64,000 nucleotides of DNA from Candidatus Woesearchaeota archaeon (GTDB lineage: Archaea; Nanobdellota; Nanobdellia; Woesearchaeales; UBA583): NCBI GenBank assembly GCA_965205335.1, contig OZ242164.1, positions 1,056,001 to 1,120,000 of the forward strand, given 5' to 3'. The number at the start of each line of letters is the position of its first letter. Position 1 is the stretch's first letter. The position numbers and the translations under genes are program-made. Below the pieces are notes generated by a model. It did no database searches. It was not told the DNA's origin and saw nothing but the letters and a program-made list of their open reading frames with translations. Below are positions 1 to 64,000 of the stretch, in pieces.

Positions 1-149
1 TTACCATTCAAATTTAAATGTGGTCTAATAAAATTATAATAATTCTTAAATTCTGTATTATTAATTTGAACTTCAATGCACAAAGTGAAATATAATGAGA
101 AATATTTATATGTTGGGAAATATTTTGGAATTTATGAATGTGAAAATCT

Positions 150-915
150 TCCGTAACGCAAGACCAGAGTTCTCTAAAAATTGTAACACATTATCAGAGT
201 TCTCTAAATATCGTAACACATTACCAGAGTTCTCTGAATTCAATAAAGCATAATTAGAGTTCTTTGAATTCCATAAAGCATCACCAGAGTTCTTTGAATT
301 CCATAAAGCATTATCAGAGTTCTCTGAATTCCATAAAGCATTACCATAGTTCTTTGAATTGTCTAAAGCATCACCAGAGTTCTTTGAATTCCATAAAGCA
401 TTACCAGAGTTCTTTGATCCTCGTAATGCATTACCAGAGTTCTCTGAATTCAATAAAGCATAATTAGAGTTCTCTGAATTCCATAAAGCATCACTATAGT
501 TCTCTGAATTCCATAAAGCATTACCAGAGTTCTTTGAATTGTCTAAAGTATTGCCAAAGTTCTCTGAATATCGTAATGCATTACCAGAGTTCTCTGAATT
601 CCATAACGTAAGACCAGAATTCTTTGATCCTCGTAATGCATTATCAGAGTTCTTCGAATTCCATAAAGCATGACCTGAGTTCTTTGAATTCCATAAAGCG
701 TTACCAGAATTCTTTGATCCTCGTAATGCATTATCAGAGTTCTCTGAATTCCATAAAGCAAGACCAGAATTCTTTGAATATCGTAATACACTACCAGAGT
801 TCTTCGAATTCCATAAAGCATGACCTGAGTTCTTTGATCCCTGTAATGCATCACCTGAGTTCTTTGAATTCCATAAAGCGTTACCAGAGTTCTTTGATCC
901 CTGTAATGCATCACG
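150..915 (-). repeat. about 25 degenerate 30-bp coding tandem repeats
   Basis: Plus-strand unit like ccagagttctttgaattccataaagcatta; encodes 10-aa Asn/Ser-rich units. Confidence 0.95.
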
Positions 916-1170
916 ATTTAACTTTGCTCCCCAAAGTTGCCTATCCTTAAAGACCATGTTATGTCCTCCTGTACTTAGAATTATTCCTAATCCACCAGTA
1001 TCACATGCTCTAACGTATTTCAGATCTCCCGTAATCATAGCGTATGAAGCAGTTGCAACACCTACTACCGCTTCATTTTCATGAGAAAAATAACTTTTCA
1101 AATCATCTGGGTTTTCCTTGTAGTTCTTTACTATTATTTTCGTTATATCTCTTACTCTATTTGAATTTAT

Positions 1171-2091
1171 TGTGCAGTAAAGTAGCATATGCTACCAATC
1201 AATTTTATTGAAGACTTCAGCAGGAGTTTTCTGATGAAGGCTTAAATGAGGTCTAAATTGATTGTAATTAAAACGAAATAACTCTAAATCATTATTATAA
1301 AAAGAACATTCACTTTTAATAGTACCAAAAAGTCTTTCGACTTTTCCATTCGTTTGAGGTCTTTTGACCTTTGTACGAATGTGTTTAAGATTTCTTCTTC
1401 TACACCAAACATCAAATTTTGAATACTTTGATTTCCCGCCATAGGGACTTCCATTATCACTAATTATCTGTTTGGGAGTTCCAAACTGGGAAATTAAAGT
1501 ATCTAAGAACTGCGTAACTACAAATGTGGTGACTGTTGGAACATATAAAATACCTAAGCAGTAACGTGAACAGTCATCAATTACTGCAATTACTTTACCT
1601 GATTCACCAAACTCACTATCATCAATATGCCATAGAGAGTTTGGATTTTTACGTTCGAAACGAACGTATTTAGCTCTTTGCCCACGATTATGTTCTTTAC
1701 GAGTTAAACCATTACATTTTAGAACTTTATTGATTGTAGTATGAGATAATTGAACAGATTTAATCTTTTGCTTTAGCTTTAGTGCTCCAACCAGTTTTAT
1801 TACGTAACTCAATTATCTCTTTTTCAGCTTCTTGAGTTACTTTGTAATAAACTTTATTAGGGATTTTAGATTTGTCTTGAAAATTCCAAATTAATCATTA
1901 AATCGTTTATACCTACGCTTTAATGTTGAAATATGAAAAGTTCTACTGAACTTTTTCTCTAAAAGTATTTGACATTTAGAGTACGAATACTTACATTTTA
2001 ACTTTATGAATTCACGGCGTAAATGTTCTTTTTTCATAAAAATTAGAAAAATTCTAATTTTATATGGTAGCATATGCTACTTTACTGCACA
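1171..2091 (-). mobile_element. IS481-like insertion sequence, 921 bp
   Basis: Perfect 27-bp TIR TGTGCAGTAAAGTAGCATATGCTACCA (1171-1197 / 2065-2091); 16-bp TSD CTCTATTTGAATTTAT (1155-1170 / 2092-2107). Confidence 0.95.
1192..2073 (-). pseudogene. IS481-family DDE transposase, frameshifted
   Basis: N-terminal piece 1891..2073, a middle piece in another frame (WNFQDKSKIPNK...ELRNKTGW), and catalytic core 1192..1812 with WHIDD, ISDNGS, PQTNGKVER, YN..RPH. Confidence 0.9.
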
Positions 2092-2772
2092 CTCTATTTG
2101 AATTTATCCTGAATGCATTAAAGTTTACAACTTTATCCAATATTCTCTCAAGTTTTGGATTAGTTTTTTCATTCATAATGTTGGCAGCACCTATTCACTT
2201 ATAAACTTATTCACTATAACATAGTTATAAATTAAAGTTTAATTAATACAATAATATGATAATTTAATGATTAATTTTTTACAAATTTTAAGTAGTTTAG
2301 ATAGGGCTTTGTACAAAAAGTAAATAATTCATATGAAAAACCTATTTTTTAGATTATTAATTCTTTTTCAAAAATTTTATCTATTTTAGATAGAACAAAT
2401 TTCATATTAGAATCTAAATTGTTAATAATATAATATTTTTTGATTATTTGTTTCATATTTCAATCTAATTTAAATTTGGTAGTACTGCACAATTATTACC
2501 AACTTATACAATAAGTCAAAATATTTATTACTTTTCGTACAAAAACGAAGTCAGCATTTTATAAAAAATGGGAAGTGATTGAAGATATTGATCATTTAAA
2601 TCAAGAATTTAGAAATTTGACAACTTAGAAAATTTCTTCAAAGTAATTTAAATATTCATTTTTTAATAATATATTATTTTACACAAATTGGGAAGAAATA
2701 ATAAATCAAGCAATATAGCAAACGAATTTGCACCAGAACCGTGATTAGGAGATTGTTTAGGTTATAATCCAT

Positions 2773-4056
2773 TTATTGTTTTAAGAGTTTTTTTGTAAAG
2801 GCTTTGTATTCTTCTACATTGGGCTGGTCAAAGGGATTAATGTTAAGTAATCTTCCAATAATCATTGTTTCAATCATTTTGCACTGCATTATTGCACCAA
2901 TTGTGTATTCGTTTATTTCATCAATTTCAGTTATTATGAGAGGTTTTTTTCTTTTTGCAAATGCATTTTTTGTTCCATCAATTATAGAGTCCATAATGTG
3001 GGTAAATGTTTTAGAACTTATTAGAGGGTTAAAGTTTTTGTATTTGGAACTTATTTTAATATTCTTGTCTGATTTTACTTTAATGAATGAATATATTTTA
3101 TCATCAGGTCCTCCTAAGTAGAGTTGCCCTAATGAGTGTAAATCAACTGAACCGATTGAAACAATGGGAGTGATTCCTGTTTTTACTATGTTGCCTTTTG
3201 TATCAAATTCTTTGCCGCAACTTTCTGCTAAGAGTTGTCTTCCCCAAAGCCCTAAGTTTCTAAGTCTTTTGGAAAAAATGAAAGATACGCTAATGTTTCT
3301 GTTATTTTTGTAATTAGAGTACGAGAATAAGGCAGAGTTTAAGGCAGAGTTCTTTGATATAGAAGATGATAAGCATAAATCTCGCATATCTTTTGCTCCC
3401 TGAAGTAATTTTTTGCAGTTAATTCCTAAAATCATCAGGGGGAAAATTCCAACCTGAGTGAAGACGCTATAACGCCCTCCAATGTTCTTATTCATTTCAA
3501 GAATGTGAAAGCCATTTGCTTTTGAAAAATTATAGAGAGGAGAGTTAGAGATTGTTGTTGCAACAATGTATTTTTTATAGTCTTTAATGTGTTTTTTAAA
3601 TAAGTCTAAGCAAACTAGAAAGTTTGAGGTTGTTTCAATAGTGCCACCTGATTTTGATATAACATTTAATATTATTTTTTTGTTCTCTTTAAGGTTTTCT
3701 TCAATTAATTGTAGTGTGTTTTTTACATCAAAGGAATCAACTGTGTCTAAAAAGAATATGTCTGTATTTATTTTATATGAACCATATATGCTTTCATAGA
3801 CTGCTCTTGTACCTAAATCTGAACCGCCAATTCCTATTACAATAATTTTATTTGTTTTTGGGATTTTTCTTAGAACTTTTGCACATAAGTTAAGTATGCT
3901 TGGGTCAAACGGAGCATTAATTGAACATCTTTCATCTAAGTAATTGTTTGATTTGGCAACTTTTTTTAGTTGTTTTATTTCATTTTTCGCTAAGTCAATA
4001 GTCTTTTTTGTGTAATTAGTTTTGGCATAGTTAAAGTCAAAATTGATATGTTTCAT
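2773..4056 (-). CDS. pgi: glucose-6-phosphate isomerase
   Basis: GIGGSDLG, SKSGGTIET, GGRYSV, QLLAESCGK, DLHSLGQ, NPFDQPNVEEYK motifs. Confidence 0.95.
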   Translation of the reverse strand: MKHINFDFNYAKTNYTKKTIDLAKNEIKQLKKVAKSNNYLDERCSINAPFDPSILNLCAKVLRKIPKTNKIIVIGIGGSDLGTRAVYESIYGSYKINTDIFFLDTVDSFDVKNTLQLIEENLKENKKIILNVISKSGGTIETTSNFLVCLDLFKKHIKDYKKYIVATTISNSPLYNFSKANGFHILEMNKNIGGRYSVFTQVGIFPLMILGINCKKLLQGAKDMRDLCLSSSISKNSALNSALFSYSNYKNNRNISVSFIFSKRLRNLGLWGRQLLAESCGKEFDTKGNIVKTGITPIVSIGSVDLHSLGQLYLGGPDDKIYSFIKVKSDKNIKISSKYKNFNPLISSKTFTHIMDSIIDGTKNAFAKRKKPLIITEIDEINEYTIGAIMQCKMIETMIIGRLLNINPFDQPNVEEYKAFTKKLLKQ

Positions 4057-4164
4057 ATTTTTAATCCGAATATACTATATTTAAAAGTTTGTGTATTACT
4101 TCTAAAATTACCACTGTGTATTACAAGCCAAATATTAAATAAGTGAAAGTTTTTGGTATCTTAC

Positions 4165-4581
4165 ATGAAACAGACTAAAAAGAAAAAAGTAGGCAAAGAG
4201 GATTGTTGTTGTCCCTTACATAAGTGGGGTAAGATTGTGTTTAGCATTGGTATTATAATAGCAATTATTATGACTTTGGTTGCGGCATTTAATGAGCCAG
4301 GTGAAACTATGACTAGAGTTGTGATTGCATTACAAATTCTAATTGGTATTGCAGTTGGTTTTCTAAATATTACAAAAGATGAAACAAGGGAATTTCTGTT
4401 AGCATCATTAGTTCTTGTAGTGCTAATAGGACCTTTTTTAGGACTTGTAATACAGATGTTTCCGGGATCAGGAGCTACATCAAATATGCTTGAGGAGTTA
4501 TATAAGTATTTAGTTGTATTAATTGTGCCTGCGGCAACAATTGTAGCACTTAAATCTATATTTAGAAGCGCAAGGGATTGA
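4165..4581 (+). CDS. small multi-pass membrane protein
   Basis: About four hydrophobic segments, GFLNIT..E...FL pattern; ATG 4165. Confidence 0.7.
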   Translation: MKQTKKKKVGKEDCCCPLHKWGKIVFSIGIIIAIIMTLVAAFNEPGETMTRVVIALQILIGIAVGFLNITKDETREFLLASLVLVVLIGPFLGLVIQMFPGSGATSNMLEELYKYLVVLIVPAATIVALKSIFRSARD

Positions 4582-4614
4582 TTAAATAAAATCTTTTGTT
4601 AAAATATTTTTTGA

Positions 4615-4953
4615 TTAGAATTCTTCAATGTTGTTTAGGCTTTCAAGGATGCCTTTTTTTTCAAGTTGTTTTATTTCATTAGGTTTGTATTTGTATATTA
4701 AATCTGCTTTGCTTTTGTCAAGTTCCCATGGTTCAAGCAAGACGATGTCTCCTTCGCGAATCCATAAGTATTTTTTAACTCTTCCAGGGACTCTTGCCAT
4801 TATATCACGCCCATCTATTGAACGAATATTCATACGTGAGCCTCCTAATCTTTTTTCTACTATTCCAATGAATTGTTCTCCTTTTGGCATCTTAACTCGG
4901 GTAGATTCAGAATTCTGTAAATCATCAACTCCCTTCTTTAAGTTTTTAGCCAT
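4615..4953 (-). CDS. eif1a: translation initiation factor aIF-1A
   Basis: RLGGSRM, RVPGR..K.LWIREGDIVL.EPW. Confidence 0.95.
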   Translation of the reverse strand: MAKNLKKGVDDLQNSESTRVKMPKGEQFIGIVEKRLGGSRMNIRSIDGRDIMARVPGRVKKYLWIREGDIVLLEPWELDKSKADLIYKYKPNEIKQLEKKGILESLNNIEEF

Positions 4954-5099
4954 TTAAAGATAATTATAAGAGAACATTTATAAATTTAAGTAAGAGTTTT
5001 CTAATTAATTTTTTTGCATTAAAGAATATCTTGGATTTGATTTTGTGAAAGAGTGTTACTTCTCAGTGAACAAATATGTATATATATAAAAATTAAAGA

Positions 5100-6140
5100 A
5101 TGGAATGTATGAGGTTAATTAAAAATAATACAGTAATTAACAAATTTGTTTTTGTTTTAGTTCTCCTTTTAGGAGTTTATGTGGTTTTTGGGGCAACAAG
5201 TAATGTTGACCCAAATATTGGTTATTATGAAGATCCTTATGGTAACAATGTTGATTATTATGATCCTTATGATCCTTATGATCCTTATGGTAACAATGCT
5301 GAAGAGAGTATATTTCCTCCAACAACCGATAATTATGTGAGAAATGAAACACCTATAACAGAAGAAGAGATTGAGGATTTTTGTAGTACATTGGATGTGG
5401 AAGAATGTATTGAAGGTAAACTATGTGAACCTAAATATTATGAGAATTTTGATAAATGTGTAAATGGACAACAACTTATAACGGAAGAAGAGATGGAGAA
5501 TTTTTGTAGTACATTGGATGTGGAAGGATGTATTAAAGATATACAATGTGAACCTGGGTATATAAGAACATGGCAAACTCTATTCCTTTTTGAGAGTTTT
5601 GATAAGTGTGTAAGTTTAAATATTTTTGAAGTTAGACAACAACTTATAATGGAAGAAGAGATTGAGGATTTTTGTAGTGCATTTGGTGTGGAAGAATGTA
5701 TTAAAGATAGACTATGTGAGCCTAAGTATTATAAGAGTTTTGATAAATGTGTAAAAGGACAACAACCTACAACGGAAGAAGAGATTGATAAGGAAGAGAT
5801 TGATAAAAAAAGAGAATCGAACTTAGAGATGGTTAACCAAAGCCTGGAAGATGAATTTGGATATGCTGTTGCTTCAAAGGCGGCAGATGGTATCATTTTG
5901 ATTGCTGTAGGTGCCCCTGGAGACGATGAAGTTGAGGAGAACACCGGCGCAGTATATGTCTTCGGGCTTCACCGTGAAAAGGTATGGTTTGAGAAGAAGA
6001 TACTGGCCCCAGAAGAATTTCTTCCTGGAGATGGCTTTGGGCACTCTGTAGAATTTGTTGATGAGCATCTTTACGTTAATTCAAGGAGTGGTCGGGACGG
6101 AATGTCCATCCCAATAGTTAATTTTTCAACTATTGAATAG
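5100..6140 (+). CDS. secreted/surface protein with three Cys-rich repeats and a C-terminal FG-GAP segment
   Basis: Hydrophobic N-terminus, YDP repeats, 3x EEI.DFCS.L.VEECI...CEP.Y...FDKCV, then FGYAVA...VGAPG...GAVYVF...FGHSV. Confidence 0.75.
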   Translation: MECMRLIKNNTVINKFVFVLVLLLGVYVVFGATSNVDPNIGYYEDPYGNNVDYYDPYDPYDPYGNNAEESIFPPTTDNYVRNETPITEEEIEDFCSTLDVEECIEGKLCEPKYYENFDKCVNGQQLITEEEMENFCSTLDVEGCIKDIQCEPGYIRTWQTLFLFESFDKCVSLNIFEVRQQLIMEEEIEDFCSAFGVEECIKDRLCEPKYYKSFDKCVKGQQPTTEEEIDKEEIDKKRESNLEMVNQSLEDEFGYAVASKAADGIILIAVGAPGDDEVEENTGAVYVFGLHREKVWFEKKILAPEEFLPGDGFGHSVEFVDEHLYVNSRSGRDGMSIPIVNFSTIE

Positions 6141-6258
6141 ACCAAACACAACTACAAAAAGCAGAAATGTTTTCACGTTTCTGCTCTTTTTTCTTATCAA
6201 CCGACCACCAAACCAACAAAAACAGTATAATAAATGCACGCCTGATAACGTTTAAAAA

Positions 6259-6543
6259 ATGAAAAACTTGCTGCCAGTCACTATAATAGTAATACTGATA
6301 GTCATCACACCCGTATTTGAACAAAAACAAGAAAACATTGAGCTGGAACTGAATATGTAGCAAGAACTCATCCATCCATTTGCCCCACAAAAAACAGAGC
6401 AGGAAAGAGTAACAACTGAAGTACTGAAAATAGATATCTAAAAATGGAAAATAAGTAATGTTAACCCAATCAGTGGATTCACCGACTAACCAAAAGAAAA
6501 CACCACTAACAAACCTGAAGACATCCCACATACAACATCATAA
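6259..6543 (+). pseudogene. decayed secreted-protein gene
   Basis: ATG 6259 reads MKNLLPVTIIVILIVITPVFEQK... (signal-like) and continues through three in-frame stops. Confidence 0.45.
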
Positions 6544-6550
6544 TCCCTTA

Positions 6551-7210
6551 TTATGCATCAGCATTTACTTCTTTTACTTCTATTTTAAGTTTGTAATCTT
6601 TGTAATCAGAGATTGCTTCTTTAAATGTTTTTGATAGCATTTCTTCCATACCCGCAAACTGTTGGGGAGCTTTTAAAGTTATATTTTTATCTGCAACGCT
6701 TACTTCAAAAAGGTTTCTTGGAATTCTCAGAACAGTTTCCATAACAACTGAGATCTTCTCTGCCATATCATCAACTTTTGAAAGTACTTTGTAATTAAGT
6801 TTAATGTCTTTTCCTGCAAGAGGATTGTTAAAATCAACCATAATCCTACCTCCTGTAACACTTTTTACTGTCCCATACATTCCATTGAAATCATATGTAA
6901 TTCCAACAACAGGTTTTAGTTTGTGTTCATCAAAAGCAGATTTGGGGAATGTTTTTATGTAATCTTTTTTTCTATTTCCATAGGCTTCATCGGGTTTTAA
7001 TTCTAATTCCCCATTATCTCCTTTTATAATAGCATCATCTAATGCCTTTAAAATAAATGATTTGCCCAAAACAATAGTCTGCGGAAGGTAATCTTCAATT
7101 TGCAAGTTAGCTTCTTTTCCTAATTTCTCATTAGTGGTCTGAACTAATTTGTTATTTGCATATATATCAAATTCAATCTTTACAAAATCATTTTCTTTGT
7201 ATTCAGCCAT
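6551..7210 (-). CDS. FKBP-type peptidyl-prolyl isomerase (long archaeal SlyD-like)
   Basis: LKPDEAYG.R, GGRIMVDFNNPLAGK. Confidence 0.9.
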   Translation of the reverse strand: MAEYKENDFVKIEFDIYANNKLVQTTNEKLGKEANLQIEDYLPQTIVLGKSFILKALDDAIIKGDNGELELKPDEAYGNRKKDYIKTFPKSAFDEHKLKPVVGITYDFNGMYGTVKSVTGGRIMVDFNNPLAGKDIKLNYKVLSKVDDMAEKISVVMETVLRIPRNLFEVSVADKNITLKAPQQFAGMEEMLSKTFKEAISDYKDYKLKIEVKEVNADA

Positions 7211-7418
7211 ACAAAAAGGAAACTCCAAAACTTTATATATTTTATTGTTGAAAAAATACTTAAATAATTAAAATAAATACAATGAATATAAACAATGAAT
7301 GTAAAGTTTTAATCTCTAAGATTTGTATGATTTTAGACTTCTATGGTTTCATTTCCTAGTACATACTATTACAAAGCAACAACAAATACTTATAAAAAAA
7401 TTATAAGGTAATAAATAT

Positions 7419-9653
7419 ATGGGTAAGGCAAAGAAATCCCAAGTTAGTATGTTTATTATTATTGGGATAATTATAATTATATGTTCTATTGCATTTATTT
7501 CTTTTACTGATTTTGATATAGATATTTTTACAGATGAGAAGTCTTCTACAAAAGTAAAGGAATTTGTTGAATCTTGTCTTGAACTTGAAACAAATAGAGC
7601 CCTTGAAAGAATTGGTAATACTGGTGGATGGATATATCCCCCCCAAGTAGGTTTTTATGCACCTTTAGAACTTGAAGAAAAACAACTTTTAGATGACCCA
7701 TTGGTAAAAGGAGCAGAAGGTGTTGATTTTTTTAATGTTGAAATACCTTATTGGTATTATTATGATGATTCTAGTGAAAGTTTTAGAAATAATCTTATTC
7801 CCCCATATAATAATCCCGATGACCCAAATTCAATTCAAAATCAGATGGAGAGATATATTGAAGAAAATATCGAACGTGAATGTTTTAGAAATTTTAATGT
7901 GTTTGAAGATGTATATGATATAGAGTATGATAGAAATGAGATTAATGTTGATGTTGAATTGCCCAATAAGGAGAGTAAGGAGATTTTCGTGAGTTTGGAA
8001 CTTCCAATTCATATTGATGAAATTACAAGTGAAGGAAAAGAGTATGTTGACTTTTTTAGTTTTGAAACTGAAAATGTTCTGTATATTCCATATCTTTTAG
8101 CAAGAGATGTGGTTGTAGCAGAGGATAATACATCATTTCTTGAACACAAGATAATTAGTTTTATGAATCCTTATGAGACTACTGATGATAGGGATGAACT
8201 TCCTCCAAAGTATGCATTTGAACTTAGTTATGATTTTGACCCATGGAGTGTATCTGATGTTGTAATTAAAGTTAAAGAGATAATTAGTTCAAATTTATTT
8301 CTGGTTAAAGATACTAATACTAATATTACACCGGTTGAACTCCCAGCAGGACTTGAGAATAATGATTTTGCAGATGCAGTTCTAAATAGGATACACACAA
8401 AAAATTATCTAAGTCAGCATAGTATATTGCTTGAAGATGGAGAATATAAGTTATTTAAAAGGTTTAAAGATTATAAACTTGATTTTGAGTATGAAATGCA
8501 TCATCCTATGGCGTTTAAAATTAGTCCAAGTGTTGGAAATATTTTAGTTCTTCCAAGACCTGAGGCTTTTGCAGGTATACTTCCAATATTTTTTACAGAG
8601 TATGTTAGTGCATATGACATAACAACTGCTGTATTTGTTGAGATACAACCTTCTAAGGGTGATGGTTATACTTTTAGATTCCCTATTGAAGTGAATATTG
8701 ACAACAATAATCCTCTAAGAAATAATTATGATTTGGAACTTAATTTTAGCGCTTTAATAGATACTTCGGCAAGTACTCTCTCATTAACATGCAATCCGAT
8801 GCAGTTTATTTCAAAGCCAGTTAGAATTAATATAACTGATCCTATTAATTATGGAGATAGAGAAAGTGATGACCCTTTGACAGGAGTTGAAGGAGCAATA
8901 GTTGAGTTTACTTGCAAAAATCTTGAGAAGTGCATAATATTAACAGATACTCCTATTAATGGAAGGTATCCTTCTAAGAATATAACAGAACTTGAGTTCA
9001 GTCTTCCTATTAATTGTAATCCTGGAACACTTGAGATATCTAAATTTGGGCACAAAACTATAAGAATTAAAAATTTAAATCCTAATTTAGATGATGAGAT
9101 TAATCTTGGAGAGTTTGAAATGCCATCCTCTAAAACATTAGAGTTAAATGTATATAAAAATAAAAAAGATTCAGGTACTTCAAAATTTGACGAGGGTGAT
9201 GCTTTAACACCTGATGAAACAGGATTTTTAATTTTTGAAAGTTTAGAAGAAGAGAACTTTGTTAGAGCTATTGAAGTTAATTCTACAAATCAATATTATT
9301 TAGAGATAGACTTAATGCCCGGAAATTACTCAGTTACAGGATTTATCATAGATAATAAGAATAGAACAATCCATGCTGAGACTATAGAATATGATAAAAA
9401 TGCATTTATACCTGGAGGTAAAGAAGAAGTCCATTTACCTCAGATTAATCTATCAGCATGGATTAGTGCGAGTCTTGAGAGAGATACGTTTGAGATTAAA
9501 ACAAAACACCTTCTACAAAATGAAGAATTGACAGTAAATTTAATTGATCTTGGAGTACCCAAAGATTATGATGATTTAGAAGATAGTTCCGATGTAGTGA
9601 GTAATACAAAAAATATAAGCAACTCAAATAGTTTTGAACCATATTTTGATTAA
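7419..9653 (+). CDS. large surface protein with class III (pilin-like) signal peptide
   Basis: KKSQ|VSMFIIIGIII N-terminus, FVESCL motif, 744 aa, acidic. Confidence 0.7.
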   Translation: MGKAKKSQVSMFIIIGIIIIICSIAFISFTDFDIDIFTDEKSSTKVKEFVESCLELETNRALERIGNTGGWIYPPQVGFYAPLELEEKQLLDDPLVKGAEGVDFFNVEIPYWYYYDDSSESFRNNLIPPYNNPDDPNSIQNQMERYIEENIERECFRNFNVFEDVYDIEYDRNEINVDVELPNKESKEIFVSLELPIHIDEITSEGKEYVDFFSFETENVLYIPYLLARDVVVAEDNTSFLEHKIISFMNPYETTDDRDELPPKYAFELSYDFDPWSVSDVVIKVKEIISSNLFLVKDTNTNITPVELPAGLENNDFADAVLNRIHTKNYLSQHSILLEDGEYKLFKRFKDYKLDFEYEMHHPMAFKISPSVGNILVLPRPEAFAGILPIFFTEYVSAYDITTAVFVEIQPSKGDGYTFRFPIEVNIDNNNPLRNNYDLELNFSALIDTSASTLSLTCNPMQFISKPVRINITDPINYGDRESDDPLTGVEGAIVEFTCKNLEKCIILTDTPINGRYPSKNITELEFSLPINCNPGTLEISKFGHKTIRIKNLNPNLDDEINLGEFEMPSSKTLELNVYKNKKDSGTSKFDEGDALTPDETGFLIFESLEEENFVRAIEVNSTNQYYLEIDLMPGNYSVTGFIIDNKNRTIHAETIEYDKNAFIPGGKEEVHLPQINLSAWISASLERDTFEIKTKHLLQNEELTVNLIDLGVPKDYDDLEDSSDVVSNTKNISNSNSFEPYFD

Positions 9654-9656
9654 GGC

Positions 9657-11840
9657 TTAATTGTTCATAAGAAATCTTTTTTCAAAGCCTAAGACCTTGT
9701 TTTTAATTGCTTCAAGTTCATCTGGTGTTGAAATGTCTTTTATAAACAAAAGATCAATTTTATTTATGTATTCTGCAATTAAATCAATGTCTTTTTTCAC
9801 AATGATTGCTCCTGCTAATTTGCAGACTTCAAAGCATTTTTTTAGGTAATTTGGTTTTATGTCATCATCTATATACGATAGGTTTACAAGATACTTAAAC
9901 TTGTCGTCATAATCCATTAAAAAAAAGTCCCCTAATTTGTTTACAATATAATAATATTCTGTTAGTCCTTCTGTTTTAAGTCCAATTGGCAGGATATATT
10001 TCATATGAGGATTATTAATTTCATTAACTGATGAAGTAAAGTAATATATTTCCCCTTCTCCTGTAACCAGATTTAATGTGTTTGAATCAACAAAACAAGC
10101 TTGTGGGTTAAATTGCGGAGATGTGATTATTTTAGTTGCGAGAATATTGTTATATTTAGATGTATTAGAACTTGGGGTTATCTGGGGTGCTAAGTCAAAT
10201 GGTTTAATTTCTTGGGGGTTTGCATCATCTATTATAAGCGAACTTTTCAAAAAATCCTTATTGGGAGGTTCTCTTTGAATTTCATTTCCTGAAGAGTTAG
10301 AATTACCCTGCGGAATCTCTTGGAATGGTTCCTGAGAAGGATTATGTGAATCCTTATTTAGAACAGAATTTGCAAGCATGCCAATAGCACTTAGTTTTTC
10401 ATCTGATGAACCCCCAAATGATGAGAGATTTGATGTGTTTTCTGAATTGATTTTTGAGTTAGGGCTTGATATTATTTTTTCTGTAATGTTTGAAACTTGG
10501 GAAAAGTTATCGTATTCTTGTTTTTCTTGCGTTTTTGGAGTTGATAAATCTATATTTTTTAGTCTGTCTAAAAATTCATCTTTTTCTTCTTTTGGTTCTG
10601 AGATGATGTTTGAAAATGGATTGTTTTCAAATGGGGCTTCCTCTTGTTTATTTCCTATTTCAATATTTTCTAAGTCTAATTTAATTTCAAATGTTTTGTC
10701 TAAGTGATATTTGTAGTATATTATGTCTAAATCAAATTTCTCTCCAATGTAATCAAGAACAGGAGAGTAAAAGTTCTCAATAAAGATTAATCCATCAATT
10801 TTATTTAATATTTTAAAATTAGACAGTATTTCTTCTACTTCACTTGGATTTCTAATTAAGAGATATTTTGGATTGGGTAATATTTCATCTAAATTATCTC
10901 TTAGTCCAACAAGGGATATTCTATTGTATGATTTGGATGATTTGTTTAGGATTATTCCATTTAATGAGCCTTTTTCTAATTTGTTATCAACAAGCGATAT
11001 GTTTAGGATTCTAAGGTTTCCTTTCTTGTTTATGTATAATTCAATGATTGCATCATTTATGTCTTTTGTTGCTTTATTGATTGAAACTAAATCTCCATCT
11101 GATAGAATTTTTTTCTGTTTGTGTATTTCACTTTCATTTAATTTCGCGTGGTCTCTAAAAATTGCATGGGTTTGTGTGTTTTCAAAGAATTTAAATTCTT
11201 CTCCTTTTGAGTAATAAATCTCACTTCCAGTATAATAATCCACAGGAGTATTATTTGCAAATCCAAAGCTTGATGCAAGAATTAGTGAGATGTCTTCTTT
11301 TTTTAAGTAAATATGTTTGTATACATCTTCCGTTTCATATATTTCAAATTGAAAGTTCTTAATTTTTAATAATCTTTGTGAATTTCCCTCAAATTCTAAG
11401 TATTTTTTAAGAAGTTGTTTAATTGATGAGAGTATTGCTCCTTTTTCCTCAAAGTATCTTGTGTTAGAGAAATTTTCAGTTCTTAAAACTACATTGAACT
11501 TAGAGTTTGAAACTGAATTTATAAAACTGCAACCTTTTAGTTTTATATCCATCATATTTTCAGATATTAGATTTAGTTTTTCCTGAACTGATGCATAAAA
11601 GTCATTATCTAAGTTTGATTCAAGTAAATCTGATTCTAATGCATCATTGATTTTCTGCATATAAATCCTAGAATCAATATCTTTTAAATTTTCAAAGAAA
11701 TCCTTAACTTTTGAATCTTCAAAAGAAGATAGTACTTTTTCTGATGTGATTATTATTTTGTTTATGTTCCCAAACTGCTTATTTAAATTGTAATATATTA
11801 TATCATTCTCATTTCCTAATATTTCTAATTTATTTTCCAT
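9657..11840 (-). CDS. highly diverged PEP synthase/PPDK-like protein, probably non-catalytic
   Basis: Weak collinear matches to PpsA blocks (see findings). Confidence 0.45.
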   Translation of the reverse strand: MENKLEILGNENDIIYYNLNKQFGNINKIIITSEKVLSSFEDSKVKDFFENLKDIDSRIYMQKINDALESDLLESNLDNDFYASVQEKLNLISENMMDIKLKGCSFINSVSNSKFNVVLRTENFSNTRYFEEKGAILSSIKQLLKKYLEFEGNSQRLLKIKNFQFEIYETEDVYKHIYLKKEDISLILASSFGFANNTPVDYYTGSEIYYSKGEEFKFFENTQTHAIFRDHAKLNESEIHKQKKILSDGDLVSINKATKDINDAIIELYINKKGNLRILNISLVDNKLEKGSLNGIILNKSSKSYNRISLVGLRDNLDEILPNPKYLLIRNPSEVEEILSNFKILNKIDGLIFIENFYSPVLDYIGEKFDLDIIYYKYHLDKTFEIKLDLENIEIGNKQEEAPFENNPFSNIISEPKEEKDEFLDRLKNIDLSTPKTQEKQEYDNFSQVSNITEKIISSPNSKINSENTSNLSSFGGSSDEKLSAIGMLANSVLNKDSHNPSQEPFQEIPQGNSNSSGNEIQREPPNKDFLKSSLIIDDANPQEIKPFDLAPQITPSSNTSKYNNILATKIITSPQFNPQACFVDSNTLNLVTGEGEIYYFTSSVNEINNPHMKYILPIGLKTEGLTEYYYIVNKLGDFFLMDYDDKFKYLVNLSYIDDDIKPNYLKKCFEVCKLAGAIIVKKDIDLIAEYINKIDLLFIKDISTPDELEAIKNKVLGFEKRFLMNN

Positions 11841-11913
11841 AGTGCTTTTCTGATAGAAATCTTTTTAAAATTTTCTTGAATTGTGTGGTAATAACAAATT
11901 ATAAGATATGATA

Positions 11914-12792
11914 TTATTGTTTGTTTATGTCTTCAAAAACTTTGTAGAGTGCCTGAGTTCCAAGATTTTCATAACCGCTATCTTTTGCCTTTAGATAGAA
12001 CTCATACGCTAATTTTAAGCCCGGAAGATGAAGGTTCATTTTTGACGCTTCGTCTAATGCTATGCCCATATCTTTGATGAAGTGCTTTATGTAAAATCCT
12101 GGTTCAAAATCATTTTTAACTATTCTTGAGCCCATATTAATTAACTGCCATGAACTTGCAGAACCTCCACCAATTACTTTAAGCACCTTGTTAAGGTCAA
12201 GTCCTGTTCTGTATGCATACATAAGGGTTTCAACTGTTCCTATAATAGTTGATGCAATTGATATTTGGTTTGCCATTTTTGTGTGCTGACCTGAACCTGC
12301 GGGTCCCATATATTGTATGTTTTTTCCCATGATTTTAAATAATGGTTTTATTTTCTCAAAAATTTGTATGTCTCCTCCTACCATAATTGAGAGAGTGCCA
12401 TCTTTTGCGCCAATATCACCTCCTGATACAGGAGCATCTAATGAGTGAATTCCTTTTTTTTTTGCTTTTTTGTAAATCTTCATCGCAAGTTCTGGTTTGG
12501 ATGTTGTCATATCAATTAATATTGAATCTTTTTTTGCACCTAAGAGAATTCCTGATGAGCCTAAGATTACGTTTTCAACATCATCTGGGTAACCTACCAT
12601 TGTAAATATTATGTCACATTTTTTGGCAAGTTCTTTTGGATTTATAGACCAAATTGCTCCTTTTTGTATGAGATTTTGACATTTGCTTTTTGTTCTTGAA
12701 TGCACATAGAGTTTGTATCCTCTATTCTGCAAGTGCAATGCCATAGCATTTCCCATAACACCAGTTCCAATCCAGCCAATTTTTATATTCAT
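11914..12792 (-). CDS. beta-hydroxyacid dehydrogenase (3-hydroxyisobutyrate dehydrogenase/tartronate semialdehyde reductase family)
   Basis: GWIGTGVMG, DAPVSGGD.GA, GSGQHTKMANQI, FIKDMGIAL. Confidence 0.92.
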   Translation of the reverse strand: MNIKIGWIGTGVMGNAMALHLQNRGYKLYVHSRTKSKCQNLIQKGAIWSINPKELAKKCDIIFTMVGYPDDVENVILGSSGILLGAKKDSILIDMTTSKPELAMKIYKKAKKKGIHSLDAPVSGGDIGAKDGTLSIMVGGDIQIFEKIKPLFKIMGKNIQYMGPAGSGQHTKMANQISIASTIIGTVETLMYAYRTGLDLNKVLKVIGGGSASSWQLINMGSRIVKNDFEPGFYIKHFIKDMGIALDEASKMNLHLPGLKLAYEFYLKAKDSGYENLGTQALYKVFEDINKQ

Positions 12793-12910
12793 TTTTCAAA
12801 TTAAAGATTTGTCATAAGTTTTTAAAAATTTTGAAATTTATGAAAGTTCTATTATTATACTATAAGTACAGATAATTTCTTATATCTTATAAGTTTTACT
12901 GTGTAGTGCA

Positions 12911-12924
12911 GTGACATATGTCAC
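12911..12924. promoter_or_regulatory. perfect 14-bp palindrome upstream of glutamine synthetase
   Basis: GTGACATATGTCAC in the divergent intergenic region, upstream of TTTATAAA at about 12956. Confidence 0.45.
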
Positions 12925-12988
12925 CAGTCTAAAAATTAACGATTAAATAGGTAAATTTATAAAAAAATTAGAAGTCCATATTATAATA

Positions 12989-14128
12989 ATGGAGACAGAT
13001 TATGAAAACAGAGTTTTAACATTATCAAATATGATAGTTAAACACTTAGAAAGGTTAGTTGAGGGACAAGAATCCCCCAAGGAAGTTTATACTTATGCGG
13101 AATACATATGGTTGGATGGCTCCAACCCACAGCAACTGAGATGTAAAATTAGGATTTTAAATCGTCTGAACTCTCCTAAGTTGGAGGATTTTCCTGTTTG
13201 GAGTTTTGATGGTTCCAGTACGGGACAGGCTAAAGGGAGTGACTCCGATTGTGAAATAAGACCAGTCTATGTGGTGAGAGATCCTTTAAGAGGGCAGGGG
13301 AACTATCTGGTGTTATGCGAAGTTTTTCATTTGGATGGAAGGCCTCATGAGACTAACACAAGACGAGAGCTCTATCGGATGATGAAAGAGCAGGGGGGCG
13401 ATGATTTTGAAGTGTATATAGGCTTTGAACAAGAGTACACTCTTGTAAACCAGAAAGGCACTCCTTTAGGTTTTCCTGAATCAGGCTATCCATCTCCACA
13501 GGGTCCCTACTACTGTGGTGTGGGAGCTTCCAAGGCTTTTGGAAGACAGATCATAGAAGAACATTTGCGGCTTTGTGTGGAAGCGGGACTGAGTATATAT
13601 GGAATTAATGGAGAGGTGATGCCTGGACAGTGGGAATTTCAGATTGGGTATCGGGGAGATAAGGAGGGCGCTGATCCTTTGAGTGTTTCGGATCAACTTT
13701 GGGTAGCTCGTTATCTCTTAGAAAGATTAGCAGAAAACTACAAAGTAGACGTGAGTTATTCCAACAAGCCTGTTAAGGGGGACTGGAATGGAGCAGGCAT
13801 GCACACCAATTTCTCCACTAAGTTCATGAGGGACTCGCAGGAAGGGTCGCAGGCCGTTCAGAAGGCCATTGAGACTTTGAAGGCTCGTCATGATATTCAT
13901 ATTCAAGATTACGGTCAGGGTTTAGGTGAGAGGCTAACAGGGGTTCATGAAACTTGTTCCATTGATACTTTCACGAGTGGGGTCTCTGATAGGGGAGCTT
14001 CTGTGCGTATTCCTCCCAAGACCTCTCAGAAGGGCTATGGCTACATCGAAGATCGCCGACCGGGTGCTAATGCGGATCCCTACAAGATATCTATTTGTCT
14101 TGTGGGGAGTATTTGCGGTCTGGCTTAA
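12989..14128 (+). CDS. glnII: glutamine synthetase type II (GSII)
   Basis: AEYIWLDG, WSFDGSSTGQA, PQGPYYCGVG, EVMPGQWEFQIG, GDWNGAGMHTNFST, EDRRPGAN.DPY; about 380 aa. Confidence 0.92.
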   Translation: METDYENRVLTLSNMIVKHLERLVEGQESPKEVYTYAEYIWLDGSNPQQLRCKIRILNRLNSPKLEDFPVWSFDGSSTGQAKGSDSDCEIRPVYVVRDPLRGQGNYLVLCEVFHLDGRPHETNTRRELYRMMKEQGGDDFEVYIGFEQEYTLVNQKGTPLGFPESGYPSPQGPYYCGVGASKAFGRQIIEEHLRLCVEAGLSIYGINGEVMPGQWEFQIGYRGDKEGADPLSVSDQLWVARYLLERLAENYKVDVSYSNKPVKGDWNGAGMHTNFSTKFMRDSQEGSQAVQKAIETLKARHDIHIQDYGQGLGERLTGVHETCSIDTFTSGVSDRGASVRIPPKTSQKGYGYIEDRRPGANADPYKISICLVGSICGLA

Positions 14129-14335
14129 AGGAAAACTCTTCCCACTGTTGGGCCCAGAACAAATTTATAAATATAATTTTTATATGTCTTGTTTTTTCCT
14201 ATATTTTATTGGTTTTACACCTCTTATGTTTTTATTCTTTGAATTCATGTAATTGGAAGATAAACTTGATTTATAAATACTCTTGTATATTCTTAATGTA
14301 ATTTGAATTTGAAATCTAAAGAGAGAAGTACTGGA

Positions 14336-14479
14336 ATGAAAGTTCTTGCAGTAGTCTTAATTGTGATGGTTTTGGTTAATTTCTTTTTTATGATTATAGG
14401 AAAGATTAGCTTAACATGGTTCTGGATAATCTTAGTATTTTTCTTTCTTATTGTTAAATTGTTATTTGGTAAAAAGTAA
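14336..14479 (+). CDS. 47-aa two-helix membrane protein (below ORF-track cutoff)
   Basis: MKVLAVVLIVMVLVNFFFMIIGKISLTWFWIILVFFFLIVKLLFGKK*. Confidence 0.6.
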   Translation: MKVLAVVLIVMVLVNFFFMIIGKISLTWFWIILVFFFLIVKLLFGKK

Positions 14480-14506
14480 TATAAATCCCAAAGTTTTAGG
14501 ATTGTT

Positions 14507-15664
14507 ATGAAGGCTGATGAAAAGAAAAGGATTTTAAGTAAGACAAAAATTGATTTTTACAGGCAGGTTAAGTTGTATCAGTCCACTCTGAAACCAACTA
14601 AGGAAATTGAAGGGGTTGGAAGCGCTTTAATTGTTGGTGAGAAAAATTATCCTTCTCTTAAAATGCACAGTGTGTCAACGAAGGATAGGGAAAATTCTTT
14701 TTTCAAGTCATCAGAGGTTGTTAAGAAAGAGTATTTTGATATCTTCAAGTTAAAGGCTAAAAATATTTTAGGTTCAACTGATAATTCACATATTAGAAAA
14801 GTGGATTCAAGGATTAAGAAGGAGATTTCAGATATTTACAAGTCTAAGTCAGAGATTGAGTTCACATCAGAATTTGAAAAGGAATTAAAGTTTGATAAAG
14901 TAGTTTTGAATAAGGTGTCTGGGATTGTTGGTTCAAAGAATCCTCTTCTTTCTCTTTTGGCAAATGAGAATACTAAGACATCAAAACAAATTGAGAAGTA
15001 TACTGAGCATGATGTTAAGACAAAGGATGCTCTTATTTCTTTGTATGAGAGAGGTGTTAATGAATCCCAAATAATTCATCTTTTGTCTCTCGGGGAATTT
15101 GGTGTAAGTGTTAATAGAAAACTTGTTCCAACGAGATGGGCAATTACTGCTTATGATAAGTGTATTGAGAGTTATCTTCATAAGAGAATTATTGGTTATA
15201 ATGTAATTAAGAATTATGAGATATATTTTTATAAAAATAAGTCTGATACTCATATTATTATTTTTCTGCCTGATATTTATAGGGCAGAGCATATTGAAGA
15301 TTGGGAGGGGAAAGTAGGAAGAGATTATGTAGGCTTTGATAATAAACTAAAAACAAGTGAGCCAAATAATGCGGGAGGATATTATGCTACCAAGATTTCT
15401 GTTAATGAGTTTTTAGATAATAAGAAGAGGCAGGCAAGTTTTATTGCCATTCGTGTTATAAGCGAGTATGAAGTTCCTTTGGGAGTTATTTTTGTGCGTG
15501 AATGTGTTCGCGAGTGTTTGAAAAATAAAGTGTTTGAAACTTGTGATTTAAATGAAGTCCACAAATATTTAAGAGAGAATTATCCTGCTTTTTATAATCA
15601 TTTTATTAAGAGCAAAGTTGTAGATGAGATTGGGAAACAAAGCAAGTTAGATGAGTTTTTTTAG
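14507..15664 (+). CDS. nreA: Nre-family archaeal DNA repair protein
   Basis: RKLVPTRWAITAYD, AGGYYA, Y.VPLGV..VRE.VR, C-terminal PIP box QSKLDEFF. Confidence 0.85.
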   Translation: MKADEKKRILSKTKIDFYRQVKLYQSTLKPTKEIEGVGSALIVGEKNYPSLKMHSVSTKDRENSFFKSSEVVKKEYFDIFKLKAKNILGSTDNSHIRKVDSRIKKEISDIYKSKSEIEFTSEFEKELKFDKVVLNKVSGIVGSKNPLLSLLANENTKTSKQIEKYTEHDVKTKDALISLYERGVNESQIIHLLSLGEFGVSVNRKLVPTRWAITAYDKCIESYLHKRIIGYNVIKNYEIYFYKNKSDTHIIIFLPDIYRAEHIEDWEGKVGRDYVGFDNKLKTSEPNNAGGYYATKISVNEFLDNKKRQASFIAIRVISEYEVPLGVIFVRECVRECLKNKVFETCDLNEVHKYLRENYPAFYNHFIKSKVVDEIGKQSKLDEFF

Positions 15665-15667
15665 ATT

Positions 15668-16165
15668 CTATTTTGTAACACAGACTCTTGGTTTTTTAAT
15701 TATTTTTCCATTTAATTTATAACCTTTCTTAACTGTTTTAATTATCATCCCCATTTTCATTCCTTTAGCATCAGAGTATGAGGCAATTTCATACATTTCT
15801 GGATTATATTTTTCTTCATCTGCTGATATGCTTTCAAGGTTTAATTGTTTCATCATTTCATTAACAAGTTTCTGTGTGGTATTAACATCTATTAGCAGTC
15901 TTTGAATATTTTTATCTAAGCTATTTACTTTAAATGAATCGTTTTTTGTTATTTCAATAGATTCAGCTATTTTAATTAGATTTTTTGCAGATTCAAAATC
16001 AATTCTTTCTTTTTGTATGTTTAATTCATCTTTATGTTTGTTTTTTAGTTTTGCATTTTCTAATTTAATTTGAGAGTATCTGTAATATAATGCTTCATAT
16101 CTATCGTCGTTACCTGAAAATGCCTCTTTGATTTTTCGAAATACCATAGATATTTGATAATTCAA
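15668..16165 (-). CDS. grpE: GrpE-like nucleotide exchange factor
   Basis: Coiled N-terminus, Y.PEMYE, KKGYKLNGKIIKKPRVCVTK. Confidence 0.75.
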   Translation of the reverse strand: MNYQISMVFRKIKEAFSGNDDRYEALYYRYSQIKLENAKLKNKHKDELNIQKERIDFESAKNLIKIAESIEITKNDSFKVNSLDKNIQRLLIDVNTTQKLVNEMMKQLNLESISADEEKYNPEMYEIASYSDAKGMKMGMIIKTVKKGYKLNGKIIKKPRVCVTK

Positions 16166-16225
16166 ACATTTATAAAACTTACGAGGAAAAGTTCAACTTT
16201 TGGATATTTTAGATTAATGAAAAAA

Positions 16226-16245
16226 GCTCCCTGCCAGGATTTGAA
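16226..16245 (-). repeat. diverged duplicate of a tRNA 3' end (att-like remnant)
   Basis: TTCAAATCCTGGCAGGGAGC vs tRNA-Glu TTCAAATCCCGACGGGGGGGC about 100 bp upstream. Confidence 0.55.
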
Positions 16246-16344
16246 GCTATTTTTCGCTTTAGCTAAAAATAGTTCCGAGCGAAAACAAAGTTTGAGCGAA
16301 CGAATAATGGTGAAAATCCCATAGGGGTAAATATTTAGAAAAAG

Positions 16345-16419
16345 CCCCCCCGTCGGGATTTGAACCCGAGTCGTTGCCTCGAGAGGGCAACATGATTGGC
16401 CGAACTACACTACAGGGGG
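16345..16419 (-). tRNA. tRNA-Glu(CTC)
   Basis: Acceptor CCCCCTG/CGGGGGG, anticodon arm TTGCC-CT CTC GA-GGCAA, T arm TCGGG-TTCAAAT-CCCGA. Confidence 0.93.
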
Positions 16420-16525
16420 ATAGTTCAATAAGAAAGGTAAAAGTGAGAGGTTTAAAAGTTTTTTGTGTTTGTACGAACTTCAAACGTAGATTTAGACCCA
16501 CCCCCTTAAAAGAGGGTGACATCTC

Positions 16526-17509
16526 TGTGTTGTCCTAATTCTTTTTCCCACTTTTATTACCTCCAATCATTTTTATAAACCTACCTAATGTCCATGGCAT
16601 TAATTCACGCCAGAACACTTGTTCAGGCGTATCAAAATCCAAGCTACCATGCGGTCTATGATTATACCTGTCCATAAATTCATTAAATGTGTTGAATTTC
16701 TGTCTATGAAGTTCATAGGTATGATTCCACTTCTCAAACTTACCATTGGTTTGAGGGTGTTTATATCTACATTTTGAATGTGTAATTCCTAACCTGGCAA
16801 GGACTCTTTGGAACTCAGATATGCCCTGCTGTTTACCCTCTTGCTTATTTGCATAAAACTGACTGCCTCTATCAGTCAAACAAATATCAATTGGTCTTAT
16901 ATTCAAATACGTTTTGTAAGCTTGTTTGATCAACCCAATATTGTGTTTTGCTTCTTGTTTTTTGAACTCGCCTCCACAAAGGATTTTCCTTGATTTATCA
17001 TCTAAGACCGCACACATCCACATTTGCAAATGTGAATTATAGTGCCAATCCATATGAACCATATCTAAAGACCATGGTTTTTCATAACGAATCCATGGCT
17101 TTCTTCTCTTTTGCTTTTTAGGATTGGCAGTTGCTTTATTATTTGCAAGTAACACAATATGAACATAGTTATTTGCAATTTTAAAGTTTTCTTTCTTACG
17201 CAGATATTGAGAAATGTAATTTGCTCCAAACCCTAGTTTTGAATGCAAAGAAAGAATTCTTCTTTCTAAACTTCTAGGATAGACTCTTTTTGGTTTCATG
17301 CCATTCTTCTGCAAAATAGGAAGTAACCCTGTTTTCTTAAATTCTAAGAAAAGTTGATTAACTCTTCTTTTACTAATATTGAACTGCTTAGCAATAAAAA
17401 CAGATGAAACACCTTTATTCTTACGCTTAATTATCTTTTCAATGTCCAAAGCATTTAGTTTCATAAAAGACTCAATTTCCAAAGTGGGAAATTTTTTGCG
17501 GACAACACA
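16526..17509 (-). mobile_element. IS481-like insertion sequence, 984 bp, apparently intact
   Basis: TIR TGTGTTGTCC...TTTCCCACTTT at both ends; 15-bp TSD AGAGGGTGACATCTC (16511-16525 / 17510-17524). Confidence 0.95.
16535..17464 (-). CDS. IS481-family DDE transposase
   Basis: ATG 17464 inside the element; HTH, VHMDWH, LTDRGSQF, HPQTNGKFEKW, YN.RPH. Confidence 0.93.
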   Translation of the reverse strand: MKLNALDIEKIIKRKNKGVSSVFIAKQFNISKRRVNQLFLEFKKTGLLPILQKNGMKPKRVYPRSLERRILSLHSKLGFGANYISQYLRKKENFKIANNYVHIVLLANNKATANPKKQKRRKPWIRYEKPWSLDMVHMDWHYNSHLQMWMCAVLDDKSRKILCGGEFKKQEAKHNIGLIKQAYKTYLNIRPIDICLTDRGSQFYANKQEGKQQGISEFQRVLARLGITHSKCRYKHPQTNGKFEKWNHTYELHRQKFNTFNEFMDRYNHRPHGSLDFDTPEQVFWRELMPWTLGRFIKMIGGNKSGKKN

Positions 17510-17577
17510 AGAGGGTGACATCTCCGAAAGAGTTATAAATTAAAAAATCCATAAAATTGTAAGAGGTGAGTTTGCGA

Positions 17578-18702
17578 ATGTTAAGAAATTATTTTGAAGT
17601 GGATGAAAATACAAGTGTTACTGGCTTTTTAAGGGAAATTAATGAAAAGAAGAATTCTCAATATATTATTCTTGATACTGATAAGGGACATTTTGTTGAT
17701 TTGAGAAATATTGCCTTAAATGTTACAGATTCAGGAGAAAAATTAAAGAATATTAAAAAAACTCTTTCTAAGTGTGAAGGGAATACTGATTTAGAACATT
17801 TAGAACATATGATTAAATGCGGTGATATAGTCATAGAAACAAGTAATGGCGTTTATGATTTTCTTGATGCTATTGACTGGATTTTGGAACGGGGTTTTGA
17901 TTTTTTAGATGAGCCTATTTCAAATATAAGCAAAAAAGAAATCTATGCCCTTGAGGGAGATGAGAAAATTTCTACTGCAAAGAGGATCCTGCTTGATAAT
18001 AATATTAATATTCTTCCGATTATTGATTCAGATTTAAATGTGGTTGGTGAAGTTAGGACAATTGATTTTTTGGCATCTGATTTGTTTTCCAATGATGTTT
18101 CAGGAAAGAGTGGGTTTTATAATAAGAAGTATAAAGAATCCGCTATGAACATGAGTGTTTCAAATTTGATGAATGGAAAGCCACATCTAATAGACAAAAA
18201 TTTAAAGATTCGTGATGCAGTTATGTTGATGAGCGAGAAATCTCTACCTTCTGTAATTGTTGTGGATTCAAATAAACTTCATTCTGTTATTTCGTATAAG
18301 GATGTGTTTAAGATAATTAAAAATTCACTTGATGGTTCTGGTTATTCAATTGAGTTTGTGGGCAGTTCAAATTTATATGAAGATGAGTTTGATATAATTG
18401 AGAAAGCTGCAAAAAAGTCAATGGAGAAAATTTCAAAAATAAGTGAGTATAATAATTTGAAGATAACTTTTAAAGTGCTTGGGAATACTCTTGGTTCTCA
18501 TCAGAAAAAAGTCCATATGAAGTTTCTTTTATTAGTGGGGAAAAAAGTAATTTCTATTGATAAGGAGATATCAACTGGAACATCAGATGAGGTTTACAAT
18601 AATAAGAAAAAAGATTCTTGGAATATTCCACAGATGGCTTCTGAGGCGTTTAGGTCTTTAGAGAATAAGGTTAAATCAAAGAAAAGTAGGTTGAAGAGAT
18701 AG
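17578..18702 (+). CDS. tandem CBS-domain protein with C-terminal HPF/RaiA-like domain (Hib-type ribosome hibernation factor candidate)
   Basis: CBS repeats (INILPIID..VVGEV; DAVMLMSEKSLPSVIVVD); C-terminal beta-rich domain ending WNIPQM..EAF..LE.KV; GAGGTG before ATG. Confidence 0.65.
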   Translation: MLRNYFEVDENTSVTGFLREINEKKNSQYIILDTDKGHFVDLRNIALNVTDSGEKLKNIKKTLSKCEGNTDLEHLEHMIKCGDIVIETSNGVYDFLDAIDWILERGFDFLDEPISNISKKEIYALEGDEKISTAKRILLDNNINILPIIDSDLNVVGEVRTIDFLASDLFSNDVSGKSGFYNKKYKESAMNMSVSNLMNGKPHLIDKNLKIRDAVMLMSEKSLPSVIVVDSNKLHSVISYKDVFKIIKNSLDGSGYSIEFVGSSNLYEDEFDIIEKAAKKSMEKISKISEYNNLKITFKVLGNTLGSHQKKVHMKFLLLVGKKVISIDKEISTGTSDEVYNNKKKDSWNIPQMASEAFRSLENKVKSKKSRLKR

Positions 18703-18745
18703 GTTAGTTTTTTTAGGTACACTTATATGTGGGATTTGATTTGTA

Positions 18746-18877
18746 ATGTTTAATCTTGATCTTATGAAATCAAAGATTGAAGATAAACTTAATGGTGAGT
18801 TGCTGTGAAGATGCGAGATAGTTAAATAGTTGTATCAAAGTGGAGAGTTAGAAGAAGTTCTTGGGATTAAGAATTAA
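18746..18877 (+). pseudogene. monothiol glutaredoxin (GrxD-like) remnant
   Basis: Reads ...NGELL*RCEIVK*LYQSGELEEVLG, matching GrxD C-terminal NGEFVGGCDIVKEMYESGEL; middle deleted, two stops. Confidence 0.6.
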
Positions 18878-18984
18878 CAAGAGTTAAAAATTTTAGATTT
18901 TTATTTTGAAGGAAATTTTATATATTTATTATTTATATTCTAATAATATTTATAAACACAAACAAATTAATTCTATTGTGTAAT

Positions 18985-19056
18985 GGCGGGGTGGCCAAGT
19001 GGTTAAGGCAAGAGGCTGCAACCCTCTGATCGGGAGTTCGAATCTCCCCTCCGCCT
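18985..19056 (+). tRNA. tRNA-Cys(GCA)
   Basis: GGCGGGG/CTCCGCC acceptor, AGAGG-CT GCA AC-CCTCT, GTTCGAATC. Confidence 0.95.
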
Positions 19057-19135
19057 TTTGTTTTTTGCAAGAAACTATTTTTTACCCAAAGTAACATCTA
19101 AAAAGATTTATAAACTTATAAGTGTGGAGTAATTT

Positions 19136-19519
19136 ATGGTTTCGCAACTTCCTCTTCTAACGTTTAATTCTTTGTATGGGATACGCCGAGAGGAGAAAAG
19201 ATATAAGATACTTCAAACACTTCCTGAAAGGTTTTATGAGGCATTAGAGAATTTTTTTAGTTCCAAGAAATCAGAGATAAAAAAGTTAAAGGAGAATAAG
19301 GATGAGGAGAGATATTTAAAGGAAAGAAGAATTTACAAGAACTCAAAAAAGATAGTTCAGGAACTAATTTCATTGAGGTTAAGCAAAATTTCAAGTTCGG
19401 CAATTAAATCATGTTTGTTTGGAGATAGTTTTCTCTCGGAAAATACACTGGAGAGAGAAAAAGATTTTTTTAATGCAGTTAATAAGGAATCATTAAAGAT
19501 TAAAAAGGATTTAATATAA
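19136..19519 (+). CDS. GINS subunit (Gins51-like A-domain only)
   Basis: LT...LY...R.EK....LQ.LP..FY; R..KI...A; no C-terminal B-domain. Confidence 0.6.
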   Translation: MVSQLPLLTFNSLYGIRREEKRYKILQTLPERFYEALENFFSSKKSEIKKLKENKDEERYLKERRIYKNSKKIVQELISLRLSKISSSAIKSCLFGDSFLSENTLEREKDFFNAVNKESLKIKKDLI

Positions 19520-19520
19520 A

Positions 19521-20585
19521 ATGGCATCAGACAAAACATTAGAGAATGTTAGAGATAAAAGATTTTCAAAAGAGATAGAGAAGTATTTCATAATAGGTGT
19601 TAGTATATTATTTCTAATTCTTACAGTATTTGTATTAAAAGGACTTTTTTCAGTAATTGTGTTTAGTCTTATTATCTCTTATTTTATGTATCCAATGTAT
19701 CAGTATTTTGAAAATAAAATTAATAACAAGAAGTTATCTTCGCTATTGACAATTCTTATTATGACACTTTTGATATTTGTCCCTTTTGCTCTTTTATCAT
19801 ATTTTTTAATTCTTAGTATAATCAAAACTATTTTGCAATATAATATTTACATTGAACATCCCGAAATTTTAAATGATGCGTTTGTTAGTTTTTTAGAGAA
19901 ATTCACAAATTCAACCGTCTTATCCTCTGTTAATTTTTCAGAGATATTTTCAACATTAGTAATATATGTATCAGATTTTGCAAAGGGATTTTTTTCATTT
20001 ATTCCGTTAGCACTTTTTTATTTTTTTATTACCCTTTTTTTAACTTATTACATTCTCGTTTACAATAGAAAAATTTTATTTTATGTTAATGAACATGTTC
20101 CCTTAAGCATAGAGAAACAAAAAGAGATATTAGATAATATTAAAAAGAATATTAATGTCTTGTTTCGAGGACATTTTTTAACAGGAGTTATCCAGACATT
20201 AGTTGCATTATTTGGGTATATTATTTTCGGTACTCCAAATATTCTAATTCTAACAGCTTTAACGTTTATCGTAAGTTTGATTCCATATCTGGGAACTCCT
20301 TTGGTATGGATTCCTGTGAGTTTTTACATGATTATGATAGGGGAAACATTTGGAGGTACTGCATTGTTTCTTTATGGAGTTTTTGTAATAAGTACAATTG
20401 ATAATTTCATAAGACCTATTTTAATGAGTGATAAGGATACACTTTCTCCACCTATAGTATTTGTTGGGTTTTTGGGAGGATTTATTACGTTTGGGATTAG
20501 TGGAATCTTCTTAGGACCTATTATTATTTCAATTACAGTAACTCTCTTAAAATACTTGAAAGAGTATTATGTGAAGTCATATTAG
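19521..20585 (+). CDS. AI-2E family transporter
   Basis: IPYLGTPLVWIP, DNFIRP, GG...FG..GIFLGP. Confidence 0.9.
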   Translation: MASDKTLENVRDKRFSKEIEKYFIIGVSILFLILTVFVLKGLFSVIVFSLIISYFMYPMYQYFENKINNKKLSSLLTILIMTLLIFVPFALLSYFLILSIIKTILQYNIYIEHPEILNDAFVSFLEKFTNSTVLSSVNFSEIFSTLVIYVSDFAKGFFSFIPLALFYFFITLFLTYYILVYNRKILFYVNEHVPLSIEKQKEILDNIKKNINVLFRGHFLTGVIQTLVALFGYIIFGTPNILILTALTFIVSLIPYLGTPLVWIPVSFYMIMIGETFGGTALFLYGVFVISTIDNFIRPILMSDKDTLSPPIVFVGFLGGFITFGISGIFLGPIIISITVTLLKYLKEYYVKSY

Positions 20586-20648
20586 GATGCAATATATATG
20601 TATATGTATCTTAGAAATATATATAAATTGAAATACATTCCCTTAATT

Positions 20649-21596
20649 ATGGAGCAAAGAAAAATCATTAAATTTGGTAATTCTTCATATGTCATAACTC
20701 TTCCTTTAGAATGGGTTAAAAAGCATGAATTAAATAAAGGTGATTGTATTGCGATGGCAGAAAATGAAGATTCAATTATAATTTCAGTTGAGAAGCAAGA
20801 AAGTGATAAAACAGCACAAATATCTCTTGATAATGTTCCATTAAAATTGTTTAACAAACAGTTAATATCTTATTACCTGAAAAATTTTAAGTATATTAAA
20901 ATTACTTGCCAGAATTGTATTGAGAGATTAGAAGAGATTAAAGCCTTAAAGGAAAAACTTTCTTCTGTTGAAATTGTTGAGATTCAAAGAGATTATATTA
21001 TTCTGAAAGATTTAACAAGTCCTGAAAAGTTGAATATTCATTCATTGATTAGTGAAATTATTAATATGGAGAAACTTCTGTTTAGAGAGTTGAGAAAAGG
21101 GGAAGGAAGAGATAGACAACATTTGCTAACAAGTTTGGATGCAAATGTAAATAAGCTGTCTTTTTTAGCATATAAGGCAATTAATTATAATTTGGATTCT
21201 TGGAAAAACCCAAGGGAAGTAAAGGATACAATCCATTATAGAAGGATCGTTAGTTCGTTTGAGGAATTAGGGGATGTGTTAAAGATGCTTGAATTCTATG
21301 TTAGAGAGGATAAGCCTTACATGCCACAAATTTATTCAACAATTAAAGATTTGGAGAATTATTTTACTTTTATCGCATCATTAATAACACTTGAAAGTAA
21401 TTTGGATAATAATTTAGAACTTTATTTGGATAAGAAACAATCTCTTCTAAGACAGTTTGAAGATTTAAGGGACAGTTTTGGAGAGGATGTAAATTTATTT
21501 CTTGTGATAAAGCAGTTATTTAAAGGGATTATCGCACGATTAGAGAGTATTCTGCTTTCTGTAATTGATTTAAATTGTAATAATTGTTCCGCCTGA
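20649..21596 (+). CDS. AbrB/MazE-PhoU phosphate uptake regulator
   Basis: RKIIKFGNSSYVITLP.EWV...L.KGD, then helical PhoU region. Confidence 0.8.
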   Translation: MEQRKIIKFGNSSYVITLPLEWVKKHELNKGDCIAMAENEDSIIISVEKQESDKTAQISLDNVPLKLFNKQLISYYLKNFKYIKITCQNCIERLEEIKALKEKLSSVEIVEIQRDYIILKDLTSPEKLNIHSLISEIINMEKLLFRELRKGEGRDRQHLLTSLDANVNKLSFLAYKAINYNLDSWKNPREVKDTIHYRRIVSSFEELGDVLKMLEFYVREDKPYMPQIYSTIKDLENYFTFIASLITLESNLDNNLELYLDKKQSLLRQFEDLRDSFGEDVNLFLVIKQLFKGIIARLESILLSVIDLNCNNCSA

Positions 21597-21673
21597 AAAA
21601 TAAGGCTTTTTTAAGTTTGTTGAGCTTGATGATTGTAAATAAAGTTTTTAAAGCAGTATAATTATAGTTTTTT

Positions 21674-23299
21674 ATGGGTAAAATTTTTGGTAAGAGAATT
21701 ATTTTAGTTGTTGTTGGTTTTGGTTTGATTTTTTATGGTTTGTATAGTCTGTTTGGGAATTTTTTACCATTCTTTAAATCAGAGCATGATGGAGAGTTAG
21801 AAGTAATTTTTTCATTAGGAGATATTTTAATTGCATTTGGTGTTACAATGCTTGGTTTGTCTTTGTATTATGTTGGTAAGTACTGGCGCAAGTCTCTTAA
21901 ATATTTAACAAGTTTGTCTGTCTCGTTTGCTTTGCTACTTTTAACTTTTTCAATGATTTTATATCCGATAAATTCTAATGCACAAGAAATTGTAGATTCA
22001 ACTCAGCCAAGTATAGATTATTTAGTAACCAATTCTCTGGATGTAGGTTTTAATAATTTAACAGAGATTTACTATGGAAAAAATCTGACTCTTGAGTTAT
22101 ATGAAAATGTGGATGTAGAAAAGTACTATGTTAATTCTCTTAATGTCAATCAGGTGGATACTCTAGCGCAGATTCTTGGGTATAGTTATAAGAAGTATAT
22201 GGATAAATTTATTCTTTCACAATATGCAGTTTCAATAATATATAATCAGATAGCAGTTTTGTCGCCAAAAATCTTGGATGCACCAGTTACACTAAATTCA
22301 ATAATTGAGAGAGTTGATTTTTCTTTGATTGGAAATTTAAATCCAAGTTTGCTTCAAAGTAATTATCCTATAAATGATAAGGCATATTTTACTGTTCTTT
22401 TGCCAAGAGATTTTCAAACAAGGATTGTTTCAATAGGAAATGTTTCTGATGAGGATATTGACTCAATTTGGCCAAATACGAAGCTTGGTTATTCTAATTC
22501 GTTAGAGCATAAGAGAAGAGTTATAGATATAACTTTATCAATGGTTTCAAGTGAATTAAATAATTCAAATGTTGAAACTTCTTCATTTCCTGTTCCAACG
22601 GTTTTTGCTCTAATTCCTGAAAATATCAGGGTATTTTTTTCATATGATTTTCTTAATCCAAATGTTTCAAAGAGAGTTTTGGAGGTTGGAAGAATGCGTA
22701 GTGATTGCGTTAGTGGAAGTTTGACAAATGAGCAGGTGTGTTCTGGAATTGTAGCCACAGAGTATGGGAATTTTATTGCAAATATTGGAAATTTGTCCCA
22801 GATAGGAGATAGTTGGGTGTCGTTTAATGTGTCTAAAACTCTTGAACCTGTAAATACTATTGAAAAGCTTGAGAGAGAGATTAAAGAAGTGTCAAGTTTG
22901 TGGAAAGTTTCTTTAATTGTTGCAATGTTTTTCTTTATTCTTGCATTTGTACTGTATTTTTGTCATTTCAAGTTGTCTAAGAAGGAAGTAGTTTTCTGGT
23001 ATATACCATATTATATTTCAAAGCTTAATTTGTTAGGTTTTGTATCTGTGTTCATTTTGATTTTGGTTGGTAGATTAGTTTTATATTCAGATAGATTTGT
23101 TGAGTTAATTTCATATGTTGTTGGCAAGGATTCAAATCAGATTATTCCAAAGGAAGTTTTTTTAAGCCTTCCTGCTTATCAGGTAACTGTTGATGTAACT
23201 TCTCAGATTGCAGCTTTGTCTTTGTACTATCTATTTTTTAGTGTCATTCTGTTTGCATTTTTTCATTTTATTCTTAAGAAGTCAGTTGACGTTTATTGA
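21674..23299 (+). CDS. membrane protein with large extracellular domain
   Basis: About three N-terminal and three C-terminal hydrophobic helices. Confidence 0.7.
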   Translation: MGKIFGKRIILVVVGFGLIFYGLYSLFGNFLPFFKSEHDGELEVIFSLGDILIAFGVTMLGLSLYYVGKYWRKSLKYLTSLSVSFALLLLTFSMILYPINSNAQEIVDSTQPSIDYLVTNSLDVGFNNLTEIYYGKNLTLELYENVDVEKYYVNSLNVNQVDTLAQILGYSYKKYMDKFILSQYAVSIIYNQIAVLSPKILDAPVTLNSIIERVDFSLIGNLNPSLLQSNYPINDKAYFTVLLPRDFQTRIVSIGNVSDEDIDSIWPNTKLGYSNSLEHKRRVIDITLSMVSSELNNSNVETSSFPVPTVFALIPENIRVFFSYDFLNPNVSKRVLEVGRMRSDCVSGSLTNEQVCSGIVATEYGNFIANIGNLSQIGDSWVSFNVSKTLEPVNTIEKLEREIKEVSSLWKVSLIVAMFFFILAFVLYFCHFKLSKKEVVFWYIPYYISKLNLLGFVSVFILILVGRLVLYSDRFVELISYVVGKDSNQIIPKEVFLSLPAYQVTVDVTSQIAALSLYYLFFSVILFAFFHFILKKSVDVY

Positions 23300-23377
23300 T
23301 TTCTATTGGTTCTTTTAGGATTAATCACTTTGTAATTGTTATAAATAAATAAAATCGTTAGGACTTGAAGATATTAT

Positions 23378-23821
23378 ATGTTAGGTAAGACTCTTTTAAC
23401 TCCAGTGGATGATATTGTTGATTATGTGAAGGAAAAGCAAAATTGTACTATTTCATATCTTAAGGATAAGTTGAATGTACCCTCAAATGTTTTGGAAAGG
23501 TGGCTTGTAATACTTGATGAGAGTGAAGTAGTTACGATGCATTATAGAGGGTTTGAAGGGTTCGTGAGTCTTACAGAAAAGCAAAAAGATGAGGACAACA
23601 AGGGATCGGATATTGAAAAAATAGAGCAGGTTTTCATTGAGAAATGCAGAAAGAAGAATTTAAGTTTTGATAAGATGCAAGAACTTTGGCCAAAGTTTTT
23701 AGAGGAATATATTAATGAGATAAAAAAAGAGTTTTTTGAGAAGGCAAAGAAGAGAGGGTTTAATGAGAAGAAGACTGAAAAGGCTTGGGGAAAGTTTAAG
23801 GAGAGTTTGAAGTCGTTATAA
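23378..23821 (+). CDS. wHTH-like hypothetical protein heading the pilus operon
   Basis: TPVD....VK......I......L.VP...LERWL..L. Confidence 0.6.
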   Translation: MLGKTLLTPVDDIVDYVKEKQNCTISYLKDKLNVPSNVLERWLVILDESEVVTMHYRGFEGFVSLTEKQKDEDNKGSDIEKIEQVFIEKCRKKNLSFDKMQELWPKFLEEYINEIKKEFFEKAKKRGFNEKKTEKAWGKFKESLKSL

Positions 23822-23822
23822 A

Positions 23823-25667
23823 ATGGAAAAAGAAATAGATAAGTTTTTAGATGATATGGAAGAGGACGAGGAGGAACCTACGGGAGAGGAAGTTGTAAAG
23901 ATAGAAGGGAGGGAGAAAAAGGAAGAAAAGCCTATTGATTTGTCTTTTGATGAGGGGTTGAAGAGAAAGTTTCAGGAATTGAGTCAAAGAATAAATGAGG
24001 AGGACTTTAAGTTTCTTGTCAAGGCTTATGAGGAGGTTAAAAAATTTGATGAAACTCTGCCTTCAAAGTTATTTGGAATTAATAAGGTTTCAAGTGATTC
24101 AGTTATACAGATGGGTTCAAAGTATAGTGATGAATTCTTGAAATTGGTAGATAATCGCGCAAATTCTCTAAATTTTTCAATAAGAAATAATTTGGCTCAA
24201 GTGGATAAGGCTTTGGCTGAGAATAATTTTGGAAATGTAATTTATTATTTTAATGAGGTTTCAAAGTTGTATAAGGTGTTTCCAAAGGAGTTTATGGAGC
24301 AGAAGATGGAACTTGGAAAGGAGTTAAGATTGAAGGAGATTAAGATAAATGAGAAGTTTGAAATTTATAAGAAAGGGGAGTTAGGAAGAGTGCGTGAAGA
24401 GATAATTAGTCTTATAGCCAATCTGAGACAGTCTTTAAGGTCTGAAAATATTTTGGAGATTGAAAGTAATATTAGTAAGTTGATTTTTACTGTTGATATG
24501 ATTCCAAGGGTGTTTTATTCAGATTTGACAAAAGAGAGAACTAGTGTTGCAAAGATACTTGTTATATCAGAAGATTTTCTAAAAAAGGAATATGAAAAAG
24601 ATTTTAATAGGAAAAAAGAAGAGATCCAAATTTTAATAGATAAGTATCACAAGTACCAAAATGATAAGAATAGTCCTAATGCTCTTGCAACTTACAACGA
24701 AATTTTAATTTTGTTTGAGAAGATTCCTGATGTGTTTATAAAGAAAAAACTTGATTTGTATAGGCAGATAACAAGTGTTTTTAATGGATTGAATAATTTA
24801 ATTCTTTCGGACAATATTAATTATTTTATGAAGATTTATGAGGCAAGTAAGGTTATTGAGAATACAAGGGATTATATTAGTTATGTGAAGAGAACTAATA
24901 GGTATAATGCTTCACTTGTCAATGATTTTAGAAGTAAGTTACTTAGGGTTCCAGCGAGTTTGAAGACAGAGACAGAAGACTTGATTAGGGATTTGGATTT
25001 GTTCGACAAGGGGAATTCTCCTCAGTTAGGTGTGATAAATAAGGTTGAAGAGAAGAGTGTACCTCCCAAGATTTTAATTAATAATAATTTTGAACAGGAG
25101 AGTGTTAATCCTGATTTTTTAAAGAATTTTAATATTTATTATAATAAGTTAAAGAATGAGAAGGATAAGGAAAAGGCAATGGAATATTATAGGCAGATAG
25201 TTTTTTGTTTGAAATCTCTTGATATTGATGATAGTGCAAGAGCAGAGATTATTAGCAAGATTGAGGAGTCTTTTAAGAAGAATGGAATATTAGAAGAGTC
25301 AAAGGCAGATATGAAGAGTAATAAAGTTAAGGCTGTAAGTGAGAAGAGTTCACAAGTGTTTCCTGTTATGGAGAACAATAATGCTAAGGCAATAAGCAGA
25401 GAGAGTTCTGATGAGATTGTTAAGGAGGATTTGGGTTTGAAAGATGAGGATTTGCATAGAACTATTAATTTAAAGGTTATAAGTGAGGCTTATAATTATT
25501 ATAATAAGTTAAAGAATGAGAGAGATAGAGATAAGGCTATAAAGGATAGCAAAAAAATAGCTTTTTATTTGAATGCGGCAGGTATTGATGAGGATATTAA
25601 AAGGAGAATTCTTCTTAGAGTAAGGGAGTTGGTAAATCAAAATATAAAAAATGGAAGTTATAGATAA
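23823..25667 (+). CDS. helical/coiled-coil hypothetical protein
   Basis: 614-aa charged ORF overlapping the ATPase start; duplicated YYNKLKNE module. Confidence 0.7.
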   Translation: MEKEIDKFLDDMEEDEEEPTGEEVVKIEGREKKEEKPIDLSFDEGLKRKFQELSQRINEEDFKFLVKAYEEVKKFDETLPSKLFGINKVSSDSVIQMGSKYSDEFLKLVDNRANSLNFSIRNNLAQVDKALAENNFGNVIYYFNEVSKLYKVFPKEFMEQKMELGKELRLKEIKINEKFEIYKKGELGRVREEIISLIANLRQSLRSENILEIESNISKLIFTVDMIPRVFYSDLTKERTSVAKILVISEDFLKKEYEKDFNRKKEEIQILIDKYHKYQNDKNSPNALATYNEILILFEKIPDVFIKKKLDLYRQITSVFNGLNNLILSDNINYFMKIYEASKVIENTRDYISYVKRTNRYNASLVNDFRSKLLRVPASLKTETEDLIRDLDLFDKGNSPQLGVINKVEEKSVPPKILINNNFEQESVNPDFLKNFNIYYNKLKNEKDKEKAMEYYRQIVFCLKSLDIDDSARAEIISKIEESFKKNGILEESKADMKSNKVKAVSEKSSQVFPVMENNNAKAISRESSDEIVKEDLGLKDEDLHRTINLKVISEAYNYYNKLKNERDRDKAIKDSKKIAFYLNAAGIDEDIKRRILLRVRELVNQNIKNGSYR

Positions 25668-27177
25668 GTATGATATATTTTTTGAAAATACAATTATTCC
25701 TATTTTGATTTATAGAGATAAAGATGATTTAGTTCCGACATATGAGGTAGGGATTTTGGAAATAGGTAAGTATACTAATATGGTGGTTGAGAAGGTAAAG
25801 GAAGATTTGCTAAGGGAAGGTATTTTTGAACAGAAAACTTCGCAGACAATAGGTGATCTTTCGTATGAGGATTTAAAGAAGGCATATATAAGCAAAGTTG
25901 AGGAGTTAATTAAGTATTATTTGCCAATGCTTGATTTTGAGACAAGAGAGAATTTAGTGACATATATTATTCAGAGATCGCTTGATCTGGGTTTTGTGGA
26001 TATTTTAATTTCGGATTCTGGAATTGAGGAGATTACTGTTAATGGGTCAGAGTCTCAAGTTATGATTTATCATAGAAAGTATGGGTGGCTGAAGACTAAT
26101 TTGAAATTTTTGTCTGATGGTGAGATTAAGAGCATTGCAACGAGAATTGCTCTTGATAATAGAAAGTTCTATTCAAATTTAACTCCATTACTTGATGCTC
26201 ATTTGAGAGGGGGACACCGTGTGAATGCAACACTTGATGCTGTATCTAAGAATGGAAGTACTATAACAATTAGACGGTTTTCGGATAAGCCTTGGACTGT
26301 TTCTGATTTGATAAATACAAAGACTTCTTCGTCAACTGTTCTTGCTTTGATTTGGATTGCAATTGAGAATGAGTTGTCAATTATTGTGGCAGGTGGTACT
26401 GGTTCAGGTAAGACTTCGTTTCTGAATGCCATTTCATCGTTTATTCCAGCAGATCAGAGAATTATTTCAATTGAGGATACAAGAGAGATTAGATTGCCTG
26501 AATATGCTCACTGGGTTCCAATGGAGGCAAGGCAACCAAATCAGGAAGGAAGAGGAGAGGTTTCTATGCTTGATTTGATTATTAATTCTCTTCGTATGAG
26601 ACCTGATAGGATAATTATTGGAGAGATTAGAAAGAAGGCGGAAGCTGAGGTTTTGTTTGAGGCAATGAGAACAGGGCATAGTGTTTACGGGACTTTTCAT
26701 GCTAATACTGCAAATGAGACTGTGTTAAGACTTTCAAATGCACCTATTGAGATTCCTAAGATTTCTCTTAATGCTTTAGGGCTTGTGGTAGTGCAACACA
26801 GAGACAGGAAATCAGGGCGAAGAATAACTCTTCAGGTTGCAGAGGTTAATGAGAGAGGTGATGAGAATGTTGTTTTTGCGTATCATCCAAAGATGAAGAA
26901 GTATATTTATAGGAACAAGCCTTATTCTCTGCTTAAAAAATTTGAAGAATTTCAGGGAATTTCTGAAAAGGAATTTTTTAGTATGGTTAAAGAGAGAGCG
27001 GCAGTTCTAAGTTATATGGCAAAGTTTAAGATTGATAGTATAGATGAGGTTGGGTTAATTATTAATAAGTTTTATTCTAATAAATCAAAGCTTTTTAGAG
27101 AGATTAAAAGAAAGATGATTTCCCGGAGGAAAAAGTCTCTTCGCAAAAGAGAGATGTTAAATGTGAGAGATAAATGA
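25651..27177 (+). CDS. type IV pilus/Tad assembly ATPase (CpaF/VirB11 family)
   Basis: GGTGSGKT, SIEDTRE, LRMRPDRIIIGEIR, TGH...GTFHA. Confidence 0.95.
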   Translation: MEVIDKYDIFFENTIIPILIYRDKDDLVPTYEVGILEIGKYTNMVVEKVKEDLLREGIFEQKTSQTIGDLSYEDLKKAYISKVEELIKYYLPMLDFETRENLVTYIIQRSLDLGFVDILISDSGIEEITVNGSESQVMIYHRKYGWLKTNLKFLSDGEIKSIATRIALDNRKFYSNLTPLLDAHLRGGHRVNATLDAVSKNGSTITIRRFSDKPWTVSDLINTKTSSSTVLALIWIAIENELSIIVAGGTGSGKTSFLNAISSFIPADQRIISIEDTREIRLPEYAHWVPMEARQPNQEGRGEVSMLDLIINSLRMRPDRIIIGEIRKKAEAEVLFEAMRTGHSVYGTFHANTANETVLRLSNAPIEIPKISLNALGLVVVQHRDRKSGRRITLQVAEVNERGDENVVFAYHPKMKKYIYRNKPYSLLKKFEEFQGISEKEFFSMVKERAAVLSYMAKFKIDSIDEVGLIINKFYSNKSKLFREIKRKMISRRKKSLRKREMLNVRDK

Positions 27178-27992
27178 TTCTTAAAAATTTTATTAGAGGG
27201 GTGGTTCGTAACCATCCTGAATTGAGAATGAAGTTAAAGAGTGCTTCAAGTAATCAAACGCCTTTTCAGTATGTGTATATGGCAATAGCTATGACATTTT
27301 TTAGTGTTATTGCGTTAGTGGTTATTTTTTTTTTAATTTTTTTGGATGATATTTTGATTTTGGGAGGAATTCTTGCTCTCTTGATAATTATTATTCCTAT
27401 TGTGTATAGGTTTTGGTTTAATATTGTTGATGTTCAGATAAGAAAGAAAGCAAGAGATATTGAAGGGGATTTATTGTTTATTTCTGAGTATTTTCTTGTA
27501 AGTCTTGAGTCAGGGCTGCCTTTGGGAAATGCTATTGAGAGAATTAGTAAACTTGATAGACCAGGGGGAGTGTTTTTTAAGAAGGTTTTTACGGAGTTTC
27601 AAACTGGAAAGGATTTGGAAGAGGCTTTAGAGGAGGGAGAGAATTTTTGTCCTAATAATAGTTTGAAAGTGCTTTTGAAGAGGTTAAAAGATAGTCTTGA
27701 AATTGGGGTTGATTTAAGGAAGATTCTTGAGAATTTTATTGAGGAGTCGTCTGAGAAAAAAATTATACAGGTTCGTGGGTATGCAAAGAAGTTAAATCCT
27801 ATTGTTACTATTTATCTTTTGCTTGGGATTGTTATTCCTTCTCTTGGAGTGACGTTCTTTATTCTTGGTTCAGCTTTTTTGAATCTGACACCTGATTTTC
27901 TTAGAGTGATTCTGTTTGGGATATTTTTGGCGATGTTTTTGTTTCAGTACATAGCATATACTGGATTTAGATTTTCAAGGTCCACGTTATGA
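27174..27992 (+). CDS. TadB/TadC-like (T2SS F) pilus platform protein
   Basis: LESGLPL.NAI, G.DLEEAL, TM helices; follows the ATPase. Confidence 0.88.
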   Translation: MILKNFIRGVVRNHPELRMKLKSASSNQTPFQYVYMAIAMTFFSVIALVVIFFLIFLDDILILGGILALLIIIIPIVYRFWFNIVDVQIRKKARDIEGDLLFISEYFLVSLESGLPLGNAIERISKLDRPGGVFFKKVFTEFQTGKDLEEALEEGENFCPNNSLKVLLKRLKDSLEIGVDLRKILENFIEESSEKKIIQVRGYAKKLNPIVTIYLLLGIVIPSLGVTFFILGSAFLNLTPDFLRVILFGIFLAMFLFQYIAYTGFRFSRSTL

Positions 27993-28003
27993 GGTGATTT
28001 TTT

Positions 28004-29056
28004 ATGGTTAGTTCAAAAAGATTAAATATGTATGATTTTGGGAAGGTTATTACTCCATACAAGTTTCTTTCTTTAAGGTATACAGTAGAGTTAGAGAATG
28101 TTTATGAGAAGGTGAATTTTAGGAATCTTAATTATGCTGTAATTTCTAAGTTGTTTTTTTTGTCGTTGCTTTTATCTGTTTGCTTGTATTTTTTTTCGTA
28201 TGAGATTTTGCTTGAGTATCTTGGTCAGTATTTGCAAGATAGGGGTATTACCGGTATTTTAAGCGTGTTTGCAACGTTTTTTGTGTATAGTTTGATACTT
28301 TATTATTGTGTGCTTTTGGGTTATCTTTTGTATAATCATGGAAGGTATAAGGTTATTGAGGAGGATATTGAGAGGGACTTGCCTGAGTTCATTGATAATT
28401 TGGTGTCTAATTTGAAGGGAGGTATTTCTATTGAGAAGGCTATTTTGAAGTCTGTTAGGTATGAGCAGAAGTCTCTTTTAAGGGAGGTTACTTTGATTAA
28501 TGAGAAGATTATGATGGGAGATAGTGTTTATAAGGTTTTAGAGGAGTTTCGGGCAAGATTTCCGTCACCTGTAATTAATCGTACTTTTCTTTTGATAGGA
28601 GAGGGAGTTCGGGGAGGAGGAAATTTGACTTCTCCTCTCGAGAGGATTTCTGAGAATTTGAAGAAGGTTTATCTGCTTGATGAGGAGATTAAGAATAGTT
28701 CAGCAGGGTTTTCTATAGTTATTCGTGGCATTGCCCTAATTCTTGCTCCTATATTGTTTTCTTTGGCTCTTACTATTTTGATTTTTGTTAGGGATTTGTT
28801 TGAGCTTCTAAGCAAGAGTGGAGGTGAGTTAGGTTCTTTTGCAAGTATTCCTCAGGAGTTTGTTTCATATTTAGAGGTGTTTTCGTATGCTATGATTTGT
28901 CTTATTACAATTTTTTCATGTTTGATTACATCTCAGTTGAAAAATGAGAGGCAGTTTGTGGCTTTTAAGTATATTCCTTTTTATTTGGTTTTTGTGATTT
29001 TGCTGTTTAACTTTATTTCAGGGATTTTGATTGGTTTTTTTGGAAATATTATTTAG
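28004..29056 (+). CDS. second TadC-like (T2SS F) platform protein
   Basis: IE.DLPEF...L.SNLKGGISIEKA, GG.L...L..I. Confidence 0.88.
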   Translation: MVSSKRLNMYDFGKVITPYKFLSLRYTVELENVYEKVNFRNLNYAVISKLFFLSLLLSVCLYFFSYEILLEYLGQYLQDRGITGILSVFATFFVYSLILYYCVLLGYLLYNHGRYKVIEEDIERDLPEFIDNLVSNLKGGISIEKAILKSVRYEQKSLLREVTLINEKIMMGDSVYKVLEEFRARFPSPVINRTFLLIGEGVRGGGNLTSPLERISENLKKVYLLDEEIKNSSAGFSIVIRGIALILAPILFSLALTILIFVRDLFELLSKSGGELGSFASIPQEFVSYLEVFSYAMICLITIFSCLITSQLKNERQFVAFKYIPFYLVFVILLFNFISGILIGFFGNII

Positions 29057-29119
29057 AAATTCCACACTGCTTAGAAGTGAAAAAGTAATATAAAGATTTT
29101 GAATTGTTTTATTAGTATT

Positions 29120-29728
29120 ATGAAATTTAGAAATAACAACAGGAAAGGTCAAGTAGCAGTTGAATTCCTAATGACATATGGTTGGATGCTTTTGATTGTG
29201 CTAATTGTTGGAGCCTTAGTCTTCAGTTTTGTAGACTTCGGGGGATTGCTTCCCAATTCTCTAAACTTTGATAAGAGCTTCAGAGGAGATGCATCGCAAA
29301 TGAATGTTATAAGTAATAGTGATGGTGGTGAGATGTTAATTGTTTTAGATTACGTAGGTACATCTGGAAGAATTCAAATTGATCCAGAAGGTATAAAATT
29401 TATACCTGATGGTGCTATTGGTGCTGTATGTGGTAGTGCAAATACTGGAAATGATTCTCGTTCAGGAATTAGAACATTTACTATGTCTAGTATTAACTCT
29501 ATATTTAGTGATGGTAAGACAAGAGGTAATGTTACTTTAATTGCTCCTAATGATGTTCTTCAACTATCAAGAGGAGATGGTTTAGTTGTTGATATTGAAT
29601 GTCCTAGTACTAATAGTCCTATAATCTCAGGTAACTCAATTGAAGGAATAGTTGAGGTTAAATACATAGATATAAGAACTAAAGTTGAACATACAACAGA
29701 AGGAGTTTTAAGAGCATCGGTTAATTAA
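29120..29728 (+). CDS. archaeal type IV pilin
   Basis: RKG|QVAVEFLMTYGWMLLIVLIV class III signal peptide. Confidence 0.88.
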   Translation: MKFRNNNRKGQVAVEFLMTYGWMLLIVLIVGALVFSFVDFGGLLPNSLNFDKSFRGDASQMNVISNSDGGEMLIVLDYVGTSGRIQIDPEGIKFIPDGAIGAVCGSANTGNDSRSGIRTFTMSSINSIFSDGKTRGNVTLIAPNDVLQLSRGDGLVVDIECPSTNSPIISGNSIEGIVEVKYIDIRTKVEHTTEGVLRASVN

Positions 29729-29802
29729 TTTTTTTAATATTGCTTTTATTATTTTCTCTTGAAAAAGAATAGATTTATTAATGATGAGAGGAGGATTATT
29801 TT

Positions 29803-30306
29803 ATGAATAATTTAGCTCAGTCTTCGTTTGAGTATTTGAGTATTTTAGGAACGGCTTTTGGGATTATTATTTTGGTCGGAGGGGCATTTGTTGTGTATTC
29901 AAATGATGCTAAGTCAACGTTTGATTTTTCGCAGATTAGTTATGTTGGAGATGAGTTAATTGATAATGTGCATCAAGTTTATTTTTTAGGCAGGGGAAAT
30001 AAGTTTCTTATGAATGCTAAGTTCCCTTTAGGAATTGATAATTTAACTATTATTCATATTAATAAGTCAGGAACACAGATTGATTATTTTAACTTTTCGT
30101 TTATAACAGGCGATGGGTTTTTGCTTAATGAGATAGTTATAGCAGATGAGACATATATTAGGTTTGATTGCACGGATTGTTATAATTCAACGCCAGTTGG
30201 AGGGAATTGGACTTCATGGTATGAGCCTTCGGATTATGGTAAGGGACCTAAGAAGATTTCAATTGAGTCAAAAGGAGATTGGGTAAGTGTTGATTTTATT
30301 GATTGA
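29803..30306 (+). CDS. minor type IV pilin-like protein
   Basis: LA|QSSFEYLSILG signal peptide. Confidence 0.8.
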   Translation: MNNLAQSSFEYLSILGTAFGIIILVGGAFVVYSNDAKSTFDFSQISYVGDELIDNVHQVYFLGRGNKFLMNAKFPLGIDNLTIIHINKSGTQIDYFNFSFITGDGFLLNEIVIADETYIRFDCTDCYNSTPVGGNWTSWYEPSDYGKGPKKISIESKGDWVSVDFID

Positions 30307-30380
30307 GTGGTTTTAATGTCTGGGTTTTAGTTCTGGTTAAAATTTAGAACAGAGTTTAAAAACAATAGATTTATAGAATT

Positions 30381-30626
30381 ATGAATATTTTAGATTATCC
30401 AAGATTAGATACTATTCTTATGGTAGAAGAAACTCTAAAGAACTTAGACTTTTACCTAACTAAAAGAGAGTTATGGCAAAAATTACCAAAAAAGGTTCAG
30501 TACCAAACATTTAGCATAATTATTGATTATCTTATGAAATCCAACAAAATCATGATTGAGAAAAGAAGGATTATCTGGATATTTAACCCCAACCTGACTA
30601 AAAAATCTGTTGAAATTAATGCATAA
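30381..30626 (+). CDS. putative antitoxin (small wHTH-like)
   Basis: YPRLDTILMVE...LW..LPKKV.YQT; directly upstream of a RelE-like gene. Confidence 0.6.
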   Translation: MNILDYPRLDTILMVEETLKNLDFYLTKRELWQKLPKKVQYQTFSIIIDYLMKSNKIMIEKRRIIWIFNPNLTKKSVEINA

Positions 30627-30628
30627 GA

Positions 30629-30974
30629 ATGATTAAAAGAGAAGAGAAAAAAGAATTTAAAGTTAAATTTATTGATAATTCTCTAAATGAAAGTTTAAAA
30701 AAATTAAAAAACGGCAATTCATCGGAAGTCTTCTTGTACAATTTAATTATTGGAGGAATCAAACATATTAAAGAAAATCCAAGAGATTCAATTATTGTTA
30801 AAAAGAAACAAATTCCTAAAATATATATATAAAAAATACAAAATTGATAATCTAAGGCTCCTCAAACTAAATCAAAATTGGAGAATTGTTTATACTATTG
30901 CTTCTGACGAGATAGAGATAATTAGCATTGTACTTGAATGGCTAAATCATAAAAGTTATGAAAAAAAGATTTAA
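30629..30974 (+). pseudogene. RelE/ParE-like toxin, frameshifted
   Basis: ...KQIPKIYI then, in another frame, KKYKIDNL...WRIVYTI...EW.NHK.YE; shift inside ATATATATAT at about 30821-30830. Confidence 0.7.
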
Positions 30975-31025
30975 TTATAGAGTAAAATAAGATTTTAAGT
31001 TTTATGTAACCTACAACAATAGAGA

Positions 31026-31478
31026 TTATAACATCTTTGTAATGAGTTCACCTATTTTATCTCCTCTATCACCTAATACTCCCTTTTTAGCATAAGGCAT
31101 TTTTATACCTCCTTTTTCAAATCCGCCAATTGGAGGGTGCAACCTGAAAAATGGTTTTATTTTGTATAGGGATTCAAAGTCTCTTAGTTTAACTTTTCCC
31201 TCAAAGTAATCTTTTGCAATTTTTTCGGTGTCAATTTGAACATCTGATTTGCCTACACTCTGAACTCTTCTGTCAAGCATTTCTTTGTATGTGCTTTCAT
31301 CAATTGCACCATAAGTTATATGATCTTTAACTTTATCAATCATCCCTCTGTTTTCATGAGTATCATCTAAAACAGAACATGCATGCTTTTGTTTTAATCT
31401 TAAGTATTCAAGTGTTTTCTTTTTTTCATATGATAAATTAACCATCCCACGAACTAATATTACTGCTATTTTATTCAT
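31026..31478 (-). CDS. rpl30p: 50S ribosomal protein L30 (uL30)
   Basis: AVILVRG, TL.YLRL, FRLHPP.GGFE. Confidence 0.95.
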   Translation of the reverse strand: MNKIAVILVRGMVNLSYEKKKTLEYLRLKQKHACSVLDDTHENRGMIDKVKDHITYGAIDESTYKEMLDRRVQSVGKSDVQIDTEKIAKDYFEGKVKLRDFESLYKIKPFFRLHPPIGGFEKGGIKMPYAKKGVLGDRGDKIGELITKML

Positions 31479-32256
31479 CTTTACTTCCCTCTCTTATGCC
31501 ACGATTTTCCACAACGGATGGCATCAGTTTTATTTTCTGTAATTGTTTTAATGCATTAAAACTTGCTTTAACTAAATTGTTCTTGTTCTTAGTAGAACCA
31601 AGCGTTTTTGACCATACATCTTTAATTCCTGCAAGTTCAAGCATTTTTTTAAGTTCTGATTCAACAACTAAACCCGTTCCTTTTGGTGCTGGCATTAGTC
31701 TTACTTTTACAGAGCCTGATTTTCCTTCAACTGCAAACGGAATTGAATGAGCGGTTCCACAGAAACAATCCCAATCACCACAGCCTCTTCTAATCATAAT
31801 TAAATTTTTCTTAGCTGATTTCACTGCTTTTTCTCTTGATGGAACTGTTTCTCTTGCCTTGCCAAACCCAAGCCCAACTACTCCGTTTTTGTTCCCCGAA
31901 AGAGTAATCATGGCAAAACTCATTTGTGGACCTTCCCTTGTTACTTTTTGTGTAGCTTTTGAGATTCTTCTTTTTCCACCGCCAAATTTTCCTTTCGCCT
32001 GTCCAACGTTTACAAATTCAGTAATTAGATTTGGAACTAATACTTCTGTAATTTCTTCTTCTATTATTTGTTCTCCAGATTTAATCACATCATCAATTGT
32101 TGAGTATTTACCTGCAAGAACTTCTTTTCCTAATTTGGTTTTTGGATTCCAAACTTTTTTTTCAACTTCTTCCCGAGGTCTTTCGCGTCGATAGTCTCTT
32201 CTTTTATTTCTGTCTCTGTTCATTTTAGAGTTCTTATAATTGTTTTCTCTTATCAT
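31471..32256 (-). CDS. rps5p: 30S ribosomal protein S5 (uS5)
   Basis: WNPKTKLG, RRGCG.W, PAPKGTGLV, AGIKDVWS. Confidence 0.97.
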   Translation of the reverse strand: MIRENNYKNSKMNRDRNKRRDYRRERPREEVEKKVWNPKTKLGKEVLAGKYSTIDDVIKSGEQIIEEEITEVLVPNLITEFVNVGQAKGKFGGGKRRISKATQKVTREGPQMSFAMITLSGNKNGVVGLGFGKARETVPSREKAVKSAKKNLIMIRRGCGDWDCFCGTAHSIPFAVEGKSGSVKVRLMPAPKGTGLVVESELKKMLELAGIKDVWSKTLGSTKNKNNLVKASFNALKQLQKIKLMPSVVENRGIREGSKDE

Positions 32257-32273
32257 TTTTAAAATTTATTATC

Positions 32274-32798
32274 TCATTTAACCTCTTTTATTGCTTGTTT
32301 TGTTTTCTCTATTATTCCCGATGCATCTTTTGTAGGTAAGTGAGTACCATTTAATCTCTCTTCTGACGGAAATACTGTTTGGGATGCTCTGATTTTAACT
32401 CCTGAATCTTTAATGCCTTTAACTGCAGCATATAATCTCCCACCATAAGAAGAGGAGTTTTGAAGTCCAAAGTCAACAATTATTTCTTCTTTTAAGTTTA
32501 GTTTCTGTGCTTTCATTCCAGCTAAGTAACCTGTTAAGTAAGATGCAACTAAGTTCCCTGTATTTAAACTGTATCCCAATTTCTTTAAATCAACTGCTTT
32601 AGAACTTAGTAACACTTTATCTCCTTTTTGAGAGTATGAGACAAACTGCACAAGCATATTTTTATTTGAGGAGCGGATTACTGCTCTTATCATATTGCTT
32701 TTAAGAAGTTTTAGTCGCAGGGAGTAATTAGTCCTTTGTCTTATTCTTCGGTTAAATCTAAAAATCCTGTTTTTGTTTATGTTTCTTGCCATGTTCAC
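32274..32798 (-). CDS. rpl18p: 50S ribosomal protein L18 (uL18)
   Basis: TNY..RLKLLKS, N..ASYLTG, AAVKG..DSG. Confidence 0.95.
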   Translation of the reverse strand: MNMARNINKNRIFRFNRRIRQRTNYSLRLKLLKSNMIRAVIRSSNKNMLVQFVSYSQKGDKVLLSSKAVDLKKLGYSLNTGNLVASYLTGYLAGMKAQKLNLKEEIIVDFGLQNSSSYGGRLYAAVKGIKDSGVKIRASQTVFPSEERLNGTHLPTKDASGIIEKTKQAIKEVK

Positions 32799-33265
32799 TT
32801 CACCTCCTCTTTTGTACTTAGCATATTGTTTTGTTCAATGTACAGATTTATGTGCCTTTTATCTCTAAAGAAGTTTCCCTTGGATTTCTTGTATAGTTCT
32901 CTGTATGTTTTTTTGTCTAATTTTCCTGAGTCTTTTAGATTTTTCAGGTATGCTCTTAGGGATCTGATTTTAATCATCCATTTTTTTTTGTCACCAAATC
33001 TTGCGTTTGCAGTTCCTTTCCTTTTTCCATGCCCAGATCTTCTGCCCTTTGCTTTCTGGGTTGCAATGTGATTCGCTCTGGTTCTCGAATTCCCTCTTTT
33101 AGGCTTTAGGATAATTGCTTTTTGGGAGATTAAATCTTTAACGCCTTCTCTTGAGATTAATTCTTTGAGATCTTTTTTATTGTCATTGGTTATATTAAAT
33201 TTAATTCTCTTTTTTGATGCTCCAAGAGCTCTTGACACAAGTTCTTTTTGTTTTCTTAGATTCAT
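32795..33265 (-). CDS. rpl19e: 50S ribosomal protein L19e
   Basis: KGRR.G.GKRKG, W...IR.LR, YR.LY...KG. Confidence 0.96.
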   Translation of the reverse strand: MNLRKQKELVSRALGASKKRIKFNITNDNKKDLKELISREGVKDLISQKAIILKPKRGNSRTRANHIATQKAKGRRSGHGKRKGTANARFGDKKKWMIKIRSLRAYLKNLKDSGKLDKKTYRELYKKSKGNFFRDKRHINLYIEQNNMLSTKEEVK

Positions 33266-34152
33266 TTTTCAACCTCCTGCGATTTTTTATCAAATTCCTC
33301 TTTTTTCTCCTTGGTTTTATCATCAGACTTAACTTCTTCTTTTTTCTCCTTGGTTTTATCATCAGACTTAACTTCTTCTTTTTCCCCCTTGGTTTTATCA
33401 TCAGACTTAACTTCTTCTTTTTTCTCCTTGGTTTTATCATCAGACTTAACTTCTTCTTTTTTCTCCTTGGTTTTATCATCAGACTTGACTTCTTCTTTTT
33501 TCTCCTTGGTTTTATCATCAGACTTGACTTCTTCTTTTTTCTCCTTGGTTTTATCATCAGACTTGACTTCTTCTTTTTTCTCCTTGGTTTTATCATCAGA
33601 CTTGACTTCTTCTTTTTTCTCCTTGGTTTTATCATCAGACTTGACTTCTTCTTTTTCCCCCTTGGTTTTATCATCAGACTTAACTTCTGATTTCTTTTCC
33701 TCTTTGGTTTTCTCTTTCTTGTCTTTTTTCTCTTTTGGAGTTTTTGTTAAATCCTTTATTGCCTTTTCAATATCTTTAATGTTTGAGATGGTTAGTTTAA
33801 CTTCTTTTGCTTTTTTTAATATCTCTAATTTCTTCTTTTTACCAACAGTTCTTGATATAACTGCTGTTTGGGTTTTTGGGTTGATATTTGCTAAGTCTTT
33901 TGGATTTGAGATAATAACTTCTGATAATCCTTTTTTGTTTAAGCCATATGCTTCTTTTGGTGAGCCAAAACCAACCTGAGGCATTGAAGGTTTGCCTCTT
34001 CTACCTCTTCTAACTTTATTGCCCATTCCTTTTGGTCTTCTCCATTTAGGAAAAGATAGTTTGGGAAATTGACGGGCTTGTACTCTTTTATATTTTGGTT
34101 TTCTACTCTTTAATGCATTTCTTATTTTCAAAGCTAATTTTATATCTGTCAT
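33262..34152 (-). CDS. rpl32e: 50S ribosomal protein L32e with long repetitive C-terminal tail
   Basis: KWRRPKG..NK.R, P.VGFGSP; ATG 34152 after GGAGGT. Confidence 0.93.
   Translation of the reverse strand: MTDIKLALKIRNALKSRKPKYKRVQARQFPKLSFPKWRRPKGMGNKVRRGRRGKPSMPQVGFGSPKEAYGLNKKGLSEVIISNPKDLANINPKTQTAVISRTVGKKKKLEILKKAKEVKLTISNIKDIEKAIKDLTKTPKEKKDKKEKTKEEKKSEVKSDDKTKGEKEEVKSDDKTKEKKEEVKSDDKTKEKKEEVKSDDKTKEKKEEVKSDDKTKEKKEEVKSDDKTKEKKEEVKSDDKTKEKKEEVKSDDKTKGEKEEVKSDDKTKEKKEEVKSDDKTKEKKEEFDKKSQEVEK
33298..33687 (-). repeat. 10 x 39-bp coding tandem repeat (EEVKSDDKTKEKK)
   Basis: tcatcagact recurs every 39 bp, ten times. Confidence 0.97.
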
Positions 34153-34153
34153 T

Positions 34154-34732
34154 TTATACATACCTCCTGTGAGGTTTTTCCACAATGAAAATACCATCCT
34201 GAATTACTCTTCTGTCAAAATGTGTGATTCTTGTTGATTGTTCAAGTAATGCCGCAACTTGTCCAACTCTTTCTTTATCAATTCCTGAAACTGTGATGTC
34301 TTTTGATTTGACTTCAACTTTCACATCCTGAGGCAATTTAACAATTCTTGGAACTTTTTCCCCTAAGAGATTTTTTACAATGAATTCATTTCCTTTAACT
34401 TCAACGCTCATAGGAAACTTAGCATATACAACTGATAGTTTGTATTCAAATCCTTCTGTAACTCCTTTAATAATGTTATTTATATGTGCTCTGTATGTGA
34501 AAATAATTCTTTTTTCTCTTTTGGTTAATATCTTTGTTTCAATAATAATTTTGTTATTTTCAACTTTTATATGAACTCTTGGATACCTTAATTTCCTTGA
34601 AATTTCACCTTTAGGACCTGTTATCGTTAATTCATTGTTTTCATATTTAGCACTAACTCCCTCTGGCATATCAATTTCCTGTGTTAAGGTTTTCCAGATT
34701 TTCTTTTTTGTTTGAATTTTTTGGTCAGTCAT
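34154..34732 (-). CDS. rpl6p: 50S ribosomal protein L6 (uL6)
   Basis: GPKGE, KGVTEGF.Y, N.LGEK.PR, DRRV.QDGI. Confidence 0.96.
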   Translation of the reverse strand: MTDQKIQTKKKIWKTLTQEIDMPEGVSAKYENNELTITGPKGEISRKLRYPRVHIKVENNKIIIETKILTKREKRIIFTYRAHINNIIKGVTEGFEYKLSVVYAKFPMSVEVKGNEFIVKNLLGEKVPRIVKLPQDVKVEVKSKDITVSGIDKERVGQVAALLEQSTRITHFDRRVIQDGIFIVEKPHRRYV

Positions 34733-34742
34733 TTTCAAATAT

Positions 34743-35132
34743 TTAGTAACAGTATGCAACTAATGTACCTCCAATATGTGTTTCTTTTGCCTGTTTTTGA
34801 GTTATAAGTCCCTGATTTGTTGAAATCAGAAGAACCCCGAAATCTTTTGCTGGCAGGAATCTTCGTTCATAGGCTTCAAGCTCATTAATTTTTACAGGAA
34901 ATCTTGGTTTAATAACTCCACATTTGTTTATAGTGCCAACTAAATTAACCTCAATTAAACCCCCTCTTCCATCCTCATGTATTTCATAAGAGCCAATATA
35001 ACCATTTTCTTTAAGTGCATTTAAAATGCTTAGTATGAATTTTGATTTTCTTAAAGTAACTTTCTTGTTTAAAGCCTTAACTGCATTATTTATTTTTGAT
35101 AGTGAGTCTGCTAATTGATCGTTTAGTGTCAT
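34743..35132 (-). CDS. rps8p: 30S ribosomal protein S8 (uS8)
   Basis: INKCGVIKPRF, LPAKDFG...IST. Confidence 0.97.
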   Translation of the reverse strand: MTLNDQLADSLSKINNAVKALNKKVTLRKSKFILSILNALKENGYIGSYEIHEDGRGGLIEVNLVGTINKCGVIKPRFPVKINELEAYERRFLPAKDFGVLLISTNQGLITQKQAKETHIGGTLVAYCY

Positions 35133-35176
35133 TTTAATAATTCACCTCCTTAATTTTTGATTGCATTTTTTCTACC

Positions 35177-35407
35177 TCAATTTAATTTTTTAAACCCTAA
35201 TTTTGTTGCATTTAGCCTAAAACATTGTCTGCAAATTCTTAATCCAAACTGTAGCATAACACTTCTTGTTGTTCCACAGAAATCACATTTGGTAATTCCT
35301 CTCCCAAATTTTCTATCTTTTGGAGCATTATGTTTTTTATATTTTCTCCACTTGGCAGGTTTATTTTTCAACTGGGTTTTTGCTTTTGTATAATCTTTTG
35401 AAGTCAT
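35177..35407 (-). CDS. rps14p: 30S ribosomal protein S14 (Zn-binding) with N-terminal extension
   Basis: CDFCG...ICRQCFR...LGFKK. Confidence 0.95.
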   Translation of the reverse strand: MTSKDYTKAKTQLKNKPAKWRKYKKHNAPKDRKFGRGITKCDFCGTTRSVMLQFGLRICRQCFRLNATKLGFKKLN

Positions 35408-35408
35408 T

Positions 35409-35933
35409 TTATATTACCTCCGCCTCAAAGTTCTGGTTTAGGTATGAGATTACCTCATCCTGAGTTACTTTATGTCTTTTTGGGATTCTTGCAGGTCTTA
35501 GTCCTCTGGATTTAATTCTGAATCCACTTCTTGCAAATGTAACCATAACCTCAAAGCCCATAATTCCTATGTCTGCATCGTATTTAATTCCTGATAATTC
35601 CAAGTACTCCTCAAATCCAATTGAAAAGTTTCCGTATGTGTCAAGTGATGATGCTTTTAATGTTTTTCCCCGTGAATTTAATATCCATTTGAGAAATTTT
35701 TTTGCTTCATCTCCTCTTAGGGTTACTTTGTATCCAATTGGAAGACCTGGTCTTATCTGCCAAGTTGCAAGTCTTTTTTTTGCAACATTTTTAACAGGTG
35801 TTTTTTCAGTCAGTTTTTTTAATAGTCTTTCGGCTCTTTGCATACCCTGTTTATCGTTCCCAACGCATACATTGACTGTAACTTTTTCAAGAAAGATATT
35901 TTTCATAGAGTTTGTTTTATTTTCTGATGCCAT
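35409..35933 (-). CDS. rpl5p: 50S ribosomal protein L5 (uL5)
   Basis: KVTVN..VG, PIG.KVTLRG, GNFS.G, YD..IGI.G. Confidence 0.96.
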   Translation of the reverse strand: MASENKTNSMKNIFLEKVTVNVCVGNDKQGMQRAERLLKKLTEKTPVKNVAKKRLATWQIRPGLPIGYKVTLRGDEAKKFLKWILNSRGKTLKASSLDTYGNFSIGFEEYLELSGIKYDADIGIMGFEVMVTFARSGFRIKSRGLRPARIPKRHKVTQDEVISYLNQNFEAEVI

Positions 35934-35934
35934 T

Positions 35935-36651
35935 TTAATTAAACTTCTTTAAATCCTCCTCTTTAATTCCAACTACATAACAGTAATCTTTTGCTGTTGT
36001 GTGTACTTCTTTATTTATTTCAAGAGAAACTGCATCTCTTGTGATTCCATTGTAGTTTATGAAATTTTTAATTTTTCCAAACCTGCCCCGGAATTTACCG
36101 TCAAATATATACACAAATGAATCTTCTTTAAGGCTTAGGATATCTGATATTTTCTTTTTGGAATAGTCATAAACCACCGTACCATTAACAGATACTTTTT
36201 TGAAGTCTTTTTCTGAAACTAATGTGTTGTATCCGTTCATAAAATTCAACTGGAATTTTTTCCCTGATGTAATTGTCTTGTTTGTGACTTTTAAATAAAT
36301 CAAGTTATCTTTTGCTTCAATTAGTTTTAGTCTGCCAAATGTGTCAAATAGAACAGTAAATTTCTCTTTGGTTTTTGAGATTTCAAATGTGTCAAATATA
36401 CCAACTGCTGTTTTGATGTCTGAGATTTTTCTGCCGTTTACAAGTATTTCATCATTGTGTACTATGTGTTTTACTTCTTTGCCTATCTGAGCGTAACTTA
36501 AGACATCTCTTAGTAATACTAAAACAGATGTTATGTATTTTAGTTTGTGTGAACCTGCTCTTGGTTTTGAAATAAATGTGATATTTTTTCTTTTAATAGG
36601 CCATGAACTTGGCATATTGCTTCTTTTTAAATGTCTGCTATTGCTTGCCAT
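35935..36651 (-). CDS. rps4e: 30S ribosomal protein S4e
   Basis: HLKR...P.SWPI.RK, P.AG.H, LRD.L. Confidence 0.95.
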   Translation of the reverse strand: MASNSRHLKRSNMPSSWPIKRKNITFISKPRAGSHKLKYITSVLVLLRDVLSYAQIGKEVKHIVHNDEILVNGRKISDIKTAVGIFDTFEISKTKEKFTVLFDTFGRLKLIEAKDNLIYLKVTNKTITSGKKFQLNFMNGYNTLVSEKDFKKVSVNGTVVYDYSKKKISDILSLKEDSFVYIFDGKFRGRFGKIKNFINYNGITRDAVSLEINKEVHTTAKDYCYVVGIKEEDLKKFN

Positions 36652-36652
36652 T

Positions 36653-37054
36653 TTATTTTTTAGCCTCCTTTTTTTTGAATTTTCCTAATTTGTCTGCTCT
36701 TGCTTTATCTGATAAATCAAGTTTTGTAATCATTAGATTCGAAGGGTGAACAGGATACATTGCATCTGAGCCATCACGCCTTTTAACTGTCACTTTGTCA
36801 ATGTAGATTTTTAATTTTGATAATGAGACTCTTGAAACTTTGCCACTTAAATCTTTGAACTGTCCTGCCATAACTCTTACTGTATCTCCTTTTCTTACTG
36901 GAACTGATCTTGTGTTATATTCTTTTCTAAGTTCTTTTGATAGTGACGCCCCAATTAGTCTGTGTTTTATGTGTAGGGGAGATTTGAAAATGTATTTTCT
37001 TTGTTTTCTTTTTTGAGATGACGCCTTCCACTCTTTTGACCATAATTTTTTCAT
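36653..37054 (-). CDS. rpl24p: 50S ribosomal protein L24 (uL24)
   Basis: RKQRK, LSKELR, VRKGDTV.VM.G, HPSNL.I. Confidence 0.96.
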   Translation of the reverse strand: MKKLWSKEWKASSQKRKQRKYIFKSPLHIKHRLIGASLSKELRKEYNTRSVPVRKGDTVRVMAGQFKDLSGKVSRVSLSKLKIYIDKVTVKRRDGSDAMYPVHPSNLMITKLDLSDKARADKLGKFKKKEAKK

Positions 37055-37067
37055 ATTCTTTTCATCC

Positions 37068-37472
37068 CTATACGACTATGTTAGCAATTCTTGCAACCGC
37101 TGGAAATCTTTCTCCAACTTCTTTTGCAATTGCTCCTTTTATAATTGTTCCTCTTGGACCTGCAGATTTTTCATCTTTTAGAATTATAGCACCATTTGAT
37201 TCAAACTTTAAGGTTTGTCCGTTTGGTCTTTTGAATTCCTGTTTCTGACGAACAATTACACATTTTACAACATTATGCTTTATGTCCGGCTTTCCTTTGA
37301 CAACATTTGCTGTAACTATATCTCCAACCCCTGCATTTTCAAGTTGTCTTTTAACTGTCTTATATCCTTTAACGGAGATTATCTTAATTACTTTAGCTCC
37401 TGAGTTATCAACAACTTCAACATTTGCTCCAATCGGAAGCCCTCTTGAGCAGTTTCTTTTAATTGCCTTCAT
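37068..37472 (-). CDS. rpl14p: 50S ribosomal protein L14 (uL14)
   Basis: DNSGAK, AGVGD, IVRQK..F.RP.G. Confidence 0.97.
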   Translation of the reverse strand: MKAIKRNCSRGLPIGANVEVVDNSGAKVIKIISVKGYKTVKRQLENAGVGDIVTANVVKGKPDIKHNVVKCVIVRQKQEFKRPNGQTLKFESNGAIILKDEKSAGPRGTIIKGAIAKEVGERFPAVARIANIVV

Positions 37473-37818
37473 TTTGCTTTTGATCTCCTAAAATTTTCAA
37501 AACAACGAAATGCTTTGTCTTGGATAGGGGTCTGCATTCTCCAATAAGGACAGTATCTCCTTTTTTTGCCAAGATGCTGTCAGGATTATGAGCAGAAACC
37601 TTAGTTCTTTTTTTGAAATACCTATTATATTTTGCATCTTTTACAATTGCATCCCATCCAACTTTTACTGTTCTTCGCATTGAATCTGATACAACAATTC
37701 CTTCAAACATTTTACCTCTAACAGAGAGATTTCCAAAGTAAGGGTCATTTTTATCCTCAGATGTTGTATCCTTCTTTTCTGGTTTGAAATCCACATTATA
37801 TCCTACTGATTTTTTCAT
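37459..37818 (-). CDS. rps17p: 30S ribosomal protein S17 (uS17)
   Basis: G.LSVRG, KY.RY, GECRPLSKTKHFVV. Confidence 0.96.
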   Translation of the reverse strand: MKKSVGYNVDFKPEKKDTTSEDKNDPYFGNLSVRGKMFEGIVVSDSMRRTVKVGWDAIVKDAKYNRYFKKRTKVSAHNPDSILAKKGDTVLIGECRPLSKTKHFVVLKILGDQKQNEGN

Positions 37819-37988
37819 TTTCTTATTTCTATTAATATTGTTATACGCAAAGAAGGTAAATTTTTTATTTATCTACAATAGTAGAATGTATCTTACCTTC
37901 TAACGAAAGTACATTTGAAGTCATATCTGACTTAATTAATGCACTTTAACTTCGCTTTGATAAAAGTCATGATCCGAATCTATTCGGT

Positions 37989-38276
37989 TCATTTTAATTT
38001 TTTTATTCTGTTAGTTAAAGTATTAAAGAGGAGGCGTCCATCTATATATAAAGGTTTGCCCTTTATGGTTGTTTTAAAAACTATGTTTCTTTTAAGAATC
38101 CTACTTGTAAAGCCATTTCCATGAAGTACAAGAAAATTAGCACTTTCATGTATGACTATTCCACTTTTTCCAATCTGATTCGGATTTTTTGATTCAATTA
38201 TTTCAATTCTTGAGCCAACTAATGATTTGTATAGTGCCCCAAACTTAAATTCTTCTTTAACGCTTAAACTACTCAT
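37989..38276 (-). CDS. rnp1: RNase P protein subunit Rpp29 (Pop4)
   Basis: S.NP..IG..G.VI.E; canonical position between SUI1 and S17. Confidence 0.85.
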   Translation of the reverse strand: MSSLSVKEEFKFGALYKSLVGSRIEIIESKNPNQIGKSGIVIHESANFLVLHGNGFTSRILKRNIVFKTTIKGKPLYIDGRLLFNTLTNRIKKLK

Positions 38277-38378
38277 TGCATTATTGTATAAGAGAATATA
38301 TAATATAAAATTTTGTTAGTTAGTTTTAAAGTGAATTATTTACTCTATTCAAGAGTATTCATATAAAAACCTGATTTC

Positions 38379-38702
38379 TTAGGAACTTATATGAATAGAA
38401 TCTTTGTTAAATCCCTCTTTAACTAATATTTCAATTAGAATCTTTGTTTTATCAGTTCGTCCAAATAGAATTTCTAAATTACCTCTTTTAATAGTTCCTG
38501 CAACAGCCATCTTGTTTTTTATAGTTTTTAAGAGTTCTTTCATTTTTGCAGGCTCGCTATCTATTCCAGAGATTACTCCCCAAAATTTGCCATATTTTCT
38601 TCTCTCCACTTTAATTTCTATAAGAGAAACAGTTTTACCCACTTCCTGACAAACACAAAGTTCAGTTGGAAGCCCACAAAAAGCACATGTATTTTCTATC
38701 AT
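38379..38702 (-). CDS. translation initiation factor SUI1 (aIF1)
   Basis: CAFCGLP.ELCVC, RR.YGK, K..MA.AGT.K. Confidence 0.9.
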   Translation of the reverse strand: MIENTCAFCGLPTELCVCQEVGKTVSLIEIKVERRKYGKFWGVISGIDSEPAKMKELLKTIKNKMAVAGTIKRGNLEILFGRTDKTKILIEILVKEGFNKDSIHISS

Positions 38703-38896
38703 CTATATCACTTCGTTATTTAATCTTGTTTTTATTCTTGCAACGTTTCTTCTCACTAATTTAATTCTTGCTTTCTTTTTAAGAGAATCTTCTCCTGCAA
38801 GAGAAGCCGATTGAAGGTTGAATAATTCTTTTTTTAAATCAACTAATAGGGAATCAAGTTCTCCTGATTTTTTTTCATTATTTCTTCTTTTTTCAT
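38703..38896 (-). CDS. rpl29p: 50S ribosomal protein L29 (uL29), 1-nt frameshift in an A8 run
   Basis: MKKEEIMKK, then in another frame KSGELDSLLVDLKKELFNLQ...RRNVARIKTRL; A9 would restore a 64-aa protein; canonical position after S3. Confidence 0.88.
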
Positions 38897-39588
38897 CCTT
38901 CTTGCTTTTGCTCTTCTACATTAAGTTTTTCTGTTTCTTCTTCTTTATCTACTTTTTGGTTTTCCTCTTCAACATTGCGAGAAATTGAAGTATCTTCAAT
39001 ATATATAACTTTATCAGGAAGTGGAGTATCTGCAAGCATTATTTGTACTTTAACACCAACAACACCTGTTTTTAGAGTTACACTTTCCTGAGCTTTATCA
39101 ACTAAGTAATCACTTATGTAACCTGTTTTCTTTAAGTATCCTTTGTGAAATCTCCATGATTTGGCTCTTGATGAGGGCAGTTTTCCTGAGATTTTTATCT
39201 CACATCCAATAGCACCTGCATTCATAACGTTAGTTAAAGCTTTAAATCCTGATAATTTGAATTTCTGTGAGCCAAAATTTGCAAGGTTATTGGCAATCAC
39301 TTTAGCAACCAAAGGGGCTGACAGATATAAATCTTTAACTTCACCAATTTTAATCTGAGGGTTTTCAAATTTAAAATTATTCTTTAATGTGGATGTCAGT
39401 TTGCGGATATTTGAACCTTGTCGTCCAATTACAAGTCCAGGGGTTGAAGTGTAAACTATAATTCTCTCGCCAAGAGGAGTTCTCTCAAATTTCACTTCCT
39501 TAACTGCAACATCTCTAAGTTCCCCTCTAATAAAGGAATCAACTTTAAATTCAATAAATCTATCTTTTAATACTTTTCTTTCTATCAT
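38893..39588 (-). CDS. rps3p: 30S ribosomal protein S3 (uS3)
   Basis: RTPLG, PGLVIGR.G, G.EI.ISGK, K.GV.GVKV. Confidence 0.97.
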   Translation of the reverse strand: MIERKVLKDRFIEFKVDSFIRGELRDVAVKEVKFERTPLGERIIVYTSTPGLVIGRQGSNIRKLTSTLKNNFKFENPQIKIGEVKDLYLSAPLVAKVIANNLANFGSQKFKLSGFKALTNVMNAGAIGCEIKISGKLPSSRAKSWRFHKGYLKKTGYISDYLVDKAQESVTLKTGVVGVKVQIMLADTPLPDKVIYIEDTSISRNVEEENQKVDKEEETEKLNVEEQKQEG

Positions 39589-40085
39589 TTTTGATCCTTA
39601 GCCTCTATTTTATTTGTATCTGTTTTTTTAACAGTTTTCTTGTTTTCTTTTATCCCAACAATTATTTCAACATTAGTTGATTTCATTTTTCTTCCGGAGT
39701 ATCTTCCATAATGGTATCTTGAAACTCCTTTTCTGCATGATGCTGATGTAATATATAAGTCATCTCCCAATTCTCTCTCTTCAGCATTTTTCTGAGCTGA
39801 TTTAATGAGTTTTAGAAGTTCTGTTGCAACATTTTTAGGGTATCCTCCAGTATCAATACCTTTTCCTCTTTTGTGAGCTACTTCTTGCTTGTATCTTGTA
39901 TATGAAACTACTGCCTCTTGCTTAGTCACTTTTTCAAGAAAGTCAATTGCAGTTTTTAGTTTTTTTCCTTTAATTGCTTTGCAAACTTCAACAGTTTTCT
40001 TTAGAGAAATTTTTAAATTATTTCCTGATGCTCTTGCCATAATGATTTTATCGTAGTTTTGGTATGAATATTTGTAGTTTGCCAT
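39585..40085 (-). CDS. rpl22p: 50S ribosomal protein L22 (uL22)
   Basis: ISLK...EVC.AIKG, G.YP, A.KNAE. Confidence 0.95.
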   Translation of the reverse strand: MANYKYSYQNYDKIIMARASGNNLKISLKKTVEVCKAIKGKKLKTAIDFLEKVTKQEAVVSYTRYKQEVAHKRGKGIDTGGYPKNVATELLKLIKSAQKNAEERELGDDLYITSASCRKGVSRYHYGRYSGRKMKSTNVEIIVGIKENKKTVKKTDTNKIEAKDQK

Positions 40086-40089
40086 TTAT

Positions 40090-40464
40090 TTATTTCCTCA
40101 CTTCAGTTTTTTTAACTCCACCGCTTGAATGCTGAATTCCTATTTTTCTTGTAGGTGCCATCTCCCCAAGTCTTAATCCAAGCATTTCGTCTGCAATCTG
40201 AACTGGAATAAATTTCTTTCCATTGTAGATTCCAACTCTTACGCCAACCATCTCAGGCAGAACAATCATATCCCGACAATGCGTTTTTATATTTTTTTCT
40301 TTGTTTCTTAGTTTTTTTAAGAGTTTGTTCTCCTGCTCTGTAAAACCTCTTTTAATTTTTCTTCTTACATTTGAGTCAACTAGTTTGCTAAATTCTTCTA
40401 ATGAGAGAGATTTAAGTTCTTCTATTGTTTTTCCATGAAATTTAAATATTTTGTCCTGAACCAT
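40090..40464 (-). CDS. rps19p: 30S ribosomal protein S19 (uS19)
   Basis: KTHCRDM.VLPEMVG, YNGK.F, M.G.RLGE. Confidence 0.96.
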   Translation of the reverse strand: MVQDKIFKFHGKTIEELKSLSLEEFSKLVDSNVRRKIKRGFTEQENKLLKKLRNKEKNIKTHCRDMIVLPEMVGVRVGIYNGKKFIPVQIADEMLGLRLGEMAPTRKIGIQHSSGGVKKTEVRK

Positions 40465-40466
40465 TT

Positions 40467-41198
40467 TTACTTGTTTCTCCCTGTGTGTCTTGGTCTCACC
40501 ATTCCAACTTTTCTACCTGGTGGCGCGTTATGCGGAGCAATTGTAGGCCTTCCTTTTCTAAGGGATCTTGTTGAACCATGCGGATGGTCGTAAGCACTCA
40601 TTGAAACTCCTGATACTTTGGGATATAACTTATTTTTCTTTTTCATTGCCATAAATTTTGAGCCTGCTTTTAGGAATGGTTTTTCTAATCTTCCTCCCCC
40701 TCCTATCTGCCCGACAAATGCCCTGCATTCTCCTTTAAGGAATTTTTCTTTTTTTGATGGAAGCAGGATTTTAGTTATACCTTTCTGATGTAAAACAACT
40801 GTTGCAAATGAACCTGATGATTTGACAAGTCTTCCAGAATCACCAGAGATAAGTTCAATGTTAAAAACCTGTGTTCCTTCGGGAATGTTTTTTAGCATGT
40901 ACGCATTTCCTATTTTTATGTCTTCTTTTTTAACTTTTTCCCTTTGGTTTATTAGAATTTCTTTTCCAATATAAGCACTTTCAAATGATGGGATTAGGGC
41001 TTCTTTTCCATTTTCATATTTTATTTTAAGTAATGGTGCACTATGTCCTTTTGAATGAACTACATCAATGATTTTACCTTTAATTACATCATCCTTTGGG
41101 TAAGCGTTATATGATAGTTTGCCTGCAAATCTAAATGAGTGTGATCTGTATGTTGAGGTTCCTCTTCCTCTTCTTTGTTGTATTATTCTTTTTCCCAT
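40467..41198 (-). CDS. rpl2p: 50S ribosomal protein L2 (uL2)
   Basis: MGKRI..QRRGRG, GGR.EKP..KAG, DHPHG, APPGRKVG. Confidence 0.97.
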   Translation of the reverse strand: MGKRIIQQRRGRGTSTYRSHSFRFAGKLSYNAYPKDDVIKGKIIDVVHSKGHSAPLLKIKYENGKEALIPSFESAYIGKEILINQREKVKKEDIKIGNAYMLKNIPEGTQVFNIELISGDSGRLVKSSGSFATVVLHQKGITKILLPSKKEKFLKGECRAFVGQIGGGGRLEKPFLKAGSKFMAMKKKNKLYPKVSGVSMSAYDHPHGSTRSLRKGRPTIAPHNAPPGRKVGMVRPRHTGRNK

Positions 41199-41201
41199 TT
41201 T

Positions 41202-41510
41202 TTATACTAAGCCTAATTCAGATGATAAGTCTGATGCACCCCCATCCTGCATGAAAGTTACAATTGCTCTTTTGTTGCCGTTAATGTTATTGACTGTGTT
41301 GACTCTTTTTACTTTTTTGCCAAGTTCATTTTCTATTAAGAGTTTTATAACAGGTTTTGAAACTTCCCTTGCTACTTCAAATGTTAGTTTGTTTTCAAAT
41401 TCAATCATTCTTGTTGCTTTTTCGGTAACTATTACTCTTTTAAATGTGTCATAGAATTGTTTTGATAATTCTTTTTTGAAGGTGTCATCGGAATTGGTTT
41501 CTTTTGCCAT
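41202..41510 (-). CDS. rpl23p: 50S ribosomal protein L23 (uL23)
   Basis: TEKA...IE.ENKL.F.V, VNT, G.K.A.V. Confidence 0.95.
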   Translation of the reverse strand: MAKETNSDDTFKKELSKQFYDTFKRVIVTEKATRMIEFENKLTFEVAREVSKPVIKLLIENELGKKVKRVNTVNNINGNKRAIVTFMQDGGASDLSSELGLV

Positions 41511-41511
41511 T

Positions 41512-42366
41512 TTATTGTTTTAACTCCTCCTTTGAATTTTCTTTTGTAGTTTTGTTTTGAGAATCTGCAAGGAATGTGTCTGTAAATTCTTTCGCACCTT
41601 CTAATGTGAATAAGACTGCTCTTCCTGATTTTTCACTCATACCAAAATCTGATACTATTAGTGAATTTGCAGGTATAACATCTAAGCCTAAGATATTTCT
41701 TGCGGATTTGTTTAGCACTTTATCCATTGAAGATGTGACAATTAAAGGTCCTCTTTTTGTTTTGTATGTTCTGTTTCTCATTGTTCCTCTCCCTGCTCTG
41801 ATTTTTCTTGTAGAGGTTCTTTTAATTTCTTCACTAAATCCTAATTTGTTAAGTAAGTCTTTGATTTCTTTTGTTTTGGTTATATCTTCAATTTTTGAAT
41901 CTAATATGAATGGGTAATTCTGAGGGACTTTCTGTCCGTTTGCGCAAACTAAATCCCTGTTTAATGATGCCATAAATCCTGTCAGAATTGCAAGATTCCA
42001 CTCTTTATTGTTTATGTTCTTTGTGATGTTTTTTTCTGATCTTGGGGCGTGAGCTTTTCTTCCTCCAACAGTCATGCCTGCAAAAGCACCTACAAATCTG
42101 TGTTGCATTCCTCTTGACCACATTGCTTTTTTAGGTGTTCTTGATGCACCTCTACCATATGTGGATCTATATCTTTTTCTTCTTTTTGAAACGTTGATAG
42201 AACTTCTTTTACCTGCAAGAGGATCTGCTCCTTTCTCCTGCCTAAATAAACTAAATTCTGAGAGAACTGCTTTTTTGAATATATCGTCACGAATTGTACA
42301 AACTGGCATTTCAAATGTAAAATCCCCAATTTCTTTTCCTGTTTTGTCTATTATTTGCACTTTCAT
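41512..42366 (-). CDS. rpl4p: 50S ribosomal protein L4 (uL4)
   Basis: GADP.AG, GRG.SR.P, VGGR.AH.P, KIRAG.G.MR.R. Confidence 0.96.
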   Translation of the reverse strand: MKVQIIDKTGKEIGDFTFEMPVCTIRDDIFKKAVLSEFSLFRQEKGADPLAGKRSSINVSKRRKRYRSTYGRGASRTPKKAMWSRGMQHRFVGAFAGMTVGGRKAHAPRSEKNITKNINNKEWNLAILTGFMASLNRDLVCANGQKVPQNYPFILDSKIEDITKTKEIKDLLNKLGFSEEIKRTSTRKIRAGRGTMRNRTYKTKRGPLIVTSSMDKVLNKSARNILGLDVIPANSLIVSDFGMSEKSGRAVLFTLEGAKEFTDTFLADSQNKTTKENSKEELKQ

Positions 42367-43364
42367 TTTCTAATATATGTAATTTGAGGTGATATTTTTG
42401 GGTATCTCTTATTTGGCCTTGATGCTCTTGTCAGAGTGATTAGTCTTTTTTTAGGACCTTGAATACTTCCCTTAACTAAGAGATATTCATTTTTAATTAT
42501 GCCGTATGCTCTAAACCCTCCTGTTCTGTTGATTTCTTCCGGATTGTTCGATACTTTTAGTATCCATTTGTTCCATTCAGTTCTGCGATGGAAACCATGC
42601 TGACCCGGTAATGGGATTGTTGTCAGAACTCTTGACGGGGTCCATGCTCCAACGTTTCCTGCATGTCTTCTTGTTTTTTCTGATTTGTGTGATGTTAGTT
42701 TTACACCAAATCTTTTAACTGCACCTGAAAATCCCTTGCCTGTTGTTATTGCATGAGTGTCAACTGATGTTCCTGCGGATAGAACCTCTGATGCTTTTAT
42801 TTCAGCACCTAATTTGGATAATGCAAATGTAATTTGCTCTGATAAATCTCCGCTAATTGCAAGTTCTAAGACTTCTGGCTTCTTTTTACCGATGGTTGTC
42901 AGGCTCGGGGTTGTTACAATTTTAACTCTTAATTCTTTTATGTCATTTTCTTCAGCAAATTTAATTAATTCATCAGATGATGGAATTTTTGAGTCTTTTT
43001 TGTATAAGTCTAATTTTCTTGCTAAGTTTTTGTCTTTTAAGTTTGTGGATATTTCTTTTTTTATTTGCAGGTTTCCATAGTCATCAAGTCCTAATAGTTT
43101 GATGCTTAGAATTTTAACTGGAGGGGCTTCAAGTATTGTAACTCCTAAATCAATCTCAGTTCCTTTTGTTAAGGTATGTGAAAAATTATCTATTACTCCA
43201 ATATTTGTCATGCCAACTTTGTACGCTGGAAATCCTAAGAAATTAGTCTCTTTTGGGAGAGATTTAACTGATTCCCAACTATTTATTACTGCTGTATGCT
43301 TTTTAGCCCTAACTCTAGGCCAGTAAGCCTTACTGCCTCTTTTTCTTGTACTTCTGCTTGCCAT
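42363..43364 (-). CDS. rpl3p: 50S ribosomal protein L3 (uL3)
   Basis: PR.RA, YKVGMT, GKGF.G.VKRFG, PGQ.GFH.RTE.NK. Confidence 0.97.
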   Translation of the reverse strand: MASRSTRKRGSKAYWPRVRAKKHTAVINSWESVKSLPKETNFLGFPAYKVGMTNIGVIDNFSHTLTKGTEIDLGVTILEAPPVKILSIKLLGLDDYGNLQIKKEISTNLKDKNLARKLDLYKKDSKIPSSDELIKFAEENDIKELRVKIVTTPSLTTIGKKKPEVLELAISGDLSEQITFALSKLGAEIKASEVLSAGTSVDTHAITTGKGFSGAVKRFGVKLTSHKSEKTRRHAGNVGAWTPSRVLTTIPLPGQHGFHRRTEWNKWILKVSNNPEEINRTGGFRAYGIIKNEYLLVKGSIQGPKKRLITLTRASRPNKRYPKISPQITYIRK

Positions 43365-43509
43365 TCTTTAAACGCAATTGCCTGCACAGGTTACATTTGC
43401 TGTATTGCCTTCACAGGATTACTTTTAACTCTAAATTATATTTAAAAGAGTACTGTAATAAGAAAAAGTAATTTAGTTTGGTTTTTAAAGGTTGGGGTAA
43501 TTCGAGTGT

Positions 43510-43956
43510 TTAGTTAAGGTTGGTGTCATATTGTAATTGTTTGTTTTCAATGTTTTTTAGTCTGTGTAGTATGTCTTTGTTTTCTGATATGAATTTTCTC
43601 ATTTCTACAAATGCATTTATTATCTGAATGCTTATTTTGATTGCGGTTTTGCTGTGAAGTGCTGCTGAGAGCATTGAGACACCCTGTTCTGTGAAAGCGT
43701 AAGGCAGGTATTTCCTATATTTTCCTTTCCCTTTTTCTAAGGTTGCAATTTGTGACCTTAAAGAATCATACTCTTCTTGAGTTAGTTGAAACATAAATTC
43801 TTTAGGAAACCTCTCACTGTTTCTTTTGACTTGTTGATTTAATCTTTTTACTTCTACTTGGTAAAATTCAGCTAAATCAGAATCAAGCATGACTTGAACT
43901 CCTCTAATAATATGAATTTTATTTTCTATGTTTTTAATTAAGACAGTTTTTTCCAT
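43510..43956 (-). CDS. ORF6N-domain DNA-binding protein (possibly C-terminally truncated)
   Basis: IRG.QVMLDSDLA..Y, VKRN.ERFP..FMFQL, PYAFTEQGV.MLS. Confidence 0.9.
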   Translation of the reverse strand: MEKTVLIKNIENKIHIIRGVQVMLDSDLAEFYQVEVKRLNQQVKRNSERFPKEFMFQLTQEEYDSLRSQIATLEKGKGKYRKYLPYAFTEQGVSMLSAALHSKTAIKISIQIINAFVEMRKFISENKDILHRLKNIENKQLQYDTNLN

Positions 43957-44044
43957 TCTGTTTTTATATCTCTACTCTTATTATTACTTATAAGATTTTT
44001 TAGAGAGTTTTTCAAAATTATTAAGAATTTGAATAATAACTCGG

Positions 44045-45667
44045 TTAAATTTGATTCATCAGGTTTAGGACTTTTTCTTTGTTTTCTATTATGAAAGTGC
44101 TTAGTTTTGGACCTTTGTCTTTGCCAATTATTAGTCTGTACATTATTTTAAAGAAATGAATTGTATCAAGGTTATGGGTTGTTGCGATTTCTCTAAATTT
44201 AGACATCATTTCATTTGAATCGTCAGTTATTTCAAGTTCTTTTTTGAGTCTTGTTATTGCATCTTTTTCATTTTTTTTGAGATTGTTTATGTAGTCCTCT
44301 GGAACAATTTGATGAATTTTAAATTTCATTTCGTCTGGAGCGTAATCCCAAAGCCAGTTTTTAGCACATTGGGTTCTTTGTTCTAATCTTATGTTGTCAA
44401 ATTGAGTTTTTAGTTCATCTTTAAAGTGTTCTTTGATTTTATCAATATTAAAGTCATTTGCCTGAGCAACTGTTGTTAGATGTCTAAAACTTGGCTGGAA
44501 TGGACATTCTTTCTGGATTTTATCACCATTAATCGCTGAAAGTTCATAAACTCTTTTTAGTGTGGCAAGTTTTTTTTGGTTTTTTTCTTTCTCTAATCCG
44601 TAATATATTCTTTCAAGTTTGTCAAAGTCTTCGTAGATTTTTATTACGTCCAAGTCAAATGAGATGTCAAATTCAGAGTTTGGTCTTGAACCTGCAAATA
44701 AGTATAAGACCATTTGAGGAGTGTAGACCTCCAAGACATCGCAAACTCTAAGAGCGTTTCCTTTTGAGGATGATATTTTTCCTCCCTGTCCTTTGATTCT
44801 GACAAAGTCATACATTGTATATACTGGTGGTTCACGTTCAAAGATTTGTCTGATTATTTCACAGCCTGTTGTGTATGAACTGCCAGCAGTTGAATGGTCT
44901 TTTCCCCCCGGTTCAAAGTTTACTTTGTAATAGTCCCACCTCATAGGCCAGTCTGCTTTCCATCTTAGTTTTACTCTTGGGTTTTGTTTGAAGTTGATTT
45001 CTTTTTCTGTGCCTTTTTCGTTTGTGTAGGTTAAGGTGTATTCTCCGTCATATGAGATGATTTTGTTTGTGTCTTTTTTTGTTTCGTTGTCGTATATATC
45101 TATGGGCATCCAAGTGTTAGGCCGGGATTCATCTCTGTATTTGTTTAATGCATCAATTACTTTGTGTTTGTTATTTAGGACTTTTTTTATTGAGTTCGCA
45201 TATATTCCGCTTCGCTGGAGTTCATATTGGTTCTGAAAGCCAATCGGGAAGTTGAATACTGAGATTTCGTTTTCAAATGTTTTCATGAATTCTTCTGCAT
45301 AAGAACCTTCGCCAAATGGGTTTGGAACTTCTCCGTCCGGCATTCTAAGGTATTTTTCCCATTCTTCTGGAACATCACTTGGAACTTTTCTGAATGCATC
45401 GTATGAATCCCAAGAGTAGATGAATTTGACTTTTTCCCCTTTGTCAATAAGAGCACGTCTTACCATTTCAGTTGTGATTAGTTCTCGGAAGTTTCCAATG
45501 TGAATGTATCCGCTTGGAGTAATTCCCGAATATACTACATATTCTTTTTCATTGGGAAATTTATCTATTGTTCTTTGAGCTGAATTATCCGCCCAGTACA
45601 CGTTTTCAAATGATATTCCTTTTTTCATTTGATTTTGGTTCTTGTGATTCTTTTCTTTGCTTCTCAT
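44045..45667 (-). CDS. lysS: class I lysyl-tRNA synthetase (own starts at 45667 or 45628)
   Basis: WAD, SGITPSG..HIGNFRE, WKADWPMRW, FEPGGKDH, KISSSKG, GPKL..FI. Confidence 0.95.
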   Translation of the reverse strand: MRSKEKNHKNQNQMKKGISFENVYWADNSAQRTIDKFPNEKEYVVYSGITPSGYIHIGNFRELITTEMVRRALIDKGEKVKFIYSWDSYDAFRKVPSDVPEEWEKYLRMPDGEVPNPFGEGSYAEEFMKTFENEISVFNFPIGFQNQYELQRSGIYANSIKKVLNNKHKVIDALNKYRDESRPNTWMPIDIYDNETKKDTNKIISYDGEYTLTYTNEKGTEKEINFKQNPRVKLRWKADWPMRWDYYKVNFEPGGKDHSTAGSSYTTGCEIIRQIFEREPPVYTMYDFVRIKGQGGKISSSKGNALRVCDVLEVYTPQMVLYLFAGSRPNSEFDISFDLDVIKIYEDFDKLERIYYGLEKEKNQKKLATLKRVYELSAINGDKIQKECPFQPSFRHLTTVAQANDFNIDKIKEHFKDELKTQFDNIRLEQRTQCAKNWLWDYAPDEMKFKIHQIVPEDYINNLKKNEKDAITRLKKELEITDDSNEMMSKFREIATTHNLDTIHFFKIMYRLIIGKDKGPKLSTFIIENKEKVLNLMNQI

Positions 45668-46684
45668 TTTATTTCTTGGTTTTGTAATGTTTAAATATTC
45701 TTCTGCTATTTGTTTTAAATATTTATCTAATTTATGTATAAATTCATCTTCATCATTCAAGTGTGTAATTACTGTTTTTGATGGTATATGTAAACTCTTA
45801 TTAGGAAAATTATCTTTTAATGATAAGTTGTTAATTTCATTCACAATTTCATTTAAATTTTTTTGGTCTTTTATATCCTCTTTAATAAATCTCTTAATAT
45901 TTTCAATTATATTTTCGTATTGAAAAGGACTTGAGTCTAATTTTCTGAATATATTTTCTTTCTTTTGTTTGAAAATATTTTCGCTTTTATTAATTTTATA
46001 TAAATCAAACATATCTCTTGGTTTAAATTGCTCTCTTGTAATTGTTGCTCTTATTTTTTCTAATATTATCTCGTCTATTGAATATGCATTTAAAATAGGT
46101 TTCACTAAATTATAATTTGTAAGTGCTAATTCTGTTTTATCTAATGAATAATAATCAATAATATTTTTTATTTCAAGTTTATTCGGTTTATTTATTAAAT
46201 CTTCAAAAAATGATATTTCAATTTTGATAGGTGATTCAAGGTTAGAATAAATTGATTTATAATATAAGTTAAGAATGTATAATTTTCTGGAATTTATATC
46301 TCTGATGTATTTTTCATTTGTCCTGTCTTCTTCAAATTCTAATTTGGACATATCAGCTATTTTTTTGATTTCGCTAATAATCGGAATAACTCTCTTTTTA
46401 ATCTCTCTTTCTCTTCTATTTTTTGTTTGTGTTTCTCTTATTTTATTAGCGTCCTGATGAGTAAAATCCAAGTCCTCACTAATTCTATGGTATTTAAGAT
46501 AATTCTTGGTTAGTAATGTTCCTCCTTTAAATATCAACTTGTCTAAGTTCGGTGTTTCTTGCTTCGCCCAGTTCGATAAGAACAACGAGAGAACATAATC
46601 TTTTTCTAAAAAATCTTCTGAAATAGGAGCATGTATCTCTTTTTTTAGTTTATCAACATACAATCTAAGTTCCTTATTATTCAT
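44045..46684 (-). CDS. single ORF: AbiEii-family nucleotidyltransferase toxin fused in frame to class I lysyl-tRNA synthetase
   Basis: N-terminal EKDY, FKGGT.L, R.SEDLDF, KIEIS, EI..EK.RA, PRD.FDL; no stop before the LysRS region. Confidence 0.85.
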   Translation of the reverse strand: MNNKELRLYVDKLKKEIHAPISEDFLEKDYVLSLFLSNWAKQETPNLDKLIFKGGTLLTKNYLKYHRISEDLDFTHQDANKIRETQTKNRREREIKKRVIPIISEIKKIADMSKLEFEEDRTNEKYIRDINSRKLYILNLYYKSIYSNLESPIKIEISFFEDLINKPNKLEIKNIIDYYSLDKTELALTNYNLVKPILNAYSIDEIILEKIRATITREQFKPRDMFDLYKINKSENIFKQKKENIFRKLDSSPFQYENIIENIKRFIKEDIKDQKNLNEIVNEINNLSLKDNFPNKSLHIPSKTVITHLNDEDEFIHKLDKYLKQIAEEYLNITKPRNKMRSKEKNHKNQNQMKKGISFENVYWADNSAQRTIDKFPNEKEYVVYSGITPSGYIHIGNFRELITTEMVRRALIDKGEKVKFIYSWDSYDAFRKVPSDVPEEWEKYLRMPDGEVPNPFGEGSYAEEFMKTFENEISVFNFPIGFQNQYELQRSGIYANSIKKVLNNKHKVIDALNKYRDESRPNTWMPIDIYDNETKKDTNKIISYDGEYTLTYTNEKGTEKEINFKQNPRVKLRWKADWPMRWDYYKVNFEPGGKDHSTAGSSYTTGCEIIRQIFEREPPVYTMYDFVRIKGQGGKISSSKGNALRVCDVLEVYTPQMVLYLFAGSRPNSEFDISFDLDVIKIYEDFDKLERIYYGLEKEKNQKKLATLKRVYELSAINGDKIQKECPFQPSFRHLTTVAQANDFNIDKIKEHFKDELKTQFDNIRLEQRTQCAKNWLWDYAPDEMKFKIHQIVPEDYINNLKKNEKDAITRLKKELEITDDSNEMMSKFREIATTHNLDTIHFFKIMYRLIIGKDKGPKLSTFIIENKEKVLNLMNQI
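45665..45725 (-). repeat. 61-bp direct repeat, copy 1 (contains TATA-like box and lysS ATG)
   Basis: 58/61 identical to 47407-47467. Confidence 0.93.
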
Positions 46685-47315
46685 CTTTATATAACCCTTC
46701 TTTTACTTTCTTCTGAAATGTCTTTGGATAATCACTTAATATAGAAATTACTTTTGATTTGTCAATTGCTTTTTCTAATTCTATTGGTACTCTTTTTTTG
46801 AAATAAATAAAATCTAAATATATTTTCTCATTTAAACCGATATTCTGGGTTATTCTGTTTTTTGTTTTGTTTTGTTTGTAATTATCTTGTTTGTAATTGT
46901 TTATGTGCTGAGGTTTTGTTTTTTTGAAGTCAAATTTAGTTCTTATTATTGTTTTTTCTCCTGAGATTTTATTGTTGATAATGTTTATTTTCTTGTGAGC
47001 CTGCCATAATATGTTATTTAATTCTAAGCCTTTTTCAAGTGAAATATACCATTTTACATTTGATTTATTTAGAACACTAAACACTAACTCAGATGGATTG
47101 TATCTCAGTTGATTAAGTCTTCTTTCGTTATCCGATAGTATATAGTAATAGTTTTGGATTATAAATTTAATTTTTCTATTTTCTCTTAGTTTCTTTAGGT
47201 ATTTTTCAGGTTCGTCTTGCACTACATCACGAATTAGTTCAATTAATAATTTTTTTGAAACAATCTTTTCCTCCAAATTATCCAATTTAAAGTACAATAT
47301 GTATATTTCTTTCAT
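46677..47315 (-). CDS. AbiEi-family (type IV TA) antitoxin/regulator
   Basis: N-terminal wHTH-like region, WYISLEKGL, EK.YLD.IY; overlaps AbiEii start by 8 nt. Confidence 0.8.
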   Translation of the reverse strand: MKEIYILYFKLDNLEEKIVSKKLLIELIRDVVQDEPEKYLKKLRENRKIKFIIQNYYYILSDNERRLNQLRYNPSELVFSVLNKSNVKWYISLEKGLELNNILWQAHKKINIINNKISGEKTIIRTKFDFKKTKPQHINNYKQDNYKQNKTKNRITQNIGLNEKIYLDFIYFKKRVPIELEKAIDKSKVISILSDYPKTFQKKVKEGLYKDE

Positions 47316-47365
47316 TTTTATTAAATTTTATTTGGAAGCGTTTATTTATAAATATATTGCTCAGT

Positions 47366-47388
47366 ATTATTGATTTTTTATCAATAAT
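47366..47388. promoter_or_regulatory. inverted repeat upstream of abiEi, candidate autoregulatory operator
   Basis: ATTATTGAT-N5-ATCAATAAT next to TTTATAAA (47345-47352). Confidence 0.5.
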
Positions 47389-47406
47389 CAGAAATAATTT
47401 TTATAG

Positions 47407-47467
47407 CATTTTATTTCTTGATTCTGTAACGTTTAAATATTCTTCTGCTATTTGTTTTAAATATTTA
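47407..47467 (-). repeat. 61-bp direct repeat, copy 2
   Basis: Matches 45665-45725; its ATG is followed by CTA TAA. Confidence 0.93.
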
Positions 47468-47525
47468 ACTCCTATATAATCCTTATTTTACTTTGTTTTG
47501 AAATATCCTTTCGTAATTATCTAAC

Positions 47526-47705
47526 TTAACTTTTATATCCAAATTTTTTGTTATATGTCTTATGATCAACTATTGCAAGAATAAATGCAATTATCTCTAC
47601 CTCATTTCCTTTTATTGTATAAAGCAGTCTCCAAAAATTTGAAAGTTCAACTCTGTATAGATTTTCATATTGTGAATATTCCTTTGAAATACATTCTATT
47701 TTCAT
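47526..47705 (-). pseudogene. C-terminal half of a RelE-like toxin
   Basis: ISKEYSQYENLYRVELSNFWRLLYTIKGNEVEIIAFILAIVDHKTYNKKFGY*, same pattern as 30629-30974. Confidence 0.7.
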
Positions 47706-48226
47706 TATCCTTTCCTACAACGTATATTTTATTTGCTTTCGCTCTATGTAAAATAACTCTATTAAGACTTTCACCTTCATCTGTGTCCCCTGCAAGTGTA
47801 ATTTCATCGTCATCAGCTTCTAATCTAACTTCACTATACTCAACATCATTAGTTCCTTCATACTATATTCTGTTTGGGATTCCTTCAAACTTTCCTGATA
47901 TTGACTATAAATCTTAGAAATTTCAGACGTTCTATAAAGTGTAAATCTATTTTATTTATATATATTACCAAATCTTCTAGTAATTTTAAATGAATAAGAA
48001 ACACTTTCTCTAATAAACAAAGCCTTAAAATTAATGAGAAATATTTAATTAAGTAGCCGATATGTTACAAGTTAGAAAGACAGTTGAATTTTTTACAAAA
48101 CAAAGTTGAAGAGATTTTATGATTTTTATTCCAAAATCTTTTTAAAGGGGTTTTTGTTTCTTTTTAATAACTAAAGTTTAATATTTTAGTGGGATAAAGG
48201 TTGTTAATGCAATTTTATACCTAAAA

Positions 48227-48655
48227 ATGGCAAGAATGCATGCAAGAAGGAAAGGAAAATCAGGCTCAACAAGACCTGTACAGGTTGATTTGTCAAATAT
48301 GACAGTTAAACCGAAAGAGATTGAATCCATTGTCTTAAAGCTTGCTAAAGATGATGTGAAACCAAGTAAGATTGGGATAGTTCTGAGGGATACTTATGCA
48401 GTTCCCAATGTTAAAGCCGCAACGAAGAAATCAATTTCTCAGATTTTAAATGATGGCGGAATGGGATTGCAAGTTCCCGAAGATTTGAGTGCTTTGATTC
48501 AGAAGGCTCAGAGATTAAATAAGCATTTGGAAAATAACAGCAGAGATACTCATAACCGAAGAGGACTTGCTTTAGTTGAAGCAAAAATCAGAAGGCTTGC
48601 TAAGTATTATGTTAGAACTTCAAAACTTCCAAAGGGGTGGAAATACAAGAATTAA
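48227..48655 (+). CDS. rps15p: 30S ribosomal protein S15 (uS15)
   Basis: MARMHARRKGKSGS.RP, IG..LRD.Y, PEDL, KIRRL.KYY. Confidence 0.97.
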   Translation: MARMHARRKGKSGSTRPVQVDLSNMTVKPKEIESIVLKLAKDDVKPSKIGIVLRDTYAVPNVKAATKKSISQILNDGGMGLQVPEDLSALIQKAQRLNKHLENNSRDTHNRRGLALVEAKIRRLAKYYVRTSKLPKGWKYKN

Positions 48656-48723
48656 AATGGTAAGTTTAGAATATAAAAGTTTAATTAGAGAAGTTTTGAG
48701 ATTTGTGGAGGTGAGTTATTAGA

Positions 48724-49299
48724 ATGGCAAAGATGGTGAAAGTTTCGAAGGTTAAAAAGGTTAAAAGGAAATTTCCAATTGAGATTCTTGCTCCTGAGCA
48801 TTTGAATTCAGTAAGGATTGGAAAGAGCAATGTAACTGACTTGAATGCTATTGTTGGTAAGACTTCAAAAGTTAATATGATGTATGTTACAGGCAATGTT
48901 AAGAATCAGAACGTAAGATTAACTTTTGTTATTGATGAGGTTAATTCCGGACTCGCAAAAACCAAAGTTAAGACATATGAACAAATTCCTTATTACTTGG
49001 GAAGATCTGTTAAGCCGGGTTCTGATTTGGTTGAGGATTCATTTGTCTGCACTTCAAAAGACGGATTGAAAATAAGAATCAAACCATTCATTGTCACAAA
49101 AATGAATACAAGTGCTCTTACAAATTCACTTTTAAGGTCAAAGACAAAAGAGTTAGTTACTAAAGCAGTTGAATCTCGTTCATATGATGATTTTATTTCA
49201 TCAGTGATTGCAGGAGAGGAGCAAAATGCTTTGAGAAATGGTTTAAGAAAGATTTTTCCATTGAAAGCACTTGAGTTTAAAAAAATTAGTCTGGAATGA
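48724..49299 (+). CDS. rps3ae: 30S ribosomal protein S3Ae (eS1)
   Basis: I.AP, SKDG...RIKP, KIFPL...E.KK; follows S15. Confidence 0.88.
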   Translation: MAKMVKVSKVKKVKRKFPIEILAPEHLNSVRIGKSNVTDLNAIVGKTSKVNMMYVTGNVKNQNVRLTFVIDEVNSGLAKTKVKTYEQIPYYLGRSVKPGSDLVEDSFVCTSKDGLKIRIKPFIVTKMNTSALTNSLLRSKTKELVTKAVESRSYDDFISSVIAGEEQNALRNGLRKIFPLKALEFKKISLE

Positions 49300-49333
49300 A
49301 CCAGTTAAAATAATTTAGAGTTTCATGTAAAAA

Positions 49334-49591
49334 ATGAATATAATTGAAAAGGTTGATGATAAGAATGTGCTAAGAATCATAGTTGATTCTAATGAAGAGT
49401 CTTTATTTTCTCTTCTAAAGGTTTATTTAGAGGCTCAGAGTAATGTAGAACTGGTTGGTTCTTACAGGGAACATCATCTTGTGGATAAAGTGGAGTTTTT
49501 CCTGAAAGTTTCAAAAGGAAATGCAGTTGATGTTTTTAAGAAAGCTCTTAAGAGCGTTAAGAAGGATTTAGAATCTAAAAAGGTTAAATAA
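49334..49591 (+). CDS. rpoL: RNA polymerase subunit L (Rpo11)
   Basis: V..VGSY.EH.L; size and context. Confidence 0.8.
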   Translation: MNIIEKVDDKNVLRIIVDSNEESLFSLLKVYLEAQSNVELVGSYREHHLVDKVEFFLKVSKGNAVDVFKKALKSVKKDLESKKVK

Positions 49592-49594
49592 AAA

Positions 49595-50014
49595 ATGGGA
49601 ATAATAGGGTTTAGTTTTACAAAAATCAATTGTGAAAGAAAAAAGGAAGGAGTTAAGGGAAGTATTGAGATTAAACACAATATTTCAATTGTGAATGCTG
49701 AGAAGACCACTTTAAATGTTGGGGGAAATAAAAATGATGTGCTAAAGATTGATTTTAGTTTCAGTGTTTTGTATGGTTCATCTCTTGGGGGAATTGTTAT
49801 TGAGGGCAATGTCGTTTATGCAGACACAAAAGAGATTATAGATGAAACTGTAAAGAAGTACAAAGCAGATAAGAAATTAAATTCAACTGTTAATCAGCAT
49901 GTTTACAAATTTGTATATAGTAAGGCAATTATTAAGGCTTTAGAACTGTCAGATTCATTGAATCTGCCAGCCCCAATTCCAGTAGTTCCCAAGATTAATA
50001 AAAAGTCCAATTAG
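49595..50014 (+). CDS. conserved archaeal hypothetical protein
   Basis: IIGF.F.KI..ER, F...Y...G.I.IEG, LNLP.PIP. Confidence 0.7.
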   Translation: MGIIGFSFTKINCERKKEGVKGSIEIKHNISIVNAEKTTLNVGGNKNDVLKIDFSFSVLYGSSLGGIVIEGNVVYADTKEIIDETVKKYKADKKLNSTVNQHVYKFVYSKAIIKALELSDSLNLPAPIPVVPKINKKSN

Positions 50015-50094
50015 AGCGACTTTTTTTGGGTTTAGTAAAAAGTTTTATAAAGCATTTGGAATTTTTTTAAGTATTAAATTTGCTTGTGTGTTTG

Positions 50095-50243
50095 CCCAAC
50101 ATAGCTCAACGGTAGAGCGGTCGGCTGTAGAATCAGATTGACAGGTCATGATGACTAATTGGATGAAATTTTGACAGCCTCCTCTTTGTGTTGTATTAGA
50201 TGTAGAAACCGACAGGTTCCCGGTTCAAATCCGGGTGTTGGGA
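50095..50243 (+). tRNA. tRNA-Tyr(GTA) with 77-nt intron at 37/38 (50131-50207)
   Basis: CCCAACA/TGTTGGG acceptor (C1-G72), GTCGG-CT GTA G|intron|A-CCGAC; BHB formed by CTGT:GTAG helix and ATC:GAT. Confidence 0.92.
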
Positions 50244-50278
50244 CTTAGGGTGTGTCCTAAAGGTAATGCAAATTTATT

Positions 50279-50353
50279 GCCCAAGTAGTGTAGTTCGGCC
50301 TATCATGACGCCCTGTCGAGGCGTCGACCCGGGTTCAAATCCCGGCTTGGGCG
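50279..50353 (+). tRNA. tRNA-Asp(GTC)
   Basis: GCCCAAG/CTTGGGC, ACGCC-CT GTC GA-GGCGT. Confidence 0.95.
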
Positions 50354-50444
50354 CTGAAAAGATTTGAGCATCAGTCCAAGTGGGCTGTTATGTCATAGCA
50401 AGGATTTTCACAATCCTTCAGATAAAATCACATAAACGTGTTTT

Positions 50445-50518
50445 GAGCTGTTAGCTCAGTCTGGTAGAGCACTGGACTTTTAATCCAGGTGTCGCGGGTT
50501 CGAATCCCGTACAGCTCG
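50445..50518 (+). tRNA. tRNA-Lys(TTT)
   Basis: GAGCTGT/ACAGCTC, CTGGA-CT TTT AA-TCCAG. Confidence 0.95.
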
Positions 50519-50575
50519 TTGCTTTTGAATCTGGTATGGTTCAGAAGAAAATCAATCCAATTAACTAATTAACAA

Positions 50576-50803
50576 ATGAGTAATCAAAGAAACTTTCTAA
50601 TACCTAAGCACAGAAAACTTGCAGAAGATGATGCAAATCAAATTCTGAAAAAATATAATATTGATTCCAAGTCAAAACTTCCCTCAATCAAGATTAAGGA
50701 TTTTGCTATTTCTGAACTTGATGTTTCTGTGGGGGATGTGATTGAGATTTCAAGGGAATCTTTTGCTGGAAAAAGCAAATATTACAGGGTGGTAGTTGAG
50801 TAA
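50576..50803 (+). CDS. rpoH: RNA polymerase subunit H (Rpo5)
   Basis: LIPKH, LP.I...D, GDVIEI.R.S..AG...YYRVV. Confidence 0.95.
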   Translation: MSNQRNFLIPKHRKLAEDDANQILKKYNIDSKSKLPSIKIKDFAISELDVSVGDVIEISRESFAGKSKYYRVVVE

Positions 50804-52283
50804 GATGGTAAATTATGATTATAAAGAAGTTTTAAAGGCGTATTTTAAAGATAGGAAAGTGGTTGAGAGTCAAATTCAATCTTACAACTACTTTATTGAA
50901 GAGGGGATAAAGAATATTATATTAAATTTTGATAGAAAAAATATTCCTGAGTACTTGCTTGAAACATATGATGAAGTGAATTTATCAATTAATAATGTCT
51001 GGTTGGAAGAACCTGTCCATATTGAAGTGGATGGTTCAATTACTAAATTAACACCTAATACGGCAAGATTAAGGGGTTTAACTTATAGTTCTCCTCTTTA
51101 TATGAAAGTTACAACTCTTATAGGAACTCAAAAGGATAAGTTTGATGTTCAGATTGCTAAGATGCCTATTATGCTTAAGTCAAGTAAGTGCATATTAAAG
51201 GATAAGACGGAAGATGAGTTGATAGAGTTAGGAGAGGATCCTTATGAACCAGGAGGATATTTTATTGTTAATGGAACTGAGAAAGTTGTTGTTCTGATGG
51301 AGGATTTGGCTTTAAATAAATTTTTTATTGAGAAAAATTCAAATGAATTTTTTGGCAGAATGTTCTCAGAGAGAGGAGTTTATAAATCACTTCAAGAGAT
51401 TAGAAAGAACAAGGATGGATCTTATACTTATACTTTTGGCAATTTTAGGAATATTCCCATTTTTTTGTTGATTAAGACTTTGGGAATCACTTCTGATAAG
51501 GATATTGTTGCTTTGACAGGTTTGACAGATTCAGATATTATTTTCCAGATGTCAGAATATAGTGGGATCTCAAATACTGAGGAGGCAACTGAATTGTTAA
51601 GCAGAAAGTTTAATCTTATTGGTTCTACTAAAGAGAAGGAAGATAGAGTGTCATTTTATATAAATAATTTTGTTCTTCCACATGTTGGTATTTCCAATGA
51701 ATCAAGAATTACCAAAGCCCAATTAATTTGCAAACTTTTAAAGAAGTATTATGGTGTTTCAAATGGTATTGGTTGTGTTGATGACAAGGATCATTATTCA
51801 AATAAGAGAATTAGATTGGTTGGGCAGTTGTTTGAACATTTGTTTGTTAATAATTTTAATGAGTTAATAGTTGATATTTTAACTAATTTTCAGAGAATGA
51901 TTAAAAGGAGAAGGTTTTCATCAATGAAGATCATAATCAGAGAGCAGTTATTGACGCAGAAGATTAATTCCGCTCTTGCATTGGGAACGTGGTCAGATGG
52001 CAGGAAGGGTATTTCACAATATTTAAAGAGAAATAATTATTTTGATATGCTTTCGCATTTGACAAGAGTGGTTTCTCCACTAAGTACTTCACAGGAGAAT
52101 TTTTCAGCAAGGGAGTTGCATCCAACTCATTTTGGAAGGTTGTGTCCAGTAGAGACTCCTGAGGGGCATTCAATAGGGCTAAGGAAGAATTTAACGCTCA
52201 TGGCATCAGTTACGTATAGGTATCCTGACTTGAGTGAGGAAATGTTTAAAGAACTTGAAAAGTTGGGGCTTGAGAGGTGTTAA
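50796..52283 (+). CDS. rpoB2: RNA polymerase subunit B'' (Rpo2N)
   Basis: ARLRGLTYS.P, GGYFIVNGTEKV, DDKDHY.NKR, CPVETPEG..IGL.KNL. Confidence 0.96.
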   Translation: MSKMVNYDYKEVLKAYFKDRKVVESQIQSYNYFIEEGIKNIILNFDRKNIPEYLLETYDEVNLSINNVWLEEPVHIEVDGSITKLTPNTARLRGLTYSSPLYMKVTTLIGTQKDKFDVQIAKMPIMLKSSKCILKDKTEDELIELGEDPYEPGGYFIVNGTEKVVVLMEDLALNKFFIEKNSNEFFGRMFSERGVYKSLQEIRKNKDGSYTYTFGNFRNIPIFLLIKTLGITSDKDIVALTGLTDSDIIFQMSEYSGISNTEEATELLSRKFNLIGSTKEKEDRVSFYINNFVLPHVGISNESRITKAQLICKLLKKYYGVSNGIGCVDDKDHYSNKRIRLVGQLFEHLFVNNFNELIVDILTNFQRMIKRRRFSSMKIIIREQLLTQKINSALALGTWSDGRKGISQYLKRNNYFDMLSHLTRVVSPLSTSQENFSARELHPTHFGRLCPVETPEGHSIGLRKNLTLMASVTYRYPDLSEEMFKELEKLGLERC

Positions 52284-52284
52284 A

Positions 52285-54096
52285 ATGAGAGTAGATGTGT
52301 TTTTAAATGAAGTATTTATTGGAACTTGTCTGGATGGGGCAAAATATACTCAAGCTTTTAGAAAGGCAAGAAGGGCAGGTAAGATAGATGACTGCCTGAA
52401 TATAAGATTTAATAAGGATTCAAGGATTATAAATATTGAAGGTTCACCTGGAAGAGTTGTAAGACCACTTGTGATTTGTGAAAATGGAAAGTCTAAATTA
52501 ACACAAGACGTTTTAAAGAAACTTAATATTGGTGAGTATGGATACAATGATTTGCTTTCTAAAGGAGTTATTGAATATCTTGATTCTTTAGAGGAAGAGG
52601 ATGTTTATTGCGCAATGAGTCCAGAGGAGATAACATTAGAACATACTCATCATGAACTCTCACCTATTCTTATGTTTGGATTAAATACAGGAACTGTGCC
52701 TTTTTCAAATTATGATGAACCGAGCCGTCTGATGCGTGGACAGAAAACAGTAAAACAAGCAGTGGGATTGTATGCTTTGAATTACAGATATAGAAAAGAG
52801 ACAGACAGAAATTTGTTAGTTAATCCCCAGAAACCATTAGTTGAGACTTTTGTTTATGATTTACTTGAATTTGATAAACATCCTGCAGGACAGAATTTAA
52901 CAATTGCAATTATGAGTTATGAAGGTTATAATATGGAGGATGGTATTATTTTAAATCAATCTTCTATTGAGAGAGGTATGCAGCGCACATTTTATTATAA
53001 ACTTTATTCAACTTCTGAGATTAAGTACCCGGGTGGTTTGACTGACAATATTGGAATTCCAAATAAGGATATTAAGGGCTATCGGATGGAGAGTGATTAT
53101 AGGTATCTTGAAGATGATGGAATTGTTTATGTAGGACAGCGGATTGAAACTTCTGATGTAATTATCGGTAAGATTTCACCTCCAAGGTTTATAGAGGAGA
53201 TAGAAGGTTTTGGGCAGATGATTAATTTGAATATTGATTCTTCTCTTGCTTTAATGGAAGAGGAGAAAGGAGTTGTCTCAAATGTGTTTGTTGTTGAGAA
53301 TCAGGGTGGAGATAAAGAGATTAATGTACTGTTAAGAGATCAGAGAGAACCAGTTGTAGGGGATAAATTTGCATCAAGGCATGGACAGAAAGGTGTTGTA
53401 GGAGGAGTTATGAAGCAATCAGATATTCCTTTTAGTGAAAATGGTATTGTTCCTGATTTGATTTTCTCACCACATTCTATTCCCGGGCGTAAGACAGTGT
53501 CTCATGTTATAGAGGTTTTAGCAGGAAAGGTTGCATCTCTTAGAGGTGATTTTGTTGATGCTAATCCTTTTGATGGAACTTCTGAGGATGATTTGAGAAA
53601 ACAGTTAAAGAATATGGGTTTTAGTCCAACAGGAAATGAAGTTATGTATGATCCAAAAACAGGTAAGAAGATGGAAGCAGAAATTTATATTGGTTCAATT
53701 TATTATCTAAGGTTATCTCATCAGGTTGTAAATAAACTTCAAGCAAGAGGAACTGGCCCTGTTCAACTTTTAACAAGACAGCCCGCAGAAGGAAGAATTA
53801 GAGGGGGAGGGCTTAAGTTAGGAGAGATGGAAAAGGATGCATTGATTTCTCATGGTTCTTCACTTCTTTTAAAGGAGAGATTTTCTGCGGACCAAACGAG
53901 AGGACTTGTGTGCACAAGTTGTGGGCATTTAGCTGATCCTTATCTATTCAATTATAAAAGCAAATGTCCTATTTGTGGTGGCAGTAAGTTTGAGGAAGTT
54001 GAGCTTGCGTATGCATTCAAGTTATTAATGAATGAGTTCAAATCGCTTGGGATTAATCCAACTTTTGGAACTAAGGATAGGTTTTTTGAGGAATAA
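52285..54096 (+). CDS. rpoB1: RNA polymerase subunit B' (Rpo2C)
   Basis: GYNMED, GDKFASRHGQKG, LTRQPAEGR..GGLKLGEME; ATG 52285 after GAGGTG. Confidence 0.97.
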   Translation: MRVDVFLNEVFIGTCLDGAKYTQAFRKARRAGKIDDCLNIRFNKDSRIINIEGSPGRVVRPLVICENGKSKLTQDVLKKLNIGEYGYNDLLSKGVIEYLDSLEEEDVYCAMSPEEITLEHTHHELSPILMFGLNTGTVPFSNYDEPSRLMRGQKTVKQAVGLYALNYRYRKETDRNLLVNPQKPLVETFVYDLLEFDKHPAGQNLTIAIMSYEGYNMEDGIILNQSSIERGMQRTFYYKLYSTSEIKYPGGLTDNIGIPNKDIKGYRMESDYRYLEDDGIVYVGQRIETSDVIIGKISPPRFIEEIEGFGQMINLNIDSSLALMEEEKGVVSNVFVVENQGGDKEINVLLRDQREPVVGDKFASRHGQKGVVGGVMKQSDIPFSENGIVPDLIFSPHSIPGRKTVSHVIEVLAGKVASLRGDFVDANPFDGTSEDDLRKQLKNMGFSPTGNEVMYDPKTGKKMEAEIYIGSIYYLRLSHQVVNKLQARGTGPVQLLTRQPAEGRIRGGGLKLGEMEKDALISHGSSLLLKERFSADQTRGLVCTSCGHLADPYLFNYKSKCPICGGSKFEEVELAYAFKLLMNEFKSLGINPTFGTKDRFFEE

Positions 54097-54099
54097 AAA

Positions 54100-56673
54100 A
54101 TGGCAAATATAACAAAAAGAATTAACAAAATCAGATATACTATATTTTCACCAAAAGAAATTATTAAGCAAAGTGTTGTAAAGGTAATTACTCCTGAAAT
54201 TTATGATAAGTATGGTTTTCCTGTTGAAGGAGGATTAATGGATTTGAGAATGGGAGTTATTGAACCAGGATTATCGTGTAAGACTTGCGGGCAGTCATAT
54301 AAGAATTGTGAAGGGCATTTTGGATATTTAGAACTTGCAAGACCAATTTTAAATATTAGTTTTATTGATGATATTTTTATGATTGTAAGGTGCACTTGTC
54401 AGGAATGTTCAAGAATTTTAGTTGTAGAGGATAAGATTGTAGAATTAACGAAAGAGCATGAGAAAGCAAGAGCCCAAATGACTACTGAGAAGTTTTTGAA
54501 ATTTAAAAATAAGTTTCTGCTTGCTTTGTCAAAGATTAAGACATGTCCTCATTGTGAAACTAAACAGGAAGAAATTAAATTGGATAAGTCATCAGTGTTT
54601 ATATTTACACAAGGGAATAAGAAAAGGTTATTAACAACAGAGATTAGATTTAGGTTTGAAAATATTCCTGATTCTGATTTGCCTTTGTTAAAGGTTTATG
54701 ATATTAGGCCTGAGTGGTTATTATTAACTATTTTGCCAATTCCTCCAGTTTCTATGAGATCAACTATTACATTGCAGTCCGGTCAGAGATCAGAAGATGA
54801 TCTTACGCATAAATTAACTGATGTTATTAGAACAAATCAAAGGTTGCATGAACATCTTTTAGTTGGTGTGCCTGAAGCAATTATTGAGGATGTGTGGGAT
54901 TTGCTTCAATATCATATTTCAACTTACATGAATAATACAATCCCAGGGCTTCCTCCTGCAAGGCATAGAAATGGAGATCCTTTAAAGTCAATTGCTGAGA
55001 GAGTTAAGGGTAAAAAGGGTCTTATTCGTAATAATTTAATAGGGAAGAGAGTAAATTATTCTGCTCGTACTGTTATTTCCCCAGACCCAAGATTAAAGTT
55101 AAATCAGGTTGGAGTTCCATTTGAGGTTGCAAAGAAGTTAACTGTTCCAGAGGTTGTAACAGAAGATAATATTGATTATTTAAAAGAACTTGTTAGAAAT
55201 GGACCTATGAATTATCCTGGGGCAAATTATATAAAGACTAAGTCAGGAGCCAAGAAAACTATTGTTTCAGAGGTTCTTGATGTTCTGCTTGATGAGATTG
55301 AGCCAGGGTATGTTGTTGAGAGGCATTTGCTTGATGGAGATTCAGTTGTTTTTAACAGGCAACCATCTTTGCATAAACTTTCAATGATGGGACATATTGT
55401 AAGAGTTCTTCCAATTAAGACTTTTGCAATTAATCCTGGTGTATGTAAGCCTTATAATGCAGATTTTGATGGGGATGAGATGAATCTTCATATGCCCCAG
55501 ACTCTTGAGGCAAGGCAGGAAGTGGAAAGGTTAATGGATGTAAAGCATCAGTTGATTTCTCCAGCAAGTGGGGATGCTGTTATTGGCTGCGTTCAGGATT
55601 CAATTACTGGTTTGTATATTCTAACTAATGAAATGATTTTAGATAGAGAGGAAGCATTAGAACTTATTTTTTCAATTGGTTTTAAAGATTTGAACAGGAT
55701 TGATTTTGGCAAGAAGGTGAAGGGTAGTGAAATTTTCTCAGTAATTCTGCCTGAGGACTTAAATTTCATAGGAGAGAGTAAATCAGGTGATGTTCTAATT
55801 AAAAATGGAAAATTAATAAAGGGAGTTATTGATAAGAAAACTATAGGAGATGGAGGAGGTACTTTATTGAGACATATTCATAAAAATTATGGTTCTGATT
55901 TGGTGTTAGATACGGTTTCATTTATGTTTAATTTGGGAATTCAAACATTGAAGAAGCAAGGGTTTACAATTTCAATGAGGGATTTTGATATTCCAAAGGA
56001 AATTGAAAAGGAAGTAAGTAAAATTAATAGCAAAGCATATATGGAGATTGATAAGGTCATTGAGGAGTATAAGAAAGGAAAGTTTGAGAGAGTAGCAGGA
56101 CTTTCAACAGAGAGTTCGTTTGAAATTAAGATTCTTTCACTTTTAAATGAGATTCGGGATGATAGTATGAAGATTGTTCAGACGAAACTTGACAAGTCAA
56201 CAGGGACCATGCTTATGGCAGATTCTGGGGCCATGGGTAAGGTTTTATCAATTGTTCAGATGCACGCTGGTGTTGGACAGCAATCACTTAGAGGACAGAG
56301 GCTAACAAGAGGGTTTACAGATAGAACTTTGTCATGTTTTAAAAAAGGGGATTTGAGTCCTCAAGCAAGAGGATATATTAAGTCTTCACTAAGAAAAGGA
56401 CTAAAACCACATGAAGTTTTCTTTGGTTGTATTACGGGGCGTGACGGATTGATGGATACTGCCCTTAGAACTCCCAAGACAGGATATTTGTACAGGCGTA
56501 TGGCAACGGCAATGCTTGATTTTGTAGTTAATTCTGATCTTTCCGTGAGAAATGAGAGTGGACATATTGTGCAGTTTAAATATGGTGATGATGGTATTGA
56601 TGTAGCAAAGACAGTTAGTGGGGATTTTGACGTAAAGTCAATTGTTGAGAATACTTTACGAGATAAGATTTAA
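54100..56673 (+). CDS. rpoA1: RNA polymerase subunit A' (Rpo1N)
   Basis: C.GHFG, GKRVNYSAR.VI, NRQPSLH, YNADFDGDEMN. Confidence 0.98.
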   Translation: MANITKRINKIRYTIFSPKEIIKQSVVKVITPEIYDKYGFPVEGGLMDLRMGVIEPGLSCKTCGQSYKNCEGHFGYLELARPILNISFIDDIFMIVRCTCQECSRILVVEDKIVELTKEHEKARAQMTTEKFLKFKNKFLLALSKIKTCPHCETKQEEIKLDKSSVFIFTQGNKKRLLTTEIRFRFENIPDSDLPLLKVYDIRPEWLLLTILPIPPVSMRSTITLQSGQRSEDDLTHKLTDVIRTNQRLHEHLLVGVPEAIIEDVWDLLQYHISTYMNNTIPGLPPARHRNGDPLKSIAERVKGKKGLIRNNLIGKRVNYSARTVISPDPRLKLNQVGVPFEVAKKLTVPEVVTEDNIDYLKELVRNGPMNYPGANYIKTKSGAKKTIVSEVLDVLLDEIEPGYVVERHLLDGDSVVFNRQPSLHKLSMMGHIVRVLPIKTFAINPGVCKPYNADFDGDEMNLHMPQTLEARQEVERLMDVKHQLISPASGDAVIGCVQDSITGLYILTNEMILDREEALELIFSIGFKDLNRIDFGKKVKGSEIFSVILPEDLNFIGESKSGDVLIKNGKLIKGVIDKKTIGDGGGTLLRHIHKNYGSDLVLDTVSFMFNLGIQTLKKQGFTISMRDFDIPKEIEKEVSKINSKAYMEIDKVIEEYKKGKFERVAGLSTESSFEIKILSLLNEIRDDSMKIVQTKLDKSTGTMLMADSGAMGKVLSIVQMHAGVGQQSLRGQRLTRGFTDRTLSCFKKGDLSPQARGYIKSSLRKGLKPHEVFFGCITGRDGLMDTALRTPKTGYLYRRMATAMLDFVVNSDLSVRNESGHIVQFKYGDDGIDVAKTVSGDFDVKSIVENTLRDKI

Positions 56674-56674
56674 A

Positions 56675-57817
56675 ATGGCTGAGAATAAATTAGTTACAAG
56701 TTTTAGGAAGGAGAATCCAGAGTTTCCTTCATACATTTTAGATAATTTAAGTAAGTACTTGCCAGAGAAAGTAACAAATGAGCAAGTTAAGAGGATTTTA
56801 GAGAATGTTGCATCAGAGTATAGAGATTCACTGATTACTCCTAATGAAGCAATTGGAGTAATTACTGCCCAATCCGTAGGAGAACCTTCAACACAGATGA
56901 CTTTGAATACATTTCACTTCGCAGGTGTTGCAACCCAGTCAGTTGAAGGACTTCCACGCTTGATTGAGATTTTAGATGTTAAGAAGAATTTGGAGCAACC
57001 TGTTATGAGAATTCATTTAAAGCCTGAGTTTGCAAGTGAGGAAAAGTTGAAGTTTGTTGCAAGTAAGATTAAGGAAACCAAACTTCTTGAGTTTTCAAAT
57101 AATATTGATATTAATACAGATGAGAAAATTATTAAGATAGATTTGAATTTAAAGCAGTTCAGGAAGTATAAAATAGAACCAGAATCAATTCTTTCGTATT
57201 TGGATAAAAAGATTAGAAATAATGGCCAGATTGTTGATGATAAGATCTTGGTTATTAAAGATAATGCAAATGTAGGTTTAAAGGATTTGATGAGTATTAA
57301 GGCACTTGCTATGAGTTCAATTGTGTATGGAATTAAGGGAATTTCAGATGTTTCTATTATTAAGGAAAATGATGAGTATATGATTTTAACAAGAGGAATT
57401 TCTTTAAAGCAGGTTATGAAGTTAGATGAGATTGATCCTTTTCGGATTTCATGTAATGATATTTTCGAAACTTGTGATAGCTTTGGAATTGAAGCTACGA
57501 GGAATTTGATTATTAATGAAATTATGGAAGTGGTTAAGGCTCAGGGGCTTTCAATTAATGAGAGACATGTTTTGTTAATTGCAGATATTATGACTTATAC
57601 AGGAGAACCAAGAGGAATGACAAGGTATGGTATTGTTGCAGATAAAACAAATGTTTTAACTAAGGCATCTTTTGAAACGGCTTTAAAGCATGTTTCCAAA
57701 GGAGCTATTTTGCATGAGGAAAATTTGTTAAATTCAATTACAGAAAATGTTATGACAAATCAAATGATTCATATCGGAACAGGAGTTCCGAAAATTGCAG
57801 TTAGGAAGTCAAAGTAA
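56675..57817 (+). CDS. rpoA2: RNA polymerase subunit A'' (Rpo1C)
   Basis: AQSVGEP.TQMTLNTFHFAGV, GLPRL.EI, RH..LIAD.MT, ASFET. Confidence 0.97.
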   Translation: MAENKLVTSFRKENPEFPSYILDNLSKYLPEKVTNEQVKRILENVASEYRDSLITPNEAIGVITAQSVGEPSTQMTLNTFHFAGVATQSVEGLPRLIEILDVKKNLEQPVMRIHLKPEFASEEKLKFVASKIKETKLLEFSNNIDINTDEKIIKIDLNLKQFRKYKIEPESILSYLDKKIRNNGQIVDDKILVIKDNANVGLKDLMSIKALAMSSIVYGIKGISDVSIIKENDEYMILTRGISLKQVMKLDEIDPFRISCNDIFETCDSFGIEATRNLIINEIMEVVKAQGLSINERHVLLIADIMTYTGEPRGMTRYGIVADKTNVLTKASFETALKHVSKGAILHEENLLNSITENVMTNQMIHIGTGVPKIAVRKSK

Positions 57818-57827
57818 TTAAATGAAA

Positions 57828-58190
57828 CTAATATACTCTTCTTGCAAAATGCCCTATTCCTAATCCTAAAAAGAGAAATATTACAGAGAGTATTGGTAGT
57901 GTTAGAATTAGTAATCCACCAATAAAGGCGCAAGCCACTGCAACTAAACCTAATTTTCCTCCACGGCGGTAAATTAGACACATAAATATAAGAAATAAGA
58001 TAATTGGAAGAACCTGCAGTAAGATGATGTGTCCTATGTTTATTCCAAAGTTGTTTAGGATATTAGTAAGAGCATTAAGAATCTCTTCGGTAGGATTGAT
58101 TCCAACAGTTAACCATATTCCCGATAAGAAACCAAACCCGATTATTAGTTCTCTTAGACTCATTCCTCTTGATTTAAATCTTCTATACAT
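57828..58190 (-). CDS. small membrane protein
   Basis: About four hydrophobic Gly-rich segments. Confidence 0.65.
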   Translation of the reverse strand: MYRRFKSRGMSLRELIIGFGFLSGIWLTVGINPTEEILNALTNILNNFGINIGHIILLQVLPIILFLIFMCLIYRRGGKLGLVAVACAFIGGLLILTLPILSVIFLFLGLGIGHFARRVY

Positions 58191-58313
58191 AGGATAAATG
58201 CATATTATTCTATTTATAAAAATTATCTTGTTTTTGATAGTGATATTATAATATTTTTGTAACCTTTTTTTCTTAAAGATAATCTTTATAAAAGGTAAGT
58301 TTTAGTTCTATGT

Positions 58314-58652
58314 ATGGCAAAGAGTAAAATTGTTAATGTGGTAACTCTTGATGATTTTGAGAGAGAAGTTAAGAAGGCTAATGGGCTTGTAGTGGTTGAT
58401 TTCTGGGCCTCTTGGTGTGGCCCTTGTAAGGTGCTAACGCCTGTTTATGAAGCGTTATCAGAGGATGAAGAGTTTTCAGATGTTAAGTTTGTTAAGGTGG
58501 AGGCTGATGAGGCTGAAGAGGTTTGTGCTAATAATGGTATTTCTGCTCTTCCTACTTTGAAGATTTTTAAGGGAGGAGATGTTGTTTCCCAGAAGGTTGG
58601 AGCTTTGAGTAAATCAGAATTGAAAAGTTTTATTAATTCTGTAAAAGGCTGA
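58314..58652 (+). CDS. trxA: thioredoxin
   Basis: VDFWASWCGPCK. Confidence 0.95.
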   Translation: MAKSKIVNVVTLDDFEREVKKANGLVVVDFWASWCGPCKVLTPVYEALSEDEEFSDVKFVKVEADEAEEVCANNGISALPTLKIFKGGDVVSQKVGALSKSELKSFINSVKG

Positions 58653-58656
58653 GCAG

Positions 58657-59331
58657 ATGTATAAAGTCATCGGAATTGATGAGGCAGGAAAGGGACCTGT
58701 TTTAGGTTCAATGTTCATTGGTTTTTCTATTGTTAGTCTTAAGAGTTTAAAGAATTTGAATTCTTATCAGAAAATGCTTAAGGATATGGGAGTTCGTGAT
58801 TCTAAGGAGTTAGCCCCGTTAAAGAGGAATCAGATTTATAATAAACTTAAGTCTGATATGAATATGAAGTATTCTCAATTAACTCCTGTTTTAATTGATA
58901 GAAATCATGCTCGGGGTGGAAAGTTAAATGAACTTGAAATTCGTTCTATTGTGAAAATTTTAGAGGATGAAAAACCTCAACTTGTAATTATTGACGCTTT
59001 AACTTCAAATCCTCAGAAGTTTGGAGATGAGATTTTAAGAAGATTGTCTTTTGAGTGCAAGATTATTTCAGAGAATAAGGCTGATAAGAAATATGAAATG
59101 GTAGGAGCGGCAAGTATTATTGCAAAGGAACTTCGCGAGCAGGAGTTATCTCAGATTAGAAAGAATGTCAAGTTTGATTGTGGCAGTGGGTATCCAAGCG
59201 ATCCTAAGACAATAGAGTTTCTAAAGAAATATTATAATAGTTGTGAGTTTGGTTTTATTTTCAGAAAGTGCTGGGATACTTATAAGAAGGTTGTAAATGA
59301 GAAGGAGCAAAAATCTTTAAGTGATTTTTAG
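58657..59331 (+). CDS. rnhB: ribonuclease HII
   Basis: GIDEAG.GPVLG, DSK, KAD..Y..V.AASIIAK, GSGYPSDP, PIP box QKSLSDF. Confidence 0.96.
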   Translation: MYKVIGIDEAGKGPVLGSMFIGFSIVSLKSLKNLNSYQKMLKDMGVRDSKELAPLKRNQIYNKLKSDMNMKYSQLTPVLIDRNHARGGKLNELEIRSIVKILEDEKPQLVIIDALTSNPQKFGDEILRRLSFECKIISENKADKKYEMVGAASIIAKELREQELSQIRKNVKFDCGSGYPSDPKTIEFLKKYYNSCEFGFIFRKCWDTYKKVVNEKEQKSLSDF

Positions 59332-59364
59332 TTTTGGTTTGTTAGTTAAATAAAAATCTAGGAA

Positions 59365-60465
59365 TTAGAAATCATATAATACACTTCTGCTTATTTCTCC
59401 ATTGTCAATGTAGATTGAAAGTACGTTTGATTTGCCATCATTTAAACCAAATTCTTGAAGAGTGTCCTGTTCATCTCTGCTAAAGGATTTTTTTAAATGA
59501 AATTCATACTTGATTATAATATCCCTATCTGACCTAATCTTAAAAAACTTTTGACAATACTTATTTTTTAGCAGATCTCTTATCTTAGAATTGTTAATTC
59601 TTCCGTCAAATAAAACATCATGAACATCATAAATCTTGAATTCCTCATATTTATCATAGTAATCAATTGCGTATCCCCATAAACTCTTTATATTCTCCTT
59701 GAAATTGAGATTGTGTCTTGAGTTTATAAATTTTAGATTTTTTTCAACTTCTGATAAATCCCTAAAACCTGTATAATGAGTTGTTCTAACTAATTTTCCA
59801 TCTTTATAAGTAAAACCAATTGCATAATAAGAAATAATAGAGTTTATTGGGTTGTTCCTTATTAAATCAATAACTCTTAAGTCAACTTTTAGTTTGTTTA
59901 GAATTTTTATTATATTATTACAACTTTCTTTTGAATAGATGTAATAGTAAAATAAAAATCTATCACAATCCTCTTCTTTGGGAATAGTGATATTTGGAGA
60001 TATGAGTTTGTCAAGTTCATTTCTTAGTATTCTAAATGTGTCATATTTAGCCAAATGGGAATTCTCTTTTATTTTTTTCTTTTCATAAGATAATTTATTC
60101 CTATTTAATATCGGCTCTTTATTTAATTTTGAACAATAAATCAAATAATTGTCAAAACCTAAAATATTTTCAATTTCATCTTCAGAGAAGTCCTCAAAGA
60201 AAATAATAAATTTTGAACTCAGACTTGGATAGTTAGAAATAAGATATTTTTGGAAAATTCTATTACATAAATCATCTAGATTATCTTTCTTTATTATTGT
60301 AACCTCGAAGTTTTTAAAATACTCTAAATAATGAAAAATTAAGTGAATGTTTTTAGCTAACTGCTCATTTAATACTATTTTTACTTTTTTCTTGAAATTA
60401 AATTTTTTTAACTCTTCTATAACTCCTTTTTCATCCCATTTTCTAAGTTCATAGTAATCGCTCAT
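59365..60465 (-). CDS. hypothetical protein (possible aromatic prenyltransferase-like beta repeats in C-terminal half)
   Basis: 366-aa ORF with host-like composition; fold is inference only. Confidence 0.6.
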   Translation of the reverse strand: MSDYYELRKWDEKGVIEELKKFNFKKKVKIVLNEQLAKNIHLIFHYLEYFKNFEVTIIKKDNLDDLCNRIFQKYLISNYPSLSSKFIIFFEDFSEDEIENILGFDNYLIYCSKLNKEPILNRNKLSYEKKKIKENSHLAKYDTFRILRNELDKLISPNITIPKEEDCDRFLFYYYIYSKESCNNIIKILNKLKVDLRVIDLIRNNPINSIISYYAIGFTYKDGKLVRTTHYTGFRDLSEVEKNLKFINSRHNLNFKENIKSLWGYAIDYYDKYEEFKIYDVHDVLFDGRINNSKIRDLLKNKYCQKFFKIRSDRDIIIKYEFHLKKSFSRDEQDTLQEFGLNDGKSNVLSIYIDNGEISRSVLYDF

Positions 60466-60584
60466 TTTTAAATCCTTATTATTTAAGTCACAAAGAATAT
60501 TTATATACTTTTAAGTATAAGTATTTTTTATATGTTTTTATTTGTTTCTGATAGATTCTTATTTATTATCATAATGATAAATAT

Positions 60585-60863
60585 AAAATTAAAACTTATT
60601 TTCATCTGTTTCATATGGGGAAAAAGATAAACCAATAAAATCATATGGAGCAGGAATAATTTCCATGAATGTCTGGGAGAATGTTAAGTTTGATTGCGGC
60701 AGTGAGTATCCAACCGATTCTAAGATAACAGAGTTTCTAAAGAAATATTATAATAGTTATTAATTTGGTTTTATTTTGAGAAAGTGTGGAGATACATATA
60801 AGAAAGTTGCAAATAATAGAAACAAAGTCCCTTAAGTGATTTTTAGGTTTCAGTTTGTTAGTT
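60585..60863 (+). pseudogene. chimeric relic: 5' part of the PC4-like gene fused to the 3' end of rnhB
   Basis: 60585-60682 resembles 62214-62307; 60678-60863 resembles 59162-59347; joined at AGAA microhomology. Confidence 0.88.
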
Positions 60864-60959
60864 TGAAATAGAAGTTCTATTATGGAATTTTCTTTTATAG
60901 TTCATTTTTTAGTAAAGTAGTAACTAAATTATAAAAGTAAGAATTCTTTATGGTAGATT

Positions 60960-61415
60960 ATGGTTAAGAAAAGTCTTCCCAAAGTTAAGAAATCTCTTAA
61001 GTCATTTATTCTTGAGGAAGACGCTAAAGTGATAGATAAATCAATGGTCAAGATTGCTGTAGTTACTTCTTTTGCAGGGATTATGATTATTGATTCAATA
61101 GATGATGCAAACGCTTTGTTTAGTGATAAATATGATAAACATTGTCATAATAATGAACTAAACGTGATTTCCAATAAAACAAATATTCAGGGGATAAACC
61201 CAAATGATGCTAAATCTGGAGGATTGACAGGAAAATCAATCACAACTGTTCATGGAAATCACTTCAACCACGCAAATGGTAAAGTGTACAATTGGTGGGG
61301 GAGTGATGTACCAGATTGTGAAGTTCGTCTCAATATTGACGATTATAGGATGAGTACTCCAGAATTAGATCTTGAAAACAAGTATAATCCTGAATCAGAT
61401 GGAGATCAAGAATAA
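60960..61415 (+). CDS. His-Xaa-Asn repeat protein, putative RiPP precursor (HxsA-like)
   Basis: Leader LPKVKKSLKSFILEED.K, hydrophobic stretch, HCHNN and HGNHFNHAN. Confidence 0.6.
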   Translation: MVKKSLPKVKKSLKSFILEEDAKVIDKSMVKIAVVTSFAGIMIIDSIDDANALFSDKYDKHCHNNELNVISNKTNIQGINPNDAKSGGLTGKSITTVHGNHFNHANGKVYNWWGSDVPDCEVRLNIDDYRMSTPELDLENKYNPESDGDQE

Positions 61416-61724
61416 ATTTACCAAAGTCACTAGAAATTTGAAGAATTAAGAATTTCAACAATAGGATTAGTCTATAGTATAAAAAGATTATATTCAATTG
61501 AGAAAACTCTACTTTCTGATATACATAAGTCTTGCATACTCTTGTAATGGATTAATTCTATAAACTAATACTCTATGTATATAACATCTCCGTAATTTTC
61601 ATAATCATTATTTTTGTCTTCTCTTAATAGTTCTTTATATTGTTTATATCTGTAATCAGTTTTACATGAAGACTTTTTACTGTCTTTTTTCTTAGTTTAA
61701 ATTTGCAAAGTGCCTTGCTCCACT

Positions 61725-62126
61725 TTATAGGTTTTCAAGATATAATATTCTATCCCTTGCAATTTTAGTACTGTATGCAATTTCAAAATTAGAGGTTTTT
61801 ATGTTCTCTAAAAATGGAATGTCTTTATTTGAACTTATTGTTCCAAGTGAAATTAAACATTCGTGTTTGACAATTATTGATTTGTCGTTTTCAAATGTCT
61901 TTTTTATTAAGTTTATTGATTTTCTGCATGAGCCCATTTCCCCAATAGCAAATATTGCCTCATAACGGACAAGTTCGCAAGGTTCATTTTGAATAGTATT
62001 ATATAAAATGTTTAAGGATTTCAAATCTCCGATGTTCATTAGTTCAAAAATTGAAGCTATTTTAAGATAGGAGGGACTGTTTTTATCATTTATTATTTTA
62101 ATATGATAATTAAAATCCTTAGTCAT
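61725..62126 (-). CDS. HEAT/PBS-lyase repeat protein
   Basis: ELVRYEAIFAIGEM and IIVKHECLISLGTI repeats. Confidence 0.75.
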   Translation of the reverse strand: MTKDFNYHIKIINDKNSPSYLKIASIFELMNIGDLKSLNILYNTIQNEPCELVRYEAIFAIGEMGSCRKSINLIKKTFENDKSIIVKHECLISLGTISSNKDIPFLENIKTSNFEIAYSTKIARDRILYLENL

Positions 62127-62243
62127 AAATTTAAATAATCAAATCCAAGTTAAAAATGTTGTTCTGTGTTTTAAAAAAAATTTAGGAATATGAAAAAAGT
62201 TTTTAATAAATATTAAATTAAAATCTGTCTTCATGTGTTTTAC

Positions 62244-62470
62244 ATGGAAAAAATAAACCAATAAAATCATATAGAGCAGGAGTAATCTCCCTAAATGTCT
62301 GGGAGAACGAATATGGCGAGGAAAAGATTAAATCATATTCATTTCAGAGATCATATAGGGATAAATCAGATAAGTGGCAACAAACACAAAGTCTAAGGTT
62401 ATCAGATCTTCCCAAGTTAATGGTTCTTTTAGAGGAAGCATATAAGGAACAGATAATTTCTGAGAATTAA
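62244..62470 (+). CDS. small PC4/whirly-like ssDNA-binding-type protein, 1-nt frameshift just after ATG (missed by ORF track)
   Basis: NKPIKSYRAGVISLNVWEN...SFQRSYRDKSDKWQQTQSLRLSDLPKL...EAY. Confidence 0.7.
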
Positions 62471-62483
62471 ATTTGGAGAAATA

Positions 62484-62555
62484 AGCGCCTAGCGCGATTT
62501 GAACACGCGACCTGCGGTTTACAAGACCGCCGCTCTACCACTGAGCTATAGACGC
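62484..62555 (-). tRNA. tRNA-Thr(TGT)
   Basis: GCGTCTA/TAGGCGC, GCGGT-CT TGT AA-ACCGC, TTCAAAT. Confidence 0.94.
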
Positions 62556-62654
62556 ATAATAGAAATAGTGCAGTTTTCTTTAAAAATATTTTCATAATGC
62601 CGACTTTGTATAACAAGCAATTTCCGTATGAACAATAATAATTATAAGGAGTAA

Positions 62655-62948
62655 TTAATTAAACTTTTCTTTAATTTTTTGTTCAAGTTCTTCTTTTGGT
62701 TCATTCACATTAATATTAATTTGAGTATTATTAATTATTATTGTCGTGTTTGACTCTTGCTTTTGTTTTAAATATAGTCTAATGGCAAGAGTAAGTCCTA
62801 TAACTATTTCTATTGTTAAATTAATATCTATATCAAAAGAAATATTAAAGCCAAGACTTTCCCTAAGTCTTATTTTAAAAGGCACATCCTTATCTTTTAG
62901 ATAATCCTGAATTGTACCCTTGTTTTGAGTATTACATTTGATTTCCAT
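62655..62948 (-). CDS. hypothetical protein
   Basis: 97-aa ORF with upstream TTTAAATA. Confidence 0.5.
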   Translation of the reverse strand: MEIKCNTQNKGTIQDYLKDKDVPFKIRLRESLGFNISFDIDINLTIEIVIGLTLAIRLYLKQKQESNTTIIINNTQININVNEPKEELEQKIKEKFN

Positions 62949-63007
62949 AAAATAAAGATAAAACTTCTACTATTTAAATATATTTAAAATTAAGTTCAAA
63001 TAAAATA

Positions 63008-63499
63008 TCATTTCTTCTTTTTGTATTTTCTAAATGTGAAATCTTCAAATTCTTTTTCTTCAATTATTTTGTAATTGTCTTTGTTGAATTTGGGAAAATA
63101 AATGTCTCCTTCATAGTTTTTTTTGACGTGGGAGATGTATAAGTAAGTTGCATTGTCAATCATCTGCTCATATATTTTAGAGCCTCCAATTACAAAGATT
63201 TCTCCTTTATATTTTTTAGCTTCTTTTAGGGCATTATCAATGCTTGGGCATACAATTCCTCCCTCTGCTTTGTAATTTAAATCCCTCGTTAAAATGATAT
63301 TTGTTCTGTTTGGAAGGGGTCTGAATTTTTTAGGGAGGGACTCCCAAGTTACTCTTCCCATTATAACAACATTATTCATTGTTGCTTTTTTGAATAGTTT
63401 AAAATCTTCAGGCATGTACCACAGAATTTTCGCCCCATCACCAATTACATAATTTTTGGAAATTGCGGCAATAACACTATATTCAACCATAGAATTCAT
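63008..63499 (-). CDS. folA: dihydrofolate reductase
   Basis: IAA...N.VIG, W..PEDF..FK, IMGR.TWES, RPLPNR.NI, VIGG..IY, GD.YFP. Confidence 0.95.
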   Translation of the reverse strand: MNSMVEYSVIAAISKNYVIGDGAKILWYMPEDFKLFKKATMNNVVIMGRVTWESLPKKFRPLPNRTNIILTRDLNYKAEGGIVCPSIDNALKEAKKYKGEIFVIGGSKIYEQMIDNATYLYISHVKKNYEGDIYFPKFNKDNYKIIEEKEFEDFTFRKYKKKK

Positions 63500-63528
63500 C
63501 TAAATAAATTTCTTTATAATATTTCTTA

Positions 63529-64000
63529 TTACGTTTTAGGAATAATTTTAAAAACAGCTAATTCGTTAGAAGTTCCAAGTCTCATTTTAGGTCCCCAAAG
63601 TCCAACACCATCTGATGTGTATAGGATAAACTCATCAATTTTAACTAAACCTGATGGGTAGTCAAAAAATAGTTTGAGCATTAGAGTATATGGGAAAATC
63701 TGCCCTCCATGTGTATGCCCTGTAATCATTATATCAACCCCTGAATTTTTAGCGGTTAAGACTTCTGAGGGTTTGTGGTATAAGAGTAAATTAAGTTTTT
63801 GAGAATCTATTAATTGAGGGTTTTTGTTTAGGATAGTTTCTAAGTGATTGTTATAATTTGAGTCATCAGCTCCAAGTAAATTTATTTCTTCAAATGCATG
63901 GCTTTTATTTCTAAGTACTATATAATGTCTGTTTGTGATATCTAATATTTTGTCGTAATCATGATAGAATTCATGATTTCCCAAAGTGAAATATACTGGT
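63529..64000 (-). CDS. metallophosphoesterase (5' end outside window)
   Basis: GNHE, LL.HKP, GHTHGGQIFP, G.WGP.MRLGT. Confidence 0.9.
   Translation of the reverse strand, partial: PVYFTLGNHEFYHDYDKILDITNRHYIVLRNKSHAFEEINLLGADDSNYNNHLETILNKNPQLIDSQKLNLLLYHKPSEVLTAKNSGVDIMITGHTHGGQIFPYTLMLKLFFDYPSGLVKIDEFILYTSDGVGLWGPKMRLGTSNELAVFKIIPKT

Follow-up and report, generated by a model that had tools for sequence, protein, structure and literature searches.

The window, a 64,000-nucleotide stretch of a Candidatus Woesearchaeota genome, contains on its minus strand a single ORF of 879 aa with an ATG start (44045..46684), in which an abiEii gene runs into lysS. The translation is free of stops and both domains score above curated cut-offs: Pfam places AbiEii (PF08843) at aa 47-262 (E 1.6e-21; 77.7 bits, cut-off 22.5) and tRNA-synt_1f at aa 363-718 (E 6.3e-110), and TIGR00467 (lysS_arch) matches aa 363-865 with 462.3 bits against a cut-off of 147.55, covering model positions 2-499 of 515. 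The toxin part is matched by 13 PADLOC AbiEii models, and PDLC02321 aligns with aa 22-293 (E 7.9e-35). We conclude that the fused ORF is genuine and encodes a full-length AbiEii toxin (aa 1-339) followed by a complete class I LysRS (aa 340-879); the unbroken 879-codon frame reported in the initial annotation is thus borne out by the ORF list, the translation, Pfam, TIGR00467 and PADLOC alike.

The toxin part (45668..46684, minus strand; PF08843 and PADLOC AbiEii) is full length, with its own stop codon missing. It aligns end to end with seven toxins that stand alone (312-323 aa), each terminating at or before the position of M340, and unlike stand-alone AbiEii (about 305-323 aa) it continues for 540 further codons; every one of 101 stand-alone toxin relatives is 195-323 aa long and none is longer. 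Across nine aligned toxins F52, K53, G54, G55 and T56 are invariant (9/9), as are S69, E70, D71, L72, D73 and F74, E209, K210, R212 and A213, and R223, D224 and D227, so that all the motifs picked out initially (FKGGT, SEDLDF, EK.RA and RD..D) fall in invariant columns.

Upstream of the toxin lies abiEi (46677..47315, minus strand), an antitoxin/repressor gene of 212 aa whose ORF shares 8 nt with the start of the toxin gene. Its product matches PADLOC models of AbiEi (COG5340) with E 5.5e-8, 2.9e-6 and 0.0017, has no match in Pfam or NCBIfam at E <= 0.01, and shares 69% identity with the antitoxin that the congener G013 carries in a stand-alone pair; the overlap and the G013 partner uphold the earlier identification of an overlapping AbiEi gene, and the PADLOC matches agree with it. 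The abiE promoter region (47345..47388, minus strand) comprises a palindrome, ATTATTGA-N7-TCAATAAT (47388-47366), and a TTTATAAA box (47352-47345), and a matching palindrome (with N6) and box also precede abiEi in G013. AbiEi-type antitoxins are described in PMC7450476 as repressing their own promoter, and we infer from the sequence that the palindrome upstream of abiEi is an operator. As judged from its sequence, the AbiEi/AbiEii pair is intact, which fits a recent arrival and also fits selection. The toxin/antitoxin module has a GC content of 0.21-0.28, below that of lysS (0.29-0.38). No tRNA gene or Rfam family was found in 43000-48400, so that insertion of the module at a tRNA gene can be set aside.

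The synthetase gene proper (44045..45667, minus strand; TIGR00467) encodes 540 aa from M340. On the genome sequence, a single 1.2-Mb contig that is 95% complete, the fused locus carries the only LysRS: one class I LysRS locus scores above cut-off, and the best match to a class II LysRS model reaches 92.4 bits against a cut-off of 427.6. The two closest LysRS proteins, neither of them with a toxin part, share the start at M340. One, P0153 (540 aa), is 93% identical to the LysRS from M340 on without a gap; the other, P0271, is 87% identical to it and begins at the equivalent of M340. M353 was considered as the native start and rejected, as both proteins have Thr at that position. The internal ATG at 45667 that had been suggested as a source of plain LysRS is present and is M340, and the suggestion is strengthened by these two proteins, which start exactly there. 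Free 540-aa LysRS is, from this comparison, probably made from ATG 45667. A TATA-like box, TATTTAAA (45690..45697, minus strand), lies 22 nt before this ATG and is a candidate promoter for a leaderless lysS mRNA, although the call is weak because such strings abound in DNA of about 25% GC. The geometry used in relating box to start codon is that generally known for archaeal promoters. Toxin and lysS adjoin without a spacer, and the 540 nt that precede ATG 45667 contain no T5+ run, so that abiE transcripts should continue into lysS.

A repeat search showed that the module is flanked by a direct repeat of 71 nt (90% identity, copies 1742 nt apart), as would be expected of an att-like or Campbell-type integration; the genome contains only two significant copies of it. 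The repeat core is toxin-coding sequence, since it can be aligned with the tail of the toxin in G013 and in a second relative, G005. Copy A (45665..45735, minus strand) is the toxin tail (…KYLKQIAEEYLNITKPRNK) ending on ATG 45667, and is the fusion joint. Copy B (47401..47477, minus strand), in a stop-to-stop frame of 47401..47487, is a relic toxin tail (…KYLKQIAEEYLNVTESRNKML) followed by TAA (47403-47401), and lies 85 nt (47400-47316) upstream of the abiEi ATG. Copy B retains …RNKML-stop and copy A reads …RNKM and then lysS; the native toxin stop survives only in the relic. The AbiEi/AbiEii module sits directly upstream of the only lysS, with a recombination joint that falls exactly on an ATG, and this ATG is at once the toxin's second-to-last sense codon (…RNK-M-L-stop) and the native start of lysS. 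A joint at this shared ATG removes the last codon and the stop from the toxin, and reading continues in frame into lysS. No comparable repeat flanks the modules that stand alone in G013 and G005, where only chance-like AT-rich matches occur, and the idea of a general cassette carrying toxin-tail repeats is accordingly unsupported.

The letters at the joint are confirmed by Logan contigs (k=31) from X1 and X2, two runs of one sample that were assembled independently of each other and are possibly the same data that lie behind the genome assembly. A contig of 1840 nt spans 43879-45718 and one of 1765 nt spans 45696-47460, each with 0 differences and 0 gaps relative to the deposited sequence, which excludes the missed stop or indel between the domains that the initial annotation had proposed to check for. 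These contigs end at a 37-nt stretch (45689-45725) that is present twice, and by themselves they confirm the letters, not that toxin body and lysS are joined. Depth at the 37-nt core is roughly doubled (8.5, compared with 4.8 and 3.8, in one run; 7.1, compared with 3.3 and 3.4, in the other). A strain variant was considered as the origin of this double-depth contig and dropped, as the flanking direct repeat accounts for the doubling.

We found the fusion in this genome and in none of the relatives searched. It is one of three members of its 90% cluster. In 19 related genomes the LysRS frames are 317-729 aa long and AbiEii adjoins none of them, and an AbiEii match is present at 0 of the 99 non-own lysS loci covered, the 77 loci of the species-genome scan forming a separate set. 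None of the best 150 representatives in a protein search matched both halves, PF08843 is carried by 0 of 120 LysRS proteins among the matches listed, and among proteins of 483-1539 aa the sole match has AbiEii alone and no LysRS. The proteome search for AbiEii joined to tRNA-synt_1f that had been advised at the start thus comes out negative, the architecture being absent from the best matches of three large protein searches. The relatives that turned up in the metagenome and species-genome scans were at most 57% and 71% identical, respectively. Stand-alone AbiEi/AbiEii pairs occur in G013 and G005 at unrelated loci, and in G005 lysS is on a separate contig. Among the genomes searched, the AbiEii-LysRS architecture appears to be restricted to one.

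A contig of about 95% identity from a different sample and study, which we refer to as the sister contig, has 111 differences over 43509-45685, then skips 45686-47185, the 1.5-kb toxin/antitoxin body, and has 106 other letters instead. Beside lysS it retains matches to the 5' region of abiEi and to the spacer upstream of it (47186-47254 and 47375-47416), its unmatched stretches being 106 and 116 letters. Because abiEi-like pieces remain, we rejected its reading as a clean empty site. The retention of these pieces means that the toxin-lysS joint may predate the split between the strains and that the abiE promoter may be needed for lysS expression; the difference in toxin body may reflect a gain here or a deletion in the sister strain.

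We think it reasonably probable that the fusion is a young, lineage-specific by-product of recombination rather than a selected two-domain enzyme, as the closest relatives have a plain synthetase, and that the cell relies on the free 540-aa protein as its LysRS. Translation of this protein would begin at ATG 45667, on an mRNA that is most likely leaderless and made from the TATA-like box inside the toxin's final codons. The 879-aa chimera would then arise only from ribosomes that cross the joint on the abiE transcript, itself predicted to be autorepressed by AbiEi, and would be a minor product, restrained by AbiEi as an ordinary AbiEii would be. Class I LysRS elsewhere bears an N-terminal B3_4 domain (P0005, P0114), so the chimera need not be lethal.

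That the chimera is made and matters, either because its LysRS domain aims AbiEii at tRNA-Lys or because the module has captured expression of the sole LysRS, seems to us doubtful. Under the second of these explanations the native lysS promoter has been removed and the abiE promoter drives lysS, yielding the chimera and/or internal initiation at M340, and the module could not be lost without a compensating event. The absence of a spacer or T5+ run between toxin and lysS is as expected if this were so, as are the abiEi 5' and spacer matches kept beside lysS in a sister contig that lacks the toxin body, and the abiE promoter elements are common to G013. However, an autorepressed toxin-antitoxin promoter (autorepression is described in PMC7450476) would be an odd driver for a housekeeping synthetase, and the TATA-like box stands 22 nt ahead of ATG 45667; we regard promoter capture as unlikely.

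The other explanation, advanced in the initial annotation, is that the cell makes enough of the 879-aa protein to matter and that its LysRS domain directs the AbiEii nucleotidyltransferase to tRNA-Lys, so that the chimera would act as a growth-arrest switch specific for tRNA-Lys or as a domesticated activity that modifies tRNA ends. The frame is open with its letters at the joint confirmed, every invariant toxin residue is kept, the antitoxin is intact, the class I LysRS of relatives bears other tRNA-related add-ons (tRNA_bind, B3_4), and MenT-type DUF1814 toxins are described as extending the tRNA 3'-CCA and stopping charging (PMC7450476). Nevertheless, a tethered or domesticated toxin finds no comparative support: no relative found has the fusion, an outcome that the initial annotation itself had named as speaking against the idea, and it is a singleton absent from the relatives searched at every distance. 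Moreover the nearest strains manage with a plain LysRS, recombination at a shared ATG accounts for the joint without selection, and tRNA would be the substrate of this AbiEii clade by analogy. We consider this explanation improbable.

It is very improbable that the fusion is an assembly mis-join at the repeat, with a chromosome that reads from the relic tail into an unfused lysS and a separate circle, or partly excised unit, of 1742 bp (spacer, abiEi, and abiEii with its own …NKML stop), for although the contig break and the doubled depth at the identical 37-nt core make the contig graph compatible with fused and unfused solutions, a 37-nt repeat is far below normal read length, the genome was deposited as one contig of 1.2 Mb, the depth of the module about equals that of the chromosome, a 1.7-kb circle without a replication gene at one copy per chromosome is implausible, and one contig from another sample joins abiEi-like pieces to lysS.

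Were the chimera made, the locus would be a natural experiment in which a toxin of the family to which the mycobacterial MenT proteins, blockers of tRNA charging, belong is covalently tied to a tRNA-charging enzyme, in a host whose genome measures 1.2 Mb and encodes no spare LysRS. If it also matters, the 71-nt repeats would permit an excision that restores unfused lysS, and if expression has been captured, a selfish module and an essential translation gene would form one transcriptional and translational unit. Even as an accident, the locus indicates that mobile toxin-antitoxin modules can reach essential genes and become joined to them when recombination falls on an ATG common to both, and that related strains differ in having the toxin body, loss in the sister strain being one possible order of events. 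It also carries a warning for annotation, because an 879-aa 'LysRS' is here the protein of two genes, with M340 as most likely the functional start.

The module resembles the AbiE type IV toxin-antitoxin/abortive infection system of Lactococcus and Streptococcus agalactiae, being an operon of two genes in which the antitoxin precedes the toxin and overlaps its start, and its upstream palindrome and promoter box are what would be expected of an autorepressed operon (autorepression as described in PMC7450476). It differs from AbiE in that the toxin lacks its own stop and continues into lysS, in that the host is an archaeon, and in that the antitoxin has no Pfam match. With MenAT of Mycobacterium tuberculosis (MenT1-4) it shares a toxin of the DUF1814/AbiEii superfamily. 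Single-sequence PDB searches with toxin and antitoxin gave no significant match, but a profile of the toxin clade reaches the solved chains 6y56, 4o8s and 4ok0 (E 5e-5 to 9e-5), which we take to be MenT- and JHP933-type proteins, in matches that run through the KGGT/SEDLDF and RD.FDL blocks. MenT3 is described as extending the tRNA 3'-CCA and thereby blocking aminoacylation (PMC7450476). The toxin here is very distant from MenT in sequence, and MenT toxins are stand-alone proteins whereas this one is fused. Finally, the ORF can be compared with class I LysRS proteins that carry add-ons, namely a C-terminal tRNA_bind domain (in G014, G005, G019, P0003, P0082 and P0165-P0173) or B3_4 at the N- or C-terminus (P0005, P0114, P0014 and P0017). 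These are tRNA-handling domains found in many lineages, whereas AbiEii is joined to LysRS in one genome, and there as a complete toxin gene together with its antitoxin.

The window contains an intact toxin-antitoxin pair whose toxin gene, having no stop codon, abuts the native start of lysS, and this fusion is absent from the closest strains. The fused abiEii-lysS ORF (44045-46684, minus strand; 879 codons) is one open frame in the ORF list and on translation. Pfam AbiEii covers its residues 47-262 (E 1.6e-21) and PADLOC AbiEii its residues 22-293 (E 7.9e-35), and TIGR00467, the equivalog model for archaeal LysRS, covers residues 363-865 at 462 bits (cut-off 147.55). The abiEi antitoxin ORF (46677-47315; 212 aa) shares 8 nt with the start of the toxin gene and gave a PADLOC AbiEi match (E 5.5e-8), while a Pfam search with it returned no family; over its full length it is 69% identical to the antitoxin from the stand-alone pair of one congener, G013. 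The ORF list, the profiles and the overlap therefore uphold the initial annotation, which had described a single 879-codon ORF with AbiEii followed by a complete LysRS and an overlapping AbiEi upstream. By profile, motifs and gene order the module is an AbiE-type pair, and its promoter elements, a palindrome and a TTTATAAA box, are conserved in G013.

When the fused toxin was aligned with seven stand-alone toxins (312-323 aa), all of the conserved blocks were present, and all seven relatives terminated no later than the residue that corresponds to M340 in the fused ORF. We conclude that the toxin is complete and that no spacer lies between it and lysS. We also noted that its C-terminal region (aa 276-313; about 45760-45860, minus strand) has insertions of 6 and 13 residues, including NFPNKSLHIPSKT, that none of the seven relatives carries.

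The 90% cluster of the fused protein has three members, and the 879-aa form occurs only in the source genome's contig. The close LysRS relative P0153 (540 aa) begins MESKEKNHKNQNQTKREIS… and aligns gaplessly with aa 340-879 at 93% identity; a second, P0271 (379 aa), starts at the same point and is 87% identical. Both have Thr at the position of M353, which rules out that residue as the native lysS start; the start is therefore ATG 45667 (M340), in agreement with the earlier proposal that this internal ATG could supply plain LysRS. Similarity to P0271 is lost from residue ~362 until its end at 379, which suggests a frameshift or assembly error.

The abiE module is bracketed by a 71-nt direct repeat, the only two significant copies of which in the whole genome are 90% identical and 1742 nt apart. 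Copy B (47407-47477, minus strand), 85 nt upstream of abiEi, encodes …KYLKQIAEEYLNVTESRNKML and then TAA, and copy A (45665-45735, minus strand) encodes …KYLKQIAEEYLNITKPRNKM, continuing RSKEKNH…, which is LysRS. The joint thus comes immediately behind an ATG that both genes read in frame, and the toxin has lost its stop and one sense codon. Because the repeat core can be aligned to the ends of the G013 and G005 toxins, the repeat is toxin-coding in origin; no such flanking repeat was found around the stand-alone modules of these two genomes.

The source genome, assembled as one contig of 1.2 Mb and 95% complete, has one class I LysRS locus (profile search) and one AbiEii gene; it has no class II LysRS, the best match reaching 92 bits where the cut-off is 427.6. 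The next gene downstream of lysS (43510-43956, minus strand) encodes a protein with an ORF6N domain (E 2.8e-35) that matches the PADLOC defence candidate PDC-S05 (E 6.4e-63); lysS is therefore flanked by defence or mobile-type genes within a ribosomal-protein neighbourhood. Within the ORF6N gene, sequencing runs X1 and X2 have a 277-nt contig flanked by short ones (43610-43656, 43874-43908) at roughly twice the depth, suggesting that this segment has a second copy or strain variant in the sample. A weak ParE_like match (E 0.001; 19.4 bits, under the cut-off of 24.4) comes from a stop-to-stop frame that ends …LYRVELSNFWRLLYTIKGNEVEIIAFILAIVDHKTYNKKFGYKS and lies between rps15 and the abiE module (47526-47714, with 47665-47862 in another frame, both minus strand); it may be what is left of a second, decayed toxin gene.

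Genome, locus and protein searches found no relative that keeps the fusion, an outcome that the initial annotation had named as counting against its reading, and the closest LysRS are plain. Two congeners carry stand-alone AbiEi and AbiEii pairs (G013, toxin 323 aa; G005, 314 aa) at loci unrelated to lysS. A LysRS match was present in 19 of 40 related genomes searched, in open frames of 317-729 aa, the extra part of the 721-729-aa frames being a C-terminal tRNA-binding domain and no toxin. With the toxin half as tblastn query across 116 loci, a count that excludes 77 lysS loci from a separate species-genome scan, toxin and LysRS occurred together at the own genome's 4 loci and at 0 of 99 other lysS loci. 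A phmmer search with the whole fused ORF against 1.84 billion representatives gave 2469 matches, and none of the best 150 matched both halves. Five of these 150 have at least 140 aa ahead of LysRS (B3_4 in two, Aldedh in two, no Pfam family in one), and in six other long or multi-stretch matches that were scanned the extra domain is tRNA_bind, Metallophos or none. The toxin part, searched against proteins of 483-1539 aa, gave one match, AbiEii-only; PF08843 was in none of the 120 listed LysRS proteins (best 120 of 537 matches; query aa 315-620), and the 101 toxin relatives with E <= 1e-40 all fall within 195-323 aa.

Among the matches listed, the closest toxin relative is P0272 (220 aa, 60.5-kb contig; 79% identical), a truncated AbiEii in another close relative that ends after …TREQ, just ahead of the RD.FDL block. 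Many LysRS of the clade (685-735 aa) have a C-terminal tRNA_bind (PF01588), including those of G014 (locus L013, 1459-3624), G005 and G019 and proteins P0165-P0173, and others have B3_4 at the N- or C-terminus. Seven of 19 congeners gave no match to the window's class I LysRS, including G007 (single contig, 1.5 Mb, 94% complete).

A contig from run X4, which belongs to a different sample and study, aligns to 43509-45685 at about 95% identity (111 differences); the end of this match at 45685 may be technical, because repeated letters were skipped in the comparison. It skips 45686-47185, with 106 other letters in place, then matches 47186-47254 and 47375-47416 and afterwards diverges. Hence lysS occurs in a close strain with the toxin body missing. 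The retained abiEi-region pieces rule out a clean empty site, and the X4 state resembles a deletion derivative or the decayed remains of an older module; the strain difference may reflect gain of the intact module in the window's strain or loss in the X4 strain, both of which fit.

Free LysRS is probably made from ATG 45667, 22 nt downstream of a TATA-like TATTTAAA. This is the spacing expected of leaderless archaeal mRNA, and such strings are common in the surrounding AT-rich DNA. The last 540 nt before this ATG hold no run of five or more T, and two T6 runs lie farther upstream (46613-46608 and 46210-46205). Transcription from the abiE promoter, a target of repression by AbiEi-type proteins as outlined in PMC7450476, would run through the joint and give a low-level 879-aa chimera. 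We consider it unlikely that lysS now depends on the abiE promoter, a dependence that the abiEi 5' pieces retained in the sister strain (X4) would fit, and more doubtful still that the chimera is a working toxin directed at tRNA-Lys.

Three runs, all of one sample, contain the stretch. The X1/X2 contigs, one 1840 nt long (43879-45718) and the other 1765 nt (45696-47460), show zero differences from the window, and this identity across 43879-47460 excludes the missed stop or indel at the joint that the initial annotation had asked about. They break at a 37-nt node of about double depth (45689-45725), the identical core of the repeat, so that the contig graph alone fits either the integrated form or a 1742-bp circle with an unfused lysS. 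A mis-join of the latter kind is nevertheless very improbable, since the repeat is shorter than the reads, the deposited genome is one contig, module depth equals chromosome depth and the X4 contig connects abiEi-like sequence to lysS. Recombination at the shared ATG explains the fusion.

A profile of the toxin clade reaches solved DUF1814-type chains (E about 5e-5), and single-sequence searches with toxin and antitoxin found no match among solved structures. MenT3, of the same superfamily, is outlined in PMC7450476 as adding to the tRNA 3'-CCA and thereby blocking charging. Titles and abstract openings describe no AbiEii-aaRS fusion, which supplements could list, no literature on DUF1814 with lysyl-tRNA synthetase was found, and the papers found on AbiE and DPANN are defence surveys. 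The window's module departs from the AbiE family in one feature, a stand-alone toxin with its own stop. The AbiEii-LysRS architecture is new, yet a singleton.
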